The notes under the pieces are model-generated. The model worked only from the letters and a program-made list of their open reading frames with translations, did not search any database and was not told the origin of the DNA. Positions 1-64,000 of a stretch of 64,000 nt of DNA are shown one piece after another. Position 1 is the stretch's first letter. Each line of letters starts with the position of its first letter. Source of the stretch: an uncultured Chloroflexia bacterium (GTDB lineage Bacteria; Chloroflexota; Limnocylindria; Limnocylindrales; CSP1-4); NCBI GenBank assembly GCA_963749705.1, contig CAVVNQ010000015.1:1-64000 (forward strand). Reading direction: 5' to 3'. A program made the translations under genes and the position numbers.

Positions 1-219
1 CGCGCGGCGCCTGCCTCCGACCACCACAAGGTCGCGTCCGCTTACAGCTCGAAGGGGAGCGCTTTCGGGCTCCTGCCTTCCCTGCGCACCGGTACTTCTG
101 GCTGATCGCGCCTTGCCATCCGGCCCGTCGGACCGCGCCGAGGCCACCGATATACTCGGATTCACGTTCCACCTTCGGTCGCGTCCCGTCATCATCGCCG
201 CGCTCATGCCCAGGAGGCA

Positions 220-2415
220 TTGATGAAGACAGGACATCGCCCGGTCGCGGGCGCAATCGCGCTGAGCTTCATGCTCGCGCTGGGATCGATCGCGACGGTC
301 CAGGCAGCCCAGCCGCAGGCAGATACCGTCGCCACGCAGCACATCAGCGGAACGATCACCGGGAGCGGGGCCGCCCCCCTCGAAGGCATCCACGTCGGAG
401 CCTTCACCGATAGCGGCGGCTTTGGCTGGGTGACGACCGCCGCCGATGGCACGTACACGCTCCCCGTGCCCGCCGGGATCTACCAGATCTGGGTGTCCGA
501 CCCTGCTGGCATCTACACGTATGGCTACTACAGCAGCGTCGCTGCGGGCCATCACACGCTGGACAGGGACGCGGCAAGCGACGTTGACGCGACCACAGCG
601 GATGTGACGGACATCGATGTCTACATGCCCCTCGTCCTGGCTGCCGTTCCCGGCGCGCCGACCGCCGTGGCCGCGACCGCCGGCAATGCCCAGGCCGCGG
701 TGACCTGGACCGCACCCGCCAGCGATGGCGGCGCCGCGATCAGCGGCTACACCGTGACCAGCAGCCCCGGCGCCAAGACCTGCGCCACCGCCACGACCGG
801 CTGCACCGTGACCGGCCTCACCAACGGCACCGCGTACACGTTCACCGTGACCGCCACCAACGTGGCCGGCACCGGTCCCGCCTCGGCCGCCTCGAGCGCG
901 GTCACGCCGCGCACCGTTCCCGGCGCGCCGACCGCCGTGGCCGCGACCGCCGGCAATGCCCAGGCCGCGGTGACCTGGACCGCGCCCGCCAGCGATGGCG
1001 GCGCCGCGATCAGCGGCTACACCGTGACCAGCAGCCCCGGCGCCAAGACCTGCGCCACCGCCACGACCGGCTGCACCGTGACCGGCCTCACCAACGGCAC
1101 CGCGTACACGTTCACCGTGACCGCCACCAACGTGGCCGGCACCGGTCCCGCCTCGGCCGCCTCGAGCGCGGTCACGCCGCGCACCGTTCCCGGCGCGCCG
1201 ACCGCCGTGGCCGCGACCGCCGGCAATGCCCAGGCCGCGGTGACCTGGACCGCACCCGCCAGCGATGGCGGCGCCGCGATCAGCGGCTACACCGTGACCA
1301 GCAGCCCCGGCGCCAAGACCTGCGCCACCGCCACGACCGGCTGCACCGTGACCGGCCTCACCAACGGCACCGCGTACACGTTCACCGTGACCGCCACCAA
1401 CGTGGCCGGCACCGGTCCCGCCTCGGCCGCCTCGAGCGCGGTCACGCCGTTGGCTCCGGGAACCGTCGTCCGCTATGCCGGCCCCAACCGGTTCGCCACC
1501 GCCGCCGCGGTCAGCGCCAACACGTTCGACCCCGGTGTCGATATCGCGTACATCGCCAACGCCTACAACTTCCCCGATGCCCTCGCCGGCGCCGCCGCAG
1601 CGGGCATGACGGGGAAGCACGGTCCGGTGCTTCTGGTCGCCGCCACCGGCGCGATCAACGCCTCGACCGCCACCGAGCTCACCCGGCTCCATCCCCAGAA
1701 GATCGTCGTCCTGGGCAGCAGCGGCGTGGTGTCCGACGCGGTGCTCAACGCACTCAAGGCATACGCCACCGGCGGCAACGTCGTCCGCTATGCCGGCCCC
1801 AACCGGTTCGCCACCGCCGCCGCGGTCAGCGCCAACACGTTCGACCCCGGTGTCGATATCGCGTACATCGCCAACGCCTACAACTTCCCCGATGCCCTCG
1901 CCGGCGCCGCCGCAGCGGGCATGACGGGGAAGCACGGTCCGGTGCTCCTGGTCGCCGCCACCGGCGCGATCAACGCCTCGACCGCCACCGAGCTCACCCG
2001 GCTCCATCCCCAGAAGATCGTCGTCCTGGGCAGCAGCGGCGTGGTGTCCGACGCGGTGCTCAACGCACTCAAGGCATACGCCACCGGCGGCAACGTCGTC
2101 CGCTATGCCGGCCCCAACCGGTTCGCCACCGCCGCCGCGGTCAGCGCCAACACGTTCGACCCCGGTGTCGATATCGCGTACATCGCCAACGCCTACAACT
2201 TCCCCGATGCCCTCGCCGGCGCCGCCGCAGCGGGCATGACGGGGAAGCACGGTCCGGTGCTCCTGGTCGCCGCCACCGGCGCGATCAACGCCTCGACCGC
2301 CACCGAGCTCACCCGGCTCCATCCCCAGAAGATCGTCGTCCTGGGCAGCAGCGGCGTGGTGTCCGACGCGGTGCTCAACGCACTCAAGGCATACGCCACC
2401 GGCGCCACGAAGTAG
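220..2415 (+). CDS. Secreted cell-surface protein: signal peptide, carboxypeptidase-regulatory-like/Ig domain, 3x fibronectin type III, 3x cell wall binding repeat 2 (CWB2)
   Basis: GGAGG RBS upstream; signal peptide ending AVQAA; FN3 motifs ([31 protein letters not shown]); CWB2 motifs ([27 protein letters not shown]). Confidence 0.9.
644..1449 (+). repeat. Three near-identical 270-bp tandem units encoding FN3 domains
   Basis: Units start at about 644, 914 and 1184; only an isolated synonymous difference seen (gcacccgcc/gcgcccgcc). Confidence 0.95.
1464..2404 (+). repeat. Three near-identical 315-bp tandem units encoding CWB2 domains
   Basis: Units start at about 1464, 1779 and 2094; cttctg/ctcctg synonymous difference. 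Confidence 0.95.
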
Positions 2416-2442
2416 ACAACGGCTCTCCCGCACCAACGGCAT

Positions 2443-2467
2443 GCCCGCGGTCCGTGCGACCGCGGGC
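2443..2467. terminator. Hairpin between convergent genes
   Basis: gcccgcggtc-cgtgc-gaccgcgggc, perfect 10-bp stem. Confidence 0.6.
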
Positions 2468-2541
2468 TGCGGACCCGGCGGGGTCCGACCTCGGGCGTCT
2501 CCCGGCCGGCAGCGCCGCGCGTACCGGCCGCGCCGTCCCGC

Positions 2542-3189
2542 CTAGATCAGCCCTTCGCGGATCGCGTAGGCGACCGCGTGCGCCCGGTTGCGGAGCTCCA
2601 GCCGCGACGTCACGTCATGGATGATGTTCTTGACCGTGCGCTCGGAGTAGAACAGCTCGCGCCCCACCTCGGACGTGTCGTAGCCCTCCGCGAGCAGGCG
2701 CAGGACCGCGGTCTCGCGCTCGGTCAGCCCCGAGAATGTCAGGCCGCGCGGCGACAGCACCTGGCGCTGGAGCTGTCCGACCTGGCGCAGCAGGCGCCCG
2801 AGGAGATCCGGGGGCAGGCTGCCCTCATCCGCGGCGGCGGACCGGATCGCGGCGGCAAGGTTGCCCGCCGTGGCCTCGCTCCGCCGGACGACCGCGGTCA
2901 CACCGGCCTCGGCCGCCGCCAGGAGCCCCCGATCGTCGACCCTGGAGATGAGCAGGACCACGCGGCGGATACCTCGCGCACGGTGGCCCCGCAGCTCCGC
3001 GAGCACCGTGCCGTCGAGCTCATCGGCGACGACGAGGGCGACGACGTCGTCGGGCGCATCGCTTTCCGAGACGACGCTGAACCCCTGGGCACGCCGCAGC
3101 TGGCTCGCGATGCCTGCCTGCGAGAGCGGGTCGGCCGCCGACACGACAACCGTGATGCGCGGGGAGAACGGGACAGGCTCGGCGACCAT
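2542..3189 (-). CDS. LuxR-family regulator with degenerate receiver-like domain (CIS-cluster-associated type)
   Basis: C-terminal LTERE..VLRLLAEG..SERTVKN..LELRNRAHAVAYAIREGLI; ATG at 3189 with GGAGG RBS. Confidence 0.9.
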   Translation of the reverse strand: MVAEPVPFSPRITVVVSAADPLSQAGIASQLRRAQGFSVVSESDAPDDVVALVVADELDGTVLAELRGHRARGIRRVVLLISRVDDRGLLAAAEAGVTAVVRRSEATAGNLAAAIRSAAADEGSLPPDLLGRLLRQVGQLQRQVLSPRGLTFSGLTERETAVLRLLAEGYDTSEVGRELFYSERTVKNIIHDVTSRLELRNRAHAVAYAIREGLI

Positions 3190-3303
3190 CAGGAGACCCT
3201 CCTGCCGATCCCACGCCGGTCGAACTGAGACGCGTTGGCCGCGCCCGGGATCGCGCGACCGGACCCTACGTCGAGCCCGTGATCGCCCAGTCAACGCTGG
3301 CTT

Positions 3304-3327
3304 AACGGGCAGCCGGCGATGCCCGTT
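3304..3327. promoter_or_regulatory. Palindromic operator candidate AACGGGCA-n8-TGCCCGTT in the divergent luxR/operon promoter
   Basis: Perfect 8-bp inverted repeat; near copy at 49982-50004. Confidence 0.55.
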
Positions 3328-3403
3328 CGGCTTGCCCGGCCGGCCAAACGGGACGTCCGACTGCGCCCTGTTCGGCTCGCACGCGCACGGCTACACTTCG
3401 CTC

Positions 3404-4654
3404 GTGGGAGCCTCCGTCACCCTGGTCAATCCGGCCGTCACCGTCGAGCCGGGCCAGGAAGCCGCCGTCGATATCCGCGTCCGCAACACCGGCACGGTCG
3501 TCGACGAGTTCGTCCTCGAGGTGCTGGGCGACAGCGCGGCGTGGGCGACGGTCGAACCGCCGGTGCTGTCCCTGTTCCCCGGCGCGGAGGGGACGTCGCG
3601 CATCCTGTTCCGCCCGCCGCGCCAGTCGAGCACGCCCACGGGCGCCGTCCCGTACGGGCTCCGGGCTCGGTCCCAGGAGGACCCGGCCGGATCCGCGGTC
3701 GAGGAAGGGTCGGTCGAGGTCGGCAGCTTCCAGGCGCCGTTCGCCGAGCTCGTTCCGCGCACCTCCCGCGGCTCCCGGTCCGGGTCGCACGACCTCGCCG
3801 TCGACAACCGCGGCAACGCGCGCCTGAGCGCCGAGATCGAGGCAGCCGACGCCGACCGCCTGCTCAAGTTCGACGTCAGGCCGCCGGCCCTGGTGGTCGA
3901 ACCGGGGATGGCCGAGTTCGCGAAGCTTCGCGTCAGCCCGGTCAAGCGCTTCTGGCGGGGCACCCCCAAGACCCGTGCGTTCAAGCTCCTGGTCAAGCCC
4001 GAGGGCGGCGCGCCGATCTCCCTCGACGGGACGCTGCTCCAGGAGTCGATGCTCCCGTCGTGGTTCGTCAAGGCGCTGATCGCCCTGGTGCTGTTGCTGA
4101 TCGCCCTGGTCGTGCTGTGGCTGTTCGTGCTCCAGCCATCGATCAAGAGCGCCGCGTCGGAGGCGGTGGCCTCGCCCCTGGCGAGCCTCAAGGCCGACGT
4201 GAACAGCGCGCTCCAGGCTGCCGGGCTGGCGACCATCCCGCCCGAGGGTGGCGCCGCCGGCGGGCCGACGCCCACGCCCGCGCCGACCGACACGCCGGCG
4301 CCCGGCGAGACCCCCGGTCCCACGGCCACCCCCGGAGCCCCGGTGATCCCCGGTCTGGGCAACGCGATTGACGGGCACCTCGACGAGAACACGAAGTCGT
4401 TCGCCCCCCAGGGGACGTTGTTCATCACGGACCTCGTGTTCTCGAACCCCAACGGCCGTGAGGGCGCGATCGTGGTGCTCCGCGACGCGACGCCGTTGCT
4501 CCAGCTCAAGCTCGAGAACTTCCGCGACTACGACCTCCACTTCGTGACGCCCATCGTGATCGCCGAAGGGCAGAGCCTCAACCTGTCCCTCGTGTGCAGC
4601 GACGGCCAGACGTGCAATCCGGCACTGTTCTACTCCGGGTACCTCAAGCCCTGA
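3404..4654 (+). CDS. Membrane-anchored protein with N-terminal Ig-like (COG1470-like) domains, resembling the 'hydrolytic protein'/effector-core proteins of actinobacterial CIS clusters
   Basis: VEPGQ..IRVRNTGTVVDEF..WATVEPP.LSLFPG..ELVPRT..AVDNRGN; one TM helix then PT-rich linker; GTG 6 nt after TACACT (leaderless). Confidence 0.7.
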   Translation: MGASVTLVNPAVTVEPGQEAAVDIRVRNTGTVVDEFVLEVLGDSAAWATVEPPVLSLFPGAEGTSRILFRPPRQSSTPTGAVPYGLRARSQEDPAGSAVEEGSVEVGSFQAPFAELVPRTSRGSRSGSHDLAVDNRGNARLSAEIEAADADRLLKFDVRPPALVVEPGMAEFAKLRVSPVKRFWRGTPKTRAFKLLVKPEGGAPISLDGTLLQESMLPSWFVKALIALVLLLIALVVLWLFVLQPSIKSAASEAVASPLASLKADVNSALQAAGLATIPPEGGAAGGPTPTPAPTDTPAPGETPGPTATPGAPVIPGLGNAIDGHLDENTKSFAPQGTLFITDLVFSNPNGREGAIVVLRDATPLLQLKLENFRDYDLHFVTPIVIAEGQSLNLSLVCSDGQTCNPALFYSGYLKP

Positions 4655-6729
4655 GGCCCGCGATCGCGCGGTCGGCCGCCATCGGCCTGGTGCTGCTGCT
4701 CGTGTCGCCCATGCCGGTTGCCGCCGTGCCCGAGGCTCCGCGGGTCAGCGGGCAGGCGACGGTCCCGACCGGCGCGCCGCTGCCGGCTCCGCCCGGCACG
4801 ACCAGCCTCGTCTCGTACCGGTTCGGGGGCAGCCCTGGCGCAGGGCCGGCGGGCGGCGGCCCGTCCGCGCAGGTCTCCATCTCCGCCGACGGACGGTATG
4901 TGGCGTTCACCTCGAATGCCCCGGACCTCGTGACCGGTGACACCAACGGCGCGCTCGACGTGTTCGTGCTCGACCGGAGCACCGGGAGGATGACGCGGCT
5001 CGGCCTGCCGGGCGGCGTGCCGGTGCCGCCGGGCGGCAGCGCGGGGGAGCCGTCGATCTCGGCGGACGGCCGGATCGTCGCCTACACCTACCAGCCGCCG
5101 TCCGGCTTCACGACCGTCGCCCTGGGCTCGGTCGTGCTCGCCTGGGATCGCACGACCGGGGCCGTCGAGGTCGTGTCCAAGACCACCACGGGCGCCAATG
5201 CGGCGGGCAGCCGGCAGGCATCGGTATCGGCCGACGGCCGGTTCGTGGCGTTCGTCTCGGCCAGCGGGTCGGTCGCCGGCAAGGACGGCAATGACAAGCC
5301 GGACGTGTTCCGCTACGACCGGGTGGCGAAGCAGACGGTCCTGATCTCCGCCCGGACGGACGGGATCAGCACCCCCTCCGGGACGTCGAACGATCCATCG
5401 ATCTCGGCGGACGGCAACGTCGTCGCGTTCGTGTCGGACGCCGGGGGCACGATCATTCGCGACGAGATCGGGTCCGGCACCCAGGTCTACGTCCGGGACG
5501 TGGCGGCCGGGGTGACCACGCGCGTGAGCGCGCCTCCCGGCGCCGGCTCGGGCGAGCAGCCGGACGGCCCGTCATCGGCGCCCTCGATCTCGGCGGACGG
5601 CCGGTATGTCGCCTTCGAATCGTCGGCCACCAACCTCGTGCCCGGCGATAAGAATGGCGCGGCGGACGTGTTCCGCAAGGATCGGACCTCGGGAACCATG
5701 ACGCTGGTGTCGGTGACGTCGACGGGAGCGCAGCCCAAGGGCTCCAGCGGGCAGGCGGCCATCTCGGCCGACGGACGCGTCGTCGCGTTCGCCTCGACGG
5801 CGTCGGACCTGGTCGCGATGGCCGGCGGCATCGTGCCTGCGGCCGTGGTGCTGGGCGGCACCGAGATCTACGCGCGTGACGTCGATGCGGGCCAGACCGT
5901 GCTGGTGTCGGTCAACCTCAAGGGCACCGCCGGCGGCGGACGCAGCCAGACGCCGGCCGTGAGCCGCGACGGACGGTTCGTTGCCTTCGCGTCCACCGCC
6001 GAGGGGCTGGTGGCGGGCGACGGCAACAAGCTGAGCGATGCGTTCCTGCGCGACATGCCGCCCGTGCCGCAGCTCAGCCCGCCGGTGCTCGACCTCGGGG
6101 CGCGTGCGGTGGGGGTCACCAGCCTGCCGGCCGCAGCGATCCTGTCCAACGCCGGATGGGGTCCGCTCCCGGTCACCGGGGCGACGATCACGGGAGCGAT
6201 GGCCGGGGACTTCGCCGTCGTCGCCGACAGCTGCGCGGGCGCCGTGCTCCATCGCACCGAGGCCTGCACCGTCTCGGTCACGTTCACCCCGACAGCACCC
6301 GGGAACCGGACCGCGACGCTCGAGGTCGCGGACGCGTTCAGGGGCTCGCCGCGGACCGCGCGACTGACGGGCGCCGCGTCGCTGGCCAAGCTCGAGCTCG
6401 ATCCGCCGATCGGTCCTCCGGGCACCGTGACCATCGCGACCGGCTCGGGGTTCCCGCCCAACACCGCGGTGCGCCTGCAGTGGAGCACGGGGATCACGCC
6501 CCACCTGCCGCCGGTCATCACCGACGCAAAGGGCCGGTTCCGGATCCAGGTCCTGGTGTTCCACAACGACCGGACCGGATCGCGCGAGCTGACCGCGGAC
6601 GCGGTCGACGGGGTCGCCTTCCCCGAGACGGCCGCCACGATGTTCGTGAGCCAGGCATCGACGGTGCCGCCGAGCTTCGTGATCCTGCGGCTGCTCGATC
6701 TGCCGATCGTCCTGGTCATGCGGGGCTAG
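4651..6729 (+). CDS. Secreted TolB-like/PD40 beta-propeller protein with choice-of-anchor D (ASH-like) Ig domain
   Basis: Repeated SISADGRYVAF.S.A.NLV.GD.NG..DVF; L...EACTVSVTFTPT..G.RTATL; signal peptide. Start uncertain (CTG overlapping the upstream TGA). Confidence 0.85.
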   Translation: MRPAIARSAAIGLVLLLVSPMPVAAVPEAPRVSGQATVPTGAPLPAPPGTTSLVSYRFGGSPGAGPAGGGPSAQVSISADGRYVAFTSNAPDLVTGDTNGALDVFVLDRSTGRMTRLGLPGGVPVPPGGSAGEPSISADGRIVAYTYQPPSGFTTVALGSVVLAWDRTTGAVEVVSKTTTGANAAGSRQASVSADGRFVAFVSASGSVAGKDGNDKPDVFRYDRVAKQTVLISARTDGISTPSGTSNDPSISADGNVVAFVSDAGGTIIRDEIGSGTQVYVRDVAAGVTTRVSAPPGAGSGEQPDGPSSAPSISADGRYVAFESSATNLVPGDKNGAADVFRKDRTSGTMTLVSVTSTGAQPKGSSGQAAISADGRVVAFASTASDLVAMAGGIVPAAVVLGGTEIYARDVDAGQTVLVSVNLKGTAGGGRSQTPAVSRDGRFVAFASTAEGLVAGDGNKLSDAFLRDMPPVPQLSPPVLDLGARAVGVTSLPAAAILSNAGWGPLPVTGATITGAMAGDFAVVADSCAGAVLHRTEACTVSVTFTPTAPGNRTATLEVADAFRGSPRTARLTGAASLAKLELDPPIGPPGTVTIATGSGFPPNTAVRLQWSTGITPHLPPVITDAKGRFRIQVLVFHNDRTGSRELTADAVDGVAFPETAATMFVSQASTVPPSFVILRLLDLPIVLVMRG

Positions 6730-6735
6730 GGGCTC

Positions 6736-7923
6736 ATGCCCGACGCCGCATCGATCATCTGCCGCCGGTGCGGGACCGCCAACACGCCGGGCGACCAGTT
6801 CTGCGGATCGTGCGGGGCGTTCCTCGAGTGGGAGGGGCAGCCCGCCGAACCCGGATCGTCCGCGGATCCCGGCGCCGGACCGGGTGCGGCCGCCGGGCCG
6901 GTGCCGGTCGGAAGCGGCCCGCCGGTGGCCGGAGGCGGCTCACCGGTCGCCGCAACGAACGTTCCGCCCAGGACGTCGGGGATGCCGGACATCGTGCCCT
7001 CGGATCCGATCTGGCCACCGGAGCCCGACCGGTCCACCGCTCCCTCCTCGCCGGCCGTCCCGCCCGCCGACGACGCCGCTGCCGGCCTGATCCGCTGCCC
7101 GTCGTGCGGGATCGCCAACCCCGCGACCCGGACGTTCTGCCAGTCCTGCGGGACCACGCTTGCACAGGCCGCCCGTGTGATCGAGCCCGACGCCGCCGCG
7201 ATCGCCGCCGCCGTCGCCCGCCAGCCCGCCGGGCCATCCGCCGCCACGGCACCCGTTCCGCCCGCCGCGCCCCGGGCCGGCCGGGCGTCGCGGGGGTTCC
7301 CGACGTGGATCCTCGTCATCGGGGGTCTGGGGATCCTGTTCGGCGCCGGCGTCGTCGCGGCGTCGATGCTGCTCAGCGGTCCGGGGCCCGGGAGCATCGC
7401 GACATCCGCCCCCGAATCGGCCGCGCCATCGAGCGCCGTCGTCTCCGCGGCACCCAGTCCCACGCCGGCACCGGTGCAGCTGACGCTCAAGACGGCCAAG
7501 GCATCGTCGGTTGTCGGCAACCGGGCGAAGTTCGCGGCGGGCATGGCGATCGACGGCGACCCCAAGACCTGCTGGCAGGAGGGCAAGACCACCGAGAAGG
7601 GCCAGTGGATCGAGGTGACCTTCGCCAAGGCGCGGGTCGACGCAATCACTATGTACAACGGGTATGAGTTGTCGGACGATGCCTACTTCGCAAATCTGCG
7701 GCTGAAGGACGTCACGGTGTCGGTCAACGGCGGAGATCCGATCATGCTCCAGCTGAAGGACGCGCAGGGGCCCCAGCGGTTCGAGCTGGGTGGCATCGAC
7801 GATGCAACGAAGCTGCGGATCACGATCGTTTCGACCTACGCCTCGAAGAAGACGGCGTACGCGAACAGCCCATTCGACGACGCGGCGCTCAGCGAGGTCA
7901 TGCTGGAAGGCGCACCCCAGTGA
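6736..7923 (+). CDS. Zinc-ribbon + TM + discoidin/NADase-type glycan-binding domain protein
   Basis: Two CxxCG.AN....FCxxCG ribbons; TM helix; C-terminal ASS..A..AIDGDPKTCWQEG..GQWIEVTF..NGY..ALSEV. Confidence 0.8.
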   Translation: MPDAASIICRRCGTANTPGDQFCGSCGAFLEWEGQPAEPGSSADPGAGPGAAAGPVPVGSGPPVAGGGSPVAATNVPPRTSGMPDIVPSDPIWPPEPDRSTAPSSPAVPPADDAAAGLIRCPSCGIANPATRTFCQSCGTTLAQAARVIEPDAAAIAAAVARQPAGPSAATAPVPPAAPRAGRASRGFPTWILVIGGLGILFGAGVVAASMLLSGPGPGSIATSAPESAAPSSAVVSAAPSPTPAPVQLTLKTAKASSVVGNRAKFAAGMAIDGDPKTCWQEGKTTEKGQWIEVTFAKARVDAITMYNGYELSDDAYFANLRLKDVTVSVNGGDPIMLQLKDAQGPQRFELGGIDDATKLRITIVSTYASKKTAYANSPFDDAALSEVMLEGAPQ

Positions 7924-9101
7924 GCGCGTTCGGGGCCGCGGTCGGCAAGGTCGTCGGCCTGGGCGGTGGGCCGCAGCTCACGGCGGTGCTGCTCATCGGC
8001 GGGCTCGTGGTCGGTGCCGCCGCCGGCGGGTTCATCGCCTCCGGGCCGGGCGGCTCGCAGGGAACGGCCGGCGCGCAGCTCGAGATCTATCCGTGCCCGG
8101 ACCAGGGACCCGCGATCGCAACGGTGTCGTCGGGGCAGCAGATGCTGGTCACCGGCAAGACCGCGGACGGGGCCTGGCTGCGGATCTACTTCCCGGCACC
8201 GGGCCGGACCGAGGGCTGGGTCCAGGCCCAGGCGCTGACGCTCGATTCGTCCGCGGATGCGCTGCCGGTGGGGGAGTGCCAGCCGGTGACCGCGGCCGTC
8301 GGTTCCGTGGCGCCGGGCCAGACGCTGACCGCGATCGAGAACAACACGCCATCGCCCTCGCCGACGCCGGTCCCGACGGCGACGCCGAATGCCACGCCAT
8401 CGCCAGCGGCCTCTCGGCAACGACCAGCAAGATCAGCTATGACACCGGGTCCTACTGTCCGACCGCGGCGAAGAAGGTCACGTTCAAGGTAACGGCGAAG
8501 GACGACCACGGCGTCTCGGGCGTCACCCTGTTCTGGCGCGCCCCGGGCGCGGCCTCTATACCCAGGTACCGATGACCAAGGCCACGGGTGACGCCACGAG
8601 TGGCACGTGGCAGGTCACGCTCGACACCAAGGCCGATGGCACACCACCGCGGGCAAGCTCGCCTATTACGCCGAGGCCACGGACGTCGGGGGCGAGACGG
8701 ACGGACCCCGGCGAGCGGCGCCAGCACGATCACCGTGGCGGTGTGCGCGAACACCGGGCCCGCGATCACGGCAGCCAAGTCCTCCTCGGGCTCGACGTTG
8801 TACTGGGACCCCCTGCGCGTCGGGTCGTGCGCGATCTCGACATCCATCACCGCCAACGTGGACGATCACGGCTGTTGACCGTCGAGTCGGGCATCTCCAG
8901 CGTCTATCTCTACTTCACCGACTCGGCAACGGGTCGTGCATCCAGTCGAAGACAGATGTCGGCCGCTGGAGGCGACACGGACACAGTTGTGATCGACGCT
9001 GCGACAGATTCGATCGCAATCGGGGATCGTACGATCCGACGTACGCGAAGGCCGACCAACGCCGGGTCAAGCTGACGGCCCAGTCCGACAACGTCCGTTG
9101 A
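7920..9101 (+). pseudogene. Membrane-anchored SH3-like + Ig-like repeat protein broken by several frameshifts
   Basis: SH3b-like VTGKTADGAWLRIY..GWV in 7920-8492; protein-like text continues by switching among the frames of ORFs 7790, 8572, 8607 and 8588. Confidence 0.6.
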
Positions 9102-9120
9102 TTCGTGGTCAAGTGCTGAC

Positions 9121-11028
9121 ATGAGCGCCCTCCCCGGCATCGTCGCCAAGATCGCGCTGTTCCTGGTCACCGCCGTCATCGGCGCGACCGTCGCGACCGT
9201 GGCCGTCAGCGCGCTCAAGGACCACTCCCCGGTCTCGACCGCCGGCGAAGCGCCCGAGTTCATGCTCGCGGGCGCCCCGGACAGCCCGAGCGGTGAGCTC
9301 CCGGTCGCCTTCGACGTGTCCGAGAACCCCGCGGACGCCTCGCCCGTTCCCACGCTGGCGCCCGAGGACCTCGCCCTTGCCGCCAACGCGCTGATCGGCG
9401 CCGAGCCGGTCGTCGCGCTCAACCCGACCGGGTTCCCGAGAGTCCCACCGGTCACGCAGTTCGACGGCGGCCCGTTCCAGAACGCGAACTGCACGCTGGC
9501 CTCGGGCGCGATGCTCGCCCGGCTCGGGTTCGGGATCGTGACCACCGGCTCGATCCTGCGAACGCTCCAGGACGACCAGGACGGCGGCACCGGCCTCGAC
9601 GACCTCGGCGTCGCGCTGTGGCGCGGCTACGGCATCTCGTTCCGCGCGGGGTCGATCCGGACCGAGCAGCTCAAGAACCTGCTCGCCGCTGGGTACGGCG
9701 CCGTCGTCCAGGGGGACTACTCGAAGGTGCCCCCGCCGCTCCGCCTGCAGGCGTCGTTCACGGGCACCCACGCGATCTACCTCGACGGCTATTACCCGGG
9801 CGATCCGTCAGCCGGCAAGCCGCCGGCGTACTACGTGATCGACCCGCTCGGGCGGCCGCACGCCGGGTACCAGGGCGACTGGTGGCCGGCCTCGATCGTC
9901 GATGCCTTCGCGACGTCCTTCGGCGGGGGACGGGTCACCGCGATGTGGGGCTTCCCGCCGGGCGGGACGCCGCCGGACGTGGTCGGCGCGGACGTGCTGC
10001 CGATCCCCAGCTCGGGCGGGACCGGTCCGTCGCCCTCGCTCGCGCCCGGCGAGACCCCGGCGCCGAGCCTGGCGGCACCGCCGGAACCGGGCGATGAGGG
10101 CCCGCCCACCCCGGTCGCGCCGTCCGGGATCGACACCGCCGGCACGATCGGCGACCTCACGGTCAATCCGGTGTTCACGATCTGCTTCATCAGCCCGCCG
10201 CCCGCCGGCTGCCCGGACGGGGTCAAGGGGACGTTCCAGGTCGACCTGCCGGTGATCCAGGTCAAGCTCGGGCCAACGGTGCACGTCGTGTTCGTCGATT
10301 CGGACCGGCCCAACATCGCGATCGTGGGGTTCACCGTCGACCCACCAGCTGCAGGCACCGTCCACTTCTGGCAGGCGGACGGGACGCCGGCGACGATCGG
10401 GACGCCATCATCGATGTCGTCGATCTCGCTGTTCGGCAAGACGGTCCTGCTCGCCCGGCTGGACGTGCTGGCCTCGACCACGTATCGCTTCCAGGCGATC
10501 GCGGGCAGCGGGCTGTTCGCGGGCCAGAGCCCGGTCGGCGAGTTCACCACCGGCGGCGGGGTGGAGCAGTTCGACGTCTCGCTCTCGTCGGCATCGAACC
10601 CGGTGTTCAAGCTTGAGACCGGGCTGTCGCCGTACCTCCACGTGGCCGGCGACTCATATGCCAAGCCGATGATGCGGCTGTCCGATCTGAGCGGCTCGTC
10701 ATGCCAGGGGACCGCCAAGTACGGCGGTGTCGACTACTGCGTCGATATCGGGTCGGTCGCCGTGCCCACCTGCACGCGGGCGCAGGTGGCGTACTCGCTG
10801 GTGGGCATCGATGCCACAGGCGTCCTGGTCCGCGCCTACCCGGCGGTCGAGGGGGTGTCACCGGATGGTGGACCGGTGTTCGACGGCGTGCTCGAGGCGA
10901 GCGGATCGGCGCCGGCGGGGAGCGTGAGCCTCGGCTGCCTGACCTCCGGGCTGTCGTACTACATCGTGATCGATGCGGTGGGCGACGCCGCCGGCGTGCT
11001 GGCGTCGAAGACGGTGGCCGTGCCGTAG
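9121..11028 (+). CDS. Membrane-anchored papain-like (C39-like) cysteine peptidase with C-terminal beta-rich domains
   Basis: QFDG..QNANCTLASGAM (Cys), GTHAIYL (His), YYVIDP (Asp); N-terminal TM/signal. Confidence 0.7.
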   Translation: MSALPGIVAKIALFLVTAVIGATVATVAVSALKDHSPVSTAGEAPEFMLAGAPDSPSGELPVAFDVSENPADASPVPTLAPEDLALAANALIGAEPVVALNPTGFPRVPPVTQFDGGPFQNANCTLASGAMLARLGFGIVTTGSILRTLQDDQDGGTGLDDLGVALWRGYGISFRAGSIRTEQLKNLLAAGYGAVVQGDYSKVPPPLRLQASFTGTHAIYLDGYYPGDPSAGKPPAYYVIDPLGRPHAGYQGDWWPASIVDAFATSFGGGRVTAMWGFPPGGTPPDVVGADVLPIPSSGGTGPSPSLAPGETPAPSLAAPPEPGDEGPPTPVAPSGIDTAGTIGDLTVNPVFTICFISPPPAGCPDGVKGTFQVDLPVIQVKLGPTVHVVFVDSDRPNIAIVGFTVDPPAAGTVHFWQADGTPATIGTPSSMSSISLFGKTVLLARLDVLASTTYRFQAIAGSGLFAGQSPVGEFTTGGGVEQFDVSLSSASNPVFKLETGLSPYLHVAGDSYAKPMMRLSDLSGSSCQGTAKYGGVDYCVDIGSVAVPTCTRAQVAYSLVGIDATGVLVRAYPAVEGVSPDGGPVFDGVLEASGSAPAGSVSLGCLTSGLSYYIVIDAVGDAAGVLASKTVAVP

Positions 11029-11100
11029 GACGTTCCTGGCGAAGGCGCCCGCCGCTCGAGCCGCAAGCGCGCGGTGAGGCGCCGCGGGCATCCTGCACGG

Positions 11101-11874
11101 ATGGACGACGCAAGCGTGGGCCGCGCACTCCGGTCGATCCGGCGTCACCAGCGCCTCCGACAGCGGGACGTCGCGGCGCGGGCCGGGCTCAGCCAGCAGG
11201 TCGTGTCCGATCTCGAGTCGTTCGGGCTCGACCGCGTATCGGTTGCCGTGACGCGTCGCGTTGCCATCGCGCTCGGGGCCGAGCTTTCGGTCTCGGTCCG
11301 CTGGCGCGGCGCGCAGGTCGATCGCGTGCGCGACGAAGGGCATGCGGAGGTGGTCGCCGAGGTGGCGGGATGGCTCGAGGCCGCCGGCTGGTCGATCGCG
11401 GCCGAGGTGACCTATGCCTGGTATGGCGAGCGAGGGTCGATCGACCTGCTGGCATTCCATGCGAGATCGCGGATGCTGCTCGTGGTCGAGGCGAAGACCG
11501 AGATCGCCTCGGTCGAGGAGACGCTTCGGAGGCACGATCAGAAGGTCCGGCTGGCCGATCGGATTGCGCGGGAGCGATCGGGGTGGTCGGCGAGCGACGT
11601 GACGCGGCTGCTCGCCGTGCGTGACACGCGAACCTCGCGGCGCAGGATCGAGCGCCACGGCGGTGTGTTCGGACGCACCTACCCGATGCGCGGCTGGGCG
11701 GCGAGAGGCTGGCTGTCGTCGCCGGCACCGACGCCGGGTCTGCTGCTGTTCGTGTCATGCACCGCGCGTCCCGGTGCTAGACAGGGTTCTGCCACGCTCC
11801 AGCGTGTCCGCCACCCGCGATCACGCACGGCGGGAGTGTCGGCGGCGTCGCGAACCGGCCCCGGACCGGTCTAG
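11101..11874 (+). CDS. XRE-type HTH fused to a PD-(D/E)XK restriction-endonuclease-like domain
   Basis: LRQRDVAARAGLSQQVVSDLE HTH; E..GSIDLLA..LLVVEAKT nuclease motif; ATG 6 nt after CATCCT. Confidence 0.8.
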   Translation: MDDASVGRALRSIRRHQRLRQRDVAARAGLSQQVVSDLESFGLDRVSVAVTRRVAIALGAELSVSVRWRGAQVDRVRDEGHAEVVAEVAGWLEAAGWSIAAEVTYAWYGERGSIDLLAFHARSRMLLVVEAKTEIASVEETLRRHDQKVRLADRIARERSGWSASDVTRLLAVRDTRTSRRRIERHGGVFGRTYPMRGWAARGWLSSPAPTPGLLLFVSCTARPGARQGSATLQRVRHPRSRTAGVSAASRTGPGPV

Positions 11875-11930
11875 CACCGGCTCTCGCGGTGGGTGACAGC
11901 AGATTCGGGCGATCCGGCGGGTAGCACCGC
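11752..11930 (+). repeat. Structured repeat family A, copy 1 (overlaps the 3' end of the HTH-nuclease gene)
   Basis: IR CCGGTGCTAGAC (11771-82)/GTCTAGCACCGG (11869-80) extended by TGTCA/TGACA; tail GCGATCCGGCGGGTAGCACCGC. Confidence 0.7.
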
Positions 11931-11940
11931 ACCGGGCGGT

Positions 11941-12012
11941 GCGCGACGGGAGCGGCGGGGCCGAGGGGCGCGACGGGAGTGGCGGCGGCGGGAGGCGCGA
12001 CGGGAGCGGCGG
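11941..12012 (+). repeat. Short degenerate tandem repeat GCGCGACGGGAG(C/T)GGCGG x3
   Basis: Read directly. Confidence 0.75.
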
Positions 12013-12050
12013 CTCCGGCCGACCCCGAGCCGAGACCGGCCGCTCAACCC

Positions 12051-13163
12051 TCAGAACGTCACGATCTGGCGAGCGGCGCGGCCGGCCCGGAGCCGGTCGA
12101 AGGCGTCCTCGAGATCGGCGAGCGGCAGGCGGCGGTCGATGAGGCGGTCGATCGGCAGCCGGCCGGCGAGATACGCCTCGGCGTACGCGGGGAAGTCGAC
12201 CGCGGCGACCGCCGAGCCGTAGTTCGAGCCGAGGATCCGGCGGCCGCCGTCCACGAACGGGAACGACTCGAACGAGGCTCGCTCGCCGAACCGGGTGAGG
12301 CCGACCAGCACCGCGGTTCCGCCGGGTGGCAGCGCGGCGATCGCCTGGTCGATCGTCGCTGGCAGCCCGATCGCCTCGAACACGAACTCGGGGCCGCCGT
12401 CACCCGCCGCCTCGCGGATCGCGCGGATGTTGACGGAGGGATCGACCGGGTCTGCCGCGATCACGTGCGTGGCACCGAGCACCGAGGCGAGCTCGAGCTT
12501 GGCGGGATTGACGTCCACCGCGACGATCCGCCGGGCGCCCGCCAGCACCGCGCCCATCACGCACGACAGGCCCACGCCACCCAGCCCGATGACGGCGACG
12601 GACGCACCGGCGGGGACCGCGGCCGTCTTGACAACCGCGCCGACGCCGGTGGACACCCCACACCCGATCAGCGCCGCGACCTCCGGGGGGACCCCATCCG
12701 GCATCGGCACCGCGGCGGTCACCGGCACGACCTGCGCCTCGGCCATGGTCCCGATCGAGAGGTAGGCGAGCACCGGCGATCCGTCAGCGCGGGCGAGCCG
12801 CGTGGAACCATCCGTCTGCGCGTGACGCAGCGACGGCGAGCCCGAGCACAGCCATTGCCGGCCGCGCTGGCACTCGCGGCAGCGCAGGCACGGCGCGTAC
12901 CACGACAGCGCCACGGATCGCCCGATCAACGTGCGATCGCCGCCATCGCCCACCGCCTCGACCACCCCGGCGCCCTCGTGACCCATCACGATCGGGCCGG
13001 GTCGCTCCCAGTGGCCGTCGCGGACGTGGAGGTCCGAATGGCAGACGCCCGCCGCCGTCATCCGCACCAGCAGCTCGCCCGGTCGCGGATCGGCGAGCTC
13101 CAGCTGCTCGATCACCGTTGGCAGGCCGGCACGCTCGATGACGGCCGCCTGGATGTGGCGCAT
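12051..13163 (-). CDS. Zn-dependent alcohol dehydrogenase (MDR, class III-like)
   Basis: GVCHSDLH, GHEGAG, CLRCRECQRG..C, GLGGVG. Confidence 0.92.
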   Translation of the reverse strand: MRHIQAAVIERAGLPTVIEQLELADPRPGELLVRMTAAGVCHSDLHVRDGHWERPGPIVMGHEGAGVVEAVGDGGDRTLIGRSVALSWYAPCLRCRECQRGRQWLCSGSPSLRHAQTDGSTRLARADGSPVLAYLSIGTMAEAQVVPVTAAVPMPDGVPPEVAALIGCGVSTGVGAVVKTAAVPAGASVAVIGLGGVGLSCVMGAVLAGARRIVAVDVNPAKLELASVLGATHVIAADPVDPSVNIRAIREAAGDGGPEFVFEAIGLPATIDQAIAALPPGGTAVLVGLTRFGERASFESFPFVDGGRRILGSNYGSAVAAVDFPAYAEAYLAGRLPIDRLIDRRLPLADLEDAFDRLRAGRAARQIVTF

Positions 13164-13178
13164 CTCGATCGCCTCCCG

Positions 13179-16163
13179 CTACCCGGTGTTCTGGACGCCC
13201 GCGGCGATGCCGTTGATGGTCGCTCCCACGACCGCGCGCACCGCCCGGGAGTCGGCCGCCGGCAACGCGGGGTCCCGGAGCCGGCCGAGCAGCTCGACCT
13301 GGACCGCCGACAGCGCGTCGACGTACGGGTTCCGGAGCTCGATCGAGCGGGCCAGCGTCGGGTGCCCGGCGAGCAACCGGTCCCGGCCGGTCACCAGCAG
13401 CAGCAGCCGGACCGAGCGCGCGTACTCGGCCTCGATCATGCCCCGGATCGCGATCGCATCGGCGCCGTCCGCGAGGTCCGCGTAGCGGCGGAACGTGCCC
13501 AGGTCCGCCTTGGCCAGCGACAGCTCGGCGTTGTCGAGCAGCGACGTGAAGAACGGCCACCGCCGATACAGGTCCGCCAGATGCTCGACCGCGTCGCGCC
13601 CGCCGCGCGTCGCGAACGCGTCGAGGGCCGTTCCCAGGCCGTACCAGCCGGGCAGGTTGGCCCGGGCCTGGGACCAGGCGAACACCCAGGGGATCGCGCG
13701 CAGGCTGGCGATGTCCATCGGCGGTGCGGCACCGGCGGATCCGCCCGGTCGCGAGGTGGGCCGCGACCCCAGGCCGAGCCCCGCGATGAGGTCGATCGGG
13801 GTGGCCGCGCGGAAGAACGACGCAAACTCGGGTCGCTCGACGAGCGCCCGATAGGCCGTGGCCGAGATCGCCGTGAGCTCGGTCATCGTGCTCGCGCCGA
13901 TCGCTGCCGCCGCCGCGGTTGCCCGCTCGTGCTCCGGGGTGGAGGCGATCACCGCCGCCGCCGTGACCTGCTCGAGGTGGCGCTGCGCGATGGACCCGTC
14001 CGCGAAGTGCGCGGCGATGACCTCGCCCTGCTCGGTGAACTTGAGGCGACCGCCGACCGACCCTGCGGCCTGGGCGAGGATGCCCCGGTTGGCGGGACCG
14101 CCCCCGCGGCCGATCGCGCCGCCGCGCCCGTGGAACAGGACCAGCGTGACGCCGTGGTCGCGGGCCGCCGCGACCAGCGCCTGCTGCGCCCGGTACAGCA
14201 GCCAGTTCGCGGCAAGGAAGCCGCTCTCCTTGGACGAGTCCGAGTAGCCCAGCATCACCTCCTGGGTGTCGCCGCGCTCACGGAGATGGGCGCGATACGC
14301 GGGATCGGCGAGCAGCGCGTCGAGCAACGTCCGCGCGCCATCGAGCGCCTCGGCCAATTCGAGCAACGGGACCACGTCGAGGATCGGCAGGGCCGCGGGC
14401 AGGCCCGCCAGCGCCGGCGCGGGCGATGGGAACGCATCGGCTGCGGCCGCACGCCGGGCGAGCTCGATCACGTTGGCGACGTCATCGACCGTGGTCGTGA
14501 ACGAGATCACGTATCGACGGCAGGCCTCGACGCCGAACCTCGCCTGGATCCGCGCCACGGCGCGGAACGTGGCCAGGACCTCGGCCAGCGACACGCCGGC
14601 GGTGACCTCGGCATCGGGTCCGGCACCCTCGTCGAGCATCGCCAGCGCCCGGCGGTGGACCGCGGCGTGCTGGCGTACCTCGAGCGATGCGAGGTGGAAC
14701 CCGAACACGCCCAGCTGCCAGCGAAGGTCCGCGATCTCGCCCCAGGCCACCCGGCCCAGCCCGTCGGCGGCGAGCGCATCCTGGACGACGACCAGCTCTG
14801 CGTCGAGCGTCGCGGGCTCGCCGTAGCCGCCGGATCTGGGCGCGGTCTCATCGGTCAGGGCGGCTCGCGTGCGCCGCAGCCGCTCCGCGATCGCCCCCAG
14901 CCGCTGCCGATATGGCTCATCCGGGAACCGGCGCCGGAGCTGGCGCACGACGTCGGGCAGCTCCTCGGCATCGCGGGCGAGCGCGCTGCCCAGCGCCCGG
15001 TCGAGGCGGTCGGGCGACACCCGTGCGGCGATCGTCTGCATCAGCCGCCCGGCGACGGCCTCGTAGCCGCGCAGCAGGTGGTCGGCCTGCAGCCTCGCGG
15101 CGTGGAGCGTGGTCTCGGCGGTGACCCCCGGGTGGCCGTCGCGATCGGACCCGATCCAGGAGCCGAGCCGCAGGATCGCGGGCGTGGTCACCGGCCGGGT
15201 GCCGGTCCGCCCGTCATCGGTCGCGAGGGCCTGATGGGCGCCGCCCGGGCCAGCGGCGTTGCCGGGCGCGCCGCCAGGGTGAGCGGGGTTGCTGGGAGCG
15301 TCGGCGGCGCCCGGATCGATGGCAGCGCCCGGGTCCGCCAGACGTGCCGCATCCAGCGCGCGATCGACGGCGCGGTGGAACCTCGGGACCACCGTGAACA
15401 GCGTCTCGTCGAAGATCGCGAGCGCGGACCGGACCTCGTCGAGCGGTGCGGGCGTGACGGTCCGCAGGTCGCCGGTGTGCCACAGGATCGTGATCTCCTC
15501 GCGCAGGCGCCGACGCAGGTCCGCGTCCTCGTCGGGGGTCGTGAGCGCGTCGTCGAGCGTGTCCAGCAGCCGCCGGATCCGGCGCAGCGCGACGAGCAGG
15601 GTGCGTCGCCGGGCCTCGGTCGGATGGGCGGTGAGCACCGGATGGACGACGACCCGCCGGAGCATCGCCTCGACGCCCGCGGCGCCGTGGACCGGTCGGA
15701 GCCGCTCGACCGCCTCGGCGACCGAATCGTCGATCGAGCCGCTCCGCGCGGCGCGCGCCCGCCGCCGGAGCGTCCGGATCCGCTGCCGCTCTTCCGCGAG
15801 GTTGACCAGCTGGAAGTAGAGCGTGAACGCCCGCGCCACGGCCGCGGCGTGCTCGAGGTCCAGCCCCGCGATCTCCGCGGCCAGCCGCTGCCGCTCGACG
15901 TCCGGCTCGATCCTCGGCTCGCCCGCCTGCCGGAGCGCGATGGTTCGGCGGCGGATCCGCTCGACCAGCGCGAACTGCTCCGGGCCGTCCTGCTCGGCGA
16001 TCACCTGGCCCAGCAGCGCGCCCAGCAGCCGGACGTCGCGGGCGAGCGGGTCGCGGGCACGTCGCAGCCCCGGTCCGGCGGGCTCGGCAGCCACCGCCGG
16101 AAAGGCGGAGCGCCGGCCGCCGACGGGCGTGGGGCGGGCGGAGCGAGGATTCCTGGCAGGCAC
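13179..16163 (-). CDS. ppc: Phosphoenolpyruvate carboxylase
   Basis: VLTAHPTE, SWIGSDRDGHP, QEVMLGYSDSSK, FHGRGG.IGRGG, SLRAIPW, C-terminal QNTG. Confidence 0.97.
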   Translation of the reverse strand: MPARNPRSARPTPVGGRRSAFPAVAAEPAGPGLRRARDPLARDVRLLGALLGQVIAEQDGPEQFALVERIRRRTIALRQAGEPRIEPDVERQRLAAEIAGLDLEHAAAVARAFTLYFQLVNLAEERQRIRTLRRRARAARSGSIDDSVAEAVERLRPVHGAAGVEAMLRRVVVHPVLTAHPTEARRRTLLVALRRIRRLLDTLDDALTTPDEDADLRRRLREEITILWHTGDLRTVTPAPLDEVRSALAIFDETLFTVVPRFHRAVDRALDAARLADPGAAIDPGAADAPSNPAHPGGAPGNAAGPGGAHQALATDDGRTGTRPVTTPAILRLGSWIGSDRDGHPGVTAETTLHAARLQADHLLRGYEAVAGRLMQTIAARVSPDRLDRALGSALARDAEELPDVVRQLRRRFPDEPYRQRLGAIAERLRRTRAALTDETAPRSGGYGEPATLDAELVVVQDALAADGLGRVAWGEIADLRWQLGVFGFHLASLEVRQHAAVHRRALAMLDEGAGPDAEVTAGVSLAEVLATFRAVARIQARFGVEACRRYVISFTTTVDDVANVIELARRAAAADAFPSPAPALAGLPAALPILDVVPLLELAEALDGARTLLDALLADPAYRAHLRERGDTQEVMLGYSDSSKESGFLAANWLLYRAQQALVAAARDHGVTLVLFHGRGGAIGRGGGPANRGILAQAAGSVGGRLKFTEQGEVIAAHFADGSIAQRHLEQVTAAAVIASTPEHERATAAAAAIGASTMTELTAISATAYRALVERPEFASFFRAATPIDLIAGLGLGSRPTSRPGGSAGAAPPMDIASLRAIPWVFAWSQARANLPGWYGLGTALDAFATRGGRDAVEHLADLYRRWPFFTSLLDNAELSLAKADLGTFRRYADLADGADAIAIRGMIEAEYARSVRLLLLVTGRDRLLAGHPTLARSIELRNPYVDALSAVQVELLGRLRDPALPAADSRAVRAVVGATINGIAAGVQNTG

Positions 16164-16228
16164 CGGCTAAGGATCGCCGACCGGGGGAACCCCCGTCACG
16201 CGCCCGACGGTTACGGTTCGACTGCAAG

Positions 16229-16255
16229 GGCACCGTCCCGGTACCGGCTCGCAAC
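16229..16255 (+). promoter_or_regulatory. 11-bp-periodic direct repeats GGCAC-n6-GGTAC-n6-GCAAC (OmpR/GlnR-box-like) upstream of the kinase-regulator operon
   Basis: Read directly; similar sites at 25715-25730 and 19315-19330. Confidence 0.5.
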
Positions 16256-16298
16256 CGTCGTCGGTGGCGGTGCGGCCTACGCTTGTATGGTGATCCCG

Positions 16299-17564
16299 AT
16301 GTCGACGCTCGAGAACGCGCACCGCGCCGCCGATCCCGTCGAGGACCTCCGGTTCCTGCACGGCATCCTCAAGCTGGCCACGACGGCGAGCACCTGGGAG
16401 GCGCTGCTCGCGACGGTCGTCGACGGGACGCGGGATGCGCTGCGCGCCAATGTGTCGTCGCTGTACCTCCTCGACCGCGACGGTGCGACGCTCACGCTCG
16501 CAGCGACGACCGGCCTCGACCGCCACCAGATCGGGCGCGCCCGGGTGCCGTTCGGGGAGGGGATCACGGGCCGGGTGGCTGCCGCCCGGCAGCCGATGGT
16601 GATCCCGGATGTCCGGTCGGACACCCGGTTCCTGTGGGTCCGAGGTCTCGACCAGCGACGCTTCGTGGCATCGATGCTGTCCGTGCCGCTGATGTGGGAC
16701 GACCAGGTCGTGGGCGTGCTCAACGTCCAGACCGAGCAGCCGCGCACGTTCAGCGGAGCCGACGCGGACCAGCTGTCGGCGATCGCCGACCTCCTGGCCG
16801 GGATCGTGGAGAAGGGCCGGCTGCGGCGCGAGGCGGAGGCCCAGGTCGAGCAGCTCAAGGCGCTTGACCAGGCTCGGAGCGAGCTGATCGCGCTGGTGAC
16901 CCACGAGCTTCGGACGCCGCTGGCCGTCGTCCGCGCCTACACGGACCTGCTCGCGGAGGAGCCACCGCTGGCCGGCCGCGCGTCACGCGATCCGCAGCGG
17001 CGCAAGACCCGCGCCGCCTGGCACGAGGGAACCCTGGAGCAGATCGAACGGCTCAACCGGCTCGTGGATTCGATCCTCGAATCCGTGCGCGTCGTCCCGG
17101 ACCAGGCACCGGCGCTCCAGACGGTGGACCTGGAATCCCTCGTGGGCGAGCTGCTGGCCGAGCTCTCGCCGCTCCTCCATCGCCACCAGGCGACCCTCGT
17201 CCGTTCGCCCAGGCATCCCGTGGTGGCGGATCCCTCCCGGCTGCGCCAGGTGCTCGAGCACCTGCTCGAGAACGCCGTCAAGTACGCACCACCCGACACG
17301 CGGGTGACCGTCGAATGGTCGCTCGTCGAGGGCATCGTCCGGATCGCGATCACCGACGAGGGTCCCGGCATCCCGCCCGAGTGGCGCGACCGGATCTTCG
17401 AACCATATGCGCGGCGCGAGACGCAGACGGCGAGGGGGTCCGGCATCGGGCTCTACGCAGCCCGCCGTCTCGCGGAATCGATGGGAGCCCGGCTGTGGTG
17501 CGAGCCGGCGCCCGCCGGCGGGGCGAGGTTCGTGCTCGCGCTGCCGGCCGCCGTCGCCGTCTGA
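16299..17564 (+). CDS. Cytoplasmic GAF-domain sensor histidine kinase
   Basis: GAF (SLYLLD..LAATTGL..GEGITGRVA..SVPL..GVLNVQ); THELRTPL H-box; ENAVKY, DEGPGIP, GSGIGL. Confidence 0.92.
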   Translation: MSTLENAHRAADPVEDLRFLHGILKLATTASTWEALLATVVDGTRDALRANVSSLYLLDRDGATLTLAATTGLDRHQIGRARVPFGEGITGRVAAARQPMVIPDVRSDTRFLWVRGLDQRRFVASMLSVPLMWDDQVVGVLNVQTEQPRTFSGADADQLSAIADLLAGIVEKGRLRREAEAQVEQLKALDQARSELIALVTHELRTPLAVVRAYTDLLAEEPPLAGRASRDPQRRKTRAAWHEGTLEQIERLNRLVDSILESVRVVPDQAPALQTVDLESLVGELLAELSPLLHRHQATLVRSPRHPVVADPSRLRQVLEHLLENAVKYAPPDTRVTVEWSLVEGIVRIAITDEGPGIPPEWRDRIFEPYARRETQTARGSGIGLYAARRLAESMGARLWCEPAPAGGARFVLALPAAVAV

Positions 17565-17581
17565 GGGAAGGGAGTCAATCG

Positions 17582-18301
17582 ATGATCGGAACGAGGCCGC
17601 TGCGGATCCTGGTGGTCGACGACGACCCGGCGATGGTCGGGGCGATCACCGCGCTGGTGGGCACCGAGGGCCACCAGGTCATCACCGCCTACGACGGCCT
17701 GACCGCCGTCAAGCGGTTCCGCGAGGAACGGCCGGACCTCGTGCTGCTCGACCTTGCGATGCCCGGCCCCGACGGGTTCACGGTCATCGGCCAGCTGCGG
17801 GCGACGGGCAACGTGCCCGTGCTCGTGGTCTCGGGCGAGAGCGCCGAGGCGGCCAAGGTCAAGGCGCTCGGGATCGGCGCCGACGACTATCTCGTCAAGC
17901 CGTTCGGCAAGCAGGAGCTGCTGGCCCGCATCTCCGCGGTCATGCGGCGCGTGGACCTGGCCGGCACCGGCCGGGCGCCGGGCGAGGGCAACCCCGGGAT
18001 CCTCACCGCGGGCTCGCTCGTGCTCGAGCCGGCCCGCCACGAGTCGCGCGTCGGGGAGATCAGCCTGAGCCTGACGCCGACCGAGTTCCGATTGCTGGAG
18101 GCGCTGGTCCGCGCGGGCGGCGACCTCGTCGCGCACCACCGCCTGGCACGCGCCGGCTGGCCGGCCGAGCCCGATCCGGACCTGCTGTGGCTCAAGCCGC
18201 ATCTCGCCCGGCTGCGTTCCAAGCTGGAGGCGGTCGGCGGGCCGCGGATCGTCGCGGTCAGGTCGGTCGGCTACCGGATCGAGGCCGACGAGCCGGCGTA
18301 G
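17582..18301 (+). CDS. OmpR/PhoB-family response regulator
   Basis: ILVVDDD, DLAMPG, GADDYLVKPF, LTPTEFRLL, VRSVGYR; AGGGAG RBS. Confidence 0.95.
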   Translation: MIGTRPLRILVVDDDPAMVGAITALVGTEGHQVITAYDGLTAVKRFREERPDLVLLDLAMPGPDGFTVIGQLRATGNVPVLVVSGESAEAAKVKALGIGADDYLVKPFGKQELLARISAVMRRVDLAGTGRAPGEGNPGILTAGSLVLEPARHESRVGEISLSLTPTEFRLLEALVRAGGDLVAHHRLARAGWPAEPDPDLLWLKPHLARLRSKLEAVGGPRIVAVRSVGYRIEADEPA

Positions 18302-18463
18302 GGCCAGGCTCGGGCGTCGCCGATCGCCGGGGCGAACGTCCCGCGGCGCCACGTGCCGCGGCGCCGCTGCCGCTCGGCGCCGTCCCGACCCGCTGCGCCC
18401 AGTGCCGTCGGCGCCGCCGCCGCCGCTCGGCGCCGTCCCGCGGCGCCGTCCCGCGGCGCCCAG

Positions 18464-18645
18464 GTTCTGCCAGCCACCGCCGGGCCTGGTGGTAGTCAGG
18501 GTTCTGTCACGTCTCAACCCGACTCGCGGCGCTCTTCCCGCACGAGTCGGCTTCGATCTGGGGCCACGGCACGCGTCGGAGCGGACTATCACCGCGGGCG
18601 GCGGTACCTGACAGGACTTTGCCGCGATCCGGCGGTTAGCACCGC
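18464..18645 (+). repeat. Structured repeat family A, copy 2 (no associated gene)
   Basis: GGTGGTAGTC..GACTATCACC arms, AGGGTTCTGTCAC, tail TGACAGGACTTTGCCGCGATCCGGCGGTTAGCACCGC. Confidence 0.7.
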
Positions 18646-18912
18646 CCCTCCCGGTGGACGACGGGAGTTGGGTGCGATCCGACGGTCAGCGCCCGGGCGC
18701 CGGTGGGCGGCGAGGCGATCGGGTCACGGGCACCGCCCCTCGCGGTGTGCGACAGGATCACGACGGAGCAAATGCCACCGCGGCCCGGAATCGAAACGAC
18801 CCCGGGGCGTGGCCGGGGTCGTGTCGGTGTGGTGCCCGGCGCGGGGCCGGTGCGAGTGCCGGCGGCGAGGCCGGTGCGAGCGCCGGCGGCAGGGCCGCGA
18901 TGGGAACCGCGG

Positions 18913-19146
18913 TCAGGCGGCCGTGGCCGTCGCGGCTCGACCCCTCGAGTCGTGGACCGCATCGGCGCAGGCCACGCGATCCCCGCGGGCGTCGCGGCCG
19001 TTCATCGGCGCGAAATGGAACCAACCCTCGATGCCGTTCGCGGCGGAGTGCTGGAGGCGGCAGCCGCACGCGATGCAGGTCACGGGACCACCGCGCAGGT
19101 CGGCGGCCTCGGCGATGCCGCTGGTGTCATAGCCGGGGTACGTCAA
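18913..19146 (-). CDS. Small (77 aa) Cys/His-containing putative metal-binding protein
   Basis: TTG start with GGGAGG RBS; CIACGC..WFH..C....H. Confidence 0.6.
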   Translation of the reverse strand: MTYPGYDTSGIAEAADLRGGPVTCIACGCRLQHSAANGIEGWFHFAPMNGRDARGDRVACADAVHDSRGRAATATAA

Positions 19147-19299
19147 TGTCGGATCCTCCCGTTGCTGGTGTCGAGCCGACGCGCCGCGCCGGGTGTGGGA
19201 TGTGCGGGGCCGGGACGGACGGACCCGCGAGAACGGCACGGTGGAGGCACGACGCCGAGCCTGAATCCTGCCCGCGCGAGCCGGACCCCGCGACACCGA

Positions 19300-22200
19300 T
19301 CAGGCGACGGCGCGGTTGCGGTTCGGTTGCACGCCGTGAGGCACGCCCGCCGGAACGTCCATGGGGATGGGCGGGTCCGCGGCGTCCGCGCCGGGCGCGG
19401 CACCCGCTGTCGCGACGCTCACCGGTTCGACGAGCCACACGTCGGCATCGGTCGCAGCACCCGCATCCAGCAGGCGGCCGGCCAGCGCGGAGCCGGCGTC
19501 GCGATGTGCCGCAAGCAGCCGTCGAAGCTGCGCCACGACCTCGCCGCCGTCGGGACGGCCGGCGACCTCGGCGACCCGCGTCGCTCGAACGCTTGGAGCG
19601 TGGAGCGCCGCCACGTGCCGGCCCGCCGGATCCCACAGGTACGCCCGGCCGCCGGTCATCCCGGCACCGAACGACTGCCCCACGGGGCCCAGGACGACGA
19701 CGGCGCCACCGGTCATGTACTCGCAGCCATGAGGTCCGATCCCCTCGACCACCGCCTCGGCGCCCGAGTTGCGGATCGCGAACCGCATGCCCGCCCGCCC
19801 GAGGACGTGGAGCCGGCCCGCCGTCGCCCCATACAGGCAGGTGTTGCCGGCGAGCGTGAACGGCCGGCGCTCCGCGGGGACGACGGCGGGGACGACGGCG
19901 GGGCGGGCGGCCGGGGAGGCGGCGGAGGAAGCGGCCGGCGACGGCGTCGGCTCCGGCGGCCGGATCACGAGCGTGCCCCCGGACAGTCCCTTGCCGACGT
20001 AGTCGTTCGCCGTCCCCTCGAGCACGAGCGAGACACCCGGCCCCGCCCACGCACCGAAGCTCTGGCCCGCGGCGCCGCGGAATGACAGCCGGATGGGTCC
20101 CGGGACCTCGCCGCGCTCGACGGCACCGGTCAGGACGGCGCCCAGCGACCGCTCGGCGGTGGTGACCGGCAGCACGGACGACGGCAGCGCCTGCCCGTTT
20201 CGGAGGTCGGCGAGCAGCCGTTCGGCGAGCGGCGACGCGGGCTGGCGAACGACGCCGGTGGACGCGGCCCACGGCTCGAGCCGCCGGGCCGTTGACGGCC
20301 GCCAGGCGGGCGCGAGCAGCGTCGCCAGGTCGACGGTGGAGCGGGGAGCCTCGCGGAGATACCGCCGCCCCTCGCCGACGACCTCGGCGACCGACCGTGC
20401 CCCGACGGACGCCATGGCGACCCGGAGGTCGTCGGCCAGGCGCAGGAAGAACCGCACCACCATCGCGGGCGTGCCGGTGAACTTGGCACGCAGGTCGTCG
20501 CGCTGCGTGGCGATCCCCGTCGGACAGGTGTCGAGGTGGCACTGGCGCGCCATGTCGCAGCCGATCGCGACCACGGCCGCGGTGCCGAACGCGAACTCCT
20601 CCGCGCCGAGCAGCGCGGCGATCAACAGGTCGCGACCCGTCTGGAGCCCGCCATCGGCGCGCAGCGCCACCCGGTCGCGGAGGTCGTTTCGGAGCAGCAC
20701 CTGGTGGACCTCGGCCAGGCCGAGCTCCCACGGCGCGCCCACGTGCTTGATCGAGGACAGCGGCGACGCCCCCGTGCCGCCGGCATGGCCGGAGAGGTGG
20801 ATGTAGTCGGCGCCCGCCTTCGCGACGCCCGACGCGATGGTCCCCACGCCCCGGGTGGCGACCAGCTTGACGCCGATCCGGGCGCGAGGGATTGATCGCG
20901 CGCAGGTCCGCGATCAGCTGCGCGAGGTCCTCGATCGAGTAGATGTCGTGGTGGGGCGGCGGGCTGATCAGCGCCTGCCCCGGCTGCGCACGCCGAAGCG
21001 ATGCGATGTACGGCGTCACCTTGCGACCGGGCAGCTGGCCTCCCTCGCCGGGCTTCGAGCCCTGCGCCATCTTGATCTCGAGCTGCCGGGCGCGGGCGAG
21101 GTACTCCGCGGTCACCCCGAACCGCGCGGATGCGACCTGCTTGATGTGGGCATCGGTCGCGTTGTCGGCCGCGTCCGGCGCATACCAGGCGGGGTCCTCG
21201 CCGCCCTCGCCCGTGTTGGCGGAGCCGCCGATGGCCTGGATCCCCAGCGTCAGCGCCCGGTGCGCCTCGGGGGACAATGCGCCGACGCTCATCGCGCTGA
21301 CGACGAACCGCCGCGCGATCGAACGCGAATCCTCGACCTCGTCGAGCGGCACCGCGCGAGTCCCGCGCGGCCGCGAGACGCGGAACCCGTCGCGCACCAC
21401 CGCCGCCTCCCGGCCGAGCCCCGCGCGGTACCGGGCGAGCGCCGTCTCGGTCGGGTCGTCGGACGTTGCCAGATCCTGCACGGCGCTCGCGATCGCGGGG
21501 CTGTACAGGTGGAGCTCGCCGTCGCCGCGGAACCTGGCAAGCCCGGGATCGGGCAGCCGGTCCGGCCGGGCAGCGGCCGTCTGGGCGCGAGCGGCCGCGA
21601 GCCGCGACAGCTGCACCGCGGCAAGATCGCGAGCCTCGAGCCGGCCCGGCCACGCGGCCGCGGCCGGGAAGCAGCGGGCGACCAGGTCCGGGCCCAGCTC
21701 GATCGTCTCGAACAGCTGGCCGCCGATGTAGCTGGCGACCGTCGAGATGCCCATCCGCGCGAGCACCTTGCGGATCCCGGTGTCGAGCGCGGCCAGGGTA
21801 TTGGCGACGGCCTCCTCGGGCGTCACCTGCTCCGCGCCGCGGCTGCCCGCCTGCTCGCGGACGAGCTCGAGCAGCAGCCGCGGGTGGACGACCCGCGCGC
21901 CGGCGGCCACGGCCATGGCCAGCCCGTGAACGTCGAGGATGTCGCCCGAATCGAGGATCAGGTCCGTCCGACCGCGGATGCCCGCGTCCGTGAGCGCCGT
22001 GTTGACCGCGCCCGCCGCGAGCACGGACGGCACCGGGAGCCGGCCGGGCTCCGCCAGCGAGGCGGCCGAGTCACGAAGGACGATGACCTCGGCCCCGGCG
22101 CGCGATGCCGCGAGCGCCGAGGCGGCGAGCCGCTCCAGCGCAACCCCGAGCCCCGCCGGCCCGGCGGCCTCGAGCCACGTCGCGTCGAGGATCCGGACAG

Positions 22201-24151
22201 CCCGGTGCGGTGACCGGGAGCCGGCGCGGACCTCGGACAGCAGGCGCTCCAGGTCCACGACCACGGGCCGCGTGACCCGGACGGTGGCGGGCCGGGCCGG
22301 GATCCCGCCCAGGAACGCCGGTCGCCGGCCGAGCTCCATCTGGAGGTCCATGACGGCACGCTCGCGCTCGGGGTCGATCGGGGGGTTGGTGACCTGGGCG
22401 AACGACTGGCGGAGGTGGTCGGCGACCGAGCGCGTCACCCGGCCACGGCCGGCGAGCGGCGTGTCATCGCCCATGCTCCACAGGGGCTCGTGCGCGTCGA
22501 GCGCCATCGTCCGGACGTCGAGGCGGAGTCGCTCGGCGTCGAGCCCGAACAGGTGGCGGAGCCCGGGTCCGGTGGCCGGCACCGCTGGCACGACATCCGT
22601 GCCGGCAGCCCCCGACGCGCCGTCGCCGATGCCCGCCCCGGCCACCGCCGCTGCGGTATCGACCCCGGCCGCCGCCGGATCGTCGACATCCGCGAACGGG
22701 ACCCGCGAGGCGTCGTGGAGCGGCAGGCGGCGCAGCACCCACGACTTGGCGTCCGAGTCCCCCAGCACGCGACGCGCACCCGGGTCCACCAGCAGCAGCT
22801 CGCCCGGGGCCAGCCGTCCGCTGCGCACGATCTCGTCCGGGTCGAGCGGCACCGCCCCCGCCTCGGAGGCGACCGCGACGATCCCGTCGGCCGTCTCCGA
22901 CCATGCGGCCGGCCGCAGCCCGTTCCGGTCGAGGAGCGCGCCGACCCGGCGTCCATCGCTGAACACGAACGCGGCCGGCCCGTCCCAGGGCGCCACGAAC
23001 CCGGCCACCCGCCGGCGGAACGCGGCCACCGCCGGATGCGGGGTCCGGCGCAGCGCCGGCGCTTCGGGCACCAGCGCGAGCAGTGCCGCCTCGAGCGACC
23101 AGCCGGTGCCGACCAGGAGCTCGAGCGCCTGGTCCAGCGACTGCGAGTCGGACGCGCCTGGCGTCAGCAGGGGTCCCGCGGCGCGCAGGCGGTCGGCGGC
23201 GGCCCGGCGACGTGCGGGGATCGGGCCGTCGTGCTCGCGACCCAGGATGGCCTCGCGATTGCCGCGGACGGTGTTGATCTCGCCGTTGTGGGCGACGAAC
23301 CCGAACGGCTGGGCGAGCGACCACGTCGGATGCGTGTTGGTCGCGTATCGCTGGTGGAACACCGCGAGCGGCACCTCGATCGGCGCCGCGAGGTCCGGGA
23401 AGAGCCGGCCCAGCCGGTCCCCGGCCACCAGCCCCTTGAACACGATGGTCCGAGACGATGCCGAGACGATCGCGAGCCCGGGCCGGTCTCCGCGGCCGGC
23501 GGCTCCGGTACGGGCGCCGGCGCCGGCACGTCCGACGCCCCCGGCACGGCCGGCGGCTTCGGCGCGGTCCGCCGCCTCGGCCCGGCGTCGCACGCAGGCA
23601 AGGGCCAGCTCGAACGCCGCGTCCGTCGTGTCGGCGGGTCGCGGCACCAGGCCGTGGAGGATCCGCGGCATCGACGCGGCGGCTCCCGGGCCGAGCTGGG
23701 CAGGGTCCACCGGAACCTGCCGCCACAGCGGCCGGGCAAGGCCTTCGGCCGCCAGCGCCGCCTCGACGATCGAGCGCGGATCCGCCTGCCCGCCACCGCC
23801 GGCGTGGCTCCGGGACCGAGACCGCTGCGCAGGGGCGAACACCGTGAGCACGCCCGGCCGCGCCCCGGCCTGCCCCCGGGGATCGATCACGGCCAGCAGC
23901 GACGGCGTGATCGGCAGCAGGATGCCCGCGCCATCGCTCGAGGCGCCGTCCGCCGCAAACGCACCGCGATGGCCCAGCGAGGCGAGCCCGCCGAGCGCGA
24001 GGGCAAGAACGCGGCCCCCGGAGCGTCCAACTGCGTCGGCCACGAACCCGACCCCGCAGGCATCGTGCTCGTAGCGCGCGTCGTAGAGCGCCGGCTCCGG
24101 GTGGCGGCGAGGGCGTCGCTGTGGTGCGACGGCGGCGGTGCTCTGGCGCAT
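19300..24151 (-). CDS. gltB: Glutamate synthase large subunit, one frameshift near 20885
   Basis: EHDACGVGF, HNGEINT, PWDGPA, FAQVTNPPID, IKMAQGSKPGEGGQLP; after the shift ARIGVKL.., CDMARQCHLDTCPTG 3Fe-4S motif and GXGXG domain. Confidence 0.95.
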
Positions 24152-24265
24152 GTGTCGGGTCCCTCCAGCGGTGCGAGAGACGGCAACAGCCCGGAGCGGA
24201 GCGGAGACGCCGGTCCGGGCTGTGCCCTCGCGGGAGCCGGCCGCTGGCCGGCGGGGTTGGACGGG

Positions 24266-25582
24266 TCAGACCTGGTAGGCGACTTCGCCGTGGACCGAGA
24301 GGTCCAGGCCCACCTCTTCCTGCTCGGCCCGGACCCGCAGCCCGAGCAGCAGGTCCACGACCTTGACGATCACGAAGGTCGAGATGACGGCGTAGCCGAT
24401 CGTGGCGCCGACCGCGAGGGTCTGGGTCAGCACCTGGCCCGCATTGCCGTCGATCAGGCCCCGACCGGCGGCATTGATCGCGGTGGTCGCGAACACGCCG
24501 GTCGCGATCGCGCCGAACGTGCCGCCGACGCCGTGGACCGCGAACACGTCGAGCGCGTCGTCGATCCGCAGCCGCTCGCGCAGCAGCGTCGCGCTGTAGC
24601 AGATCGTGCCCACGGCCAGCCCGATGACGAGCGCACCGCCGGCCGTCACGAACCCGGAGGCGGGCGTGATCGCCACCAGCCCCGCCACGGCGCCACAGGC
24701 GGCCCCGACGACGCTGACCTTGCCCTTGTGGAGGTAGCTCGCGAGCACCCAGGTGATCGTCGCGGCCCCGGCCGCGGTGTTGGTCACGAGGAGCGCGTTG
24801 GCCGCCACGCCGTTCGCGCCCAGCGATGACCCGGCGTTGAAGCCGAACCAGCCGAACCACAGCAGGCCGGCACCGAGCACGGTCATCGGGATGTCGTGTG
24901 GCTCACGGCTGTCGCCGTTGACCGCGCGATGGCCGATCAGGAGCGCCACGATCAGCGCCGACACGCCGGACGAGGCGTGGACCACCGTGCCGCCCGCGAA
25001 GTCGAGCGCGCCCAGCTTGTACAGCCAGCCGTCCGACGCCCACACCCAGTGCGCGATCGGCGAGTAGACCAGGACCGACCACAGCACCGTGAACAGGACG
25101 AAGGCGCCGAACCGCTTGCGCTCCGCGAACGCGCCGGTGATCAGCGCCGGCGTGATGGCCGCGAACATGAGCTGGAACGCGGCGAACAGCACGAACGGGA
25201 TCGTCGTCCCATACGTCGCATCGGCCGTCAGGCCCACGTTCATGAAGCCCACGAAATCGAGGCCACCGACGAGCCCGAAGCCACCGACATCCTTGCCGAA
25301 CGCGAGCGAGAACCCGACCACCACCCAGACCACGCTGACCAGGGCCAGCCCGAAGAAGCTGTGCATGATGGTCGACAGCACGTTCTTGCGCCTGACGAGC
25401 CCACCGTAGAACAGGGCGAGGCCCGGCAGCATCACCATCACGAGCGCGGTGGCGACCAGCATCCAGGCCGTGTCGCCGCTGTCGATCGGGCCCCCGTCGG
25501 CCGCGGCGGCGATGCCCGGCACGCCGAGCAGCAGGGAGCCGGCTGCCAGGCCGGCATGGATGAGCCGTCGTCGAGCACCCAT
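24266..25582 (-). CDS. amtB: Ammonium transporter
   Basis: GDTAWML, FYGGLVRRKN, DFAGGTVVH, LWFGWFGFN, DDALDVFAVHG; GGAGG RBS. Confidence 0.97.
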   Translation of the reverse strand: MGARRRLIHAGLAAGSLLLGVPGIAAAADGGPIDSGDTAWMLVATALVMVMLPGLALFYGGLVRRKNVLSTIMHSFFGLALVSVVWVVVGFSLAFGKDVGGFGLVGGLDFVGFMNVGLTADATYGTTIPFVLFAAFQLMFAAITPALITGAFAERKRFGAFVLFTVLWSVLVYSPIAHWVWASDGWLYKLGALDFAGGTVVHASSGVSALIVALLIGHRAVNGDSREPHDIPMTVLGAGLLWFGWFGFNAGSSLGANGVAANALLVTNTAAGAATITWVLASYLHKGKVSVVGAACGAVAGLVAITPASGFVTAGGALVIGLAVGTICYSATLLRERLRIDDALDVFAVHGVGGTFGAIATGVFATTAINAAGRGLIDGNAGQVLTQTLAVGATIGYAVISTFVIVKVVDLLLGLRVRAEQEEVGLDLSVHGEVAYQV

Positions 25583-25714
25583 CGCGCGATCCGTCCTCCC
25601 TCGTCCTCCGACCCGGCGGCACACCGGGACCTCGATGCGGGGAGGTTGGTTCGTGGACCGGTGCCGGTCAGCGCCCCCGACCGGTGCGGGCTGGATGCAA
25701 TTGGGTCGCGTCCG

Positions 25715-25730
25715 GTTGCGAACCGGTTAC
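25715..25730 (-). promoter_or_regulatory. GlnR-box-like direct repeat GTAAC-n6-GCAAC upstream of amtB-gltB
   Basis: Minus strand reads GTAACCGGTTCGCAAC; fits the gTnAc-n6-GnAAc pattern of actinobacterial GlnR. Confidence 0.55.
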
Positions 25731-25766
25731 GGGCTGCATGCCGTGCATGCCGCTGCGTTCAGGCTC

Positions 25767-26988
25767 TCACAGGACGCCGACGTCCATCGGGACGCCCGAT
25801 CGGCGGACGATCGACCCGGCCTTGGTGCCCTGGATCAGCAGCGTCACCAGGACCACGCCGTAGACGGAGCCCGGTCAGCAGGTCGTGCTGGGGGACGCTG
25901 TCGGGCAGCGCCAGCGCCAGCGCGATCGCAACGGCGCCGCGAAGCCCGGCCCAGAACATCACGTGGAGGTATGCCAGCGGGAGCAGGCTCGGTCGCGGCA
26001 GCAGGCGCTCGCCGCCGCCGATCACCACGTACACCACGAACGCACGCGCGGCGGTGATCGCGACGACGCCGGCGACGATCGTGGGCACGGCGTCGAGCAG
26101 CTGCTCCGTGCTGATCGCGAGGCCCATCAGCAGGAACGTGAGCGCGGTGAGCATGAACGCGATGAACTCCCACACCACGTCCAGCGCCTCGCGGGTGCTC
26201 TCGAACAGGGGACGTCGCGCCTCGCCGTTGCCGAGCACGATCCCCACCACGACCGTCGCGATGATTCCGGACTCGTTGAGCCGGTCCGCCAGCAGGTACG
26301 TGCCGTACGCGGCCACGACGGAGATCGCGAGCTCGAGCAGGTTGTCGTCGGCAAAGCGCATGAGCGTTCGTGCGAGGCGCCCGGCAACCAGGCCGATGAC
26401 GCCGCTGACCGCCACGGTGAGCAGGAACGCCGTGATCCCGGACGTGAGCGTCACGGGCTCCGACACGGCGCGCAGCGCGATCGCGAACAGGACGACGCCC
26501 GTGCCGTCGTTGAGCAGGCTCTCGGATTCGACGGCGGTCGCGAGGCGCTTCGGGACGCCCAGCTGTCGGAACAGCGCCACAACCGCGACCGGGTCCGTGG
26601 CGGAGATCATCGCCCCCAGCAGGAACGCCAGCGAGAAGTCGAGGCCGGTGGTCACCGAGACGACGACCGCCACGACGCCCGCCGTGATCAGCACGCCCGG
26701 CGCGGCGAGCACCACCACGATCCCGAAGGTCTGGCGCAGCTCCCGCAGGTCGATCTTGTACGCCGCCTCGAACACGAGGCCCGGCAGCAGCACGGCCAGG
26801 ATCAGCTCTGGGGTGACCCGGAAGCTGACGCCGGGCAGCAGGACCGCGATGCCCAGGCCGGCCAGCACCAGCCCGACGGAGTAGGGGATCGCGCTGCGAC
26901 GCGCGATGAGCGCGACGGCAACGGCAACGATGACGAGCCCCACGAACAGCTCGATCGCGAGGAACCCGCTGTTGACGTTGTCCTGCAT
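25767..26988 (-). CDS. CPA1-family Na+/H+ antiporter, frameshift near 25870
   Basis: ATDPVAVV, ESESLLNDG, GLRGAVAIALAL; removing one G restores the last TM helix (GSVYGVVLVTLLIQG) and a stop at 25767. Confidence 0.9.
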
Positions 26989-27095
26989 CACACCTCCCAC
27001 GGGGGCGCACCACGGAGGCGCGACAGTGCGCCGCCCACGAGGGTAGCCCACCGCGCATCGGCGTTACGCTGTCGGCTCACGCATCGGAGGCACGG

Positions 27096-27863
27096 ATGGA
27101 TCTCGGGCTCGATGGCCGGCGGGCGCTGGTCGGTGGCGGTGGATCGGGGATCGGCGGCGGGATCGCCAGCGTGCTCGCGGCCGAGGGCGCACGCGTGGCG
27201 CTGATCGGACGGACGCGCGAGCGGATCGAGGCCGCGGCCGAGCGCCTGCACGGCGTGCCGGTGGTCGCCGACCTCGCCGTGCCCGATGGACCCGCGGCGG
27301 CGGTCGAGGCGGCCGTGGGTGCCCTGGGCGGGCTCGACCTGCTCGTCGTCAACACCGGGGGACCGCCGGGCGGCACGTTCGACGCGGCCGGCGAGGCGGA
27401 GTGGGAGCAGGCGATTGCGGGCACGCTCCAGTCGACGCTGCGCCTCATCCGGGCGGCGCTGCCGCACCTCCGCGACGGTCGCGAGCCGTCGATCCTGCTC
27501 GTGCTCTCGTCGTCGGTGCGCCAGCCGATCCCCGCGCTGATCACCTCCAACGTCCTTCGTCCTGGGCTGGCGGGGCTGATCAAGTCGCTGGCCGCCGAGA
27601 TCGCGCCGGTCCGGATCAACGGCCTGGCGCCGGGCAAGATCGCCACCGATCGGGTGGCGCTCATCGACCGCCGGCGGGCCGAGGCGGCGGGGACGACCTC
27701 GGACGAGATTGCGCGGCAGCAGGCGGCCGCCATCCCGCTGGGCCGCTACGGCGATCCCGAGGAGATCGGTCGGGTCGGGGCGTTCCTGCTGTCGCCGGCC
27801 GCGTCGTACGTCACCGGTGCCATCGTGCCGGTTGACGGGGGCATGATCCGGGCCCTGCCGTAG
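27096..27863 (+). CDS. SDR-family oxidoreductase
   Basis: GGGSGIG, NTGGPP, IPLGRYG, VDGG. Confidence 0.92.
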   Translation: MDLGLDGRRALVGGGGSGIGGGIASVLAAEGARVALIGRTRERIEAAAERLHGVPVVADLAVPDGPAAAVEAAVGALGGLDLLVVNTGGPPGGTFDAAGEAEWEQAIAGTLQSTLRLIRAALPHLRDGREPSILLVLSSSVRQPIPALITSNVLRPGLAGLIKSLAAEIAPVRINGLAPGKIATDRVALIDRRRAEAAGTTSDEIARQQAAAIPLGRYGDPEEIGRVGAFLLSPAASYVTGAIVPVDGGMIRALP

Positions 27864-28161
27864 GTCTTCCGCGGGCTCGATCCGCCTCCTTCGCGCATAT
27901 CGCGTTCCGACCCATCCCTCGCCGCTCCCTCGCGCCTCGAAAGCGTCAGATAGCACTCAGCCGGCTGCTTGTCCCGAGATCCGGGTCAGGTAGTCACCTC
28001 AAGCCTGGCTGACCCTAACCGCCATGCCGCCGAGCGTGGTCCTCGCGACGGGCCGGGACGTGTAGCCCTGGAGCGCCTGTTCGACACGGAGTCCGGCTCC
28101 CACCACCCGCTACGCGCGCGCCCGCGCCGCCAGCCGGCTACCCGCCGGCGCCGCCGGCCGG

Positions 28162-29118
28162 CTACGCGCGCCCCCCGCCCGATCCGAGCAGCCCGCCCGA
28201 CAGTGACCCGCCGGCCATGAACCCGTCGAGCCCGGTCCGGCGCAGGATGTCCTCGAGATCGGCGATCGTGCCCGGGTCCGCAGGCACGCCGGGTGCGCGC
28301 ACCGTGTCGTGGGCGATCGCGCCGCGGCGCTGGTACACGAGCTTGCGGATCGGCAGGTTGAGCAGCGCCTGGTTCTCGAACCGGATGACCGTCGAGTAGC
28401 GGTCGAAGATCGCGGCTGCCCCGTCCCGGTCCCCGCCGAACCAGCGCCGGACGATGGCCACCAGGATCTCCGGAAACCCGAACCCGGTCATCGTCCCGCG
28501 ACTGCCACGGCGCAGCTCCTCGAGCAGCATCGCGCCGCCCAGCCCACCCAGCACGACGATGTCCCGCGAGCCCGCCACGAGGGCGCCGGTCTTGGGCGGC
28601 GTCGGCTCCTCCTCGAGCTTGATCACGCGACACTGCGGCGCCTCGGCCGCGAGCGCGAGCAGGAAATCGGTGGTCATCCGGACGCCGGAGCTCGCCGGGT
28701 GATCCTGGACGACGACCGGCAGCGTGATCGCGGATGCGACCGCGAGGTAATGGCGCCGCAGCGCCGCATCGGTCGGCCGGGCCAGCGGCGGCGGCGCGAG
28801 CATCACCGAGTGGGCGCCCGTCGCCTCGGCCAGGCGGGCGAACACGACGGCTCGATCCGTCGACGCGTGGGACACGCCGACGCACACCGGGATCGTGCTG
28901 TCCGCGGCGGCGATGACACCCTCGAGCACCCGCGACCGCTCGAGGTCGCCGAGCCGCCCCGCCTCGCCGAGCACGCCCAGGATCGTCATGCCGTCGACGC
29001 CGGTGGACCGCACGAACGCCACCAGGCCCGGCAGCGACGCGTCGTCAAGCCCGCCGTCGGGCAGGAACGGCGTCGGCACGATGTTCCAGACGCCACGCAA
29101 GGCCGCGATGTCGCCCAT
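28162..29118 (-). CDS. Dihydrodipicolinate synthase (DapA-like) family aldolase/dehydratase
   Basis: IVPTPF..D, LGVLGE, VIKLE Schiff-base Lys; AGGAGG RBS. Confidence 0.85.
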   Translation of the reverse strand: MGDIAALRGVWNIVPTPFLPDGGLDDASLPGLVAFVRSTGVDGMTILGVLGEAGRLGDLERSRVLEGVIAAADSTIPVCVGVSHASTDRAVVFARLAEATGAHSVMLAPPPLARPTDAALRRHYLAVASAITLPVVVQDHPASSGVRMTTDFLLALAAEAPQCRVIKLEEEPTPPKTGALVAGSRDIVVLGGLGGAMLLEELRRGSRGTMTGFGFPEILVAIVRRWFGGDRDGAAAIFDRYSTVIRFENQALLNLPIRKLVYQRRGAIAHDTVRAPGVPADPGTIADLEDILRRTGLDGFMAGGSLSGGLLGSGGGRA

Positions 29119-29174
29119 GGCTCCTCCTGTTGACTCGACGGTCCGAGGCTACACGACCGCGCCGCGCGAGACGT

Positions 29175-29213
29175 GATGACCGCCGGCCAGCGGTGCGCCG
29201 ACCGGCGGTCATC
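29175..29213. terminator. Hairpin downstream of the Flp pilin gene
   Basis: gatgaccgccgg..ccggcggtcatc, 12-bp stem. Confidence 0.55.
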
Positions 29214-29230
29214 GCCGACGGGAGGGCGGA

Positions 29231-29407
29231 CTACAGGCTGTCGCCGACGTGGCTCAGGATGGTGCTGACCTGGCCGCCGAGGAAGATCAGGGCGACGATG
29301 GCCACGATCGCGATGAGTGCCAGGATGAGCGCGTATTCGGCCAGACCCTGGCCGGTTTCGTCGTCGCCGTTGTGCAGGATTCGGCCGACGATGTCGATGC
29401 TTCGCAT
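29231..29407 (-). CDS. flp: Flp-family type IVb/Tad pilin (58 aa)
   Basis: DETGQGLAEYALILALIAIVAIVAL..LG prepilin motif G/Q...EY. Confidence 0.9.
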   Translation of the reverse strand: MRSIDIVGRILHNGDDETGQGLAEYALILALIAIVAIVALIFLGGQVSTILSHVGDSL

Positions 29408-29579
29408 TGGGCGGTTCCCCGTGGGGCCCCGTACCGCGGGGTCGGGCCCGGGACATCCCGGGCACGTTGCACGATCCGCTTCGCAAGGCCCGGCCGACAC
29501 CGGTGATCCCCCGCAGCGCCGCCTCCGGGTCGGACCCCGGCGGCCGCGAGCATCCCGGCCTCGCGAACCGGGGAATCCC

Positions 29580-30881
29580 TCAGCCGGGCCAGGTGAACCG
29601 GATCGAGGTGCCGCGACCGTCGCGGCCGCGCCCGACCTCGAGCGCCGCCCCGCAGGCCTGGGCCTCGGCCCGCATGTCGGCGATGCCTCGGCGGCCGCCG
29701 CGCGCCGCTGCCGCCTCGTCGACGGGCGCCGCGTCGCCGTCGTCCTCGACCGCCAGCCGGACCGACGCCGGGTGGACCTCGACCTCGACGGTCGCCGACG
29801 CGCCGGGCGCATGTCGGATGACGTTGTCGAGGGCGAGCTGCGCGATCCGGAACGCGGCCCGCTCGACCTCCCGCGGCGGGCGCGCGGCCGCCACGCCGGT
29901 CGCCACGCCGGTCGCCGCGCCGGGATCACCCGAACCCGGTCCGTCCCCACCGACCTCGATCTCGATCCTGACCTCGGAGCGCTCCTCGACCCGCTCGGCC
30001 AGCCACTCGACGCCCGCCAGCAGCCCGATCTCCTCGAGCACGATCGAGCGCCGGGACAGCAGCAGCAATTCGACCTCGTCGACGGCCGTGCGCAGGTCGG
30101 CGGCCAGCCGCTCCACGGTGCCTCCGGCCTCGGCTTCGGCCAGCGCGCGCCGGAGCGACGGCAGCACCTCGGCATGGAGGTCGGCGGCGAGCCGGCCACG
30201 CTCGGTCTCCACCGCCTCGGCACGACCGGCCTCGCGACCCGGCACCAGCTCGTCGACGAGCACGCGCATCGCGGTCAGCGCACCGCCCGTCCGGTCGCCG
30301 CGAGCCTCGCCGGCGACGAGTCGCGCCCGGGACCGCACCAGCGCAGGTCCGAGGTCGCGCGCCAGGCCGATCGTCGCCAGGACGGCGACGGTCAGCAGCC
30401 ACAGCCATTCGGGCATGCCGCCGTTGTCGATGCCCAGCGTCCGCCGCACGAAGTTGGCACCCAGCACGGCTGCCACCGCGAGGACCGTCGCCCACGCCGC
30501 CGCCCGGACCGCGACGGGTCGCCGCCCATCGGCCGTGGCGTAGGCCGCCGCGATCATGACGGGCACCACCAGCGCGAGGACCACCAGCGCGTCGAGCGCA
30601 GGCACGCTGCCGTCCCCGATGGCCGCCCGGACCTCGCGCACCAGGCCCACGGCGCCCAGCGCCGCCGCGGTCGCGCCCACGAGGCTCGCGGACCACGCGA
30701 GCGTCGGCGCCCAGCTTCGGGTGAGCACCAGGACCAGCAGCGCGCCGATGCCCCACAGGTGCGGGACCAGGTCCGACGGGGTCGGGGACGGCCCGCCGAA
30801 CGGGTTTGCGAGACGGACCAGGAGCGACCCGCCGACGAGCGCCGCCACGGCCATCGTCGCGAGGCCGAGCGCCCGGCTCAC
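29580..30881 (-). CDS. Membrane sensor histidine kinase (HisKA_3/NarX-like)
   Basis: Multiple TMs; ERGRLAADLHAE, QLALDNVIRHA, EDDG. Confidence 0.88.
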   Translation of the reverse strand: MSRALGLATMAVAALVGGSLLVRLANPFGGPSPTPSDLVPHLWGIGALLVLVLTRSWAPTLAWSASLVGATAAALGAVGLVREVRAAIGDGSVPALDALVVLALVVPVMIAAAYATADGRRPVAVRAAAWATVLAVAAVLGANFVRRTLGIDNGGMPEWLWLLTVAVLATIGLARDLGPALVRSRARLVAGEARGDRTGGALTAMRVLVDELVPGREAGRAEAVETERGRLAADLHAEVLPSLRRALAEAEAGGTVERLAADLRTAVDEVELLLLSRRSIVLEEIGLLAGVEWLAERVEERSEVRIEIEVGGDGPGSGDPGAATGVATGVAAARPPREVERAAFRIAQLALDNVIRHAPGASATVEVEVHPASVRLAVEDDGDAAPVDEAAAARGGRRGIADMRAEAQACGAALEVGRGRDGRGTSIRFTWPG

Positions 30882-31516
30882 GGCAGCGGCTTCTCGGCCA
30901 CCCAGCCCTCGCGCATCGCGAGGACCGCGAGCTCGGTGCGCGACAGGACGCCGTATCGGTCGAACAGCCGGCGGAGGTGGCTCTCGACGGTCTTCTCCGT
31001 GACCCCCAGCTGCGCCCCGACCTCGTCGTTCGAGGCGCCCGCGCAGACCAGGGTCAGCACCTCGATCTCGCGGTCGGATGGGCGCCGGGGCGCGCTGCGG
31101 ATCGCCCGCAGCATCGCTGCGGAGAAGGCCGTCCCCCCGCCCGCGACGGTGCGCACGGCATCGAGGATCTCGGTCACCTCGCTGGTCTTGCGCAGGTATC
31201 CGGCGGCCCCGCGCTCGAACGCCGTCCGGATGAGCGGCGGCTGATCGAACGACGACAGCAGGAGCACGGCCGGTCCGCCGGGCGCGACACCTTCGAGCAG
31301 GCGCAGCCCCTCCGCCTCGCCCGCCAGCTGGACGTCGGTCACGATGACGTCCGCGGCAACCGCCGATGGCCCAGCCAGCAGGGATCGGGCCTCGTCGAGC
31401 GTGCGGGCCGACCCGGCAACCTCGAGGTCTCCTGTCGCAGCCACAGCGGCGGCGATGGCATCGAGGATCGCGGGATGATCGTCCACCAGCACGATCCGGA
31501 TCCGCTGCGTTCCCAC
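30878..31516 (-). CDS. NarL/FixJ-family response regulator
   Basis: IVLVDDHP, GAAGYLRK, PSDREIEVL..TEKTVESHL; GTG 7 nt after TAGGCT. Confidence 0.92.
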   Translation of the reverse strand: MGTQRIRIVLVDDHPAILDAIAAAVAATGDLEVAGSARTLDEARSLLAGPSAVAADVIVTDVQLAGEAEGLRLLEGVAPGGPAVLLLSSFDQPPLIRTAFERGAAGYLRKTSEVTEILDAVRTVAGGGTAFSAAMLRAIRSAPRRPSDREIEVLTLVCAGASNDEVGAQLGVTEKTVESHLRRLFDRYGVLSRTELAVLAMREGWVAEKPLP

Positions 31517-31629
31517 GTCTCGCAGCCTAGCGCGAACCCGCGCCGGCGCGAAGGGCCGGGCGTCGGGCAGGCCGGGCACGTGGATTGCGGGATTCCCCGC
31601 ATACTCGCTGCCAACGAGGACGAGGGACG

Positions 31630-32736
31630 ATGGACGACGACGCGACAGCACCGGACGCGGACACGGCTGGGAGTCCCGCCCCGCCGCCTGCGGCCACGCC
31701 TCCTCCACGACCAGCGCCCCCGCCGCCTCCGGCACCGCCGCCTGCACCACCCGCACCGCCGCCGTCACCACCGGCGCCGCCGGCCGGCGGGCCCGCGCCG
31801 ACCGTCGGCTGGGTCATGCCCGCCGATCTCGGCCGCCCAACCATCGAGGTCGGCGCCGTCGTCGGTCGCGCGTTCGACACCCTCGGCCGAGAGTGGTCGC
31901 TGTTCCTCGTCCTGGCGGCCCCGGCGGGTCTCGGCGCGTTCATCCAGTCGCTGCTCGTCGGATCCGGGAGCGCGACCGCGACCGGGGGGCGGTTCAGCCT
32001 CTATGACCTCGGACCCTTCATCGGCGCGTCGCTGCTGAGCGCGGCATTCGGGCTCGTGTCGTCCGTCGCGATCACCGTCGCGGCGGACTCGCTGTGGCAG
32101 GGGCGGCCGATCGGCGAGGCAGGCGCGTTCCGGACCGGGATCCGGGCGCTGCCGCGATACCTCGGCGTGATGCTCGTGATCGGGCTGGTCATCGGCGGGA
32201 TCGCCCTCGTCATCGGGCTCGCGATCATCGCGGCCGCGGCCGTGGCCGGGCCGGCGGCGATCCTGCTCGGCGTCCTGGTGGCCGTGATCCTCGTGCCCGC
32301 CGGGATCTACGTGTCGGCGCGCATGGCGCTGCTCGCTCCGGTGATCGTGCTGGAGCGCCAGGGCGTGCTCGGGTCGATCGTGCGCGCGTGGGAGCTGTCG
32401 CGCGGTCACGCGCTCGTCCTGTTCCTGCTGACGATCGTGGTCGCCCTGAGCGCGGCGCTTCCGCTGTGGGGTGGATCACTGTTCGCCGGGTCCGTCGACA
32501 ACGCCCTGATCGCGGCGATCGCACTGGGGATCGCGACCCTGCTGTTCGAGCCGCTGCCCGCGATCGCGGTCGTGCTGGCCTGGGGCGACCGGATCGGTGA
32601 CCGCCACGGAGACTCCGAGCTGATGGCCCGTGGCCGGGGGCGCGGCATCGCGGCACTGCTGGTGTTCGGGCTCGGTGGGATCCTGTTCGTCGCGGGCATC
32701 GGGGTCGCCGCGCAGGTGATGTCCGCGGCTCCCTGA
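31630..32736 (+). CDS. Multi-pass membrane protein with Pro-rich N-terminus (GDPD membrane-domain-like)
   Basis: About 7 TMs; P.IVLE..G..GSI.RAWELSRG motif. Confidence 0.75.
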   Translation: MDDDATAPDADTAGSPAPPPAATPPPRPAPPPPPAPPPAPPAPPPSPPAPPAGGPAPTVGWVMPADLGRPTIEVGAVVGRAFDTLGREWSLFLVLAAPAGLGAFIQSLLVGSGSATATGGRFSLYDLGPFIGASLLSAAFGLVSSVAITVAADSLWQGRPIGEAGAFRTGIRALPRYLGVMLVIGLVIGGIALVIGLAIIAAAAVAGPAAILLGVLVAVILVPAGIYVSARMALLAPVIVLERQGVLGSIVRAWELSRGHALVLFLLTIVVALSAALPLWGGSLFAGSVDNALIAAIALGIATLLFEPLPAIAVVLAWGDRIGDRHGDSELMARGRGRGIAALLVFGLGGILFVAGIGVAAQVMSAAP

Positions 32737-33065
32737 TCCGGCCGCAGGCTCCGGGCCGCTCCGGGCGCTCCGGGTCGCCGGCCTGGCCGCGTGACTCACC
32801 CGGCCCCGGCCGCGTGACTCACCCGGCGCATCAGGAACGAAGCCCGGCTGGCGGATCGCGCCCAGATCGACGCGATATCGGCGCGAGGCCCTGGTCCAGG
32901 CGCCGATGTGATGCGCCACGCGAGTCAGCCGCCGGCCCGCCGAGCCGCCGGTTCGCGGCGTGAACCCGGCGTGAACCCCGGCGAGCGCCGTGCGGGCCGA
33001 TGCAACCGCGCCGGGACCCGCAGGCTCGCCACGCGGCGGCCACGCGCGGGTGGCACCATGCGCCC

Positions 33066-33569
33066 ATGGCTGCCGTCGCGCTCGCAATCCGGTTCGCACT
33101 CGAGCTCAATGCCATCGCCGCCGTCGCGATCTGGGGGTTCCGGGCGGGCGACGGCGGGATCGCGGGGGCCATCTACGCGGGAGCGGCGGTCGTCGTCCTG
33201 CTCGTCAACTGGGCATGGTTCATCGCGCCGCGATCGACGCGGAGCCCGATCCCGGTCCGCTGGCGCACGCTGGCCGGCGCGGCCGTGATGCTCCTGGCGG
33301 CGGCGCTGCTGGCGGCCGCGGGCGAGCCGCTGCCGGCCGTCGTGTTCGCGGTGGTCGTCGTCGCCGATACGGCGGCCCTGTTTGCCCTCGGTGCGTCCGA
33401 CCAGGACTGGCCGATCCTGCCGCCGCCGGCACACCCGGAGGCACGGCCGACGCAGAACGCGGCGGTGGGCGACGGCATGGCGCGGGGCACGTCGCCCGCC
33501 CGCGCCTCGGCGAACGACCGCCCGCGCCGCGCGTCGTCCGGCAGCACGAAGCGACGAAGGCGCCGCTGA
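33066..33569 (+). CDS. YrdB/DUF2568-like small membrane protein
   Basis: LAIRFALEL..WG..WAWFIAPRS; ATG 6 nt after CACCAT. Confidence 0.75.
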   Translation: MAAVALAIRFALELNAIAAVAIWGFRAGDGGIAGAIYAGAAVVVLLVNWAWFIAPRSTRSPIPVRWRTLAGAAVMLLAAALLAAAGEPLPAVVFAVVVVADTAALFALGASDQDWPILPPPAHPEARPTQNAAVGDGMARGTSPARASANDRPRRASSGSTKRRRRR

Positions 33570-33650
33570 CGACCGCGGGGTTGTTCCGGCCTCAAGCGCC
33601 GCTGACGACCCGGGTCTCCGGCCCGATCCGCCGCGGGCCCAGTCGGATCC

Positions 33651-34823
33651 TCAGCCCCCCGAGCGGGCCACGACCGCCGCGTCGGGCTGCGGCTCGGATC
33701 CCAGCGCCAGCCACCGGCGCAGGCTGGCACGCCACAGCGCGCGGCGGTGGAAGGGACCGGTCTCGCTGAGCCCGTCCATGCCGCCCGCCGCAACCAGCGA
33801 TTCGAGCAGCGGCGCGAGCTGCGACCCGTACACGTGCATGCACGGTTCCGGCCGCACACCGGGCCACGAGTAGCAGGACACGACGGTCCGCCGCGTGTCG
33901 TGCGGGATGACGGCCGGCACGTCGTCCCAGGCCGGATCGTCCGGTGGCAGCTCCCAGCGGTCCAGGTTGCCCTGCGGGATGCCCTCGATCCCGCGCACCA
34001 CCTTGGGTTCGGCGTCCAGCAGGTAGGGATCGACCACCAGGTCGCACACGACCCCGTGCCCCGGCATCAGGGCCAGCCAGTCGTTGAGGATCAGCGGCTC
34101 CGATGCGTCGTGCCGCTGGGTGGCGTCGACCAGGATGTCGGTCACGGTGAGCCGGCCCCGGATGTACTCGGGGTCCCGGGTCAGGTTGCGGCCCGTGGTG
34201 ACCACCTCGACGCCCGGCAGGCCGTTGCGCATGAACGCCTCGTTGCGGGCGTCGTCGCCGTACTTGGTCGCGAACTCGACCGCGTGCTTGCCGATCTGCC
34301 CAGCGCCCATGATCGTGACCCGCACCGGCGGCCGGCCCGGGACCGACAGCGCCGGCCACTGCCGCTCGAGCGCCGTGAACGCCGCGCCGACGCCGTTCCA
34401 CGACACGCTGCGCAGGTTCTCGACCAGCCGGCGCCCCTCGTCGTTGGTCACCATGTCCATCGAGATCGCCTCGAGACCGAGGTCGGCGAGCATCTGCACC
34501 CGTGCCGGCCGGGTCTGGAAGTGGAGCATCGAGACGAGGATGGCGCCCGGACGCATCAGCTCGTACCTGCCCTCGGGGGCGCGCAGCACGACGACGACAT
34601 CCTGTCGATAGGTCGTCTCCTCGTCGGTCGCGTGGACGTTGGGATACAGCAGGTAGTCCATGTCGCTGTAGCCCATCGCGGACCCGATTCCGGACTCCAC
34701 GTAGACCTCGGCGCCAAGGCCGGCGAGCAGCCCGATCAGGGGCGGCAGGAAGTCGCGACGCTCGGCCGTCTCCTTGTGCATCCGGGGAAAGCCGATGCTG
34801 ATCGGCCGGGGCAGCGTCGTCAC
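33651..34823 (-). CDS. Alanine dehydrogenase/pyridine nucleotide transhydrogenase superfamily protein
   Basis: GFPRMHKE..ERR..P, VESGIG, GAGQIG Rossmann; GGAGG RBS before GTG. Confidence 0.8.
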   Translation of the reverse strand: MTTLPRPISIGFPRMHKETAERRDFLPPLIGLLAGLGAEVYVESGIGSAMGYSDMDYLLYPNVHATDEETTYRQDVVVVLRAPEGRYELMRPGAILVSMLHFQTRPARVQMLADLGLEAISMDMVTNDEGRRLVENLRSVSWNGVGAAFTALERQWPALSVPGRPPVRVTIMGAGQIGKHAVEFATKYGDDARNEAFMRNGLPGVEVVTTGRNLTRDPEYIRGRLTVTDILVDATQRHDASEPLILNDWLALMPGHGVVCDLVVDPYLLDAEPKVVRGIEGIPQGNLDRWELPPDDPAWDDVPAVIPHDTRRTVVSCYSWPGVRPEPCMHVYGSQLAPLLESLVAAGGMDGLSETGPFHRRALWRASLRRWLALGSEPQPDAAVVARSGG

Positions 34824-35007
34824 CTGGAAATCCTCCACACGTCGTCGCTCGACCGTACCCGCGATGACGCCGTGGCGCGAGGGTCCGCTGGTCCCGATCC
34901 GCGTGCCCGGCGGTCCCGATGTGGGGACCGGGTGGCGCCGGGACGGCCGTCCGGAGGCGTCGAGCCCGGCGCCGGCCGGCGCGAACGGTCCCGGCGAGCT
35001 ACGCCTA

Positions 35008-35036
35008 TTGACAGCGCGACGTAGCACTGTCATGAT
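35008..35036 (+). promoter_or_regulatory. Sigma70 promoter TTGACA-n17-CATGAT with TGACAG-n12-CTGTCA operator, leaderless merR
   Basis: Read directly; ATG 6 nt after the -10. Confidence 0.7.
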
Positions 35037-35042
35037 CCGGCC

Positions 35043-35807
35043 ATGCCCGACGACCCCTACGCCCTGACCGACCTGGCCCGGCTCGCGGATGTCACGCCCC
35101 GGACCATCCGCTACTACGTGGCGCAGGGCCTGCTGCCCTCCCCGGATGGCGCCGGACGCGCGGCGCGCTACTCGGAGGGTCACCTCGCCCGGCTGCGCCT
35201 GATCCGGCGACTCCAGCGCGATCACCTGCCGCTGGCCGACATTCGGGCCCGGCTGGAGCGGATCGGGGACGATGACGTGCAGGCCGCGCTGGACGCCGCA
35301 GACCAGCCCGAGGCGGGACCGACGCCAACGGGGACGGACGCCACGCTCGCGTTCGTGCGCGGCCTCATGGCCAGGGCCGGCGTCTCGCCGCGGTTCTACG
35401 ATCCGGGCCCCGACGCTGCGACCGATCCACCGCAGATCGATCCATCGCGGATCGATCCATCGCACCGCGCTTCCCTCCTGCGAAGGGTCCCCGACGAGTT
35501 CCCGCTCCGGGAGGCGCCCGGAGCGGAGCCCGATCCGCGGCGCCCCTGGCCTGATCCCCAGCGCCCGGAGCCATATCCGCCGCGGCCGGCCCCCTGGCTG
35601 ACGCCGCCCGCACCCGCCCCCGGACCCGCGACCCCCGCCCCCGCGTCCGCACCACGCTCGACCAGTGGCGACCGGAGCACGTGGGAGCGGCTCGTGATCA
35701 CCCAGGACGTCGAGCTCCACGTCCGGCGCCCGCTCGACCGGGCGACCAACAAGCGCGTGGACCGGCTCGCTCGCATCGCCCGCGAGCTGTTCGACGAGGA
35801 GACCTGA
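35043..35807 (+). CDS. MerR-family transcriptional regulator
   Basis: LTDLARLADVTPRTIRYYVAQGLLPSP..Y..H; C-terminal WERLVITQDVELHVR. Confidence 0.9.
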   Translation: MPDDPYALTDLARLADVTPRTIRYYVAQGLLPSPDGAGRAARYSEGHLARLRLIRRLQRDHLPLADIRARLERIGDDDVQAALDAADQPEAGPTPTGTDATLAFVRGLMARAGVSPRFYDPGPDAATDPPQIDPSRIDPSHRASLLRRVPDEFPLREAPGAEPDPRRPWPDPQRPEPYPPRPAPWLTPPAPAPGPATPAPASAPRSTSGDRSTWERLVITQDVELHVRRPLDRATNKRVDRLARIARELFDEET

Positions 35808-35927
35808 GCCCACCGGGAGACCGGACAACCGACGACCCCACCCGCACGGGCGACCAACGCTCGCCCCAGCCACACCCGCAGACCCGCCCCATCCGGGCCT
35901 CGGCACCAGCACACGAGGAGGCCCATC

Positions 35928-37277
35928 GTGAACCCGACGACGAACCCCGCCCCTGCCCAACCCGACGGTGACGGCCAGCCCCCGGCACCCCCCACCAGCC
36001 CGCACCTGGGCGTCCGCTCCGACCGCCGTCTCATCCGCGCGCACGGCCGCAGCGAGCGGTTCCTGCTCATCGACGTCGTCGCCCCTGCCGTCACCTCCGA
36101 CCCGGCGCGCCGGCGGCCGCCCGTCAACCTGGGCTTCGTCCTCGACCGCTCGGGTTCGATGGGTGGCCAGAACAAGATCGGGCTGGCCAGGCAGGCCGTG
36201 CTCGAGGCCGTCGAGCGGCTCGACGCGCCGGACCGCTTCGCGGTCGTGACGTACGACGACCGGCTCGACGTGGTCGTCGGCAGCGTGCTCGCATCACCGG
36301 AGGCCCGGCACCTGGCGGCCGACCGGCTGCGCTCGATCGACGCGCGTGGCAGCACCGACCTGCACGGCGGCTGGCTGGCGGGCTGCGAGCAGGTCGCCGC
36401 CGGTCTCCAGCCCGACGGCGTCAACCGCGTGCTGCTGCTCACCGATGGGCTGGCCAATGTCGGCGTCACGGACCCGGACGAGCTCACCCGCCTCGCCCAT
36501 GACCTCCGCCGGCGCGGCGTGACGACCAGCACGTTCGGCGTCGGGACGGACTTCGACGAGGCCCTGCTGCAGTCGATGTCGGATGCCGGCGGCGGCCATT
36601 TCTACTTCATCGGCGACGTCGCCCAGATGCGCGACCACATCACGAGCGAGGTGGGGGAGACGCTCGAGGTCGCGGCCCGTGAGGTCGTGCTCGAGCTGAC
36701 CGTCCCCGAGTCCGTCCGGGTCGACGCCCTGTCCCCGTTCCGCCTCGAGCAGCGCGGCGGGCGGGTGTTCGCGTACCTGGGCGACATGGTGTCGGGCCAG
36801 GTGCTGTCGATCGCGCTCCGGGTCACCTTCGACTTCGGCGAGGTCGGGCGCGAGATCGGCATCCTGGTCAACGTCCGCGACCGGGATGGCGCGTTCGAGC
36901 GTGCCGTGCCCGGGATCGGGACGGTCAGCGTTGCCTGGACGTACGACGATCACGCGGCCAACGATGCCCAGCCCCGCGACCGCGAGGTCGACCGCGTCGT
37001 CGCCCGGCTGTTCGCGGAGCGAGTCAAGCAGGAGGCCGTTCGCCTCAACCGCGAGGGCCGGTTCGAGGAGGCGGGACGGGCGCTCGACGGTGTCCGCCGT
37101 CGCGTGGCGTCGTACGCGGGTCGGGACCTCGCGCTTCGCGACATCGTGGCCGAGCTCCGGGACGAGGCCCCGGTCTACGCCGCCGCGATGCCCGAGATGG
37201 CGCGCAAGGAGCGCTACTTCGCCTCGAGCAACCTGTCCCGGATGCGGACGGCCGAGGGCCGGTCGCGCAAGGCCTGA
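35928..37277 (+). CDS. von Willebrand factor A domain protein (YfbK-like)
   Basis: MIDAS DRSGSM, STDL..G, LLTDG; GAGGAGG RBS. Confidence 0.9.
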   Translation: MNPTTNPAPAQPDGDGQPPAPPTSPHLGVRSDRRLIRAHGRSERFLLIDVVAPAVTSDPARRRPPVNLGFVLDRSGSMGGQNKIGLARQAVLEAVERLDAPDRFAVVTYDDRLDVVVGSVLASPEARHLAADRLRSIDARGSTDLHGGWLAGCEQVAAGLQPDGVNRVLLLTDGLANVGVTDPDELTRLAHDLRRRGVTTSTFGVGTDFDEALLQSMSDAGGGHFYFIGDVAQMRDHITSEVGETLEVAAREVVLELTVPESVRVDALSPFRLEQRGGRVFAYLGDMVSGQVLSIALRVTFDFGEVGREIGILVNVRDRDGAFERAVPGIGTVSVAWTYDDHAANDAQPRDREVDRVVARLFAERVKQEAVRLNREGRFEEAGRALDGVRRRVASYAGRDLALRDIVAELRDEAPVYAAAMPEMARKERYFASSNLSRMRTAEGRSRKA

Positions 37278-37356
37278 CGGCGGGTCGCGCCCGCGGTATC
37301 GGCCCGCGCCCTCGGTATCGGCCCGCCCCCGCGGTCGCCGGCCCGCGCTCGGGCTT

Positions 37357-38466
37357 TCAGCGCTTCCGGTCCGGGTTGGGGATCAGGGCGTCCGTCACCT
37401 GGTGCAGGAGCTCCTGGTACGAGCCGATGAATCCGCGCAGGGTCCGGGCGGTGGCACCGAAGGTGTCGAACTCCGCCGGCGCAAGCCCGTCCGGCTCGTA
37501 TGCGCGGACGAAGTCCGGCAATCGCGATCGCAGCTCGTCGAGGTACACCGGCGCGACGGGGTCGTCCATCCGCGGTCGTACCTCGACGCTCGAGGCGTTG
37601 AACCGACGCTGCCACGACGCCGGCAGGGCGAGCACCACGTCGCCGCCGATGAGCTCCGACCAGTGGTAGTGGTGACGGATCGCCGCGCACAGCAGCCGCG
37701 CCCGCAGCCCGCGCTCGCGGAAGATGCCATAGGCGCGCTTGAACACCGCGATCCCGCTCCACGGCAGCGCGTCGGGATTGACGCTCAGGCCGTCGCGATC
37801 CACCACGACCCTGAGCCAGTCCTCGATGCGGCCGGCCATGATCGTGACCACAGGCCCCATGTCGTCCGTCGGCAGGCCTTCGGCGTCGCGCCGCCGCAGG
37901 CCACGTTCGATCGCCTCGCCGGTCGCGAGCGCCTGGGCGACCGTGAAGCTGACGGTGACGTTGACGCTGACGCCGCGGTAGGTGGCTTCCTCGATCGCGT
38001 CGATGCCGGCGTGGGTGGCGGGCAGCTTGACGATGATGTTGGGGGCGAGGGTCGAGAAGTGGATCGCCTGCTCGACCATCGCGGGCCGGGTGCGGAACAG
38101 CGTCGGATCGGTCTGCACCGACAACCGCCCCTGGCGCCCACCCTGGGCCTCGAACACGGGCTCCAGGACCTTCGCACCGCGGATCGACATCTCCTCGACG
38201 ACGGCCCAGCCGAGGTCCGTGACCGTCGCGGCCGGCCGCTCCACGGCGAGGGCGGCGACCCGGTCTCGCCAGAACGCGGCCTGCTTGTTCCACACGTCGA
38301 CGACGATGGTCGGGTTGGCGGTCGCCCCGACCGCGCCGTAGCTGATCGCGTACTCGAGCTCGTCGACCGCGCACGAGTCGTTCCACACGTCGGTATCGGT
38401 CTGGGCGATCGTGCGTCCCAGGGGGGTGTCGGCGAGGGGGAGCTGTGAGGGGGCCGTGATGGTCAC
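37357..38466 (-). CDS. Transaldolase family protein
   Basis: WNDS, GATANP, NIIVKLPAT, VNVTVSF; GGAGG RBS before GTG. Confidence 0.9.
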   Translation of the reverse strand: MTITAPSQLPLADTPLGRTIAQTDTDVWNDSCAVDELEYAISYGAVGATANPTIVVDVWNKQAAFWRDRVAALAVERPAATVTDLGWAVVEEMSIRGAKVLEPVFEAQGGRQGRLSVQTDPTLFRTRPAMVEQAIHFSTLAPNIIVKLPATHAGIDAIEEATYRGVSVNVTVSFTVAQALATGEAIERGLRRRDAEGLPTDDMGPVVTIMAGRIEDWLRVVVDRDGLSVNPDALPWSGIAVFKRAYGIFRERGLRARLLCAAIRHHYHWSELIGGDVVLALPASWQRRFNASSVEVRPRMDDPVAPVYLDELRSRLPDFVRAYEPDGLAPAEFDTFGATARTLRGFIGSYQELLHQVTDALIPNPDRKR

Positions 38467-38663
38467 CGGTGCGCAACCTCCTGTGATCACCTACAGCGCA
38501 GGGCCGGCGATCCTTGGCCCCTCCCGGGTCGATTCTGCCACGTGCGGCCGGGGTGCACAGCGACCCTCGCGAGCGGGCGAGTTGGGGCATCATCGGAGCA
38601 CGCGTCCGCACTCGGCCCGGCATCGTCTCGTGGATGCCCATGCCGCACAGCTGGAGACCCGAG

Positions 38664-39287
38664 ATGACTGACCTCGCCGCCCTGACCGAGGCGATTGGTG
38701 CGGGCAATCGTGCCGTCGCCGTGGAGACCACGCGCGCGGCGCTCGATGAGGGGACCGATCCGCGCGTGGTCCTCGGGGCGATGACGGCGGCGATGGACGT
38801 CGTCGGGCGGAAGTTCCAGGACGGGGAGATCTACGTCCCGGAGATGCTGATCGCGGCCCGCGCGATGAAGGAGGCGCTCGTCGTCCTCGAGCCGGTCCTC
38901 GTCGCCGCGGGCGTCAAGCCCGAGTTCCGGGCGGTCATCGGCACCATCGCGGGCGACCTGCACGACATCGGCAAGAACCTGGTCGGGATGATGTGGAAGG
39001 GCGCCGGCTTCGAGGTCATCGACCTCGGCGTGAACGTCCGCGCCGAGCAGTTCGTGGAGGCGGCCAGGGAGCACGATGCCGATGTCATCGGGGTGTCGGC
39101 CCTGCTGACGACGACGATGCCCGGCATGCGCGGCGTGGTCGAGGCGGTGCGAGCGGCTGGGCTCCGAGCGCGGGTCGTCGTGGGCGGCGCTCCGACCACG
39201 CCCGAGTACGCGGCCGAGATCGGCGCCGACGGCCAGGCGCCCGACGCGGGGTCCGCGGTGGAGCTCGTTCGCCGCCTCATCGCGTGA
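38664..39287 (+). CDS. Stand-alone cobalamin-binding corrinoid protein (MtbC/MetH B12-domain-like)
   Basis: Cap domain plus GDLHDIGKN (DxHxxG), SALLTTT, GGAP. Confidence 0.92.
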   Translation: MTDLAALTEAIGAGNRAVAVETTRAALDEGTDPRVVLGAMTAAMDVVGRKFQDGEIYVPEMLIAARAMKEALVVLEPVLVAAGVKPEFRAVIGTIAGDLHDIGKNLVGMMWKGAGFEVIDLGVNVRAEQFVEAAREHDADVIGVSALLTTTMPGMRGVVEAVRAAGLRARVVVGGAPTTPEYAAEIGADGQAPDAGSAVELVRRLIA

Positions 39288-40306
39288 GCGAAGCCGGCCC
39301 GCCGGCGCCGTTGGGGGGCCGGCCGACGCCGTTGGTCGGTCCGTCACCCGGGCCGGAGGCGGTCATCCACTCGCGCCCCGCGGCGCTGGTCATGCTCGCG
39401 CTGCTGACCCTCATCTGGGGCGTCCACTGGGTCGTGGTCAAGACCGGGCTCCAGTACATGCCGCCGCTGACGTATGCGTCGCTGCGGATCGGATCGGGGC
39501 TCGCGACGATGATCGGGCTGCTGGCCGTCACGGGGCGGCTTCGGCGGCCCGACCCGGCGAACCTCCCGATCATGGTCTCGGTCGGGCTGGGCCAGATCGG
39601 CGCCGGCGTGGCGATCCAGGTCCTGGCCCTCCAGGCCGTGTCGGCGGGCCGGTCAGCGGTGCTGCTGTACACGATGCCGCTGTGGGTCGCCCTCCTGCTC
39701 GCGATCGTGTTCCGGATCCGGCCGCACCGCAACGAGCTGGTGGGGCTGGTGCTCGGCGTCGGCGGGCTGGCTGCGCTGCTCAACCCGGCGGTGATCGACT
39801 GGCGGTCGGGCGCGGAGCTGCTGGGGACGTTCGGGCTGCTGCTCAACGCCGTGATCTGGGCTGCGGTCGCGATCCACGTCCGTCGCCATCGCTGGACGCA
39901 GTCGCCGCTCGAGCTCCAGCCGTGGATGCTGCTGATCGCCCTGGTGCCGCTGGTCGTGCTGACCATGGTGCTGGAGCCGGGCCGGGCGATCCGCTGGGAG
40001 CCGATCACGCTGGGCATCCTGCTCTACAGCGGTCCACTCGCGACTGCGCTCGGGTTCTGGGCCAGCCAGGCGATCACCCGCTCGCTGGGCGCCCAGGCGT
40101 CGGGCACGGGGTTCCTCGCGACGCCGGTGGTCGGGCTGGCCTCGGGCGCGCTGCTGCTCAACGAGTCGCTGGGTCCTGCCGACGTGGTCGGGTTCATCCT
40201 GATCCTGGCCGGGATCGGCGTCACGACGCTGCTACCCTCGCGTCGTCCCGGGGCGGCGGTCTTGTCCACGCCCGCCGGGCCGGAGGCGCAGGGGAGCTCG
40301 GGTTGA
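39284..40306 (+). CDS. DMT/EamA-family transporter
   Basis: 10 TMs, IWG..W..VK, two EamA halves; GTGA overlap. Confidence 0.85.
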   Translation: MSEAGPPAPLGGRPTPLVGPSPGPEAVIHSRPAALVMLALLTLIWGVHWVVVKTGLQYMPPLTYASLRIGSGLATMIGLLAVTGRLRRPDPANLPIMVSVGLGQIGAGVAIQVLALQAVSAGRSAVLLYTMPLWVALLLAIVFRIRPHRNELVGLVLGVGGLAALLNPAVIDWRSGAELLGTFGLLLNAVIWAAVAIHVRRHRWTQSPLELQPWMLLIALVPLVVLTMVLEPGRAIRWEPITLGILLYSGPLATALGFWASQAITRSLGAQASGTGFLATPVVGLASGALLLNESLGPADVVGFILILAGIGVTTLLPSRRPGAAVLSTPAGPEAQGSSG

Positions 40307-40878
40307 CCAAGGGCCGGATCGAGGCATTCAGCGACGGCGTCCTCGCGATCATCATCACGATCATGGTCCTCGAGCTGCGACCGCCCGAGGGCAGCCACAT
40401 CGAGGATCTCCGGGGCCTCGCTCCGGTTCTCGTCAGCTATGTCCTGAGCTTCGCCTACATCGGCATCTACTGGAACAACCACCACCACCTGTTCCAGGCC
40501 GTGCGCGCGGTCGGCGGGCGGGTGCTGTGGGCGAACCTCCACCTCCTGTTCTGGCTGTCGCTCGTCCCGTTCGCGACCGCCTGGATGGGCGAGCGCGAGT
40601 TCGCCAGTGACCCGGTGGCGGTCTATGGCGCGGTGCTGCTGTTCGCCGCGATCGCGTACTTCATCCTGGTGCGCGCGTTGATCGCGATCCAGCCCGATGA
40701 CGCCCCGCTCGCCGCGGCAATCGGGACCGACACCAAGGGCAAGGTCTCGCCGCTGCTGTACGCGGCCGCGATCCCGATCGCGCTGGTCGCGCCCTGGGTC
40801 TCGTTCGGGATCTACGTCCTCGTCGCGATGATCTGGATCGTCCCGGACACCCGCATCGAGCGGACGATCGCTCGATAG
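40303..40878 (+). CDS. TMEM175-family K+ channel
   Basis: RIEAFSDGVLAIIITIMVLEL, YWNNHHH; TTGA overlap. Confidence 0.93.
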   Translation: MTKGRIEAFSDGVLAIIITIMVLELRPPEGSHIEDLRGLAPVLVSYVLSFAYIGIYWNNHHHLFQAVRAVGGRVLWANLHLLFWLSLVPFATAWMGEREFASDPVAVYGAVLLFAAIAYFILVRALIAIQPDDAPLAAAIGTDTKGKVSPLLYAAAIPIALVAPWVSFGIYVLVAMIWIVPDTRIERTIAR

Positions 40879-40973
40879 GCCCTTGTGGCTTCGGCCCGCA
40901 GGCGCCTTCATCGCGCCACGGCGCCCGCGGCGTCCGCATCGCCCACGGCGCCCGGCTGCTCAGCGCCCGCGAA

Positions 40974-41008
40974 GTCACTGCCGTCCGCGATGAGCCTCCG
41001 CGCATCGC
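40974..41008 (+). repeat. Repeat family B left arm (pair 1)
   Basis: GTCACTGCCGTCCGCGATGAGCCTCCGCGCATCGC. Confidence 0.75.
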
Positions 41009-41026
41009 GGCGCGGCGCGGGCGTGC

Positions 41027-41413
41027 TCAGTGGCGCGCCCGGAGCACGAGCAGCGAACCCAGGTACGAGGCGGCCATGACCACCGCGACGAGCGCGTACG
41101 GCTGCCAGTCGCCACCGGACGCATCGGCGACCACGAAGGCTGCGAGGACGACGATCGCGCTCACGGCGAGCGCGTAGGCGCTGGCCTCGACGTTGATGTG
41201 CTCCCAGCGCTCATCGACCGGTCGGCCCGCGAGGACGCTGATGGTCTCGTTTCGCCGGCCGAGGACGGTGACCGCGATGGACCACCCGAGGATGATCGCG
41301 ACCGAGACGCCGGCCCGCGCCGCTGATCCGCCGCCGGCCAGCTCTGCGATCCCGAACGCAGCGGCGATCACGGTGCCGGACACCAGGACCGGGGCCCTAC
41401 GCAGGATCTTCAT
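41027..41413 (-). CDS. Small membrane protein (DUF2178-like)
   Basis: 4 TMs with central DER motif; coupled to the upstream HTH gene. Confidence 0.7.
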   Translation of the reverse strand: MKILRRAPVLVSGTVIAAAFGIAELAGGGSAARAGVSVAIILGWSIAVTVLGRRNETISVLAGRPVDERWEHINVEASAYALAVSAIVVLAAFVVADASGGDWQPYALVAVVMAASYLGSLLVLRARH

Positions 41414-41594
41414 GGAATATCTCCTCCACCGCTCGCTCGAAGAACCGCCCGATGGCGATCGCGAGCGGGAGCGACGGCAGATACCGACCGGTCTCGATCG
41501 AGTTGATCGTCTGGCGGGAAACGGACAGGCGAGCCGCGAGGTCACCCTGACTCAGGTTTCGAGCCTCGCGGAGCCTGCGTACCTCGTTCTGCAC
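41397..41594 (-). CDS. XRE-family HTH regulator
   Basis: LSQGDLAARLSVSRQTINSIETGRYLPSL. Confidence 0.92.
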   Translation of the reverse strand: MQNEVRRLREARNLSQGDLAARLSVSRQTINSIETGRYLPSLPLAIAIGRFFERAVEEIFHEDPA

Positions 41595-41596
41595 GC

Positions 41597-41642
41597 TGTA
41601 AAGCTACCTTGACAGGAGGGAAGGTGTCAAGGGTGCTTGTCA
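41597..41642 (-). promoter_or_regulatory. Promoter TTGACA-n18-TAGCTT overlapped by two TGT(C/A)AAG-n4-CTTG(A/T)CA operators
   Basis: Palindromes at 41597-41614 and 41625-41642; GTG 6 nt after the -10. Confidence 0.7.
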
Positions 41643-41673
41643 GACGGACTTGTGAGGCCGGTGCGTCGGACGA

Positions 41674-41709
41674 GTGATGCGCCGACGCTCATCACGGACG
41701 GGGGTGGTT
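41674..41709 (-). repeat. Repeat family B right arm (pair 1)
   Basis: GTGATGCGCCGACGCTCATCACGGACGGGGGTGGTT, inverted relative to 40974-41008. Confidence 0.75.
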
Positions 41710-41732
41710 GCGCCGGAGCCTCGGCGGAGGCG

Positions 41733-41806
41733 CGCCGCCGATCCAGACGCCGCCGATCCAGACGCCGCCGATCCAGACGCCGCCGATCCAGACGCCGCGG
41801 ATCAGG
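41733..41806 (+). repeat. 15-bp tandem repeat CGCCGCCGATCCAGA x4 plus a degenerate copy
   Basis: Read directly. Confidence 0.9.
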
Positions 41807-42638
41807 GCGCCTGGACGTGGTCGGCCCAGCGGTGGGCCGGCTCGTAGCCCAGGACGCGGCGGGCGCGATCGATCGAGAGCAGGGTCTCGCGACCCTCGAC
41901 GTGGCGGGTGAGCGGCACGGACGGGAACACCTCGGCCATGAGGTCCGCACTGGGGCGGGGCATCACCGTATCGGCGGCGGCGATGATGCACACGTCGGCC
42001 CCGGTCGTCTCCGCCTCGAGCCCGAGGCGGCAGGCGAGGGCGACATCGCGGCAGTCGACGTAGCCCCACAGGTTCCAGCGCCGGAGCCGCGCGTCGTCCC
42101 AGTAGCTCGGGAATGCGGCGTAGTCGTCGGGCTCCATGATGTTCGAGATCCGCAGCCCGACGAACGGGATCCCGGTCCGCCGGTTGAACTGGCGAGCCAT
42201 CTCCTCGCCCAGAACCTTCGACAGCGCGTACGACCACTCGGGTCGCGGTTCGATGGTCTCGTCGATGGGCGCGAACAGGGGAGGGGTGTCGAACGGGAGG
42301 CCAAGCACGGTCTCCGAGGATGCCCACACGACCCGCCTGAGGCTGTGCGCCTCGGCGGCGGCGAACACGTTGTACGTCGAGAGCGTGTTGATCCGGAAGG
42401 TCTCCGCGGGCGTTCGGATGTCCGGCGCAGGGATCGCGGCCAGGTGGACCACCGCGTCGGCGCCGCGCAGTGCCTCGTACGCCTGGCCGTCATCGGCGAG
42501 GTCCGCGACCAGGCACAGGCCATGGGTGCTGCCATCGTGCCTCGTGTCCACATTGAGGACGTCGTAGCCGTGCTCGCGCAGATCGCGGACGACCCAGCGT
42601 CCCGCCTTGCCGCTGCCACCTGTCACGACGATGCGCAT
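41802..42638 (-). CDS. NAD-dependent epimerase/dehydratase
   Basis: TGGSGKAG, VVHLAA, YALSK. Confidence 0.92.
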   Translation of the reverse strand: MRIVVTGGSGKAGRWVVRDLREHGYDVLNVDTRHDGSTHGLCLVADLADDGQAYEALRGADAVVHLAAIPAPDIRTPAETFRINTLSTYNVFAAAEAHSLRRVVWASSETVLGLPFDTPPLFAPIDETIEPRPEWSYALSKVLGEEMARQFNRRTGIPFVGLRISNIMEPDDYAAFPSYWDDARLRRWNLWGYVDCRDVALACRLGLEAETTGADVCIIAAADTVMPRPSADLMAEVFPSVPLTRHVEGRETLLSIDRARRVLGYEPAHRWADHVQAP

Positions 42639-42655
42639 CGCGCTCTCCCTGCATT

Positions 42656-42891
42656 GTCACTGCCGTTCGTGATGAGCCTCCGCGCATCACGACCGTGATT
42701 CTCGCCCGGAACGATTGCGCGCGGGACGGTCGCGAGGAAACGGTCGGCCGCGCCGGCGGGCGGATGTGCCCCATGGTCTTCGGGCCTGATATTGCGCCGC
42801 ATGTGCCACGTGCCACATGTGCCGCGACTTGTTCTGCACCGAATCGTCGGCGCGGGTGATGCGCGGACACTCATCGCAGATGGGGGTGGTT
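42656..42891. repeat. Repeat family B pair 2 (arms 42656-42690 and 42856-42891)
   Basis: GTCACTGCCGTTCGTGATGAGCCTCCGCGCATCAC..GTGATGCGCGGACACTCATCGCAGATGGGGGTGGTT. Confidence 0.75.
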
Positions 42892-42996
42892 CTGAGATCG
42901 ATGGCGTCATCCGGCACCCCGGGGCGGTCCCGATATCATGCGGATCGCCATGCGCCCGGCGGGGCAGCCGAGGGGAAGCGCCTCCGCGCCGAATGA

Positions 42997-44169
42997 TCAG
43001 CGCCAGAGATGGCCGTACGAGTGCTCGCCCTCCAGGGTGCGGCCGGCGGCGAACCGGGACAGCGCGTAGGGCGAGATGTCGACGGTGGTCGCTTGCCCGT
43101 CGAGGATCAGCTCGGTCATGCAGGCGCCGACGGCGGGCGCGGTCTTGAACCCCGTGCCCGAGAACCCGCACGCGACGTAGAACCCCTCCGGGCCGACGCG
43201 ATCGAGGATCGCGTGCTGGTCCGGGGTGATGCCGTCCTGGCCACCGTGCGCGGTCCGGTACGTGCCCTGTTCCATCCACGGGACCCGCGAGCACACGCCG
43301 TTGACGAGGGCGTCGATGGTCGAGCGGGCGAGGGGGTCCTCCGGGCGGTCGGGGGAGCCGCCGACGACGTTGTCGGTCTCGAGCCCGACGAGCATCAGCT
43401 CCCGGCCCTCGGGACGGAAGTAGATCCCGGCGGAGTGGTCGATGATGACGGGGAAGCCGGCCGACCGGCCCGCCGGCAGGCCGAAGTAGGCGGTGGCGTG
43501 GCGCCACGAATCGACCGGGAGCTCGACGCCCACGGTGGCCGCGAGGGGCGCTGCCCAGGCCCCCGCGACGTCGACCACGACCGGCGCCTCGAACCGCCCC
43601 TTGTCGGTGTCGACACCGATGACGCGGTCGCCGTCCGTGGCCACGCCCCGGACGAAGCAGCCGCCAATGTAGCTCGCGCCGAGCCGTCGGGCGGCGGCGA
43701 GGAACCCCGATGCAGTTCCGGTGGGATCGGCATAGCCGGACTCGGGCTCATGGGCCGCGATCGCGACGTCGTCGACGCGGATGCCGGGCATCAGGGCCGC
43801 GACATCATCGGCGCCGATGGTCGTGGTCGGGATGCCCACGCCCTTGAGCATCTCGACGTTCGCCCGCAACGCATCAGCCAGCTCCGCGGGAACCAGCTGG
43901 ATGAAGCCGGTTCGGACGAACCCGCAGTCGCCGTCGCCGACGATCTCCGCCCAGTCGCGGAAGTACGGGTGCGACGCCCAGGCGAATCGTGCCTCGCTCT
44001 CGAGGTCGTAGTGCATCCGGACGAACCCGGATGACCGGCCCGTGGCGCCGGCGGCAATGGTGGATCGCTCGAGTACGAGGACACGGACACCCCGACGCGC
44101 GAGGTGGAACGCGAGGCTCGCCCCCTGGACGCCTGCTCCCACCACGATCACGTCCGCGGTCTGCGCCAT
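42997..44169 (-). CDS. FAD-dependent oxidoreductase (DAO/sarcosine oxidase beta-like)
   Basis: GAGVQG, ATGRSSG, TPDQH, GFSGTGFK. Confidence 0.9.
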   Translation of the reverse strand: MAQTADVIVVGAGVQGASLAFHLARRGVRVLVLERSTIAAGATGRSSGFVRMHYDLESEARFAWASHPYFRDWAEIVGDGDCGFVRTGFIQLVPAELADALRANVEMLKGVGIPTTTIGADDVAALMPGIRVDDVAIAAHEPESGYADPTGTASGFLAAARRLGASYIGGCFVRGVATDGDRVIGVDTDKGRFEAPVVVDVAGAWAAPLAATVGVELPVDSWRHATAYFGLPAGRSAGFPVIIDHSAGIYFRPEGRELMLVGLETDNVVGGSPDRPEDPLARSTIDALVNGVCSRVPWMEQGTYRTAHGGQDGITPDQHAILDRVGPEGFYVACGFSGTGFKTAPAVGACMTELILDGQATTVDISPYALSRFAAGRTLEGEHSYGHLWR

Positions 44170-44256
44170 GTTGCCCGGGCCTCCGTCCAACGCCGTCACG
44201 TGCCCGGTCGCATGCCGGGTCGCGACAAGTCTGCCCGAAGTCCGGCCGCCGCTCGG

Positions 44257-44306
44257 GCGATCCGCGCACGGGACGCGATCCGCGCACGGGACGCGATCCG
44301 CGCACG
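44257..44306 (+). repeat. 18-bp tandem repeat GCGATCCGCGCACGGGAC x~3
   Basis: Read directly. Confidence 0.85.
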
Positions 44307-44336
44307 AGAGACGAGACGTCTCGGCGCCCACGAAGA

Positions 44337-44364
44337 AGGGCCCGGGCGGTGCTGCCCGGGCCCT
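44337..44364 (-). terminator. Hairpin terminator after the SIMPL gene
   Basis: agggcccgggc-ggtgct-gcccgggccct, followed by TCTT on the minus strand. Confidence 0.65.
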
Positions 44365-44395
44365 GGATGCCGGCGCTCCTCCGCGCAGGCGGTCG

Positions 44396-45184
44396 TCAGT
44401 CGATGAGGAACGACACCGAGACCTGGATCGTAACGTCGGTCGAGCCGGCCATCACCGGGGTGGCTGCGTCCGCGGCGAGAGCCCCTGCCGCGTATTCCCT
44501 GCCGTACCAGACCGGCGTGGACACGGACTCGCTCATCGATGCGACACCGGTGATCCGGACGTTGACGCCGGCCGCAAGCGTGTCGGCCTTGGCCTTCGCG
44601 TCCTTGACCGCGGCCTCGCGCGCGCTCGCCTCGGCGGCGGCCCGGTCGGCCACGTCGAACGAGATCCCATCGACGGACGAGGCCCCGGCGGTGACCGCGT
44701 CGTCGAGCACATCGGACATGACATCGAGCTTGCGAACCGTCACGGTCACGATGTTCCGGAGCTGGTAGCCGCGGATCTTGGGGGTCGCGTTCTGCGGGTA
44801 GTCGTACACGGGGCCGAGCGAGACCGCTGACGTCTGGATGTCCTTGTCGTCGATGCCCAGCTTCCTGACCGCGGCGATCACCTTGGTCATCGCGGCCGCC
44901 GCCGCGTCGCGTGCGGCCTTGGCAGTCGACTTCTCGGTGACGACGCCGAGGCTGATCGTGGCCATGTCCGGCGTGACGACCACCTTGCCGCTGCCGGTGA
45001 CCGAGATCGTGTGCTCGGGCGGCTGGTCGGCCGCGCCGGGCGTGAGGGCGGTCGTTCGCCCGGGGACGAGGACGCCGGCAAGCGCGGGTCCCGCGAGCAG
45101 GCCGACGAGCAGGCCGCCGACCGCGGCGATGGTCACCCAGGCGCCGATGCGACGGCCCCATCGAGAGAGGATCGAGTCGTTCAT
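44396..45184 (-). CDS. SIMPL (DUF541) domain secreted protein
   Basis: ISVTGSGKV...PD.A, DIQTS..L.P.Y, AVKDAKAKA..LA. Confidence 0.9.
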   Translation of the reverse strand: MNDSILSRWGRRIGAWVTIAAVGGLLVGLLAGPALAGVLVPGRTTALTPGAADQPPEHTISVTGSGKVVVTPDMATISLGVVTEKSTAKAARDAAAAAMTKVIAAVRKLGIDDKDIQTSAVSLGPVYDYPQNATPKIRGYQLRNIVTVTVRKLDVMSDVLDDAVTAGASSVDGISFDVADRAAAEASAREAAVKDAKAKADTLAAGVNVRITGVASMSESVSTPVWYGREYAAGALAADAATPVMAGSTDVTIQVSVSFLID

Positions 45185-45357
45185 GTCCGTGTTCCGTCCC
45201 CTGGTGGTGTGTTGCGGCGCGCTTTGGTCGCCGTCCGGTCATCCAGGGTTCAGACGCCACCGGGGCCCGATCGGTTGCCTGGGGTGGCGATCGTGCGCGG
45301 GAACCTCTCGTGCTGCTACCCTTCGGCCGCGTCCCGGAGCGAGAGGAGTGGGGGAGG

Positions 45358-47106
45358 TTGGGGGACCAGGCCGAGCGGCTGGTCGAGACGCAGCTCCGCG
45401 CCGTGCTGCCCGAAGGCGCGCGCCTGTACGCCAACGTCCGGTTCGTCGCGCGAACACGCCCCGCCGGGCCGGCGCACGACGGCGAGGCGGACATCGTCGT
45501 GGTGCATCCGGACAACGGAATTCTCGTGATCGAGACCAAGGCCGGCGCGCCCAGCCGCGACGGCCGTGGCCGCTGGTTCATCGGCAGCCACGAGCTCACC
45601 CGGTCTCCGTTCGAGCAGGCCGAGGCCGCCAAGCGAGATCTGGCCCGCGCGATCGAGGCGCTGCCCGCGTGGCCGTCCGGCCGGGAGCTCCGAGCCGGAC
45701 ACGCCGTCGCGTTCCCCGACGCGGACCTCGCGAGCCTCCCGGCCGGCCACCCGTTGCTCGGCCCGGACGCGCAGCCTGAGATCATCCTCGACGCCGACGC
45801 GCTGGCAACGCCCGAGAAGGCAAAGCGGGCCCTCGACCAGGTGTGGGACTTATGGGTCGGCGACGGCAGCCGCGGTCATCCACCGGGTGACGACGGGGTC
45901 GCGCTGATCGACCACTACCTCGCGCCCGCCCTCGAGCTCCGGCGGTTGCTGCGGCACGGCATCAAGGACGATCGCGAGCGTCTCCTCCGCGCATCGAACG
46001 CCCAGCTCCTCGTCCTCAACCATGCCCGCCACGTCCGGCGGGCGAGCATCGTCGGGCCGGCGGGGAGCGGCAAGTCGCTGGTCGCCGTCGAGCAGGCTCG
46101 CCGCCTGGCGAAGATGGGCTATCGAACGCTCTTCGTGTGCTTCAACCAGCCACTCGCGAGCGCCGTCATCCGGGAGCTCGACCGCGATGGCGAGCCCGAC
46201 GACCGCCGGCCGCGGGTGACCACCTTCCATCGGCTGTGCGAGACGATGGGCCGGCAGGCGGCCACGCTCGGACCCAAGCCGTCGGAGCCGATCCCGCAGG
46301 CCTGGTGGGACGAGGCGTTGCCCGGCGCGCTGCTGGGGGCGATCGACACCCTGCCCGACGAGCGGTTCCACGCCATCGTCGTCGACGAGGGCCAGGACTT
46401 CGAGCCGGGCTGGCTGGAGTCGCTCCAGTTCCTGCTGTTCGAGCCCGAGACCGGCGTGTTCTGGGTGTTCCACGATCCCGGCCAGGCACTGTTCCGCGAC
46501 GACCGGGTGGGGGAGCTGGCGGGGCTGGTCGAGCTCGAGCTGTTCGAGGACTATCGGTGTCCCGCGCCGGTCGCCGAGCTCGCGGCTCGCTTCTACCGCG
46601 GCCCGACCGCGCCGATCTCGATGACCGACGGTGCCGGCGATGCGCCGAGGCTCATCACGGCCGACCCCGGGCACGGCACCGTGGACTGCGTCCGCCGCGA
46701 GCTTCATCGCCTGGTCGATGTCGAGGGCGTCCGGCCATGGCAGATCGCCGTCCTGTCGGGCCGCGCCGCTCCGCGCAGCGACGTGTGGTGCCAGCGCGTG
46801 TTCGGCAATCTCGTCCTGTGGAACGGGGCGATCGACGAGGATGGCCAATCGCTTGGCCTGGCGGCCGACGAGGTTCCCGACGAGCCGCCCGACGGCGCGA
46901 TCGTGCGCTTCGAGAGCATCCGCCGGTTCAAGGGCCTCGAGCGCGAGGTCGTGATCCTATGCGAGCTGCCCGACGACGGCCCACGCCTCGACCAGCTCCT
47001 GTACACGGCCCTCACCCGCGCGACCACGCACCTGATCGTCATCGCGCCGCCGGCGCTGCATGAACGACTGGCGGGCGCCTCGGATCCACGTTCCCGCCGG
47101 CACTAG
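45358..47106 (+). CDS. NERD nuclease fused to a superfamily 1 (UvrD-like) helicase
   Basis: GEADIVVVHP..LVIETK; GPAGSGKS; VVDEGQD; FKGLE; YTALTRA. Start uncertain (45310 or 45358). Confidence 0.88.
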   Translation: MGDQAERLVETQLRAVLPEGARLYANVRFVARTRPAGPAHDGEADIVVVHPDNGILVIETKAGAPSRDGRGRWFIGSHELTRSPFEQAEAAKRDLARAIEALPAWPSGRELRAGHAVAFPDADLASLPAGHPLLGPDAQPEIILDADALATPEKAKRALDQVWDLWVGDGSRGHPPGDDGVALIDHYLAPALELRRLLRHGIKDDRERLLRASNAQLLVLNHARHVRRASIVGPAGSGKSLVAVEQARRLAKMGYRTLFVCFNQPLASAVIRELDRDGEPDDRRPRVTTFHRLCETMGRQAATLGPKPSEPIPQAWWDEALPGALLGAIDTLPDERFHAIVVDEGQDFEPGWLESLQFLLFEPETGVFWVFHDPGQALFRDDRVGELAGLVELELFEDYRCPAPVAELAARFYRGPTAPISMTDGAGDAPRLITADPGHGTVDCVRRELHRLVDVEGVRPWQIAVLSGRAAPRSDVWCQRVFGNLVLWNGAIDEDGQSLGLAADEVPDEPPDGAIVRFESIRRFKGLEREVVILCELPDDGPRLDQLLYTALTRATTHLIVIAPPALHERLAGASDPRSRRH

Positions 47107-47128
47107 GCCGAGCAGGACTCGAGTCGCC

Positions 47129-47542
47129 CTATGCCGCCTGGGCGAGCACGGCGGCACGACGCACGATCGCGAGCAGCATGCCCGACTCGTAGGCGCCTGC
47201 CAGCTCGCCCTCCGTGAACCGGTCGCCGCGGATGATCGCGGTGATGAGCTTGACCAGGTCGTCCGCGCTGGCGCCGGCGACCAGACCTGGATCTGCGATG
47301 AGCCTCTGCGCATCGGGCGTGGCGACCCAGGCCATCCAGTCGAACGGGACGACCCAGCCGTTCGATGCCGCGATGCGGCGGAAGTCATCGGCAGCCGCGC
47401 TGTATTCGAACCAGGGCATGTGCCACACGCCGTCGGCGTCAGGCTCGCCGGTCACCCAGTGGCCGATGGTGAAGTCGGGCGCCATCAGGACGGGCTCGAA
47501 CGCCGCCAGCGCCAGGAGGCGATCGCGCTCGGTCGCCGTCAT
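47129..47542 (-). CDS. DUF6508-like protein
   Basis: FDWMAW..LITAIIRGDRFTEG.L..A..SG. Confidence 0.7.
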   Translation of the reverse strand: MTATERDRLLALAAFEPVLMAPDFTIGHWVTGEPDADGVWHMPWFEYSAAADDFRRIAASNGWVVPFDWMAWVATPDAQRLIADPGLVAGASADDLVKLITAIIRGDRFTEGELAGAYESGMLLAIVRRAAVLAQAA

Positions 47543-47552
47543 CGTCGTCCGC

Positions 47553-48266
47553 TCAGCCGGCCTTGGTGGCCGCGTCGCCGGTCGACGGTGGTTCGCCGGT
47601 CTCCGTCGCCTCGCCGTTATCGGGCTCGGCTTCGCCCGTCTCCGGCTCGGATTCGTCGTCCGCGAGCAGGCGGTACGCCTGGCGGCGGGCATCGGTCAGG
47701 ATGCGCGTGGTCTCGGACCGGGCGTGCGCGGAGCCGACGCGCTGGACCTGCATCACCGCGCCGATCAGCTGGATGGCGAGCTTGCGCAGGTCGGGCTCGT
47801 CGTCCCCGGCCCGGTCGCTCCACCGTCCGGATGCGGGGTTGGCATCGGCGGCCGCCAGACCCTGCTCGGTCAGGGTGTAGGTGCGCCGACCGTCGACCTC
47901 GTCGCTGGTCACGAGACCCTCGTCGGCGAGCTGCTGGAGGGTGGGGTAGACGGACCCCGCGCTCGGCCGCCAGCGGCCGCCGCTCTGCGCCTCGAGCTCC
48001 TGGATGACCTCGTAGCCGTGCATCGGCCGGGTCAGCAGGGTCGCCAGGATCAGCGGGCGGATCTCGCCCCGCCGGAGCCTCCCCCGGCCCCAGCCGCCGC
48101 GACCGAGCATGCCGCGGACGTCGACGGGCACGCCGTCCGGTCCGGGGCCGCGCCGGCGACCGGGTCCTCGGTGGTGATGCCGCATGTCGGCATGTCGGTT
48201 GGCGTTGCCATGGCGCCAGCCGTCGATGTTCTGGGCGATGTCGCCCTCGAATGAGCTTCGGAACAT
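47553..48266 (-). CDS. PadR-family transcriptional regulator
   Basis: PMHGYEVIQEL..WRPSAGSVYPTLQQL.DEGL. Confidence 0.92.
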   Translation of the reverse strand: MFRSSFEGDIAQNIDGWRHGNANRHADMRHHHRGPGRRRGPGPDGVPVDVRGMLGRGGWGRGRLRRGEIRPLILATLLTRPMHGYEVIQELEAQSGGRWRPSAGSVYPTLQQLADEGLVTSDEVDGRRTYTLTEQGLAAADANPASGRWSDRAGDDEPDLRKLAIQLIGAVMQVQRVGSAHARSETTRILTDARRQAYRLLADDESEPETGEAEPDNGEATETGEPPSTGDAATKAG

Positions 48267-48312
48267 GTGTGTTCCCCCTTCTTGATACGTTGCGCGGTAT
48301 CGCGCGCCATCA

Positions 48313-48322
48313 CGATATATCG
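48313..48322. promoter_or_regulatory. CGATATATCG palindrome, probable PadR autoregulatory operator
   Basis: AT-rich perfect palindrome just upstream of padR. Confidence 0.6.
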
Positions 48323-48376
48323 GTATAGGAGGCTCGTCAAGTCCGCGTCGAACGCCTCCGAGGCACGTATGGCCCT

Positions 48377-48456
48377 GCGATGAGCCTCCGCCCATCGGCG
48401 GGCGGCTCATCGGCGGCTGACGGGCGGCTCATCGGCGGCCGACGGGCGGCTCATCG
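48377..48456. repeat. Family B-related hairpin plus GGGCGGCTCATCG x3
   Basis: GCGATGAGCCTCCGCCCATCG then three inverted CTCATCG units. Confidence 0.6.
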
Positions 48457-48504
48457 CCCGCTGGCCCGCCGAGCGCGGCCCGAGGCTGGTCGAGCGAACC
48501 GACC

Positions 48505-48975
48505 CTACCCGAGCGCCTTGCGCATCATCACGTCGGTCTCGACATACCCGGACGTGCGGTAGAGCTCGCGGGCGACCTGGTTGGCGCCGAACACGTGGAG
48601 CCCGATCCGGTCGTAGCCGAGCGATCTCGCGAGCGGTTCCAGGGCCGCCATCGCCGCCCGCCCGTAGCCGCGTCCCCGGGCATCCTCGTTGACCACGATG
48701 TCGTAGATGAAGCACTCGCCGCTGCCGATCTCCCGCAGCGGGGCGAACCACAGGCTCCCGACCACCTCGCCGCTCTCGGTGACGATCGACCGGAGCTCGT
48801 GGCCGGGGGTCGCCAAACCGTCGGGGAGCAGCCGGGCGAACTCCGCGTCCGCGCGCGCCTGCGCCTCGTCGGCCGTCCAGGTGCCGGCGCGGACCTTCTC
48901 CAGGCCGAACTCGCGGACGGCGTCGCCGTGCCAGGCGTTCCAGGCTTCTGCTGACATCGGCTCGAGCGTGACCAT
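48505..48975 (-). CDS. GNAT acetyltransferase
   Basis: RGRGYG motif A, LHVFGAN..A..LY. Confidence 0.92.
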   Translation of the reverse strand: MVTLEPMSAEAWNAWHGDAVREFGLEKVRAGTWTADEAQARADAEFARLLPDGLATPGHELRSIVTESGEVVGSLWFAPLREIGSGECFIYDIVVNEDARGRGYGRAAMAALEPLARSLGYDRIGLHVFGANQVARELYRTSGYVETDVMMRKALG

Positions 48976-49026
48976 CGGCGCAGGATACGCGACCGCACGC
49001 TGCCGTGACAGGGTACCGTAACCATC

Positions 49027-49977
49027 GTGTCCCGACCCGTCCCGCGCCTCGCCCCGAACCTGGTCGTCGTGGCGTCGCTGCTCTACTGCGGCGCGGCGTT
49101 CGGTGGCTCGTTCCTGTTCATGCGGCTGGCCGCGCCGGAGCTGCCCCCGATGATCGTGGCCTTCGGGCGGGTCCTCATCGCCGCGCTGATCCTGGTGCCG
49201 TTCGCGGGCCGGGCGCGCCTCCGGGCGATGCGCGACGGCTGGCGCGACTACGTGATCGTCGGGCTGTTCATGGCCGCCGCGCCGTTCGTGCTGTTCGCCT
49301 ACGCGGAGCGCTCGATCACCGCCGGGCTGGGGGCGATCATCAACGCGACGACCCCGCTGTGGACCGCGATCATCCTCGTGATCTGGCTGCGCCAGACGCC
49401 GACCGCCCGCCGCATCGGCGCCGTAATCATCGGCTTCGGCGGGGTCGGCACGATCGTCGGACTCGAGGGCCTGCAGCTCGCCCCGGACGCGTTCCTGGGC
49501 GTTGTCGCCGCCCTCGTCGCCGCGTCCTGCTACGGAATCGCGCTGACGTACATCCGGCGCCGGATGGGGCCGCAGCCGCCGATCCAGCTTGCGACGGGGC
49601 AGCTGATCGCCGCCGCCGTGATGCTGCTGCCGTTCGCCGCCGTCACCGCCGGCGAGGCATCGTTCACGACTGAGGCCGTGCTCGCGATGCTGGGCATCGC
49701 CGTGCTGTCGACCGCGATCGCGTGGCCGATCCTGTTCGGCCTCAACCGCGACGTCGGCCCGATGGCGACGAGCACGGTCACGTTTCTCAACCCGGTGTTC
49801 GGGGCGTTGTGGGGCGCGCTGTTCCTGGCCGAGACCATCTCGCCCACGTTCCTCGTGGGATCGCTGCTGGTGTTCGTGTCGCTCGCGCTGATCCTCGACG
49901 TTCGGCCCGCTGCGATGCTGCGGCGGTTGCGCAGGCCGGCCCCAGCGTCGGCGGTCCCGGTGCGATCGGAGGATTGA
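49027..49977 (+). CDS. DMT/EamA-family transporter
   Basis: 10 TMs, GGSFLFM, NATTPLWT. Confidence 0.9.
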   Translation: MSRPVPRLAPNLVVVASLLYCGAAFGGSFLFMRLAAPELPPMIVAFGRVLIAALILVPFAGRARLRAMRDGWRDYVIVGLFMAAAPFVLFAYAERSITAGLGAIINATTPLWTAIILVIWLRQTPTARRIGAVIIGFGGVGTIVGLEGLQLAPDAFLGVVAALVAASCYGIALTYIRRRMGPQPPIQLATGQLIAAAVMLLPFAAVTAGEASFTTEAVLAMLGIAVLSTAIAWPILFGLNRDVGPMATSTVTFLNPVFGALWGALFLAETISPTFLVGSLLVFVSLALILDVRPAAMLRRLRRPAPASAVPVRSED

Positions 49978-49981
49978 CCCG

Positions 49982-50004
49982 AACGGGCACGCGGGTTGCC
50001 CGAT
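49982..50004. promoter_or_regulatory. Palindrome AACGGGCA-n7-TGCCCGAT, matching the operator candidate at 3304-3327
   Basis: Read directly. Confidence 0.5.
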
Positions 50005-50085
50005 CGTCCGCCCGGCATCCCGTCGTCAGCCGCCCCGGCGCGGGCCACGATCTACGGATGGAAGTGGGCTCAGGGACCACCGGTC

Positions 50086-52848
50086 ATGCCTGATCGAGCC
50101 CAGCTGGCTGAACGCGAGCAGCTCGAGGCCCTGCGGCGATGGTCGCGTGCCGCGGGCGTCGACGCTGCGGTGCCGGTGGCTGACGAGGCTGCGCTCGTCC
50201 GGGAGGCGGCGCTGGCACCCCCCATCGCGGACGCCCAGGGCGTCGCGCGCGCAGGCATCGCGGGCATGCCGCGCGGAATGAGCCCCGCGATGCTGATGTC
50301 GATGCAGCGGTTCGCGGGCAACCGGGCGACGGTGCAGGCAGTCGGGCTGTTCCAGAAATCGGGATCCGCCGGGACGAAGAAGCCCGAGGAAGAGAAGGAA
50401 CCGCTCGAGGAGGATGCCTCGGCGGGACCCGAGACGGCGGGACCCGAGGCCAAGCCGCCCAAGGAGACCAGCGCGGCTGCGGGTCCGCCCGACGGAGGGG
50501 GCCCGCCGGGCGGGAGTGCTCCGCCGCCGGCCGGAGGCGCCACCGGAGGCGCCACCGGCGGCGCATCGGGAGGAGCCGGGAGCCCGGGCGGTCCCGGCAA
50601 TTCGGGCAGCAGCAAGTCGGGCACGGAGCCGACCGTCAAGCCGCCCGCGCTCGAGCCGGAGATCGCCGGCAGCGCCAAGTCCGGCACCGAGCCCACCACC
50701 AAGCCGGGCCCGATCGGCGGGACGCTCGGCGGGGCGGCGGGCGCGGCAATCGGGGCGGGAGATGCCAAGTCCGGCAAGGAGCCGCCGGCCAAGCCGGCCG
50801 ATGTCGCGGGCGTTGCCGGGGGTGCGCTCGAGCCGAAGATCGCCGCCAGCGCCAAGTCCGGCACCGAGCCCACCACCAAGCCGGGCCCGATCGGCGGGAC
50901 GCTCGGCGGGTCGGCGGGCGCGGCAATCGGGGCGGGAGATGCCAAGTCCGGCAAGGAGCCGCCGGCCAAGCCCGATGCGACGGCCGGCCTCACGCCGGGG
51001 GCCAAGCCCACCGGCACGGCCGGGGCGGGCGGCGGCGGCACCACCCCCGGCGGCGGCGGTCACGTCGTCCCGCCCGGCCCGACGGGCACCGCTGGTCCGA
51101 CCGCTCCGCCGGCCTCCGTCCCGCTCGGGCCCCACGGGTTGCCCGACCCGGAGACCGCGAAGTCGGGCATCGACTGGAACCAGATCCTGAGCGATTACGG
51201 GCCGCCGGTGCGCACCGTGCTCGAGGTCGGGCGCCTGATCCCGGGCTGGGGGTTGCTGGCGGGCTTCGGCGCGGACGCGCTCAACTTCCAGAGCGACCTC
51301 GCGTCGATCCCCAAGTCGGAGAACTCGGATCTCGCGACGGGCCTGATCGTGTTCCGCAACTTCGTCAACATCGGCAACAACGGGCTCGGCCACATCCTGT
51401 ACGTGAACCAGCTGATCCAGGACGGTCTCGCGGGCTCCGTCGTGGGCGCCGAGTTCACGCCGCTCACGGCGGCCGCGAACGAGGTCCTGAGCGGCGTCAA
51501 GGTCGGCCTCGACGAGGTCCAGATGGGGACCGACATCGTCATCGAGGTCGAGGCCCTCTACGAATCGAACCACGCCCCGACCTCCGCCGAAGCGGAGCAG
51601 TGGAAGCAGCTCGCCGACGGCTACGCCGCGAACCTCCTGGGTGACGTCGTGAACATCACCCTCGACATCATCAGCCTGGCCAGCGCCGGCGCTGCGAACA
51701 CCGCTCCAGTGCAGCAGGCGAGGGAGCCGCTGTCGCTCGCGGGCGCGTTCATGAAGAGCGCCGTGCCGAACATCATCGGCGGCCTCAACGGCGTCATCGG
51801 CGTGTGGCTCGGCAACCTGATGACCGCCGGCCGGCACGCGTACGAAGGGTCGCCGACGGAGCTGCGCGAGCAGGCGCTCATCTACGACATGGCGGGCGGG
51901 TTCGTCGATCACGAGGCGGGCCAGGCACGCATGACGTACTCCGCAGTCGATGCCGTCATCGGCGCGTTCGAGGCATATGCGGACCAGCAGATCGAGCAAC
52001 TCAATGCCGTCGCCGGGGCGCTGTCGGGCGGCAAGACGGCGTTCCAGCTCATCCGCGACGCCGTCCAGTCGGGCCTCGAGGACATGCACACCAAGCTGTC
52101 GATGGTCGAGCAGCTCGCCTCGCTCGCGTCGAACGCCCAGACCAACGCCGCGGCCATCTCGGATGCATGCGACACCATCCTGGGTGCGCTCGACAGCCTC
52201 GTCATCCCCAGCTACACGCTGCCCCAGGTGGAGCTCGGGGACAGCGTCCTGGCCGACGCGACCGAGTATCTCGCGAACCAGGCCACCGCTGCCGCCAATG
52301 CCCTCATCCGGCGCACGGTCGCGAACGTCCAGTCGCGCATCGACGGGGTCAAGGACGAGGTGCGCGGACCGGTCGAGGCCGCGCAGCAGAAGGCCGACAA
52401 CCTCGGCGAATGGCTGGCGCTGCTGGCCACCGAGAGCGCGGCCATGGCCGGCACCCTCAACGGCTACATCGTCAAGTTCAGCGAGGGGCTCGGGAGGTGC
52501 ACCAGCGCCGAGCAGGTGATGGACCTGATCATCGGCCAGATCAGCGACCTGACCGGGATGCCGAAGTTCACCGTCCAGGACATGCGCGACGGCTGGCACA
52601 GCATCGGGACCTACATCGACGGGTACGTCGCGCTTGGCCAGAGCCTCCACCAGCGGGCCACCGACCTGCGCCAGCATGCCGATGCGCGCGAATCCGGCAT
52701 CGACGCCGGCCCCGACTTCGCCCCGCCGCCGCCGCTCCTGCCGCCCGGATCGGGGACCGGGGCCGGCGCGCCGGGCGGTGGCACGCCGGGTGGTGGGGCG
52801 CCCGGCGGTGGGCAGCCTCCCGCCCAGCCGGAGACGGCCGTCGCATAG
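50086..52848 (+). CDS. Large (about 920 aa) hypothetical protein: QRxAGNRA motif, Gly/Pro-rich repeats, helical C-terminal region; CIS effector-like
   Basis: LMSMQRFAGNRATVQ; internal duplication of about 150 bp at a 177-bp period (about 50647-50975); hydrophobic segment LIPGWGLLAGFGA. Confidence 0.65.
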   Translation: MPDRAQLAEREQLEALRRWSRAAGVDAAVPVADEAALVREAALAPPIADAQGVARAGIAGMPRGMSPAMLMSMQRFAGNRATVQAVGLFQKSGSAGTKKPEEEKEPLEEDASAGPETAGPEAKPPKETSAAAGPPDGGGPPGGSAPPPAGGATGGATGGASGGAGSPGGPGNSGSSKSGTEPTVKPPALEPEIAGSAKSGTEPTTKPGPIGGTLGGAAGAAIGAGDAKSGKEPPAKPADVAGVAGGALEPKIAASAKSGTEPTTKPGPIGGTLGGSAGAAIGAGDAKSGKEPPAKPDATAGLTPGAKPTGTAGAGGGGTTPGGGGHVVPPGPTGTAGPTAPPASVPLGPHGLPDPETAKSGIDWNQILSDYGPPVRTVLEVGRLIPGWGLLAGFGADALNFQSDLASIPKSENSDLATGLIVFRNFVNIGNNGLGHILYVNQLIQDGLAGSVVGAEFTPLTAAANEVLSGVKVGLDEVQMGTDIVIEVEALYESNHAPTSAEAEQWKQLADGYAANLLGDVVNITLDIISLASAGAANTAPVQQAREPLSLAGAFMKSAVPNIIGGLNGVIGVWLGNLMTAGRHAYEGSPTELREQALIYDMAGGFVDHEAGQARMTYSAVDAVIGAFEAYADQQIEQLNAVAGALSGGKTAFQLIRDAVQSGLEDMHTKLSMVEQLASLASNAQTNAAAISDACDTILGALDSLVIPSYTLPQVELGDSVLADATEYLANQATAAANALIRRTVANVQSRIDGVKDEVRGPVEAAQQKADNLGEWLALLATESAAMAGTLNGYIVKFSEGLGRCTSAEQVMDLIIGQISDLTGMPKFTVQDMRDGWHSIGTYIDGYVALGQSLHQRATDLRQHADARESGIDAGPDFAPPPPLLPPGSGTGAGAPGGGTPGGGAPGGGQPPAQPETAVA

Positions 52849-52886
52849 CGATCCGCGGGCAACGCGGACCATGTCGTCAGCCGCCG

Positions 52887-53021
52887 TCAGCGGTTGTCGA
52901 GCTCGTCCGACTCGCACATCGCGTCCTCGTTGATCGCTGCGTCGCACTCCTGGCAGATCGGCGGATCCCAGCCGCCGACCTCGGGCAGGTCCGTGCGCCC
53001 GCAGGTGGAGCACACGAACAT
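52887..53021 (-). CDS. Small zinc-finger protein (CxxC-x15-CxxC)
   Basis: MFVCSTCG..ICQECD; start may lie further upstream. Confidence 0.5.
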   Translation of the reverse strand: MFVCSTCGRTDLPEVGGWDPPICQECDAAINEDAMCESDELDNR

Positions 53022-53242
53022 CGGCGTGTCGTCCTGGGTTTGCGCCCCGGCCCATGCCTCCGGGCCTGCGTTTGCCCCGACCTTCGCCGGCCACGATCCG
53101 CGCGTTGCTCGCCTCAACCAGTGCGTCGCCGAGTCCTCCGTTCGTCGCCGGTCGCGTCGTCGCGCGCCGCGCATACGGCGTCGGTCGCCGTCGCCAATCG
53201 GCGATCGCCCGACCTCGTGTCCGCGGCGGCCACCTGCTGCGA

Positions 53243-53465
53243 TTCTGCCAACCACCGCCGGTGGCGGTGATAGTCGGGACTCTGACAGCTGTCGACCGGA
53301 GTCTGGCTCGATCGCGCGGGATCCGCCGCGCGGTTCACGCACGTTTTGTGCCGCCCCACGGCCCCAGGACGGATTGCCCAACATCGTGGTGGGGCCCGAC
53401 CCGGACTATCACCGGCACGCGCGGTGGCTGACACGACTTTGCGGCGATTCTCCGGTTAGCACCGC
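53243..53465 (+). repeat. Structured repeat family A, copy 3
   Basis: CGGTGATAGTC..GACTATCACCG arms; tail TGACACGACTTTGCGGCGATTCTCCGGTTAGCACCGC. Confidence 0.7.
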
Positions 53466-53536
53466 GTACGGCGGTGCCTGGCATATGTGCTGCGGGATGG
53501 CTGCGTGTTCGGGGCAAGGGCCGCCGTCCGCAACGG

Positions 53537-53662
53537 GGCACCGCCGTCCGCGATGAGTGTCGCCGCATCGCGATGAGCACGGGTTCATCGGCAACCGGGG
53601 TGATGTCCGAAGACATTGCCGCGGCGGCGATGCGCGGACGCTCATCGGGGACGGAGGTGGTT
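53537..53662. repeat. Repeat family B pair 3
   Basis: CCGTCCGCGATGAGTGTCGCCGCATCGC..GCGATGCGCGGACGCTCATCGGGGACGGAGGTGGTT. Confidence 0.7.
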
Positions 53663-53691
53663 GTAAGCGGGCGCAGGCACCGGGCGTGACC

Positions 53692-56193
53692 CTACGCCTT
53701 GATCCGGTGCCGGTCCGGGTCGTACATCGGGCGGAGCGAGGCACGCGCGGGGTATCGCACCCCGGCGATGTCGATCTCGAACCGTCCGTGCTCGATCGCG
53801 TCGCGCGGCAAACCGGCCGGATCCTCGAGCATCGCCAGGCCAACCGCGCCGCCCAGGGTGTGGCCGTATGCCCCGGCCCGGACGACGCCGACGACGCGAT
53901 CGTGGAGCAACACGGGCTCACCGCCGTACAGCAGCGGCTCGGCGTCCTCGACCAGCACCTGGACGAGCCGGCGCCTGGGCGGCCCGGCAACGGCACGCGC
54001 CGCGAGCAGCGCGTCGCGCCCCACGAACCCACCCGGCTTGTCCCAGGCGACGGTGAACCCCAGCCCGGTGTCGAGCGGGGTGTCGGTGTTGTCGATGTCC
54101 AGCGCGTAGTCGCGGTAGGCCTTCTCCAGGCGCAGGCTGCCCAGCGCCCCCATCCCGACGTTCCGGTACCCGAGGTCCTCGCCGGCCTCCATCAGCTGGT
54201 CGTACGCGGTGAGCGCCAGCTCGGCCGGGACGTGGAGCTCCCAGCCCAGCTCGCCCACGTAGGTGACCCGCATCGCGAGCACCCGCCCGTACCCGAGGTC
54301 GATCTCCCGTGCGGTCAGGTACGGGAACGCCTCGTTGGACAGGTCGGCGCCGGAGAGTCGTGCCAGCAGCTGCCGCGACCGTGGACCCTGGACGCTGAGC
54401 AGGGTGGTCCCGGAGGTGACGTCGGTGACGGTGACGAGGGCATCGTCCGGCGCATGCCGCTCGATCCAGGGCGCGATCCGGCGGTGGATGAGGTCGGTGA
54501 CGACGACAAGGAACCGCTCCTCAGCCAGCCGCGTGACGGTCAGATCGGCCTCGATCCCGCCTGCCACGTTGAGCCACGGGGTATAGACGATGCGCCCGAT
54601 GGGCACGGACACGTCGTTGGCGGACACGAGGTTGAGGACGCGCTCGGCGTCCCGGCCCTGGACGATGAACTTGGCCATCAGCGACATGTCGAGCATCCCG
54701 ACGGCGTCGCGAACGGCGTGATGCTCGGCCGCCTGGAGCGGGAACGACGCATCCCGGCCCCATCCGTGGGCGATCCGCGGCTCCGGGCCGGGCTCCGCGA
54801 ACCACTCCGCGTACTCCCAGCCCGACGAGGGTGCGAAGTGCGCGCCGGCCGCGGCGAGCCGGTCGTGGATGACCGAGCGCCGGATGTTGCGGGCGGTCCG
54901 CGGATGGGCGTTCGGGAATGCGACATCGCCGAACAGGTCGCCCAGCAACTCCACGGTCCGCTCGGCGCGGAAGCGACGGCTCGTCTCGTAGGTCTGGGTC
55001 CGATCCACGGCCATCCCGGTGACGTCGGCCTGCGGCACGCCGTCCGCGATCCATTGCGCCATCAGGCTGCCGACGCCGCCGCTGAGGATGATCCCCAGCG
55101 AGTTCATGCCCGCCGCAACGAAGTAGCCACGCAGCTCCGGGGACTCGCCCAGCTGGGGCATGTTGTCCGCGGTGAACGACTCCGGCCCGCAGAACATCGT
55201 CCGGACCCGAGCGTCGTGGAGCGAGGGGAACCGGTCCATCGCGCGGGTGAGGAACGGGCCGATCCGGTCCCAGTCCGGTGGCAGGCTGGCGAACGCGATG
55301 TCCGCCGGGACGCCGTCCAGCGACCACGGGGCAGCGGTCGGCTCGAACAGCCCGACCAGGATGCCGCCGCCCTCCTCGCGGTAGTAGCCGTACCGGTCCG
55401 GCTCCTCGACGATCGGCAGGTCGGGGTGGGCCCAGTCCACGGTGTCGGTGATCAGGTAGTAGTGCTCGGCGGCCTGGAGGGGTACCGACACCCCGCTCAT
55501 CGCGCCCAGCTCGCGCGCCCACATCCCGGCGGCGTTGACGACGTGCTCGGTGCGGATCGTGCCGCGGTCGGTGACGACGCCGGTCACCCGCCCGCGCGCC
55601 GACGTGACGCCGGTCGCCGCGACGTGCTCGAAGATCCGGGCGCCGCCCATGCGCGCGCCCCGCGCGTAGGCCATCGTGAGGTCCGCGGGGTTCACCCGGC
55701 CCTCGTCGGCCACGTAGAACGCGGCGAGGACGTCGTCGGTCCGCGCCGCCGGCCACAGCTTCCCGAACTCCGATGCCGAGATCTCCTGGTCATCGACGCC
55801 GTGCGCCCGGGCAAACGCCGCTTCGCGACGCAGGCCCTCGAGCCGCTGCGGGTTGGTGGCGAGGTGGAGGTGGCCGATCGGACGCCACCCGGTTGCCTGG
55901 CCCGTCTCCTGCTCCAGCGACATGCACAGCTCGCGCGTGTAGCGGGCCGCCCACAGCAGCGTCTCGTGCGCCATCCCGGCCGACGTGATGAGGCCAGCCG
56001 CATGCCATGTGGTGCCCGACGTCAGCTGGCGCCGCTCCAGCAGGACGACATCGCGCCAGCCCAGCTTGGTCAGGTGGTACGCGATGCTCGCGCCGATCAC
56101 GCCGCCACCGATGATCACGACCTGCGCCTGATCCGGGAGTTCGCCCGAGCGTCCGCCCGTCGCCGCCTGTGCTGCCGATCCCTGTTCCGTCAC
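53692..56193 (-). CDS. GcvT-family FAD/folate-dependent dehydrogenase (sarcosine/dimethylglycine dehydrogenase-like)
   Basis: GGGVIG, SGTTWHAAG, YVGELGWELH, LRLEK; GGAGG RBS before GTG. Confidence 0.92.
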   Translation of the reverse strand: MTEQGSAAQAATGGRSGELPDQAQVVIIGGGVIGASIAYHLTKLGWRDVVLLERRQLTSGTTWHAAGLITSAGMAHETLLWAARYTRELCMSLEQETGQATGWRPIGHLHLATNPQRLEGLRREAAFARAHGVDDQEISASEFGKLWPAARTDDVLAAFYVADEGRVNPADLTMAYARGARMGGARIFEHVAATGVTSARGRVTGVVTDRGTIRTEHVVNAAGMWARELGAMSGVSVPLQAAEHYYLITDTVDWAHPDLPIVEEPDRYGYYREEGGGILVGLFEPTAAPWSLDGVPADIAFASLPPDWDRIGPFLTRAMDRFPSLHDARVRTMFCGPESFTADNMPQLGESPELRGYFVAAGMNSLGIILSGGVGSLMAQWIADGVPQADVTGMAVDRTQTYETSRRFRAERTVELLGDLFGDVAFPNAHPRTARNIRRSVIHDRLAAAGAHFAPSSGWEYAEWFAEPGPEPRIAHGWGRDASFPLQAAEHHAVRDAVGMLDMSLMAKFIVQGRDAERVLNLVSANDVSVPIGRIVYTPWLNVAGGIEADLTVTRLAEERFLVVVTDLIHRRIAPWIERHAPDDALVTVTDVTSGTTLLSVQGPRSRQLLARLSGADLSNEAFPYLTAREIDLGYGRVLAMRVTYVGELGWELHVPAELALTAYDQLMEAGEDLGYRNVGMGALGSLRLEKAYRDYALDIDNTDTPLDTGLGFTVAWDKPGGFVGRDALLAARAVAGPPRRRLVQVLVEDAEPLLYGGEPVLLHDRVVGVVRAGAYGHTLGGAVGLAMLEDPAGLPRDAIEHGRFEIDIAGVRYPARASLRPMYDPDRHRIKA

Positions 56194-56436
56194 CGCGACC
56201 GCCTCCGGTCTGCTGCGTGCTTCGATCCCGCCGGGGCGCTGGGGGCCGAATCCGTATGACCGATCGTAGCCCGTGGCGCCGCCGCCGCCGGTGCCGTTGC
56301 GCGAGCCGACGTCGCGGATGGCGACCGGATGGTCCTGTCGCGGGGGTGACGTTTGGTCAGGTTCGGGGCCCGGCAGGGCGGTCGTATACAGATGCTCCAC
56401 GTATGGGGGTACCGCGCGAGGGAATTCCGGGGACCC

Positions 56437-58188
56437 ATGTCGAGTGACCAGTTCGAGGCCGGGACCGTCACGCCGGCCGACCCATCGAGCGCAGATTCGC
56501 TACGCCTCGTCCGGCTGCGCCTGTACCTCACGATTGCGGCGTCCGGCATCCTGCCGATGGCCCTGGGCTCGCCCCTGATCAGGGTGCTCACCGGCGGCGC
56601 GGGCGGGATCCAGCCCATCCACATCGTGGCCCTGGTCGCGCTCGGTGCGTTCCTGGTGGTCCTGATCCGCTGGATGACCGGCGAGATCCTGCTGCCCGCC
56701 GCGGAGCTCGAGGCATCGCGCACGGAGCTCCATCGCGCCTACCGCGAGGCCCGCGAGCACGCGCTCATCGACGGCCTCACCGGGCTCGGCAACCACCGCG
56801 CGTTCCAGGAGGAGTTCAAGGCGCTGCTCGACCAGGCGCAGCGATACCGGCACGACCTGTCGCTGGTCCTGCTCGACCTCGACGAGTTCAAGCTCGTCAA
56901 CGACAGCCAGGGGCACGGGGTCGGCGACACGGTGCTGGCGGAGGTCGGGCGGCTGCTCCGCCAGCAGACCCGGCTGGCCGACCGCGCGTTCCGGATCGGT
57001 GGTGACGAGTTCGCGCTCCTGCTGCCGCACACCGGTTCCGCGGGTGCCGCGCAGCTGGCGAGGCGAGTCCTCGCGGCGGGCCTCGAGGTCCGGCCCAACG
57101 CCGAATACCCGCGCCCGATCTCGTTCTCGGCCGGGGTGGCAACGTGCCCCGCCCACGCCAGCACGCGGGAGCAGCTGCGCCTGTATGCCGACTCTGCGAT
57201 GTACCGAGGCAAGCGCGCGGGCCGGACGACCGTGACCATCGTCGACCCGGCCCTCGACGGCGAGCAGGTCGACGAGCAGAAGCGAACAGAGCTGTCGCAG
57301 GCGCTGGGGCAGGTCATCGCCGACCGTGCGCTGCGACCCGTGTACCAGCCCATCGTCCACCTCGACACCGGTCGGATCATCGGCTACGAAGGGCTGATCC
57401 GCCCCGCAACCACCACCCCGTTCACCAATCCCGGCGCACTGTTCGCGGCGGCCGAGATCAGCGGCCACACCGTGGACCTCGACGTGGCCTGCCTCGCCGT
57501 CGTGCTCGCCGGAGCCCGCGCGATCCCGGATCCGCTGCTGATCACGATCAACGTCTCGCCGCGCACGCTGGAGGCCCCCGAGTTCGGCGCCGCCCGGCTG
57601 CTGCGCATGGTCGCGACCGCGGGCCTACCGACCGACCGGGTCATCCTCGAGGTCACCGAGCGAGACGTCATCCACGACATTCCGCGCGTGCTCGCGGCGC
57701 TCGACGGGTGTCGCGCGGGCGGCATCCGGATCGCCGCGGACGATGTCGGGGCCGGGAACGCCGGGCTGCGGCTGCTCAGCCAGTTCCGCTTCGACGTGGT
57801 CAAGATCGACCTGTCGCTCGTCCAGGCGGGCACCGGCCAGGAGACGGTTCGCAGCGTGCTCGGCTCGCTGGTGGACCTGGCCAGGCGCTGGGACGCGCTG
57901 GTCGTGGCCGAAGGCGTCGAGACGCCGGCTCAGCTGGCCCTCACCCGGGAGCTCGCGATCGGGGCCGGCCAGGGGTACCTGCTGGGTCGACCCGGCACGG
58001 ACGTCAACCTCGAGACGGTGGACGTCGAGGCGCTGCTGCAGCCATCGACGAACCCGTACGTCCGGCTCGGCCTGGAGGGCTTCACGGTCGAGGGCGGCGC
58101 TGACGGCGGGGCCGGCGCCTCGGGGTGGCAGCTGCCGGGTTCGACGTGGCCGGGCACGCCATCGAGAGCACCGGTGGCAGGCTCGTAG
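56437..58188 (+). CDS. Membrane-anchored GGDEF-EAL diguanylate cyclase/phosphodiesterase
   Basis: 2 TMs; DGLTGL.N, RxxD I-site, GGDEF; YQPI..EGLIR, DDVGAG, KID, EGVE. Confidence 0.93.
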   Translation: MSSDQFEAGTVTPADPSSADSLRLVRLRLYLTIAASGILPMALGSPLIRVLTGGAGGIQPIHIVALVALGAFLVVLIRWMTGEILLPAAELEASRTELHRAYREAREHALIDGLTGLGNHRAFQEEFKALLDQAQRYRHDLSLVLLDLDEFKLVNDSQGHGVGDTVLAEVGRLLRQQTRLADRAFRIGGDEFALLLPHTGSAGAAQLARRVLAAGLEVRPNAEYPRPISFSAGVATCPAHASTREQLRLYADSAMYRGKRAGRTTVTIVDPALDGEQVDEQKRTELSQALGQVIADRALRPVYQPIVHLDTGRIIGYEGLIRPATTTPFTNPGALFAAAEISGHTVDLDVACLAVVLAGARAIPDPLLITINVSPRTLEAPEFGAARLLRMVATAGLPTDRVILEVTERDVIHDIPRVLAALDGCRAGGIRIAADDVGAGNAGLRLLSQFRFDVVKIDLSLVQAGTGQETVRSVLGSLVDLARRWDALVVAEGVETPAQLALTRELAIGAGQGYLLGRPGTDVNLETVDVEALLQPSTNPYVRLGLEGFTVEGGADGGAGASGWQLPGSTWPGTPSRAPVAGS

Positions 58189-58313
58189 CCTCCTCGCCCT
58201 GACCGTCGACCGCGGGCTGCCGGCCGCCTGCCGCCGTCGGCCGGCGGCTCCGTCCCGTGGTTCCCGTACAAAGGTCCCTTGTCCCGCGGCCAGCGGCCCT
58301 CAATTCTCCGTGC

Positions 58314-58859
58314 ATGGCCCTGCAAGACCCTCGGATGCACGTCGAGGAGCCGGTCCGGCGCGAGCTCGCGTGGCTGGTCCTTCGCGGGATCGCCCTGGTC
58401 GCGGTCATCGCGATGCTGGCCGTGCTGCCCGTCGTGATGTCGCTCGACGTCCCCACCCGCGACGAGATCGCCACCGCAGCCCCGACCGTGCTCCTCGCCT
58501 ACGCGCTCGCGTCGAACGCGCTCCGCCTGGTCCGCGGCCGCTCGACCCCCGACGAACGGCTGACGGCATGGGCACGCGCGCGCGAGGTCGATGCGGACGA
58601 TGCGCTGCTGGGTCGCATGGTGGCGCTGTGGGTGCCGATCGGGCTGCTGGCGGCGCTGAGCCTCCTGGTCTGGCCGCACATCACGGACCCCAACCCGGCC
58701 CTGGCGTGTGCCTGGGTCGTGCTCGGCCTGCCGCCGATCGCGGTGGCCTGGGCGTTCGCGAGCACCTCGTGGCTCGATGCGTGTCGCGACGCGCTGGCCC
58801 ACGCCGAGGACGAATCGACCGCGCGGTTCCGCCGCTACTGGGCAAACCCGGGTCGCTGA
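58314..58859 (+). CDS. Hypothetical 4-TM membrane protein
   Basis: Hydrophobic helices in an otherwise unexplained gap. Confidence 0.6.
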   Translation: MALQDPRMHVEEPVRRELAWLVLRGIALVAVIAMLAVLPVVMSLDVPTRDEIATAAPTVLLAYALASNALRLVRGRSTPDERLTAWARAREVDADDALLGRMVALWVPIGLLAALSLLVWPHITDPNPALACAWVVLGLPPIAVAWAFASTSWLDACRDALAHAEDESTARFRRYWANPGR

Positions 58860-59053
58860 GCACCCGCGGCGCCGGGTTCCCCGCGCTCCGCGGCCCCGAG
58901 AACGCCCGCGCCGCCCGCGGGGAGCGCCAGCGCCCCCGGCGGGAACACCCGCGCCGCCCGCGGGGAGCGCCCGCCCCGCGGCCCCGCAGCGGCAGACGGC
59001 ATACGATCGGGTCGTGCGATACGAGACGACTGTTTGACCGGGGGACCCGCCGC

Positions 59054-60328
59054 TTGACCGGCATCCCGCCGCGCCGGGTGTCGCTGATCGTGATCGATGG
59101 TGCGGGCGAAGTGCTCGGTCGCCTGCCCGAGTTCCCCGTGGCGACACCGTGGTGGCAGGAGGTCCGACCGGTCGTCGAGGGCGCCCGCGAGCGGTTCGGG
59201 CTCGACATCGTGGTGCTCCGCCTGTTCGATTCCGAGCTGCCCAAGCCGCAGGGCGGCGGCGTGATGTACGTGGCCCAGGCGCAGGGCCCCCTGCCCGACG
59301 GTGCGGCGGCGGTGCTGGAGCCGTTCGACGGCGTTCTCGTGGACGACGCCCAACGGCTGCGCTGGGCCGAGCCGGGCGGCCCGGGTGCCGACCTTGCCTG
59401 GGCGGAGGACGTGCTCCGCGTGCGGCGCCTCGAGCGGACCGGTCCCGCGGAGCAGCTGCGATCCTGGAACCTGTCGAGCATCTGGCGGCTGCCGCTCGTG
59501 GATGGCGCCGCATGGCTCAAGGTCGTGCCGCCGTTCTTCGCGCACGAGGGCGACATCCTGCGTCGATTGCAGGGCGGTCCGGTCCCGCGCCTGCTCGGCC
59601 ACGATGGCGACCGGATCCTGCTCGAGGACATCCCGGGCGTGGACCAGCACGGCGCCGAGCTTCCCGAGCTGCTCGAGATCGTGTCGTCGCTGGTGGACCT
59701 GCAGGCGCGCTGGATCGGGCGCTCGGACGAGCTGCTGGCGATGGGGCTGCCGGACTGGCGCGGGGCCGGCCTGGCCGCGTCGATCGAGTCCGTCGTCGAG
59801 CGGCGGGCGAGCCAGGTCCCGGATGGTGCCCGCGGGGCGCTGGCCGCGTTCGTCGCGGGTCTGCCGGCGCGGTTCGAGGCGCTCGATGCGTGCGGGATCC
59901 CGCCGACCTTCGTCCATGGCGACTTCCACCCCGGCAACGTGCGCGGCGGGACCGAGACGGGTGGTGGCAACCCGGCCGCGGCGCGCGCGACCGATAGCCC
60001 CGGGTTCACGATCCTCGACTGGGGCGACTGCGGCGTCGGCAGCCCACTGCTCGACATGTCGGCATTCCTCGACCGGGTGCCGCCGGCCGCGGCCCCGATC
60101 CTCCGCGACCACTGGGCCTCGGAGTGGCGGCGGCACGTGCCCGGCTCGCATCCTGCCCGGGCTGCCGAGCTGATCGCCCCGCTCGCCGCCGCGCGCCAGG
60201 CGGTGATCTACCAGCTGTTCGTGGACAGCATCGAGCCGGTCGAGCGGCGTCACCACGACGCCGACGTGGTCGACTGGCTGGTACGCACGGCCGACCAGAC
60301 GCTGCTCGAAGCGACGGCCGTCCACTGA
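59054..60328 (+). CDS. Aminoglycoside phosphotransferase/choline kinase-like protein
   Basis: WLK, HGDFHPGN, ILDWGD; start uncertain. Confidence 0.85.
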   Translation: MTGIPPRRVSLIVIDGAGEVLGRLPEFPVATPWWQEVRPVVEGARERFGLDIVVLRLFDSELPKPQGGGVMYVAQAQGPLPDGAAAVLEPFDGVLVDDAQRLRWAEPGGPGADLAWAEDVLRVRRLERTGPAEQLRSWNLSSIWRLPLVDGAAWLKVVPPFFAHEGDILRRLQGGPVPRLLGHDGDRILLEDIPGVDQHGAELPELLEIVSSLVDLQARWIGRSDELLAMGLPDWRGAGLAASIESVVERRASQVPDGARGALAAFVAGLPARFEALDACGIPPTFVHGDFHPGNVRGGTETGGGNPAAARATDSPGFTILDWGDCGVGSPLLDMSAFLDRVPPAAAPILRDHWASEWRRHVPGSHPARAAELIAPLAAARQAVIYQLFVDSIEPVERRHHDADVVDWLVRTADQTLLEATAVH

Positions 60329-60400
60329 GCTGGTGGTCCGATGGGCCGCGACGCTTGCCGCACGCGAGCGTCGCCCCGGCCAGCAGCCGCTCGCGCCGGC

Positions 60401-60550
60401 GGCCGGTGGGCACGTGCCCGTTGGTACCCGTTTGTGTCTGGTAGTCCTGACGCGCCTGCTCGTCCCGGGTGACCGGGACAGCCAGCACCCATGCGGCTGC
60501 CTGACGCGGATTCCGGCCTGAGCCGAGGGGAACGGGGCGTTTCACAGGCC
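60401..60550 (+). ncRNA. Candidate 6S-RNA-like rod-shaped ncRNA
   Basis: Ends pair (GGCC.GTGGG..GCCCGTT / AACGGGGC..TTCAC.GGCC); apical stem GTCCCGG-GTGA-CCGGGAC; GCACCCA..GCGGATTC resembles the 6S 3' strand. Confidence 0.4.
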
Positions 60551-60577
60551 GAATAGTCGCCGCAGTCCTCAATGACA

Positions 60578-60647
60578 CGACTCGGACCGGCGGCGCGGCG
60601 ACTCGGACCGGCGGCGCGGCGACTCGGACCGGCGGCGCGGCGACTCG
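60578..60647 (+). repeat. 21-bp tandem repeat CGACTCGGACCGGCGGCGCGG x3
   Basis: Read directly. Confidence 0.9.
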
Positions 60648-60710
60648 CCCCGGCCTGCCGCAACGCGCCCGGGTAATCCACGGTGGAGCCGCCGCTGCTA
60701 CCGTCAGTGC

Positions 60711-62729
60711 GTGCCACGCGTCGAACCCGATCAGCTGCTCGCCGACCTCGATCCGGAGCAGCGCGCTGCCGTCCTCGCGACGAGCGGGCCGGTCGCGATC
60801 CTGGCCGGCGCAGGAACCGGCAAGACGCGCGTCATCAGCCGTCGGACCGCCTACGCGATCGCGACCGGGGTCGTGCCCGCGGACCAGGTGCTCGTGGTCA
60901 CGTTCACCGACAAGGCCGCGGGCGAGATGGTCGATCGCCTGCGCGCATTGGGCCTGCCCGGCGTGACCGCCCGTACGTTCCACGCCCACGCGCTGCGCCA
61001 GCTCCGGCACTTCTGGCCCGGCCGCCACGACGGGTCGCCGCTGCCGGGCATCCTGGATTCCAAGCTGCCGATCCTGGGACGCCTCGCCCGACAGCTGCCC
61101 GGTCACTACCGGTTCACGCCCGCCAAGGACCTCGCCGACGAGATCGAGTGGGCCAAGTCGAGGCGGATCTCGGCGGCGACGTACCGGCGCGAGGCGGTCA
61201 CCGCGGCCGGCCGCGAGCCGCCGATCCCGGTCGACCTGTTCACGCGGGTGTTCGACGGCTACGAGGCGGCGAAGACGCGGGCGAACCGCATCGACTTCGA
61301 CGACCTGCTGGTCGAGACGGTCGGCCTCCTCGAGACCGACGCCGACGCCGCCGCGACCGTGCGGGCGCGCAAGGGCTGGTTCAGCGTGGACGAGTACCAG
61401 GACACCAGCCCGCTCCAGCAGCGGCTGCTCGAGCTGTGGCTCGGCGAGCGTCGCGAGCTGTGCGTGGTGGGTGACGAGGACCAGACGATCTACTCGTTCA
61501 CCGGCGCGTCCTCGGGCTTCCTGACCTCGTTCGCGGCGCGCTGGCCGGGTGCCACCGAGATCGCGCTGGTCCGCAACTACCGATCGACGCCGCAGGTGCT
61601 GGAGCTCGCGAACCGGCTGATCGCCGCCGAGGGCGGGACGAAGCGACTCGAGGCGACGAGGGATGCCGGCCCGGAACCGGCGATCACCCGCAACGTCTCG
61701 GCGGACGCGGAGCTGGCCGCGCTGGTGGCCGCGATCCGGGCCCGGATCGCGGATGGCGTCGCCCCGGCAGAGGTCGCCGTGCTGGTCAGGATGAACGCGC
61801 AGCTCGCCCCGATCGAGGAGGCGCTGACGCGCGCGGGCGTCCCGTATCAGGTCCGTGGGCTCCGGTTCTACGACCGCCCGGAGGTGCGCAGCGCCGTCGC
61901 CAGCCTGCGCCGTCGCGGGCTCGACGCTCGCGGGTTCGAGCTTCGGGCCGCCATCCGCAACCGATGGGCCGAGGACGTGGGCTACGAGGAGCAGGGGATC
62001 CCCGAGGGCGACGAGGCGCGCGAGCGCCAGGCCTCGCTCGAGACGCTGCTGGCGATCGTCGACACCGTCGTCCGGGCGAGCGCGTCCGCCGACGCGGCGA
62101 GCGTCCTCGCGGAGCTCGAGGCACGCGCCGCGCACGAGCAGGCGGGTGCGGCGGACGGCGTGAACCTGCTGACCTACCACCGCGCCAAGGGCCTCGAGTG
62201 GGACGCCGTGTTCCTCCCGGCGCTGGAGGAGGGGAGCCTCCCGATCCGCCAGTCGCGCGACGACGACGCTGCGCTCGAGGAGGAGCGGCGGCTGCTGTAC
62301 GTCGGCATCACCCGGGCGCGGACGCATCTAGCGCTGTCATGGGCGGAGCGCCGCGAGACCCGCGGCAAGGAGGCCAAGCGACAGCCCAGCCGGTTCCTGC
62401 TCGACCTCCGGCCACGGCCGAAGCGGACCGTCCGCGACCTGCCCGGCCCGCCGGCGTTCGTACGGGCACCTCGCGCGGGGACCGACGGGGACCCGCTGTT
62501 CGCGGCGCTGCGCGAGTGGCGGACCGCGCGCGCGCGCGACGAAGCGGTCCCGCCGTATGTCATCGCGCACGATGCGACCCTGGCGGCGATCGCCGAGACG
62601 CGGCCACGGACGATGGCCGGGCTGCGGCGTGTCAAGGGGATGGGTCCGGCCAAGCTGGAGAGGTACGGCGACGAGATCCTGTCGGTGGTCGAGGCGTCGG
62701 AGGCGTCGCGCGCTCAGCAGAACCAGTAG
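60711..62729 (+). CDS. uvrD2: UvrD2-type ATP-dependent DNA helicase with HRDC domain
   Basis: AGAGTGKT, DEYQD, GDEDQ, NYRST, AKGLEW, YVGITRA; HRDC PPYVIAHDATL..KLERYG. Confidence 0.92.
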   Translation: MPRVEPDQLLADLDPEQRAAVLATSGPVAILAGAGTGKTRVISRRTAYAIATGVVPADQVLVVTFTDKAAGEMVDRLRALGLPGVTARTFHAHALRQLRHFWPGRHDGSPLPGILDSKLPILGRLARQLPGHYRFTPAKDLADEIEWAKSRRISAATYRREAVTAAGREPPIPVDLFTRVFDGYEAAKTRANRIDFDDLLVETVGLLETDADAAATVRARKGWFSVDEYQDTSPLQQRLLELWLGERRELCVVGDEDQTIYSFTGASSGFLTSFAARWPGATEIALVRNYRSTPQVLELANRLIAAEGGTKRLEATRDAGPEPAITRNVSADAELAALVAAIRARIADGVAPAEVAVLVRMNAQLAPIEEALTRAGVPYQVRGLRFYDRPEVRSAVASLRRRGLDARGFELRAAIRNRWAEDVGYEEQGIPEGDEARERQASLETLLAIVDTVVRASASADAASVLAELEARAAHEQAGAADGVNLLTYHRAKGLEWDAVFLPALEEGSLPIRQSRDDDAALEEERRLLYVGITRARTHLALSWAERRETRGKEAKRQPSRFLLDLRPRPKRTVRDLPGPPAFVRAPRAGTDGDPLFAALREWRTARARDEAVPPYVIAHDATLAAIAETRPRTMAGLRRVKGMGPAKLERYGDEILSVVEASEASRAQQNQ

Positions 62730-62759
62730 CGCCCGCGGGCTCCGCCCAGCGCGTTCGTT

Positions 62760-63557
62760 TCAGGCGGCCAGGTCGCGACGCCGGAACGCCCACAGGGCAG
62801 CAGCCCAACCCGCGACCGCGATGGCCGCGAACAGCGCGAGGTCGCCGATCGGGAACGTCCCGTCATCGATGATCGCGGTCGTGCCGAAGTGGTTCCACGC
62901 GGACAGCGCGCCGATCCAGTGCCAGTCCGCGGAGACCCCGGAGATGACGAACAGCACGTACATCAGGATGAGGACGCCACCGACGGTCCCGACGCTCGTG
63001 CCCCGGCTCAGCGTCACAACGGACACGAGGCAGGCGGGCGCGGCGATCGCACACCCGAACGCGAACGCGAGCACGCCCGCCAGCGTGAAGTTGACGAGAT
63101 CGAAGTCGGCACCGACGAGGCGTCCCACGGCCCACACGCCGAGGACCGCGGCCAGTGCGAGCACCGCCATCACGACGACCTGTCCGGCGATCGACGCCAG
63201 CAGATACCGGACCCGAGACGCGCCCGTGGCCAGCGGCAGGTCCAGGAAGCCGCGGTCGAGGTCCGTCGCGACGGCCCGGGTGCCCAGCAGCAGGCCGGCG
63301 ATGGAGGCGATGATCGGCCACAGCCAGCTCGCGACGTAGGTGGTGAAGAACACGCCGGGATCGGACAGCAGCCCGGTCATCCCGAACGCCGCCAGGAACT
63401 CCTTGGGGAACGTCTCCATGTACGCCGAGAACAGCTCGTCGTTCTCGAGCATGATCGGGTACATCGCACCCATCAGCGCTCCATAGCCCAGCAGGACGAT
63501 CCCGAGCCACAGGAGGATCGAGCGGTTGCGGCGCATCTCGAGCCGGAACGCGATCAT
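62760..63557 (-). CDS. ABC-2 type transporter permease
   Basis: 6 TMs, DLDRGFLDL.LA...SR, C-terminal FRRRDL. Confidence 0.88.
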   Translation of the reverse strand: MIAFRLEMRRNRSILLWLGIVLLGYGALMGAMYPIMLENDELFSAYMETFPKEFLAAFGMTGLLSDPGVFFTTYVASWLWPIIASIAGLLLGTRAVATDLDRGFLDLPLATGASRVRYLLASIAGQVVVMAVLALAAVLGVWAVGRLVGADFDLVNFTLAGVLAFAFGCAIAAPACLVSVVTLSRGTSVGTVGGVLILMYVLFVISGVSADWHWIGALSAWNHFGTTAIIDDGTFPIGDLALFAAIAVAGWAAALWAFRRRDLAA

Positions 63558-64000
63558 GCCGGCACCTCCACGCGGCCGTCGGTGGGGCCGTCGGTGGGGC
63601 CCGCGCCGGGACCCGCGGCGATCGGGCCCGCGGCGGCGTCCTCGGCGCGGTAGTAGCGGAGGAACAGGTCCTCGACATCAGGGGTGGTGATCGAGATGTC
63701 GCGGACGTCGAGGCGGGCGATCCGGTCCAGCAGTGGGTTCACGTCGCCACGGACCATCAGGTGGACCTCGCGCCCGGTCGTCGTCGCAACCTCCACGTTT
63801 GGCAGGTCGAACGCATCGTGCGGCGGCGGTGCCGCCAGGACGAGGTTGATCGACCGCCAGTGCGTGCCCATCAGCTCGCCGACCGTCGAGACATCGACGA
63901 TCCGCCCGTCGCGGATGATCGCGACCCGGTCGCACACCCGCTCGACCTCGACCAGGTTGTGACTCGACAGGAACAGCGTCCGGCCGTCGGCACGCGCCTC
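63554..64000 (-). CDS. ABC transporter ATP-binding subunit (5' end outside the window)
   Basis: GRTLFLSSHNLVEVERVCDRVAIIRDG H-loop; EDLFL tail. Confidence 0.9.
   Translation of the reverse strand, partial: EARADGRTLFLSSHNLVEVERVCDRVAIIRDGRIVDVSTVGELMGTHWRSINLVLAAPPPHDAFDLPNVEVATTTGREVHLMVRGDVNPLLDRIARLDVRDISITTPDVEDLFLRYYRAEDAAAGPIAAGPGAGPTDGPTDGRVEVPA

Follow-up and report, generated by a model that had tools for sequence, protein, structure and literature searches.

To which machine, if any, do the products of a LuxR-headed operon of membrane-anchored proteins belong when the DNA surrounding it encodes no machine? Within the window, i.e., the whole 64-kb stretch analysed here (C15:1-64000), a luxR gene diverges from a series of tightly spaced genes for membrane-anchored proteins (3404-11028; Table 1), and no gene for a sheath, tube, VgrG, baseplate or AAA ATPase is found, as the preliminary description had correctly recorded. 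These genes are absent because the first base of the window is the end of a contig. The genome-wide search for core genes of a contractile injection system (CIS), recommended in that description, yields a full set, each gene in a single copy and all on contig C20 of the same genome, which overlaps the first 8389 bases of the window (in total ~99.7% identity) and bears the machine 2–3 kb upstream of the luxR gene. Region 2542-11028 is thus likely to represent the accessory arm of a class IId CIS of the Streptomyces type that is complete, is present once in the genome and, by analogy with its studied relatives, probably acts in the cytoplasm; this explanation is backed by the adjacency of the genes, by their conservation and domain architecture and by the homology of their products to Streptomyces proteins.

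Table 1. Features of the window and of the contigs continuing the island
Feature	Position	Strand	Basis or remark
Secreted cell-wall-binding protein, fn3 ×3 + CWB2 ×3	220-2415	+	fn3 E 3e-45, CW_binding_2 E 4e-44 (Pfam)
LuxR/GerE-family regulator, NarL-type layout	2542-3294	-	GerE HTH E 3e-13 (Pfam); divergent from operon
Perfect palindrome AACGGGCA-N8-TGCCCGTT	3304-3327		Candidate operator in divergent promoter region
-10-like hexamer TACACT	3392-3397	+	6 nt ahead of GTG start at 3404
Sco4256-58-family protein	3404-4654	+	Architecture and similarity to Streptomyces proteins; GTG start
Signal/anchor sequence + PD40 beta-propeller + choice-of-anchor D/ASH Ig (PD40-Ig)	4594-6729	+	
CisA-like bitopic protein	6736-7923	+	Pfam, NCBIfam, hydropathy
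TM-anchored SH3 + Ig-repeat protein (SH3-Ig)	7920-8866	+	SH3_3 E 1e-4; frameshifted, 3'-truncated in assembly
TM635, TM-anchored, putative papain fold (C39_2/C70-like)	9121-11028	+	N-terminal TM segment
HTH (XRE-type) protein	11074-11874	+	HTH_37/HTH_31 (Pfam)
C19 end			Second Sco4256-like gene, Zn-ribbon-TM-PD40 gene, STAND-SARP regulator
C20			CisA-position gene, baseplate-to-sheath operon, DUF4255 cap, AAA ATPase, eCIS-core protein
C15 start (window)			fn3-CWB2 gene, LuxR gene, operon

The genes of the operon are real, as indicated by their codon-position GC (0.83–0.94 at the third position of the named frames), and the divergent luxR and tight operon initially described are confirmed. The island to which they belong spans three overlapping contigs, namely the end of C19, C20 and the start of C15. 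Bases 1-2089 of C15 correspond to C20:20187-22275 (99.67% identity) and bases 1773-8389 to C20:21643-28260 (99.70% identity), up to the final base of C20; these joins are contig overlaps, and not parts of a closed genome, in a metagenome-type assembly that is 88% complete and has many redundant contig ends.

The core encoded on C20 comprises a sheath, two gp19 tubes, a CIS_tube+LysM protein, VgrG, gp25, Baseplate_J and Tail_P2_I, in addition to Pvc16_N (the DUF4255 cap), WHD+AAA and eCIS_core proteins. It has the same core gene set and order as the CIS of Streptomyces coelicolor and S. venezuelae (sco4242-sco4263; class IId), sharing with it two tube genes, the LysM tube initiator, VgrG, gp25, baseplate J, Tail_P2_I, DUF4255, the AAA ATPase, a LuxR-family gene within the cluster, a gene behind those of the baseplate whose product combines Zn ribbons, a TM and a glycan domain, and the lack of a tail-fibre gene, and its sheath finds its best matches in PDB 8BKY (E 3.5e-201) and 8BL4 (E 4.8e-198), both Streptomyces CIS models. 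It differs in its host, a Limnocylindria-type Chloroflexota, in its longer accessory arm, containing the PD40-Ig, second CisA-like, SH3-Ig and papain-like genes, and in its other flank, where an extra pair of effector-like and Zn-ribbon-PD40 genes and a STAND-SARP regulator are found. A joint mention of Limnocylindria and contractile injection was not found in the literature searched; a IId-type CIS in Chloroflexota is nevertheless shared with the lineage of Roseiflexus castenholzii and others (Chloroflexota/Deinococcota), whose CIS, according to the available part of the report, is syntenic with that of Streptomyces and thought to be cytoplasmic (ISME J 2026, PMC12998442).

The association between operon and machine extends beyond this genome. 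In the survey of gene neighbourhoods, CIS core genes lie upstream of the related operon in 47 of the 54 loci whose upstream DNA extends for 9 kb or more, and the DUF4255 marker Pvc16_N is found elsewhere in the genome in all seven others. Within a sample of 121 genomes of the class the 3404-4654 protein occurs in seven and Pvc16_N in eight; all seven carry both, and none has the protein without the marker. The order CIS core, LuxR, operon is kept in five class relatives (G002, G005, G038, G062 and G119) and, on one contig and including the fn3-CWB2 gene, in locus L024, whose protein is 93% identical. The two genes bordering the operon behave differently. The fn3-CWB2 gene, which sits between the CIS core and the luxR gene and whose internal tandem repeats are 99–100% identical (the C20 copy being short by one 316-bp unit), has a homologue in just 2/80 related loci and is outside the conserved set, and the downstream HTH gene (7/80 loci) is probably outside the unit.

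Of 72 eligible loci, 70 have the luxR gene in divergent orientation, and a homologue with 46% identity lies inside a Streptomyces-like CIS cluster; NCBIfam response-regulator families match the protein only under their cut-offs. The palindrome in the divergent promoter region is perfect at this site only (in its C15 and C20 copies) and its core is kept in at least 80% of the columns of 66 aligned upstream regions; when one mismatch per arm is allowed, the genome contains 11 matches, the two perfect copies counted, vs 9 in the reversed-sequence control. Binding of LuxR to this element is inferred from its position and conservation. The hexamer TACACT is likewise conserved in the 66-locus alignment, and its position suggests that the operon mRNA is leaderless; since a consensus sigma-70 scan gives no promoter at 3392-3397, this promoter is to be taken as putative.

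The first gene of the operon encodes a protein with the N-terminal motif VEPG..RNTGTVVDE and an Ig-like Cep192_D3 match (Pfam), laid out as a cytoplasmic pair of Ig/ASH-PapD-like domains (1-213), a TM helix (residues ~214-240 by segment prediction, 219-256 in the domain layout), a disordered linker and an extracytoplasmic beta-sandwich (320-415). The top Foldseek matches of its AF2 model (mean pLDDT 80.7) are Hydin, CEP192 SPD-2 and FimC, and the profile of its N-domain retrieves 7170 cluster representatives at E<=1e-3. It aligns over the N-domain and TM segment with a Streptomyces ricin-type-lectin protein (38% identity, E 8e-57) and over its full length with a Streptomyces "COG1470 family" protein (35% identity, E 6e-72), the partners in these comparisons being Streptomyces or Streptomyces-like proteins other than Sco4256 and SCO4242. 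The available parts of the reports on Sco4256-58 describe proteins that share an N-terminus similar to PapD, have a single TM segment and vary at the C-terminus, as well as homologues in Chloroflexi IId clusters (PMC10066040, PMC10020575). On the basis of architecture and sequence similarity to Streptomyces proteins, the 3404-4654 product is assigned to this effector family, with which it shares the conserved N-terminal Ig/PapD-like region, the single TM, the variable C-terminal domain and the linkage to a IId CIS. As a difference from the published description, its C-terminus is a small beta-sandwich and not a ricin-type lectin; it has this domain in common with some Streptomyces proteins (35% identity).

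The 6736-7923 protein contains two Zn ribbons (residues 9-28 and 119-142), whose Cys ligands do not vary among 14 orthologues, a TM segment at ~187-215 and an NADase-type discoidin glycan-binding domain at 252-390 (NADase_transloc/NF047619, 90.6 bits, cut-off 38); its gene is present in 52/63 eligible loci. The CisA position of the island is occupied by a paralogue (C20:3497-5380; E 6e-11), also matching NF047619 (50 bits), and the same family (51.4 bits), together with the Zn-ribbon/TM layout, is found in the gene following Tail_P2_I of a Streptomyces-like genome whose sheath matches 8BKY at E 3.9e-268. In pairwise BLAST with this Streptomyces-like protein only the Zn ribbons align (E 2e-5 and 6e-5), the match between the C-terminal domains not being significant (E 3.6). 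CisA is described, in the available parts of the sources, as having a Cys-rich Zn domain ahead of the TM and a ~150-aa carbohydrate-type C-terminal domain, as being encoded directly after the baseplate genes and as required for firing (PMC10020575, PMC12237407). Like CisA (SCO4242), the 6736-7923 product is bitopic: in both, the cytoplasmic N-terminus is largely disordered, a Zn-binding Cys motif precedes the TM and the outer domain of ~130–150 aa is of carbohydrate-binding type; unlike CisA, it is encoded in the LuxR operon, and whereas Streptomyces has one such adaptor, two, perhaps three, are present per island here. The lineage also differs from Roseiflexus, from which close cisA homologues are reported absent in the available part of the study (PMC12998442). 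The CIS affiliation that the preliminary description gave to three proteins, the LuxR subtype, the "hydrolytic protein" and the Zn-ribbon/NADase-type protein, as typical neighbours of Streptomyces CIS is supported, all three having counterparts among Streptomyces or Streptomyces-like proteins, and its domain calls stand with the exception of the C39-like peptidase, which is only a lead, and of the reading frame of the SH3-Ig gene, which is not intact.

The PD40-Ig product has a PD40 match (E 4e-23, Pfam), a HYDIN/ASH-type Ig and an NF012200 match (58 bits, cut-off 45); its start codon is uncertain, as the ORF overlaps the preceding gene by 61 nt. The SH3-Ig gene (33/59 eligible loci) has an intact orthologue of 515 aa (L024:14503-16047), compared with which it lacks a single base at six places and has an extra base at one or two between 8403 and 8869, the final ~190 codons having no counterpart and bases 8867-9120 being unmatched in the orthologues. 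Short-read contigs of run X2 restore the bases at 8403, 8641 and 8698, so that the breaks may be assembly errors. In the papain-like protein TM635 a putative papain-fold region (~100-285) is joined through a Pro-rich linker to beta-sandwiches of fn3-like type (383-635), the AF2 model being poor in the papain-like region and matching fn3 pairs in the C-terminal part. Pfam and NCBIfam scans of the protein itself gave no match, and one of its 20 orthologues matches Peptidase_C39_2 (E 0.12); the ESM-Atlas language-model neighbours of residues 95-295 are all C39_2/C70 clusters (0.95), and Q113, C124, H217 and D241 are invariant in the 20 orthologues. We know of no documented CIS role for the PD40, SH3-Ig and papain-like proteins, and the main texts of the two Streptomyces CIS papers do not mention their genes.

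What else could such an operon do? By analogy with the holin-endolysin sets of tailocins and eCIS, its TM proteins and a papain-like wall peptidase could open the envelope so that particles exit and act extracellularly. The nearest language-model clusters of the papain-like region are phage-rich, one being auto-named "lysozyme family", the operon bears SH3, discoidin and PD40 domains of wall-binding type, and expression of Sco4256-58 in E. coli has a toxic effect, as stated in the available part of the report (PMC10066040). The peptidase assignment, however, is weak, the gene is present in just 33/57 eligible loci, compared with near-universal occurrence of the effector-like and PD40 genes, and the closest studied systems, those of Streptomyces and Roseiflexus, are described in the available parts of their reports as cytoplasmic and unreleased (PMC10066040, PMC12998442), so that lysis and release appear unlikely. 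Alternatively, the CIS could be served by the Sco4256-like and CisA-like genes only, the PD40-Ig, SH3-Ig and papain-like genes being ordinary envelope genes riding along: the three have no counterpart in a 40-kb Streptomyces-like cluster (G167), two are patchy even inside the lineage and the domains of all three occur widely in proteins associated with the wall. We consider this quite improbable, because the PD40-Ig gene directly follows the effector-like gene in 66/67 eligible loci and a related C-terminal part does likewise in an Actinomycetota locus (L094), neighbouring genes overlap or abut (4-nt overlap at 7920-7923, 6-nt gap at 6729-6736) and a single protein encoded on C19, next to the second Sco4256-like gene, combines Zn ribbons with a hydrophobic segment (judged from the printed translation) and PD40. 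Finally, a detached module supplying cargo and adaptors to a CIS whose genes lie elsewhere, or a tail-less envelope complex derived from a CIS, as originally proposed from the lack of core genes in the window, is refuted by the complete CIS on the overlapping contig and the same order on single contigs of relatives, as well as disfavoured by the class sample, and retains hardly any probability.

If the operon is indeed the accessory arm of a complete class IId CIS, the Streptomyces system suggests how it may work. LuxR would bind the palindrome and control the leaderless operon; the 3404-4654 product would be a cargo or effector of Sco4256-58 type, its cytoplasmic Ig-like pair being a conserved handle tying it to the particle, and the TM helix together with the small outer domain forming the variable, membrane-acting part. 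The 6736-7923 protein and its paralogue encoded after the baseplate genes would both be CisA-type adaptors, the former having its cytoplasmic Zn ribbons directed toward the baseplate and its outer glycan-binding domain reading or holding the wall, thereby recruiting the particle to the membrane and licensing firing, and the PD40-Ig, SH3-Ig and papain-like proteins may act as partners outside the cytoplasm, binding or cutting the wall where the adaptor sits. On this reading, the accessory arm forms the end of the CIS cluster that carries the regulator, the effector and the membrane adaptor. It is enlarged here by lineage-specific additions kept in Limnocylindria-type Chloroflexota, namely the PD40 propeller, SH3-Ig and papain-like proteins.

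The window begins at the end of its contig (C15, base 1), and the sequence of its first 8389 bases recurs on a second contig of the same genome, C20 (28,260 bp), which holds the only sheath, gp19-tube and Pvc16_N (DUF4255) matches of a genome-wide profile search. By BLASTN, C20:20187-28260 corresponds to C15:1-8389 with 99.67-99.70% identity and 26 mismatches in total, the match extending to the final base of C20 and the C20 copy of the fn3/CWB2 gene having one 316-bp repeat unit fewer than that of C15. Likewise, the right end of a third contig, C19, dovetails with C20 (C19:47755-49672 = C20:1580-3497, 99.74%) and, because of these overlapping ends, the order of the island is, judging from the sequences, C19 end, C20, C15 start.

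Since tblastn finds each CIS (contractile injection system) core gene once in the genome and several other contig ends are redundant, the overlaps are best read as assembly redundancy, the assembly containing redundant, probably haplotype-derived contigs; a true 8.4-kb duplication was set aside, relatives with near-complete assemblies having one copy and other contig ends of this genome being redundant. The contig ends that repeat the interiors of other contigs (98-99.9% identity) concern the pairs C7/C17, C9/C18, C12/C18, C14/C6, C22/C6, C19/C20 and C20/C15. The genome search proposed in the preliminary description, namely that for sheath, tube, VgrG, baseplate J and DUF4255 genes, thus yields all of them, on C20, and the inference made there of a detached or tail-less module is traced to a contig-edge artefact, a complete machine being present on the contig that overlaps the start of the window. 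Where a machine seems to be missing from a window that starts on a contig end, overlapping contigs should be searched.

The C20 cluster contains the core set of subtype IId, with sheath, two tube paralogues, tube initiator, VgrG spike, gp25, baseplate J, Cis12-type wedge, DUF4255 cap and AAA ATPase, each over its curated Pfam cut-off, and no fibre-like Pfam match, as for a tail fibre, among the C20 genes scanned. Tail_P2_I is followed by a TM/sugar-binding-type gene (C20:3497-5380), as in class IId, and the top PDB matches of the sheath are, over the full length, 8BKY/9GTP and 8BL4/9GTS (E 3.5e-201 and 4.8e-198, against 7e-123 for the match ranked after them), which the data-availability statements of PMC10066040 and PMC12237407 give as models of the Streptomyces CIS. 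The latter is assigned to subtype IId in that literature, and Chloroflexota and Deinococcota systems are also placed there in an account that describes intracellular particles in Roseiflexus (PMC12998442, 2026). Class IId is further characterised by unattached cytoplasmic particles whose firing kills the producing cell. By its genes, the island belongs to the class IId CIS clusters as found in Streptomyces. It encodes a protein of the effector family and adaptors of CisA architecture, and is set apart by host phylum, number of adaptors and conserved extra extracytoplasmic proteins.

The 734-aa C20 protein encoded at the tape-measure gene position has no Pfam family match. A 170-aa protein without family match (C20:13852-14364) lies between it and a tube gene; its C-terminal ~125 residues retain 63-77% identity even in Actinomycetota clusters, an identity at least equal to that of the sheath (58-81%), though over shorter aligned stretches. 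Directly after the AAA ATPase stands the eCIS_core (DUF4157) protein of 270 aa (C20:19337-20149, or L006:9337-10149 in locus coordinates; E 6e-32), conserved in 48 of the best 80 of 175 related loci; the eCIS_core domain marks eCIS-associated cargo. From this gene to the LuxR gene the distance is about 2.3 kb.

Genes of the operon region (window coordinates) and of the CIS cluster on C20; presence is counted only over loci long enough to show the gene, from the best 80 of 175 relatives
Feature	Coordinates	Strand	Basis	Present/eligible loci
Secreted fn3 x3 / CWB2 x3 protein, near-identical repeats, upstream of the LuxR gene	220-2415		Pfam, BLASTN	
GerE/LuxR regulator	2542-3294	-	Pfam	70/72
Sco4256-58-like: Ig-like N-terminus, one TM segment	3404-4654	+	Pfam, hydropathy	
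PD40-Ig: PD40 repeats, ASH/choice-of-anchor-D Ig	4594-6729	+	Pfam, NCBIfam	66/67
CisA-like: two Zn ribbons, TM segment, NADase-type discoidin domain	6736-7923	+	Pfam, NCBIfam, hydropathy	52/63
SH3-Ig: TM segment, SH3	7920 onward	+	Pfam, hydropathy	33/59
TM635: TM-anchored 635-aa protein, no family match	9121-11028	+	Pfam, NCBIfam	33/57
CisA-position protein: Pro/Glu-rich N-terminus, Zn ribbon 372-393, TM region, NF047619 50 bits	C20:3497-5380			
Baseplate-to-sheath order: Tail_P2_I, Baseplate_J, gp25, VgrG (Phage_GPD + Phage_base_V), CIS_tube+LysM, gp19 tube, 734-aa protein, 170-aa protein, second gp19 tube, sheath	C20	-	Pfam	
Pvc16_N, WHD+AAA ATPase, eCIS_core (DUF4157) protein	C20	+	Pfam	

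In the window (72% G+C), where reading frames were picked by codon-position G+C, Pfam, NCBIfam and hydropathy recovered the same domains that the preliminary description had listed for the operon proteins; the plus-strand genes are closely spaced or overlapping and the LuxR gene is divergent from them. The fn3/CWB2 gene (C20:20400-22300 in the second copy) is made up of repeat units, 270 bp and 316 bp long, with 99-100% identity. In a close relative (L023, 98% identical) the locus likewise stops just upstream of the LuxR gene.

The affiliation of the operon with CIS loci, put forward in the preliminary description, proved sound. Among 121 genomes of the class searched for the 3404-4654 protein and Pvc16_N, the former occurs in 7 (without the genome under study, 6/35 in the same family and 0/85 in the other four families) and the latter in 8, all 7 included; the two genes share a contig, 4-14.5 kb apart, in 6 of the 7, the present genome being counted on C20. 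The regions retrieved from five class relatives (G002, G005, G038, G062 and G119) run as follows: STAND-SARP regulator, CisA-position gene, baseplate-to-sheath operon, DUF4255-AAA-eCIS_core, LuxR, operon. Another class relative has a different, more distant CIS with a 39% identical sheath (G092:C4:20000-40000, loci L020/L021), in which Sco4256-like, PD40-Ig and CisA-like neighbours were not found with these queries.

A wider scan with one genome per species, from which the best 80 of 175 relatives were kept, returned 78 loci with Chloroflexota-type titles, 2 from Actinomycetota and, among these best 80, no Streptomyces locus. CIS core genes lie in the upstream flank of 47 of the 54 loci of this set having at least 9 kb upstream, and the genomes of the remaining 7 all have Pvc16_N. 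By comparison of coordinates, it is 13-17 kb away in 5 of them, on what seems, from the agreement of contig numbers with record names, to be one and the same contig; in another genome the distance is 45 kb, and in the last the contig is unmatched. A single contig carries the entire order in the locus L024, whose protein is 93% identical, with the fn3-CWB2 gene placed between eCIS_core and LuxR.

The AF2 model of the 3404-4654 protein (12 sequences, mean pLDDT 80.7) consists of two N-terminal beta-sandwiches (1-213, pLDDT >90), a long helix (219-256) with the hydropathy peak of the protein at 214-233, a disordered linker and a C-terminal sandwich (320-415). Its best Foldseek matches are ASH/PapD-type domains (Hydin-like central-apparatus proteins, CEP192 SPD-2), with FimC lower down, a result that fits the likeness to pilus chaperones published from HHpred for the first domain of Sco4256 homologues (PMC10066040/PMC10020575). 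A profile of the N-domain, which is nearly always N-terminal, matches 7170 cluster representatives at E<=1e-3, of which 1177 score E<=1e-30, and reaches a Streptomyces "COG1470 family" protein (E 8.8e-67; one of ten matches looked up), to which the window protein aligns over its full length with 35% identity (E 6e-72). Residues 11-288, that is N-domain plus TM, align with a Streptomyces ricin-type-lectin protein (38% identity, E 8e-57) having the architecture published for Sco4257/58 (PMC10066040). By its N-domain, TM segment, variable C-terminus and IId linkage the protein is thus assignable to the Sco4256-58 family, by way of other Streptomyces proteins and the published description. Casu et al. 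2023 (PMC10066040) describe Sco4256-58 as toxic in E. coli and their triple mutant as a phenocopy of CIS loss, with empty tube lumens. Vladimirov et al. 2023 (PMC10020575) report that purified particles contained Sco4256 and that IId clusters of Chloroflexi encode homologues.

In published accounts (PMC10020575, PMC12237407) CisA (SCO4242) is a bitopic protein whose cytoplasmic N-terminus is mostly disordered; a Cys-rich region that probably binds Zn precedes the TM segment, and the outer domain, of ~150 aa, is of carbohydrate type. Its gene lies just after the baseplate genes and the protein is needed for contraction in situ. The 6736-7923 protein has Zn_Ribbon_1/DZR matches at 9-28 and 119-142, Cys residues invariant in 14 orthologues, a TM segment at about 187-215 and a NADase_discoid match (NF047619) of 90.6 bits (cut-off 38), and it is related to the C20:3497-5380 paralogue (E 6e-11). 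It is this paralogue that occupies the baseplate-adjacent CisA position; the 6736-7923 gene is third in the LuxR operon and hence does not lie directly downstream of baseplate wedge genes, the position characteristic of the CisA family.

Streptomyces-like clusters were sought by sheath in a sample of 301 Actinomycetota genomes, 21 of which matched at E<=1e-60, 2 unpublished ones being left out. In one of them (G167, 7.5 Mb; sheath vs 8BKY, E 3.9e-268; same cluster order) the gene after Tail_P2_I encodes a Zn ribbon, a disordered region, a second Zn ribbon, a TM segment and an NF047619 domain (51.4 bits). Orthology is not claimed, since BLASTP of the 6736-7923 protein with this one aligns the Zn ribbons only (E 2e-5 and 6e-5; C-terminal domain, E 3.6); what the two have in common is, by sequence comparison, architecture and domain family. 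A predicted complex between baseplate J and the first 150 residues of the CisA-like protein scored 0.30 against a mark of 0.32, a score that carries no weight for or against an interaction.

By hydropathy, the PD40-Ig protein starts with a signal or anchor sequence and ends in a hydrophobic tail. Outside Chloroflexota, too, a PD40-Ig-related gene follows a Sco4256-like gene, in an Actinomycetota MAG (L094:10001-12390; 40% identity over the last ~100 residues) and in G319:C40:13981-17940 (a weak PD40 match). At the opposite end of the CIS island lies another Sco4256-like gene (C19:43250-44665), whose product differs in its C-terminal domain, and the neighbour of this gene combines two Zn ribbons, a hydrophobic stretch, read by eye from the translation as a putative TM segment, and a PD40 propeller in one protein; in the regions retrieved from G062, G038 and G119, these queries did not recover the C19 pair. 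The third gene of the same flank (C19:43250-49322; L022:13250-19322), outside the window, encodes a 1007-aa STAND-SARP regulator, of whose C-terminal half the two "SARP genes" at C20:125-3147 look like a redundant copy.

The SH3-Ig gene is broken in this assembly, having at least 7 single-base indels within 8403-8869 and being divergent thereafter, while the intact L024 orthologue (515 aa) comprises a TM segment, SH3 and Ig-like repeats. The indel-dense run in 8389-9120 begins where C20 ends (window 8389) and is followed by a 255-bp stretch with no counterpart in the orthologues. A search of sequencing runs found four soil-metagenome runs of one study with small shares of the sequence (0.06-0.13 of words); short-read contigs from one of them, run X2 (95-99% alike, depth 2.5-5), have the missing bases at 8403, 8641 and 8698 and continue at 8865 like the intact orthologues, the uncovered part of 7600-9400 (8881-9063) carrying no meaning. 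Because these contigs restore the bases, consensus error is at least as likely as decay as the origin of the frameshifts, and 8389-9120 looks like a strain-variable or poorly polished segment.

In TM635, Q113, C124, H217 and D241 are invariant in 20 orthologues, and its language-model neighbours in the ESM-Atlas are exclusively C39_2/C70 clusters (0.95), a lead only. On the other hand, the protein has no Pfam or NCBIfam match, PF13529 matched 1 of the 20 orthologues (E 0.12), and a PDB profile search returned nothing relevant to the putative peptidase domain. The AF2 model has a mean pLDDT of 52.6, with C124 starting a helix and H217 a strand at pLDDT <50-70, and Foldseek matches are confined to the C-terminal part, the last 250 residues looking like fn3 pairs. 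The earlier designation "C39-like peptidase" is thus a putative one, suggested by the Q/C/H/D set and the ESM-Atlas neighbours, and the family profile does not bear it out.

A conserved block is common to the regions upstream of 66 loci; in the window it is the perfect palindrome AACGGGCA-N8-TGCCCGTT (3304-3327). A TACACT hexamer, likewise common to these loci, stops 6 nt short of the GTG start. In its perfect form the palindrome is confined, within the genome, to its C15 and C20 copies; looser matches are on a par with a reversed-sequence control (11, the two perfect copies included, vs 9). We infer from this that the palindrome is a candidate LuxR operator and that the operon transcript may be leaderless; a sigma-70/terminator scan of the operon region returned no promoter and one terminator at chance level.

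As to how a cytoplasmic CIS finds the membrane and decides to fire, to our knowledge only CisA is known in Streptomyces. The five operon proteins, together with the CisA paralogue and the C19 Zn-ribbon-TM-PD40 protein, could make up a modular station at which a cytoplasmic CIS docks to the envelope, with a common cytoplasmic Zn-ribbon handle and interchangeable outer sensors (discoidin or PD40 propeller), helpers that would bind the wall (SH3-Ig) and cut it (papain-like), and the state of the envelope setting the place and time of firing, perhaps outward through the wall; taken jointly, these propositions make up an improbable proposal. If true, such a station would be the functional counterpart, independently evolved in eCIS-derived systems, of the T6SS membrane complex.

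Within the literature library covered, no paper joins Limnocylindria with contractile injection, nor "contractile injection system" with PD40, and the main texts of two Streptomyces papers (PMC10066040, PMC10020575) leave propeller, SH3 and peptidase genes unmentioned, though their supplements may list more. For Roseiflexus, the account in PMC12998442 reports no close CisA homologues. The lineage considered here conserves a richer set of parts beside this machine: adaptors of CisA architecture, two or three in number and differing in their outer domains, a PD40-Ig partner that is almost universal, and optional wall-binding and putative wall-cutting proteins. These parts are concrete candidates for a docking or trigger complex. 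The finding also carries the IId system, Sco4256-type and CisA-type partners included, into Limnocylindria-type Chloroflexota, an extension that bears on the link proposed between IId systems and filamentous, multicellular life.
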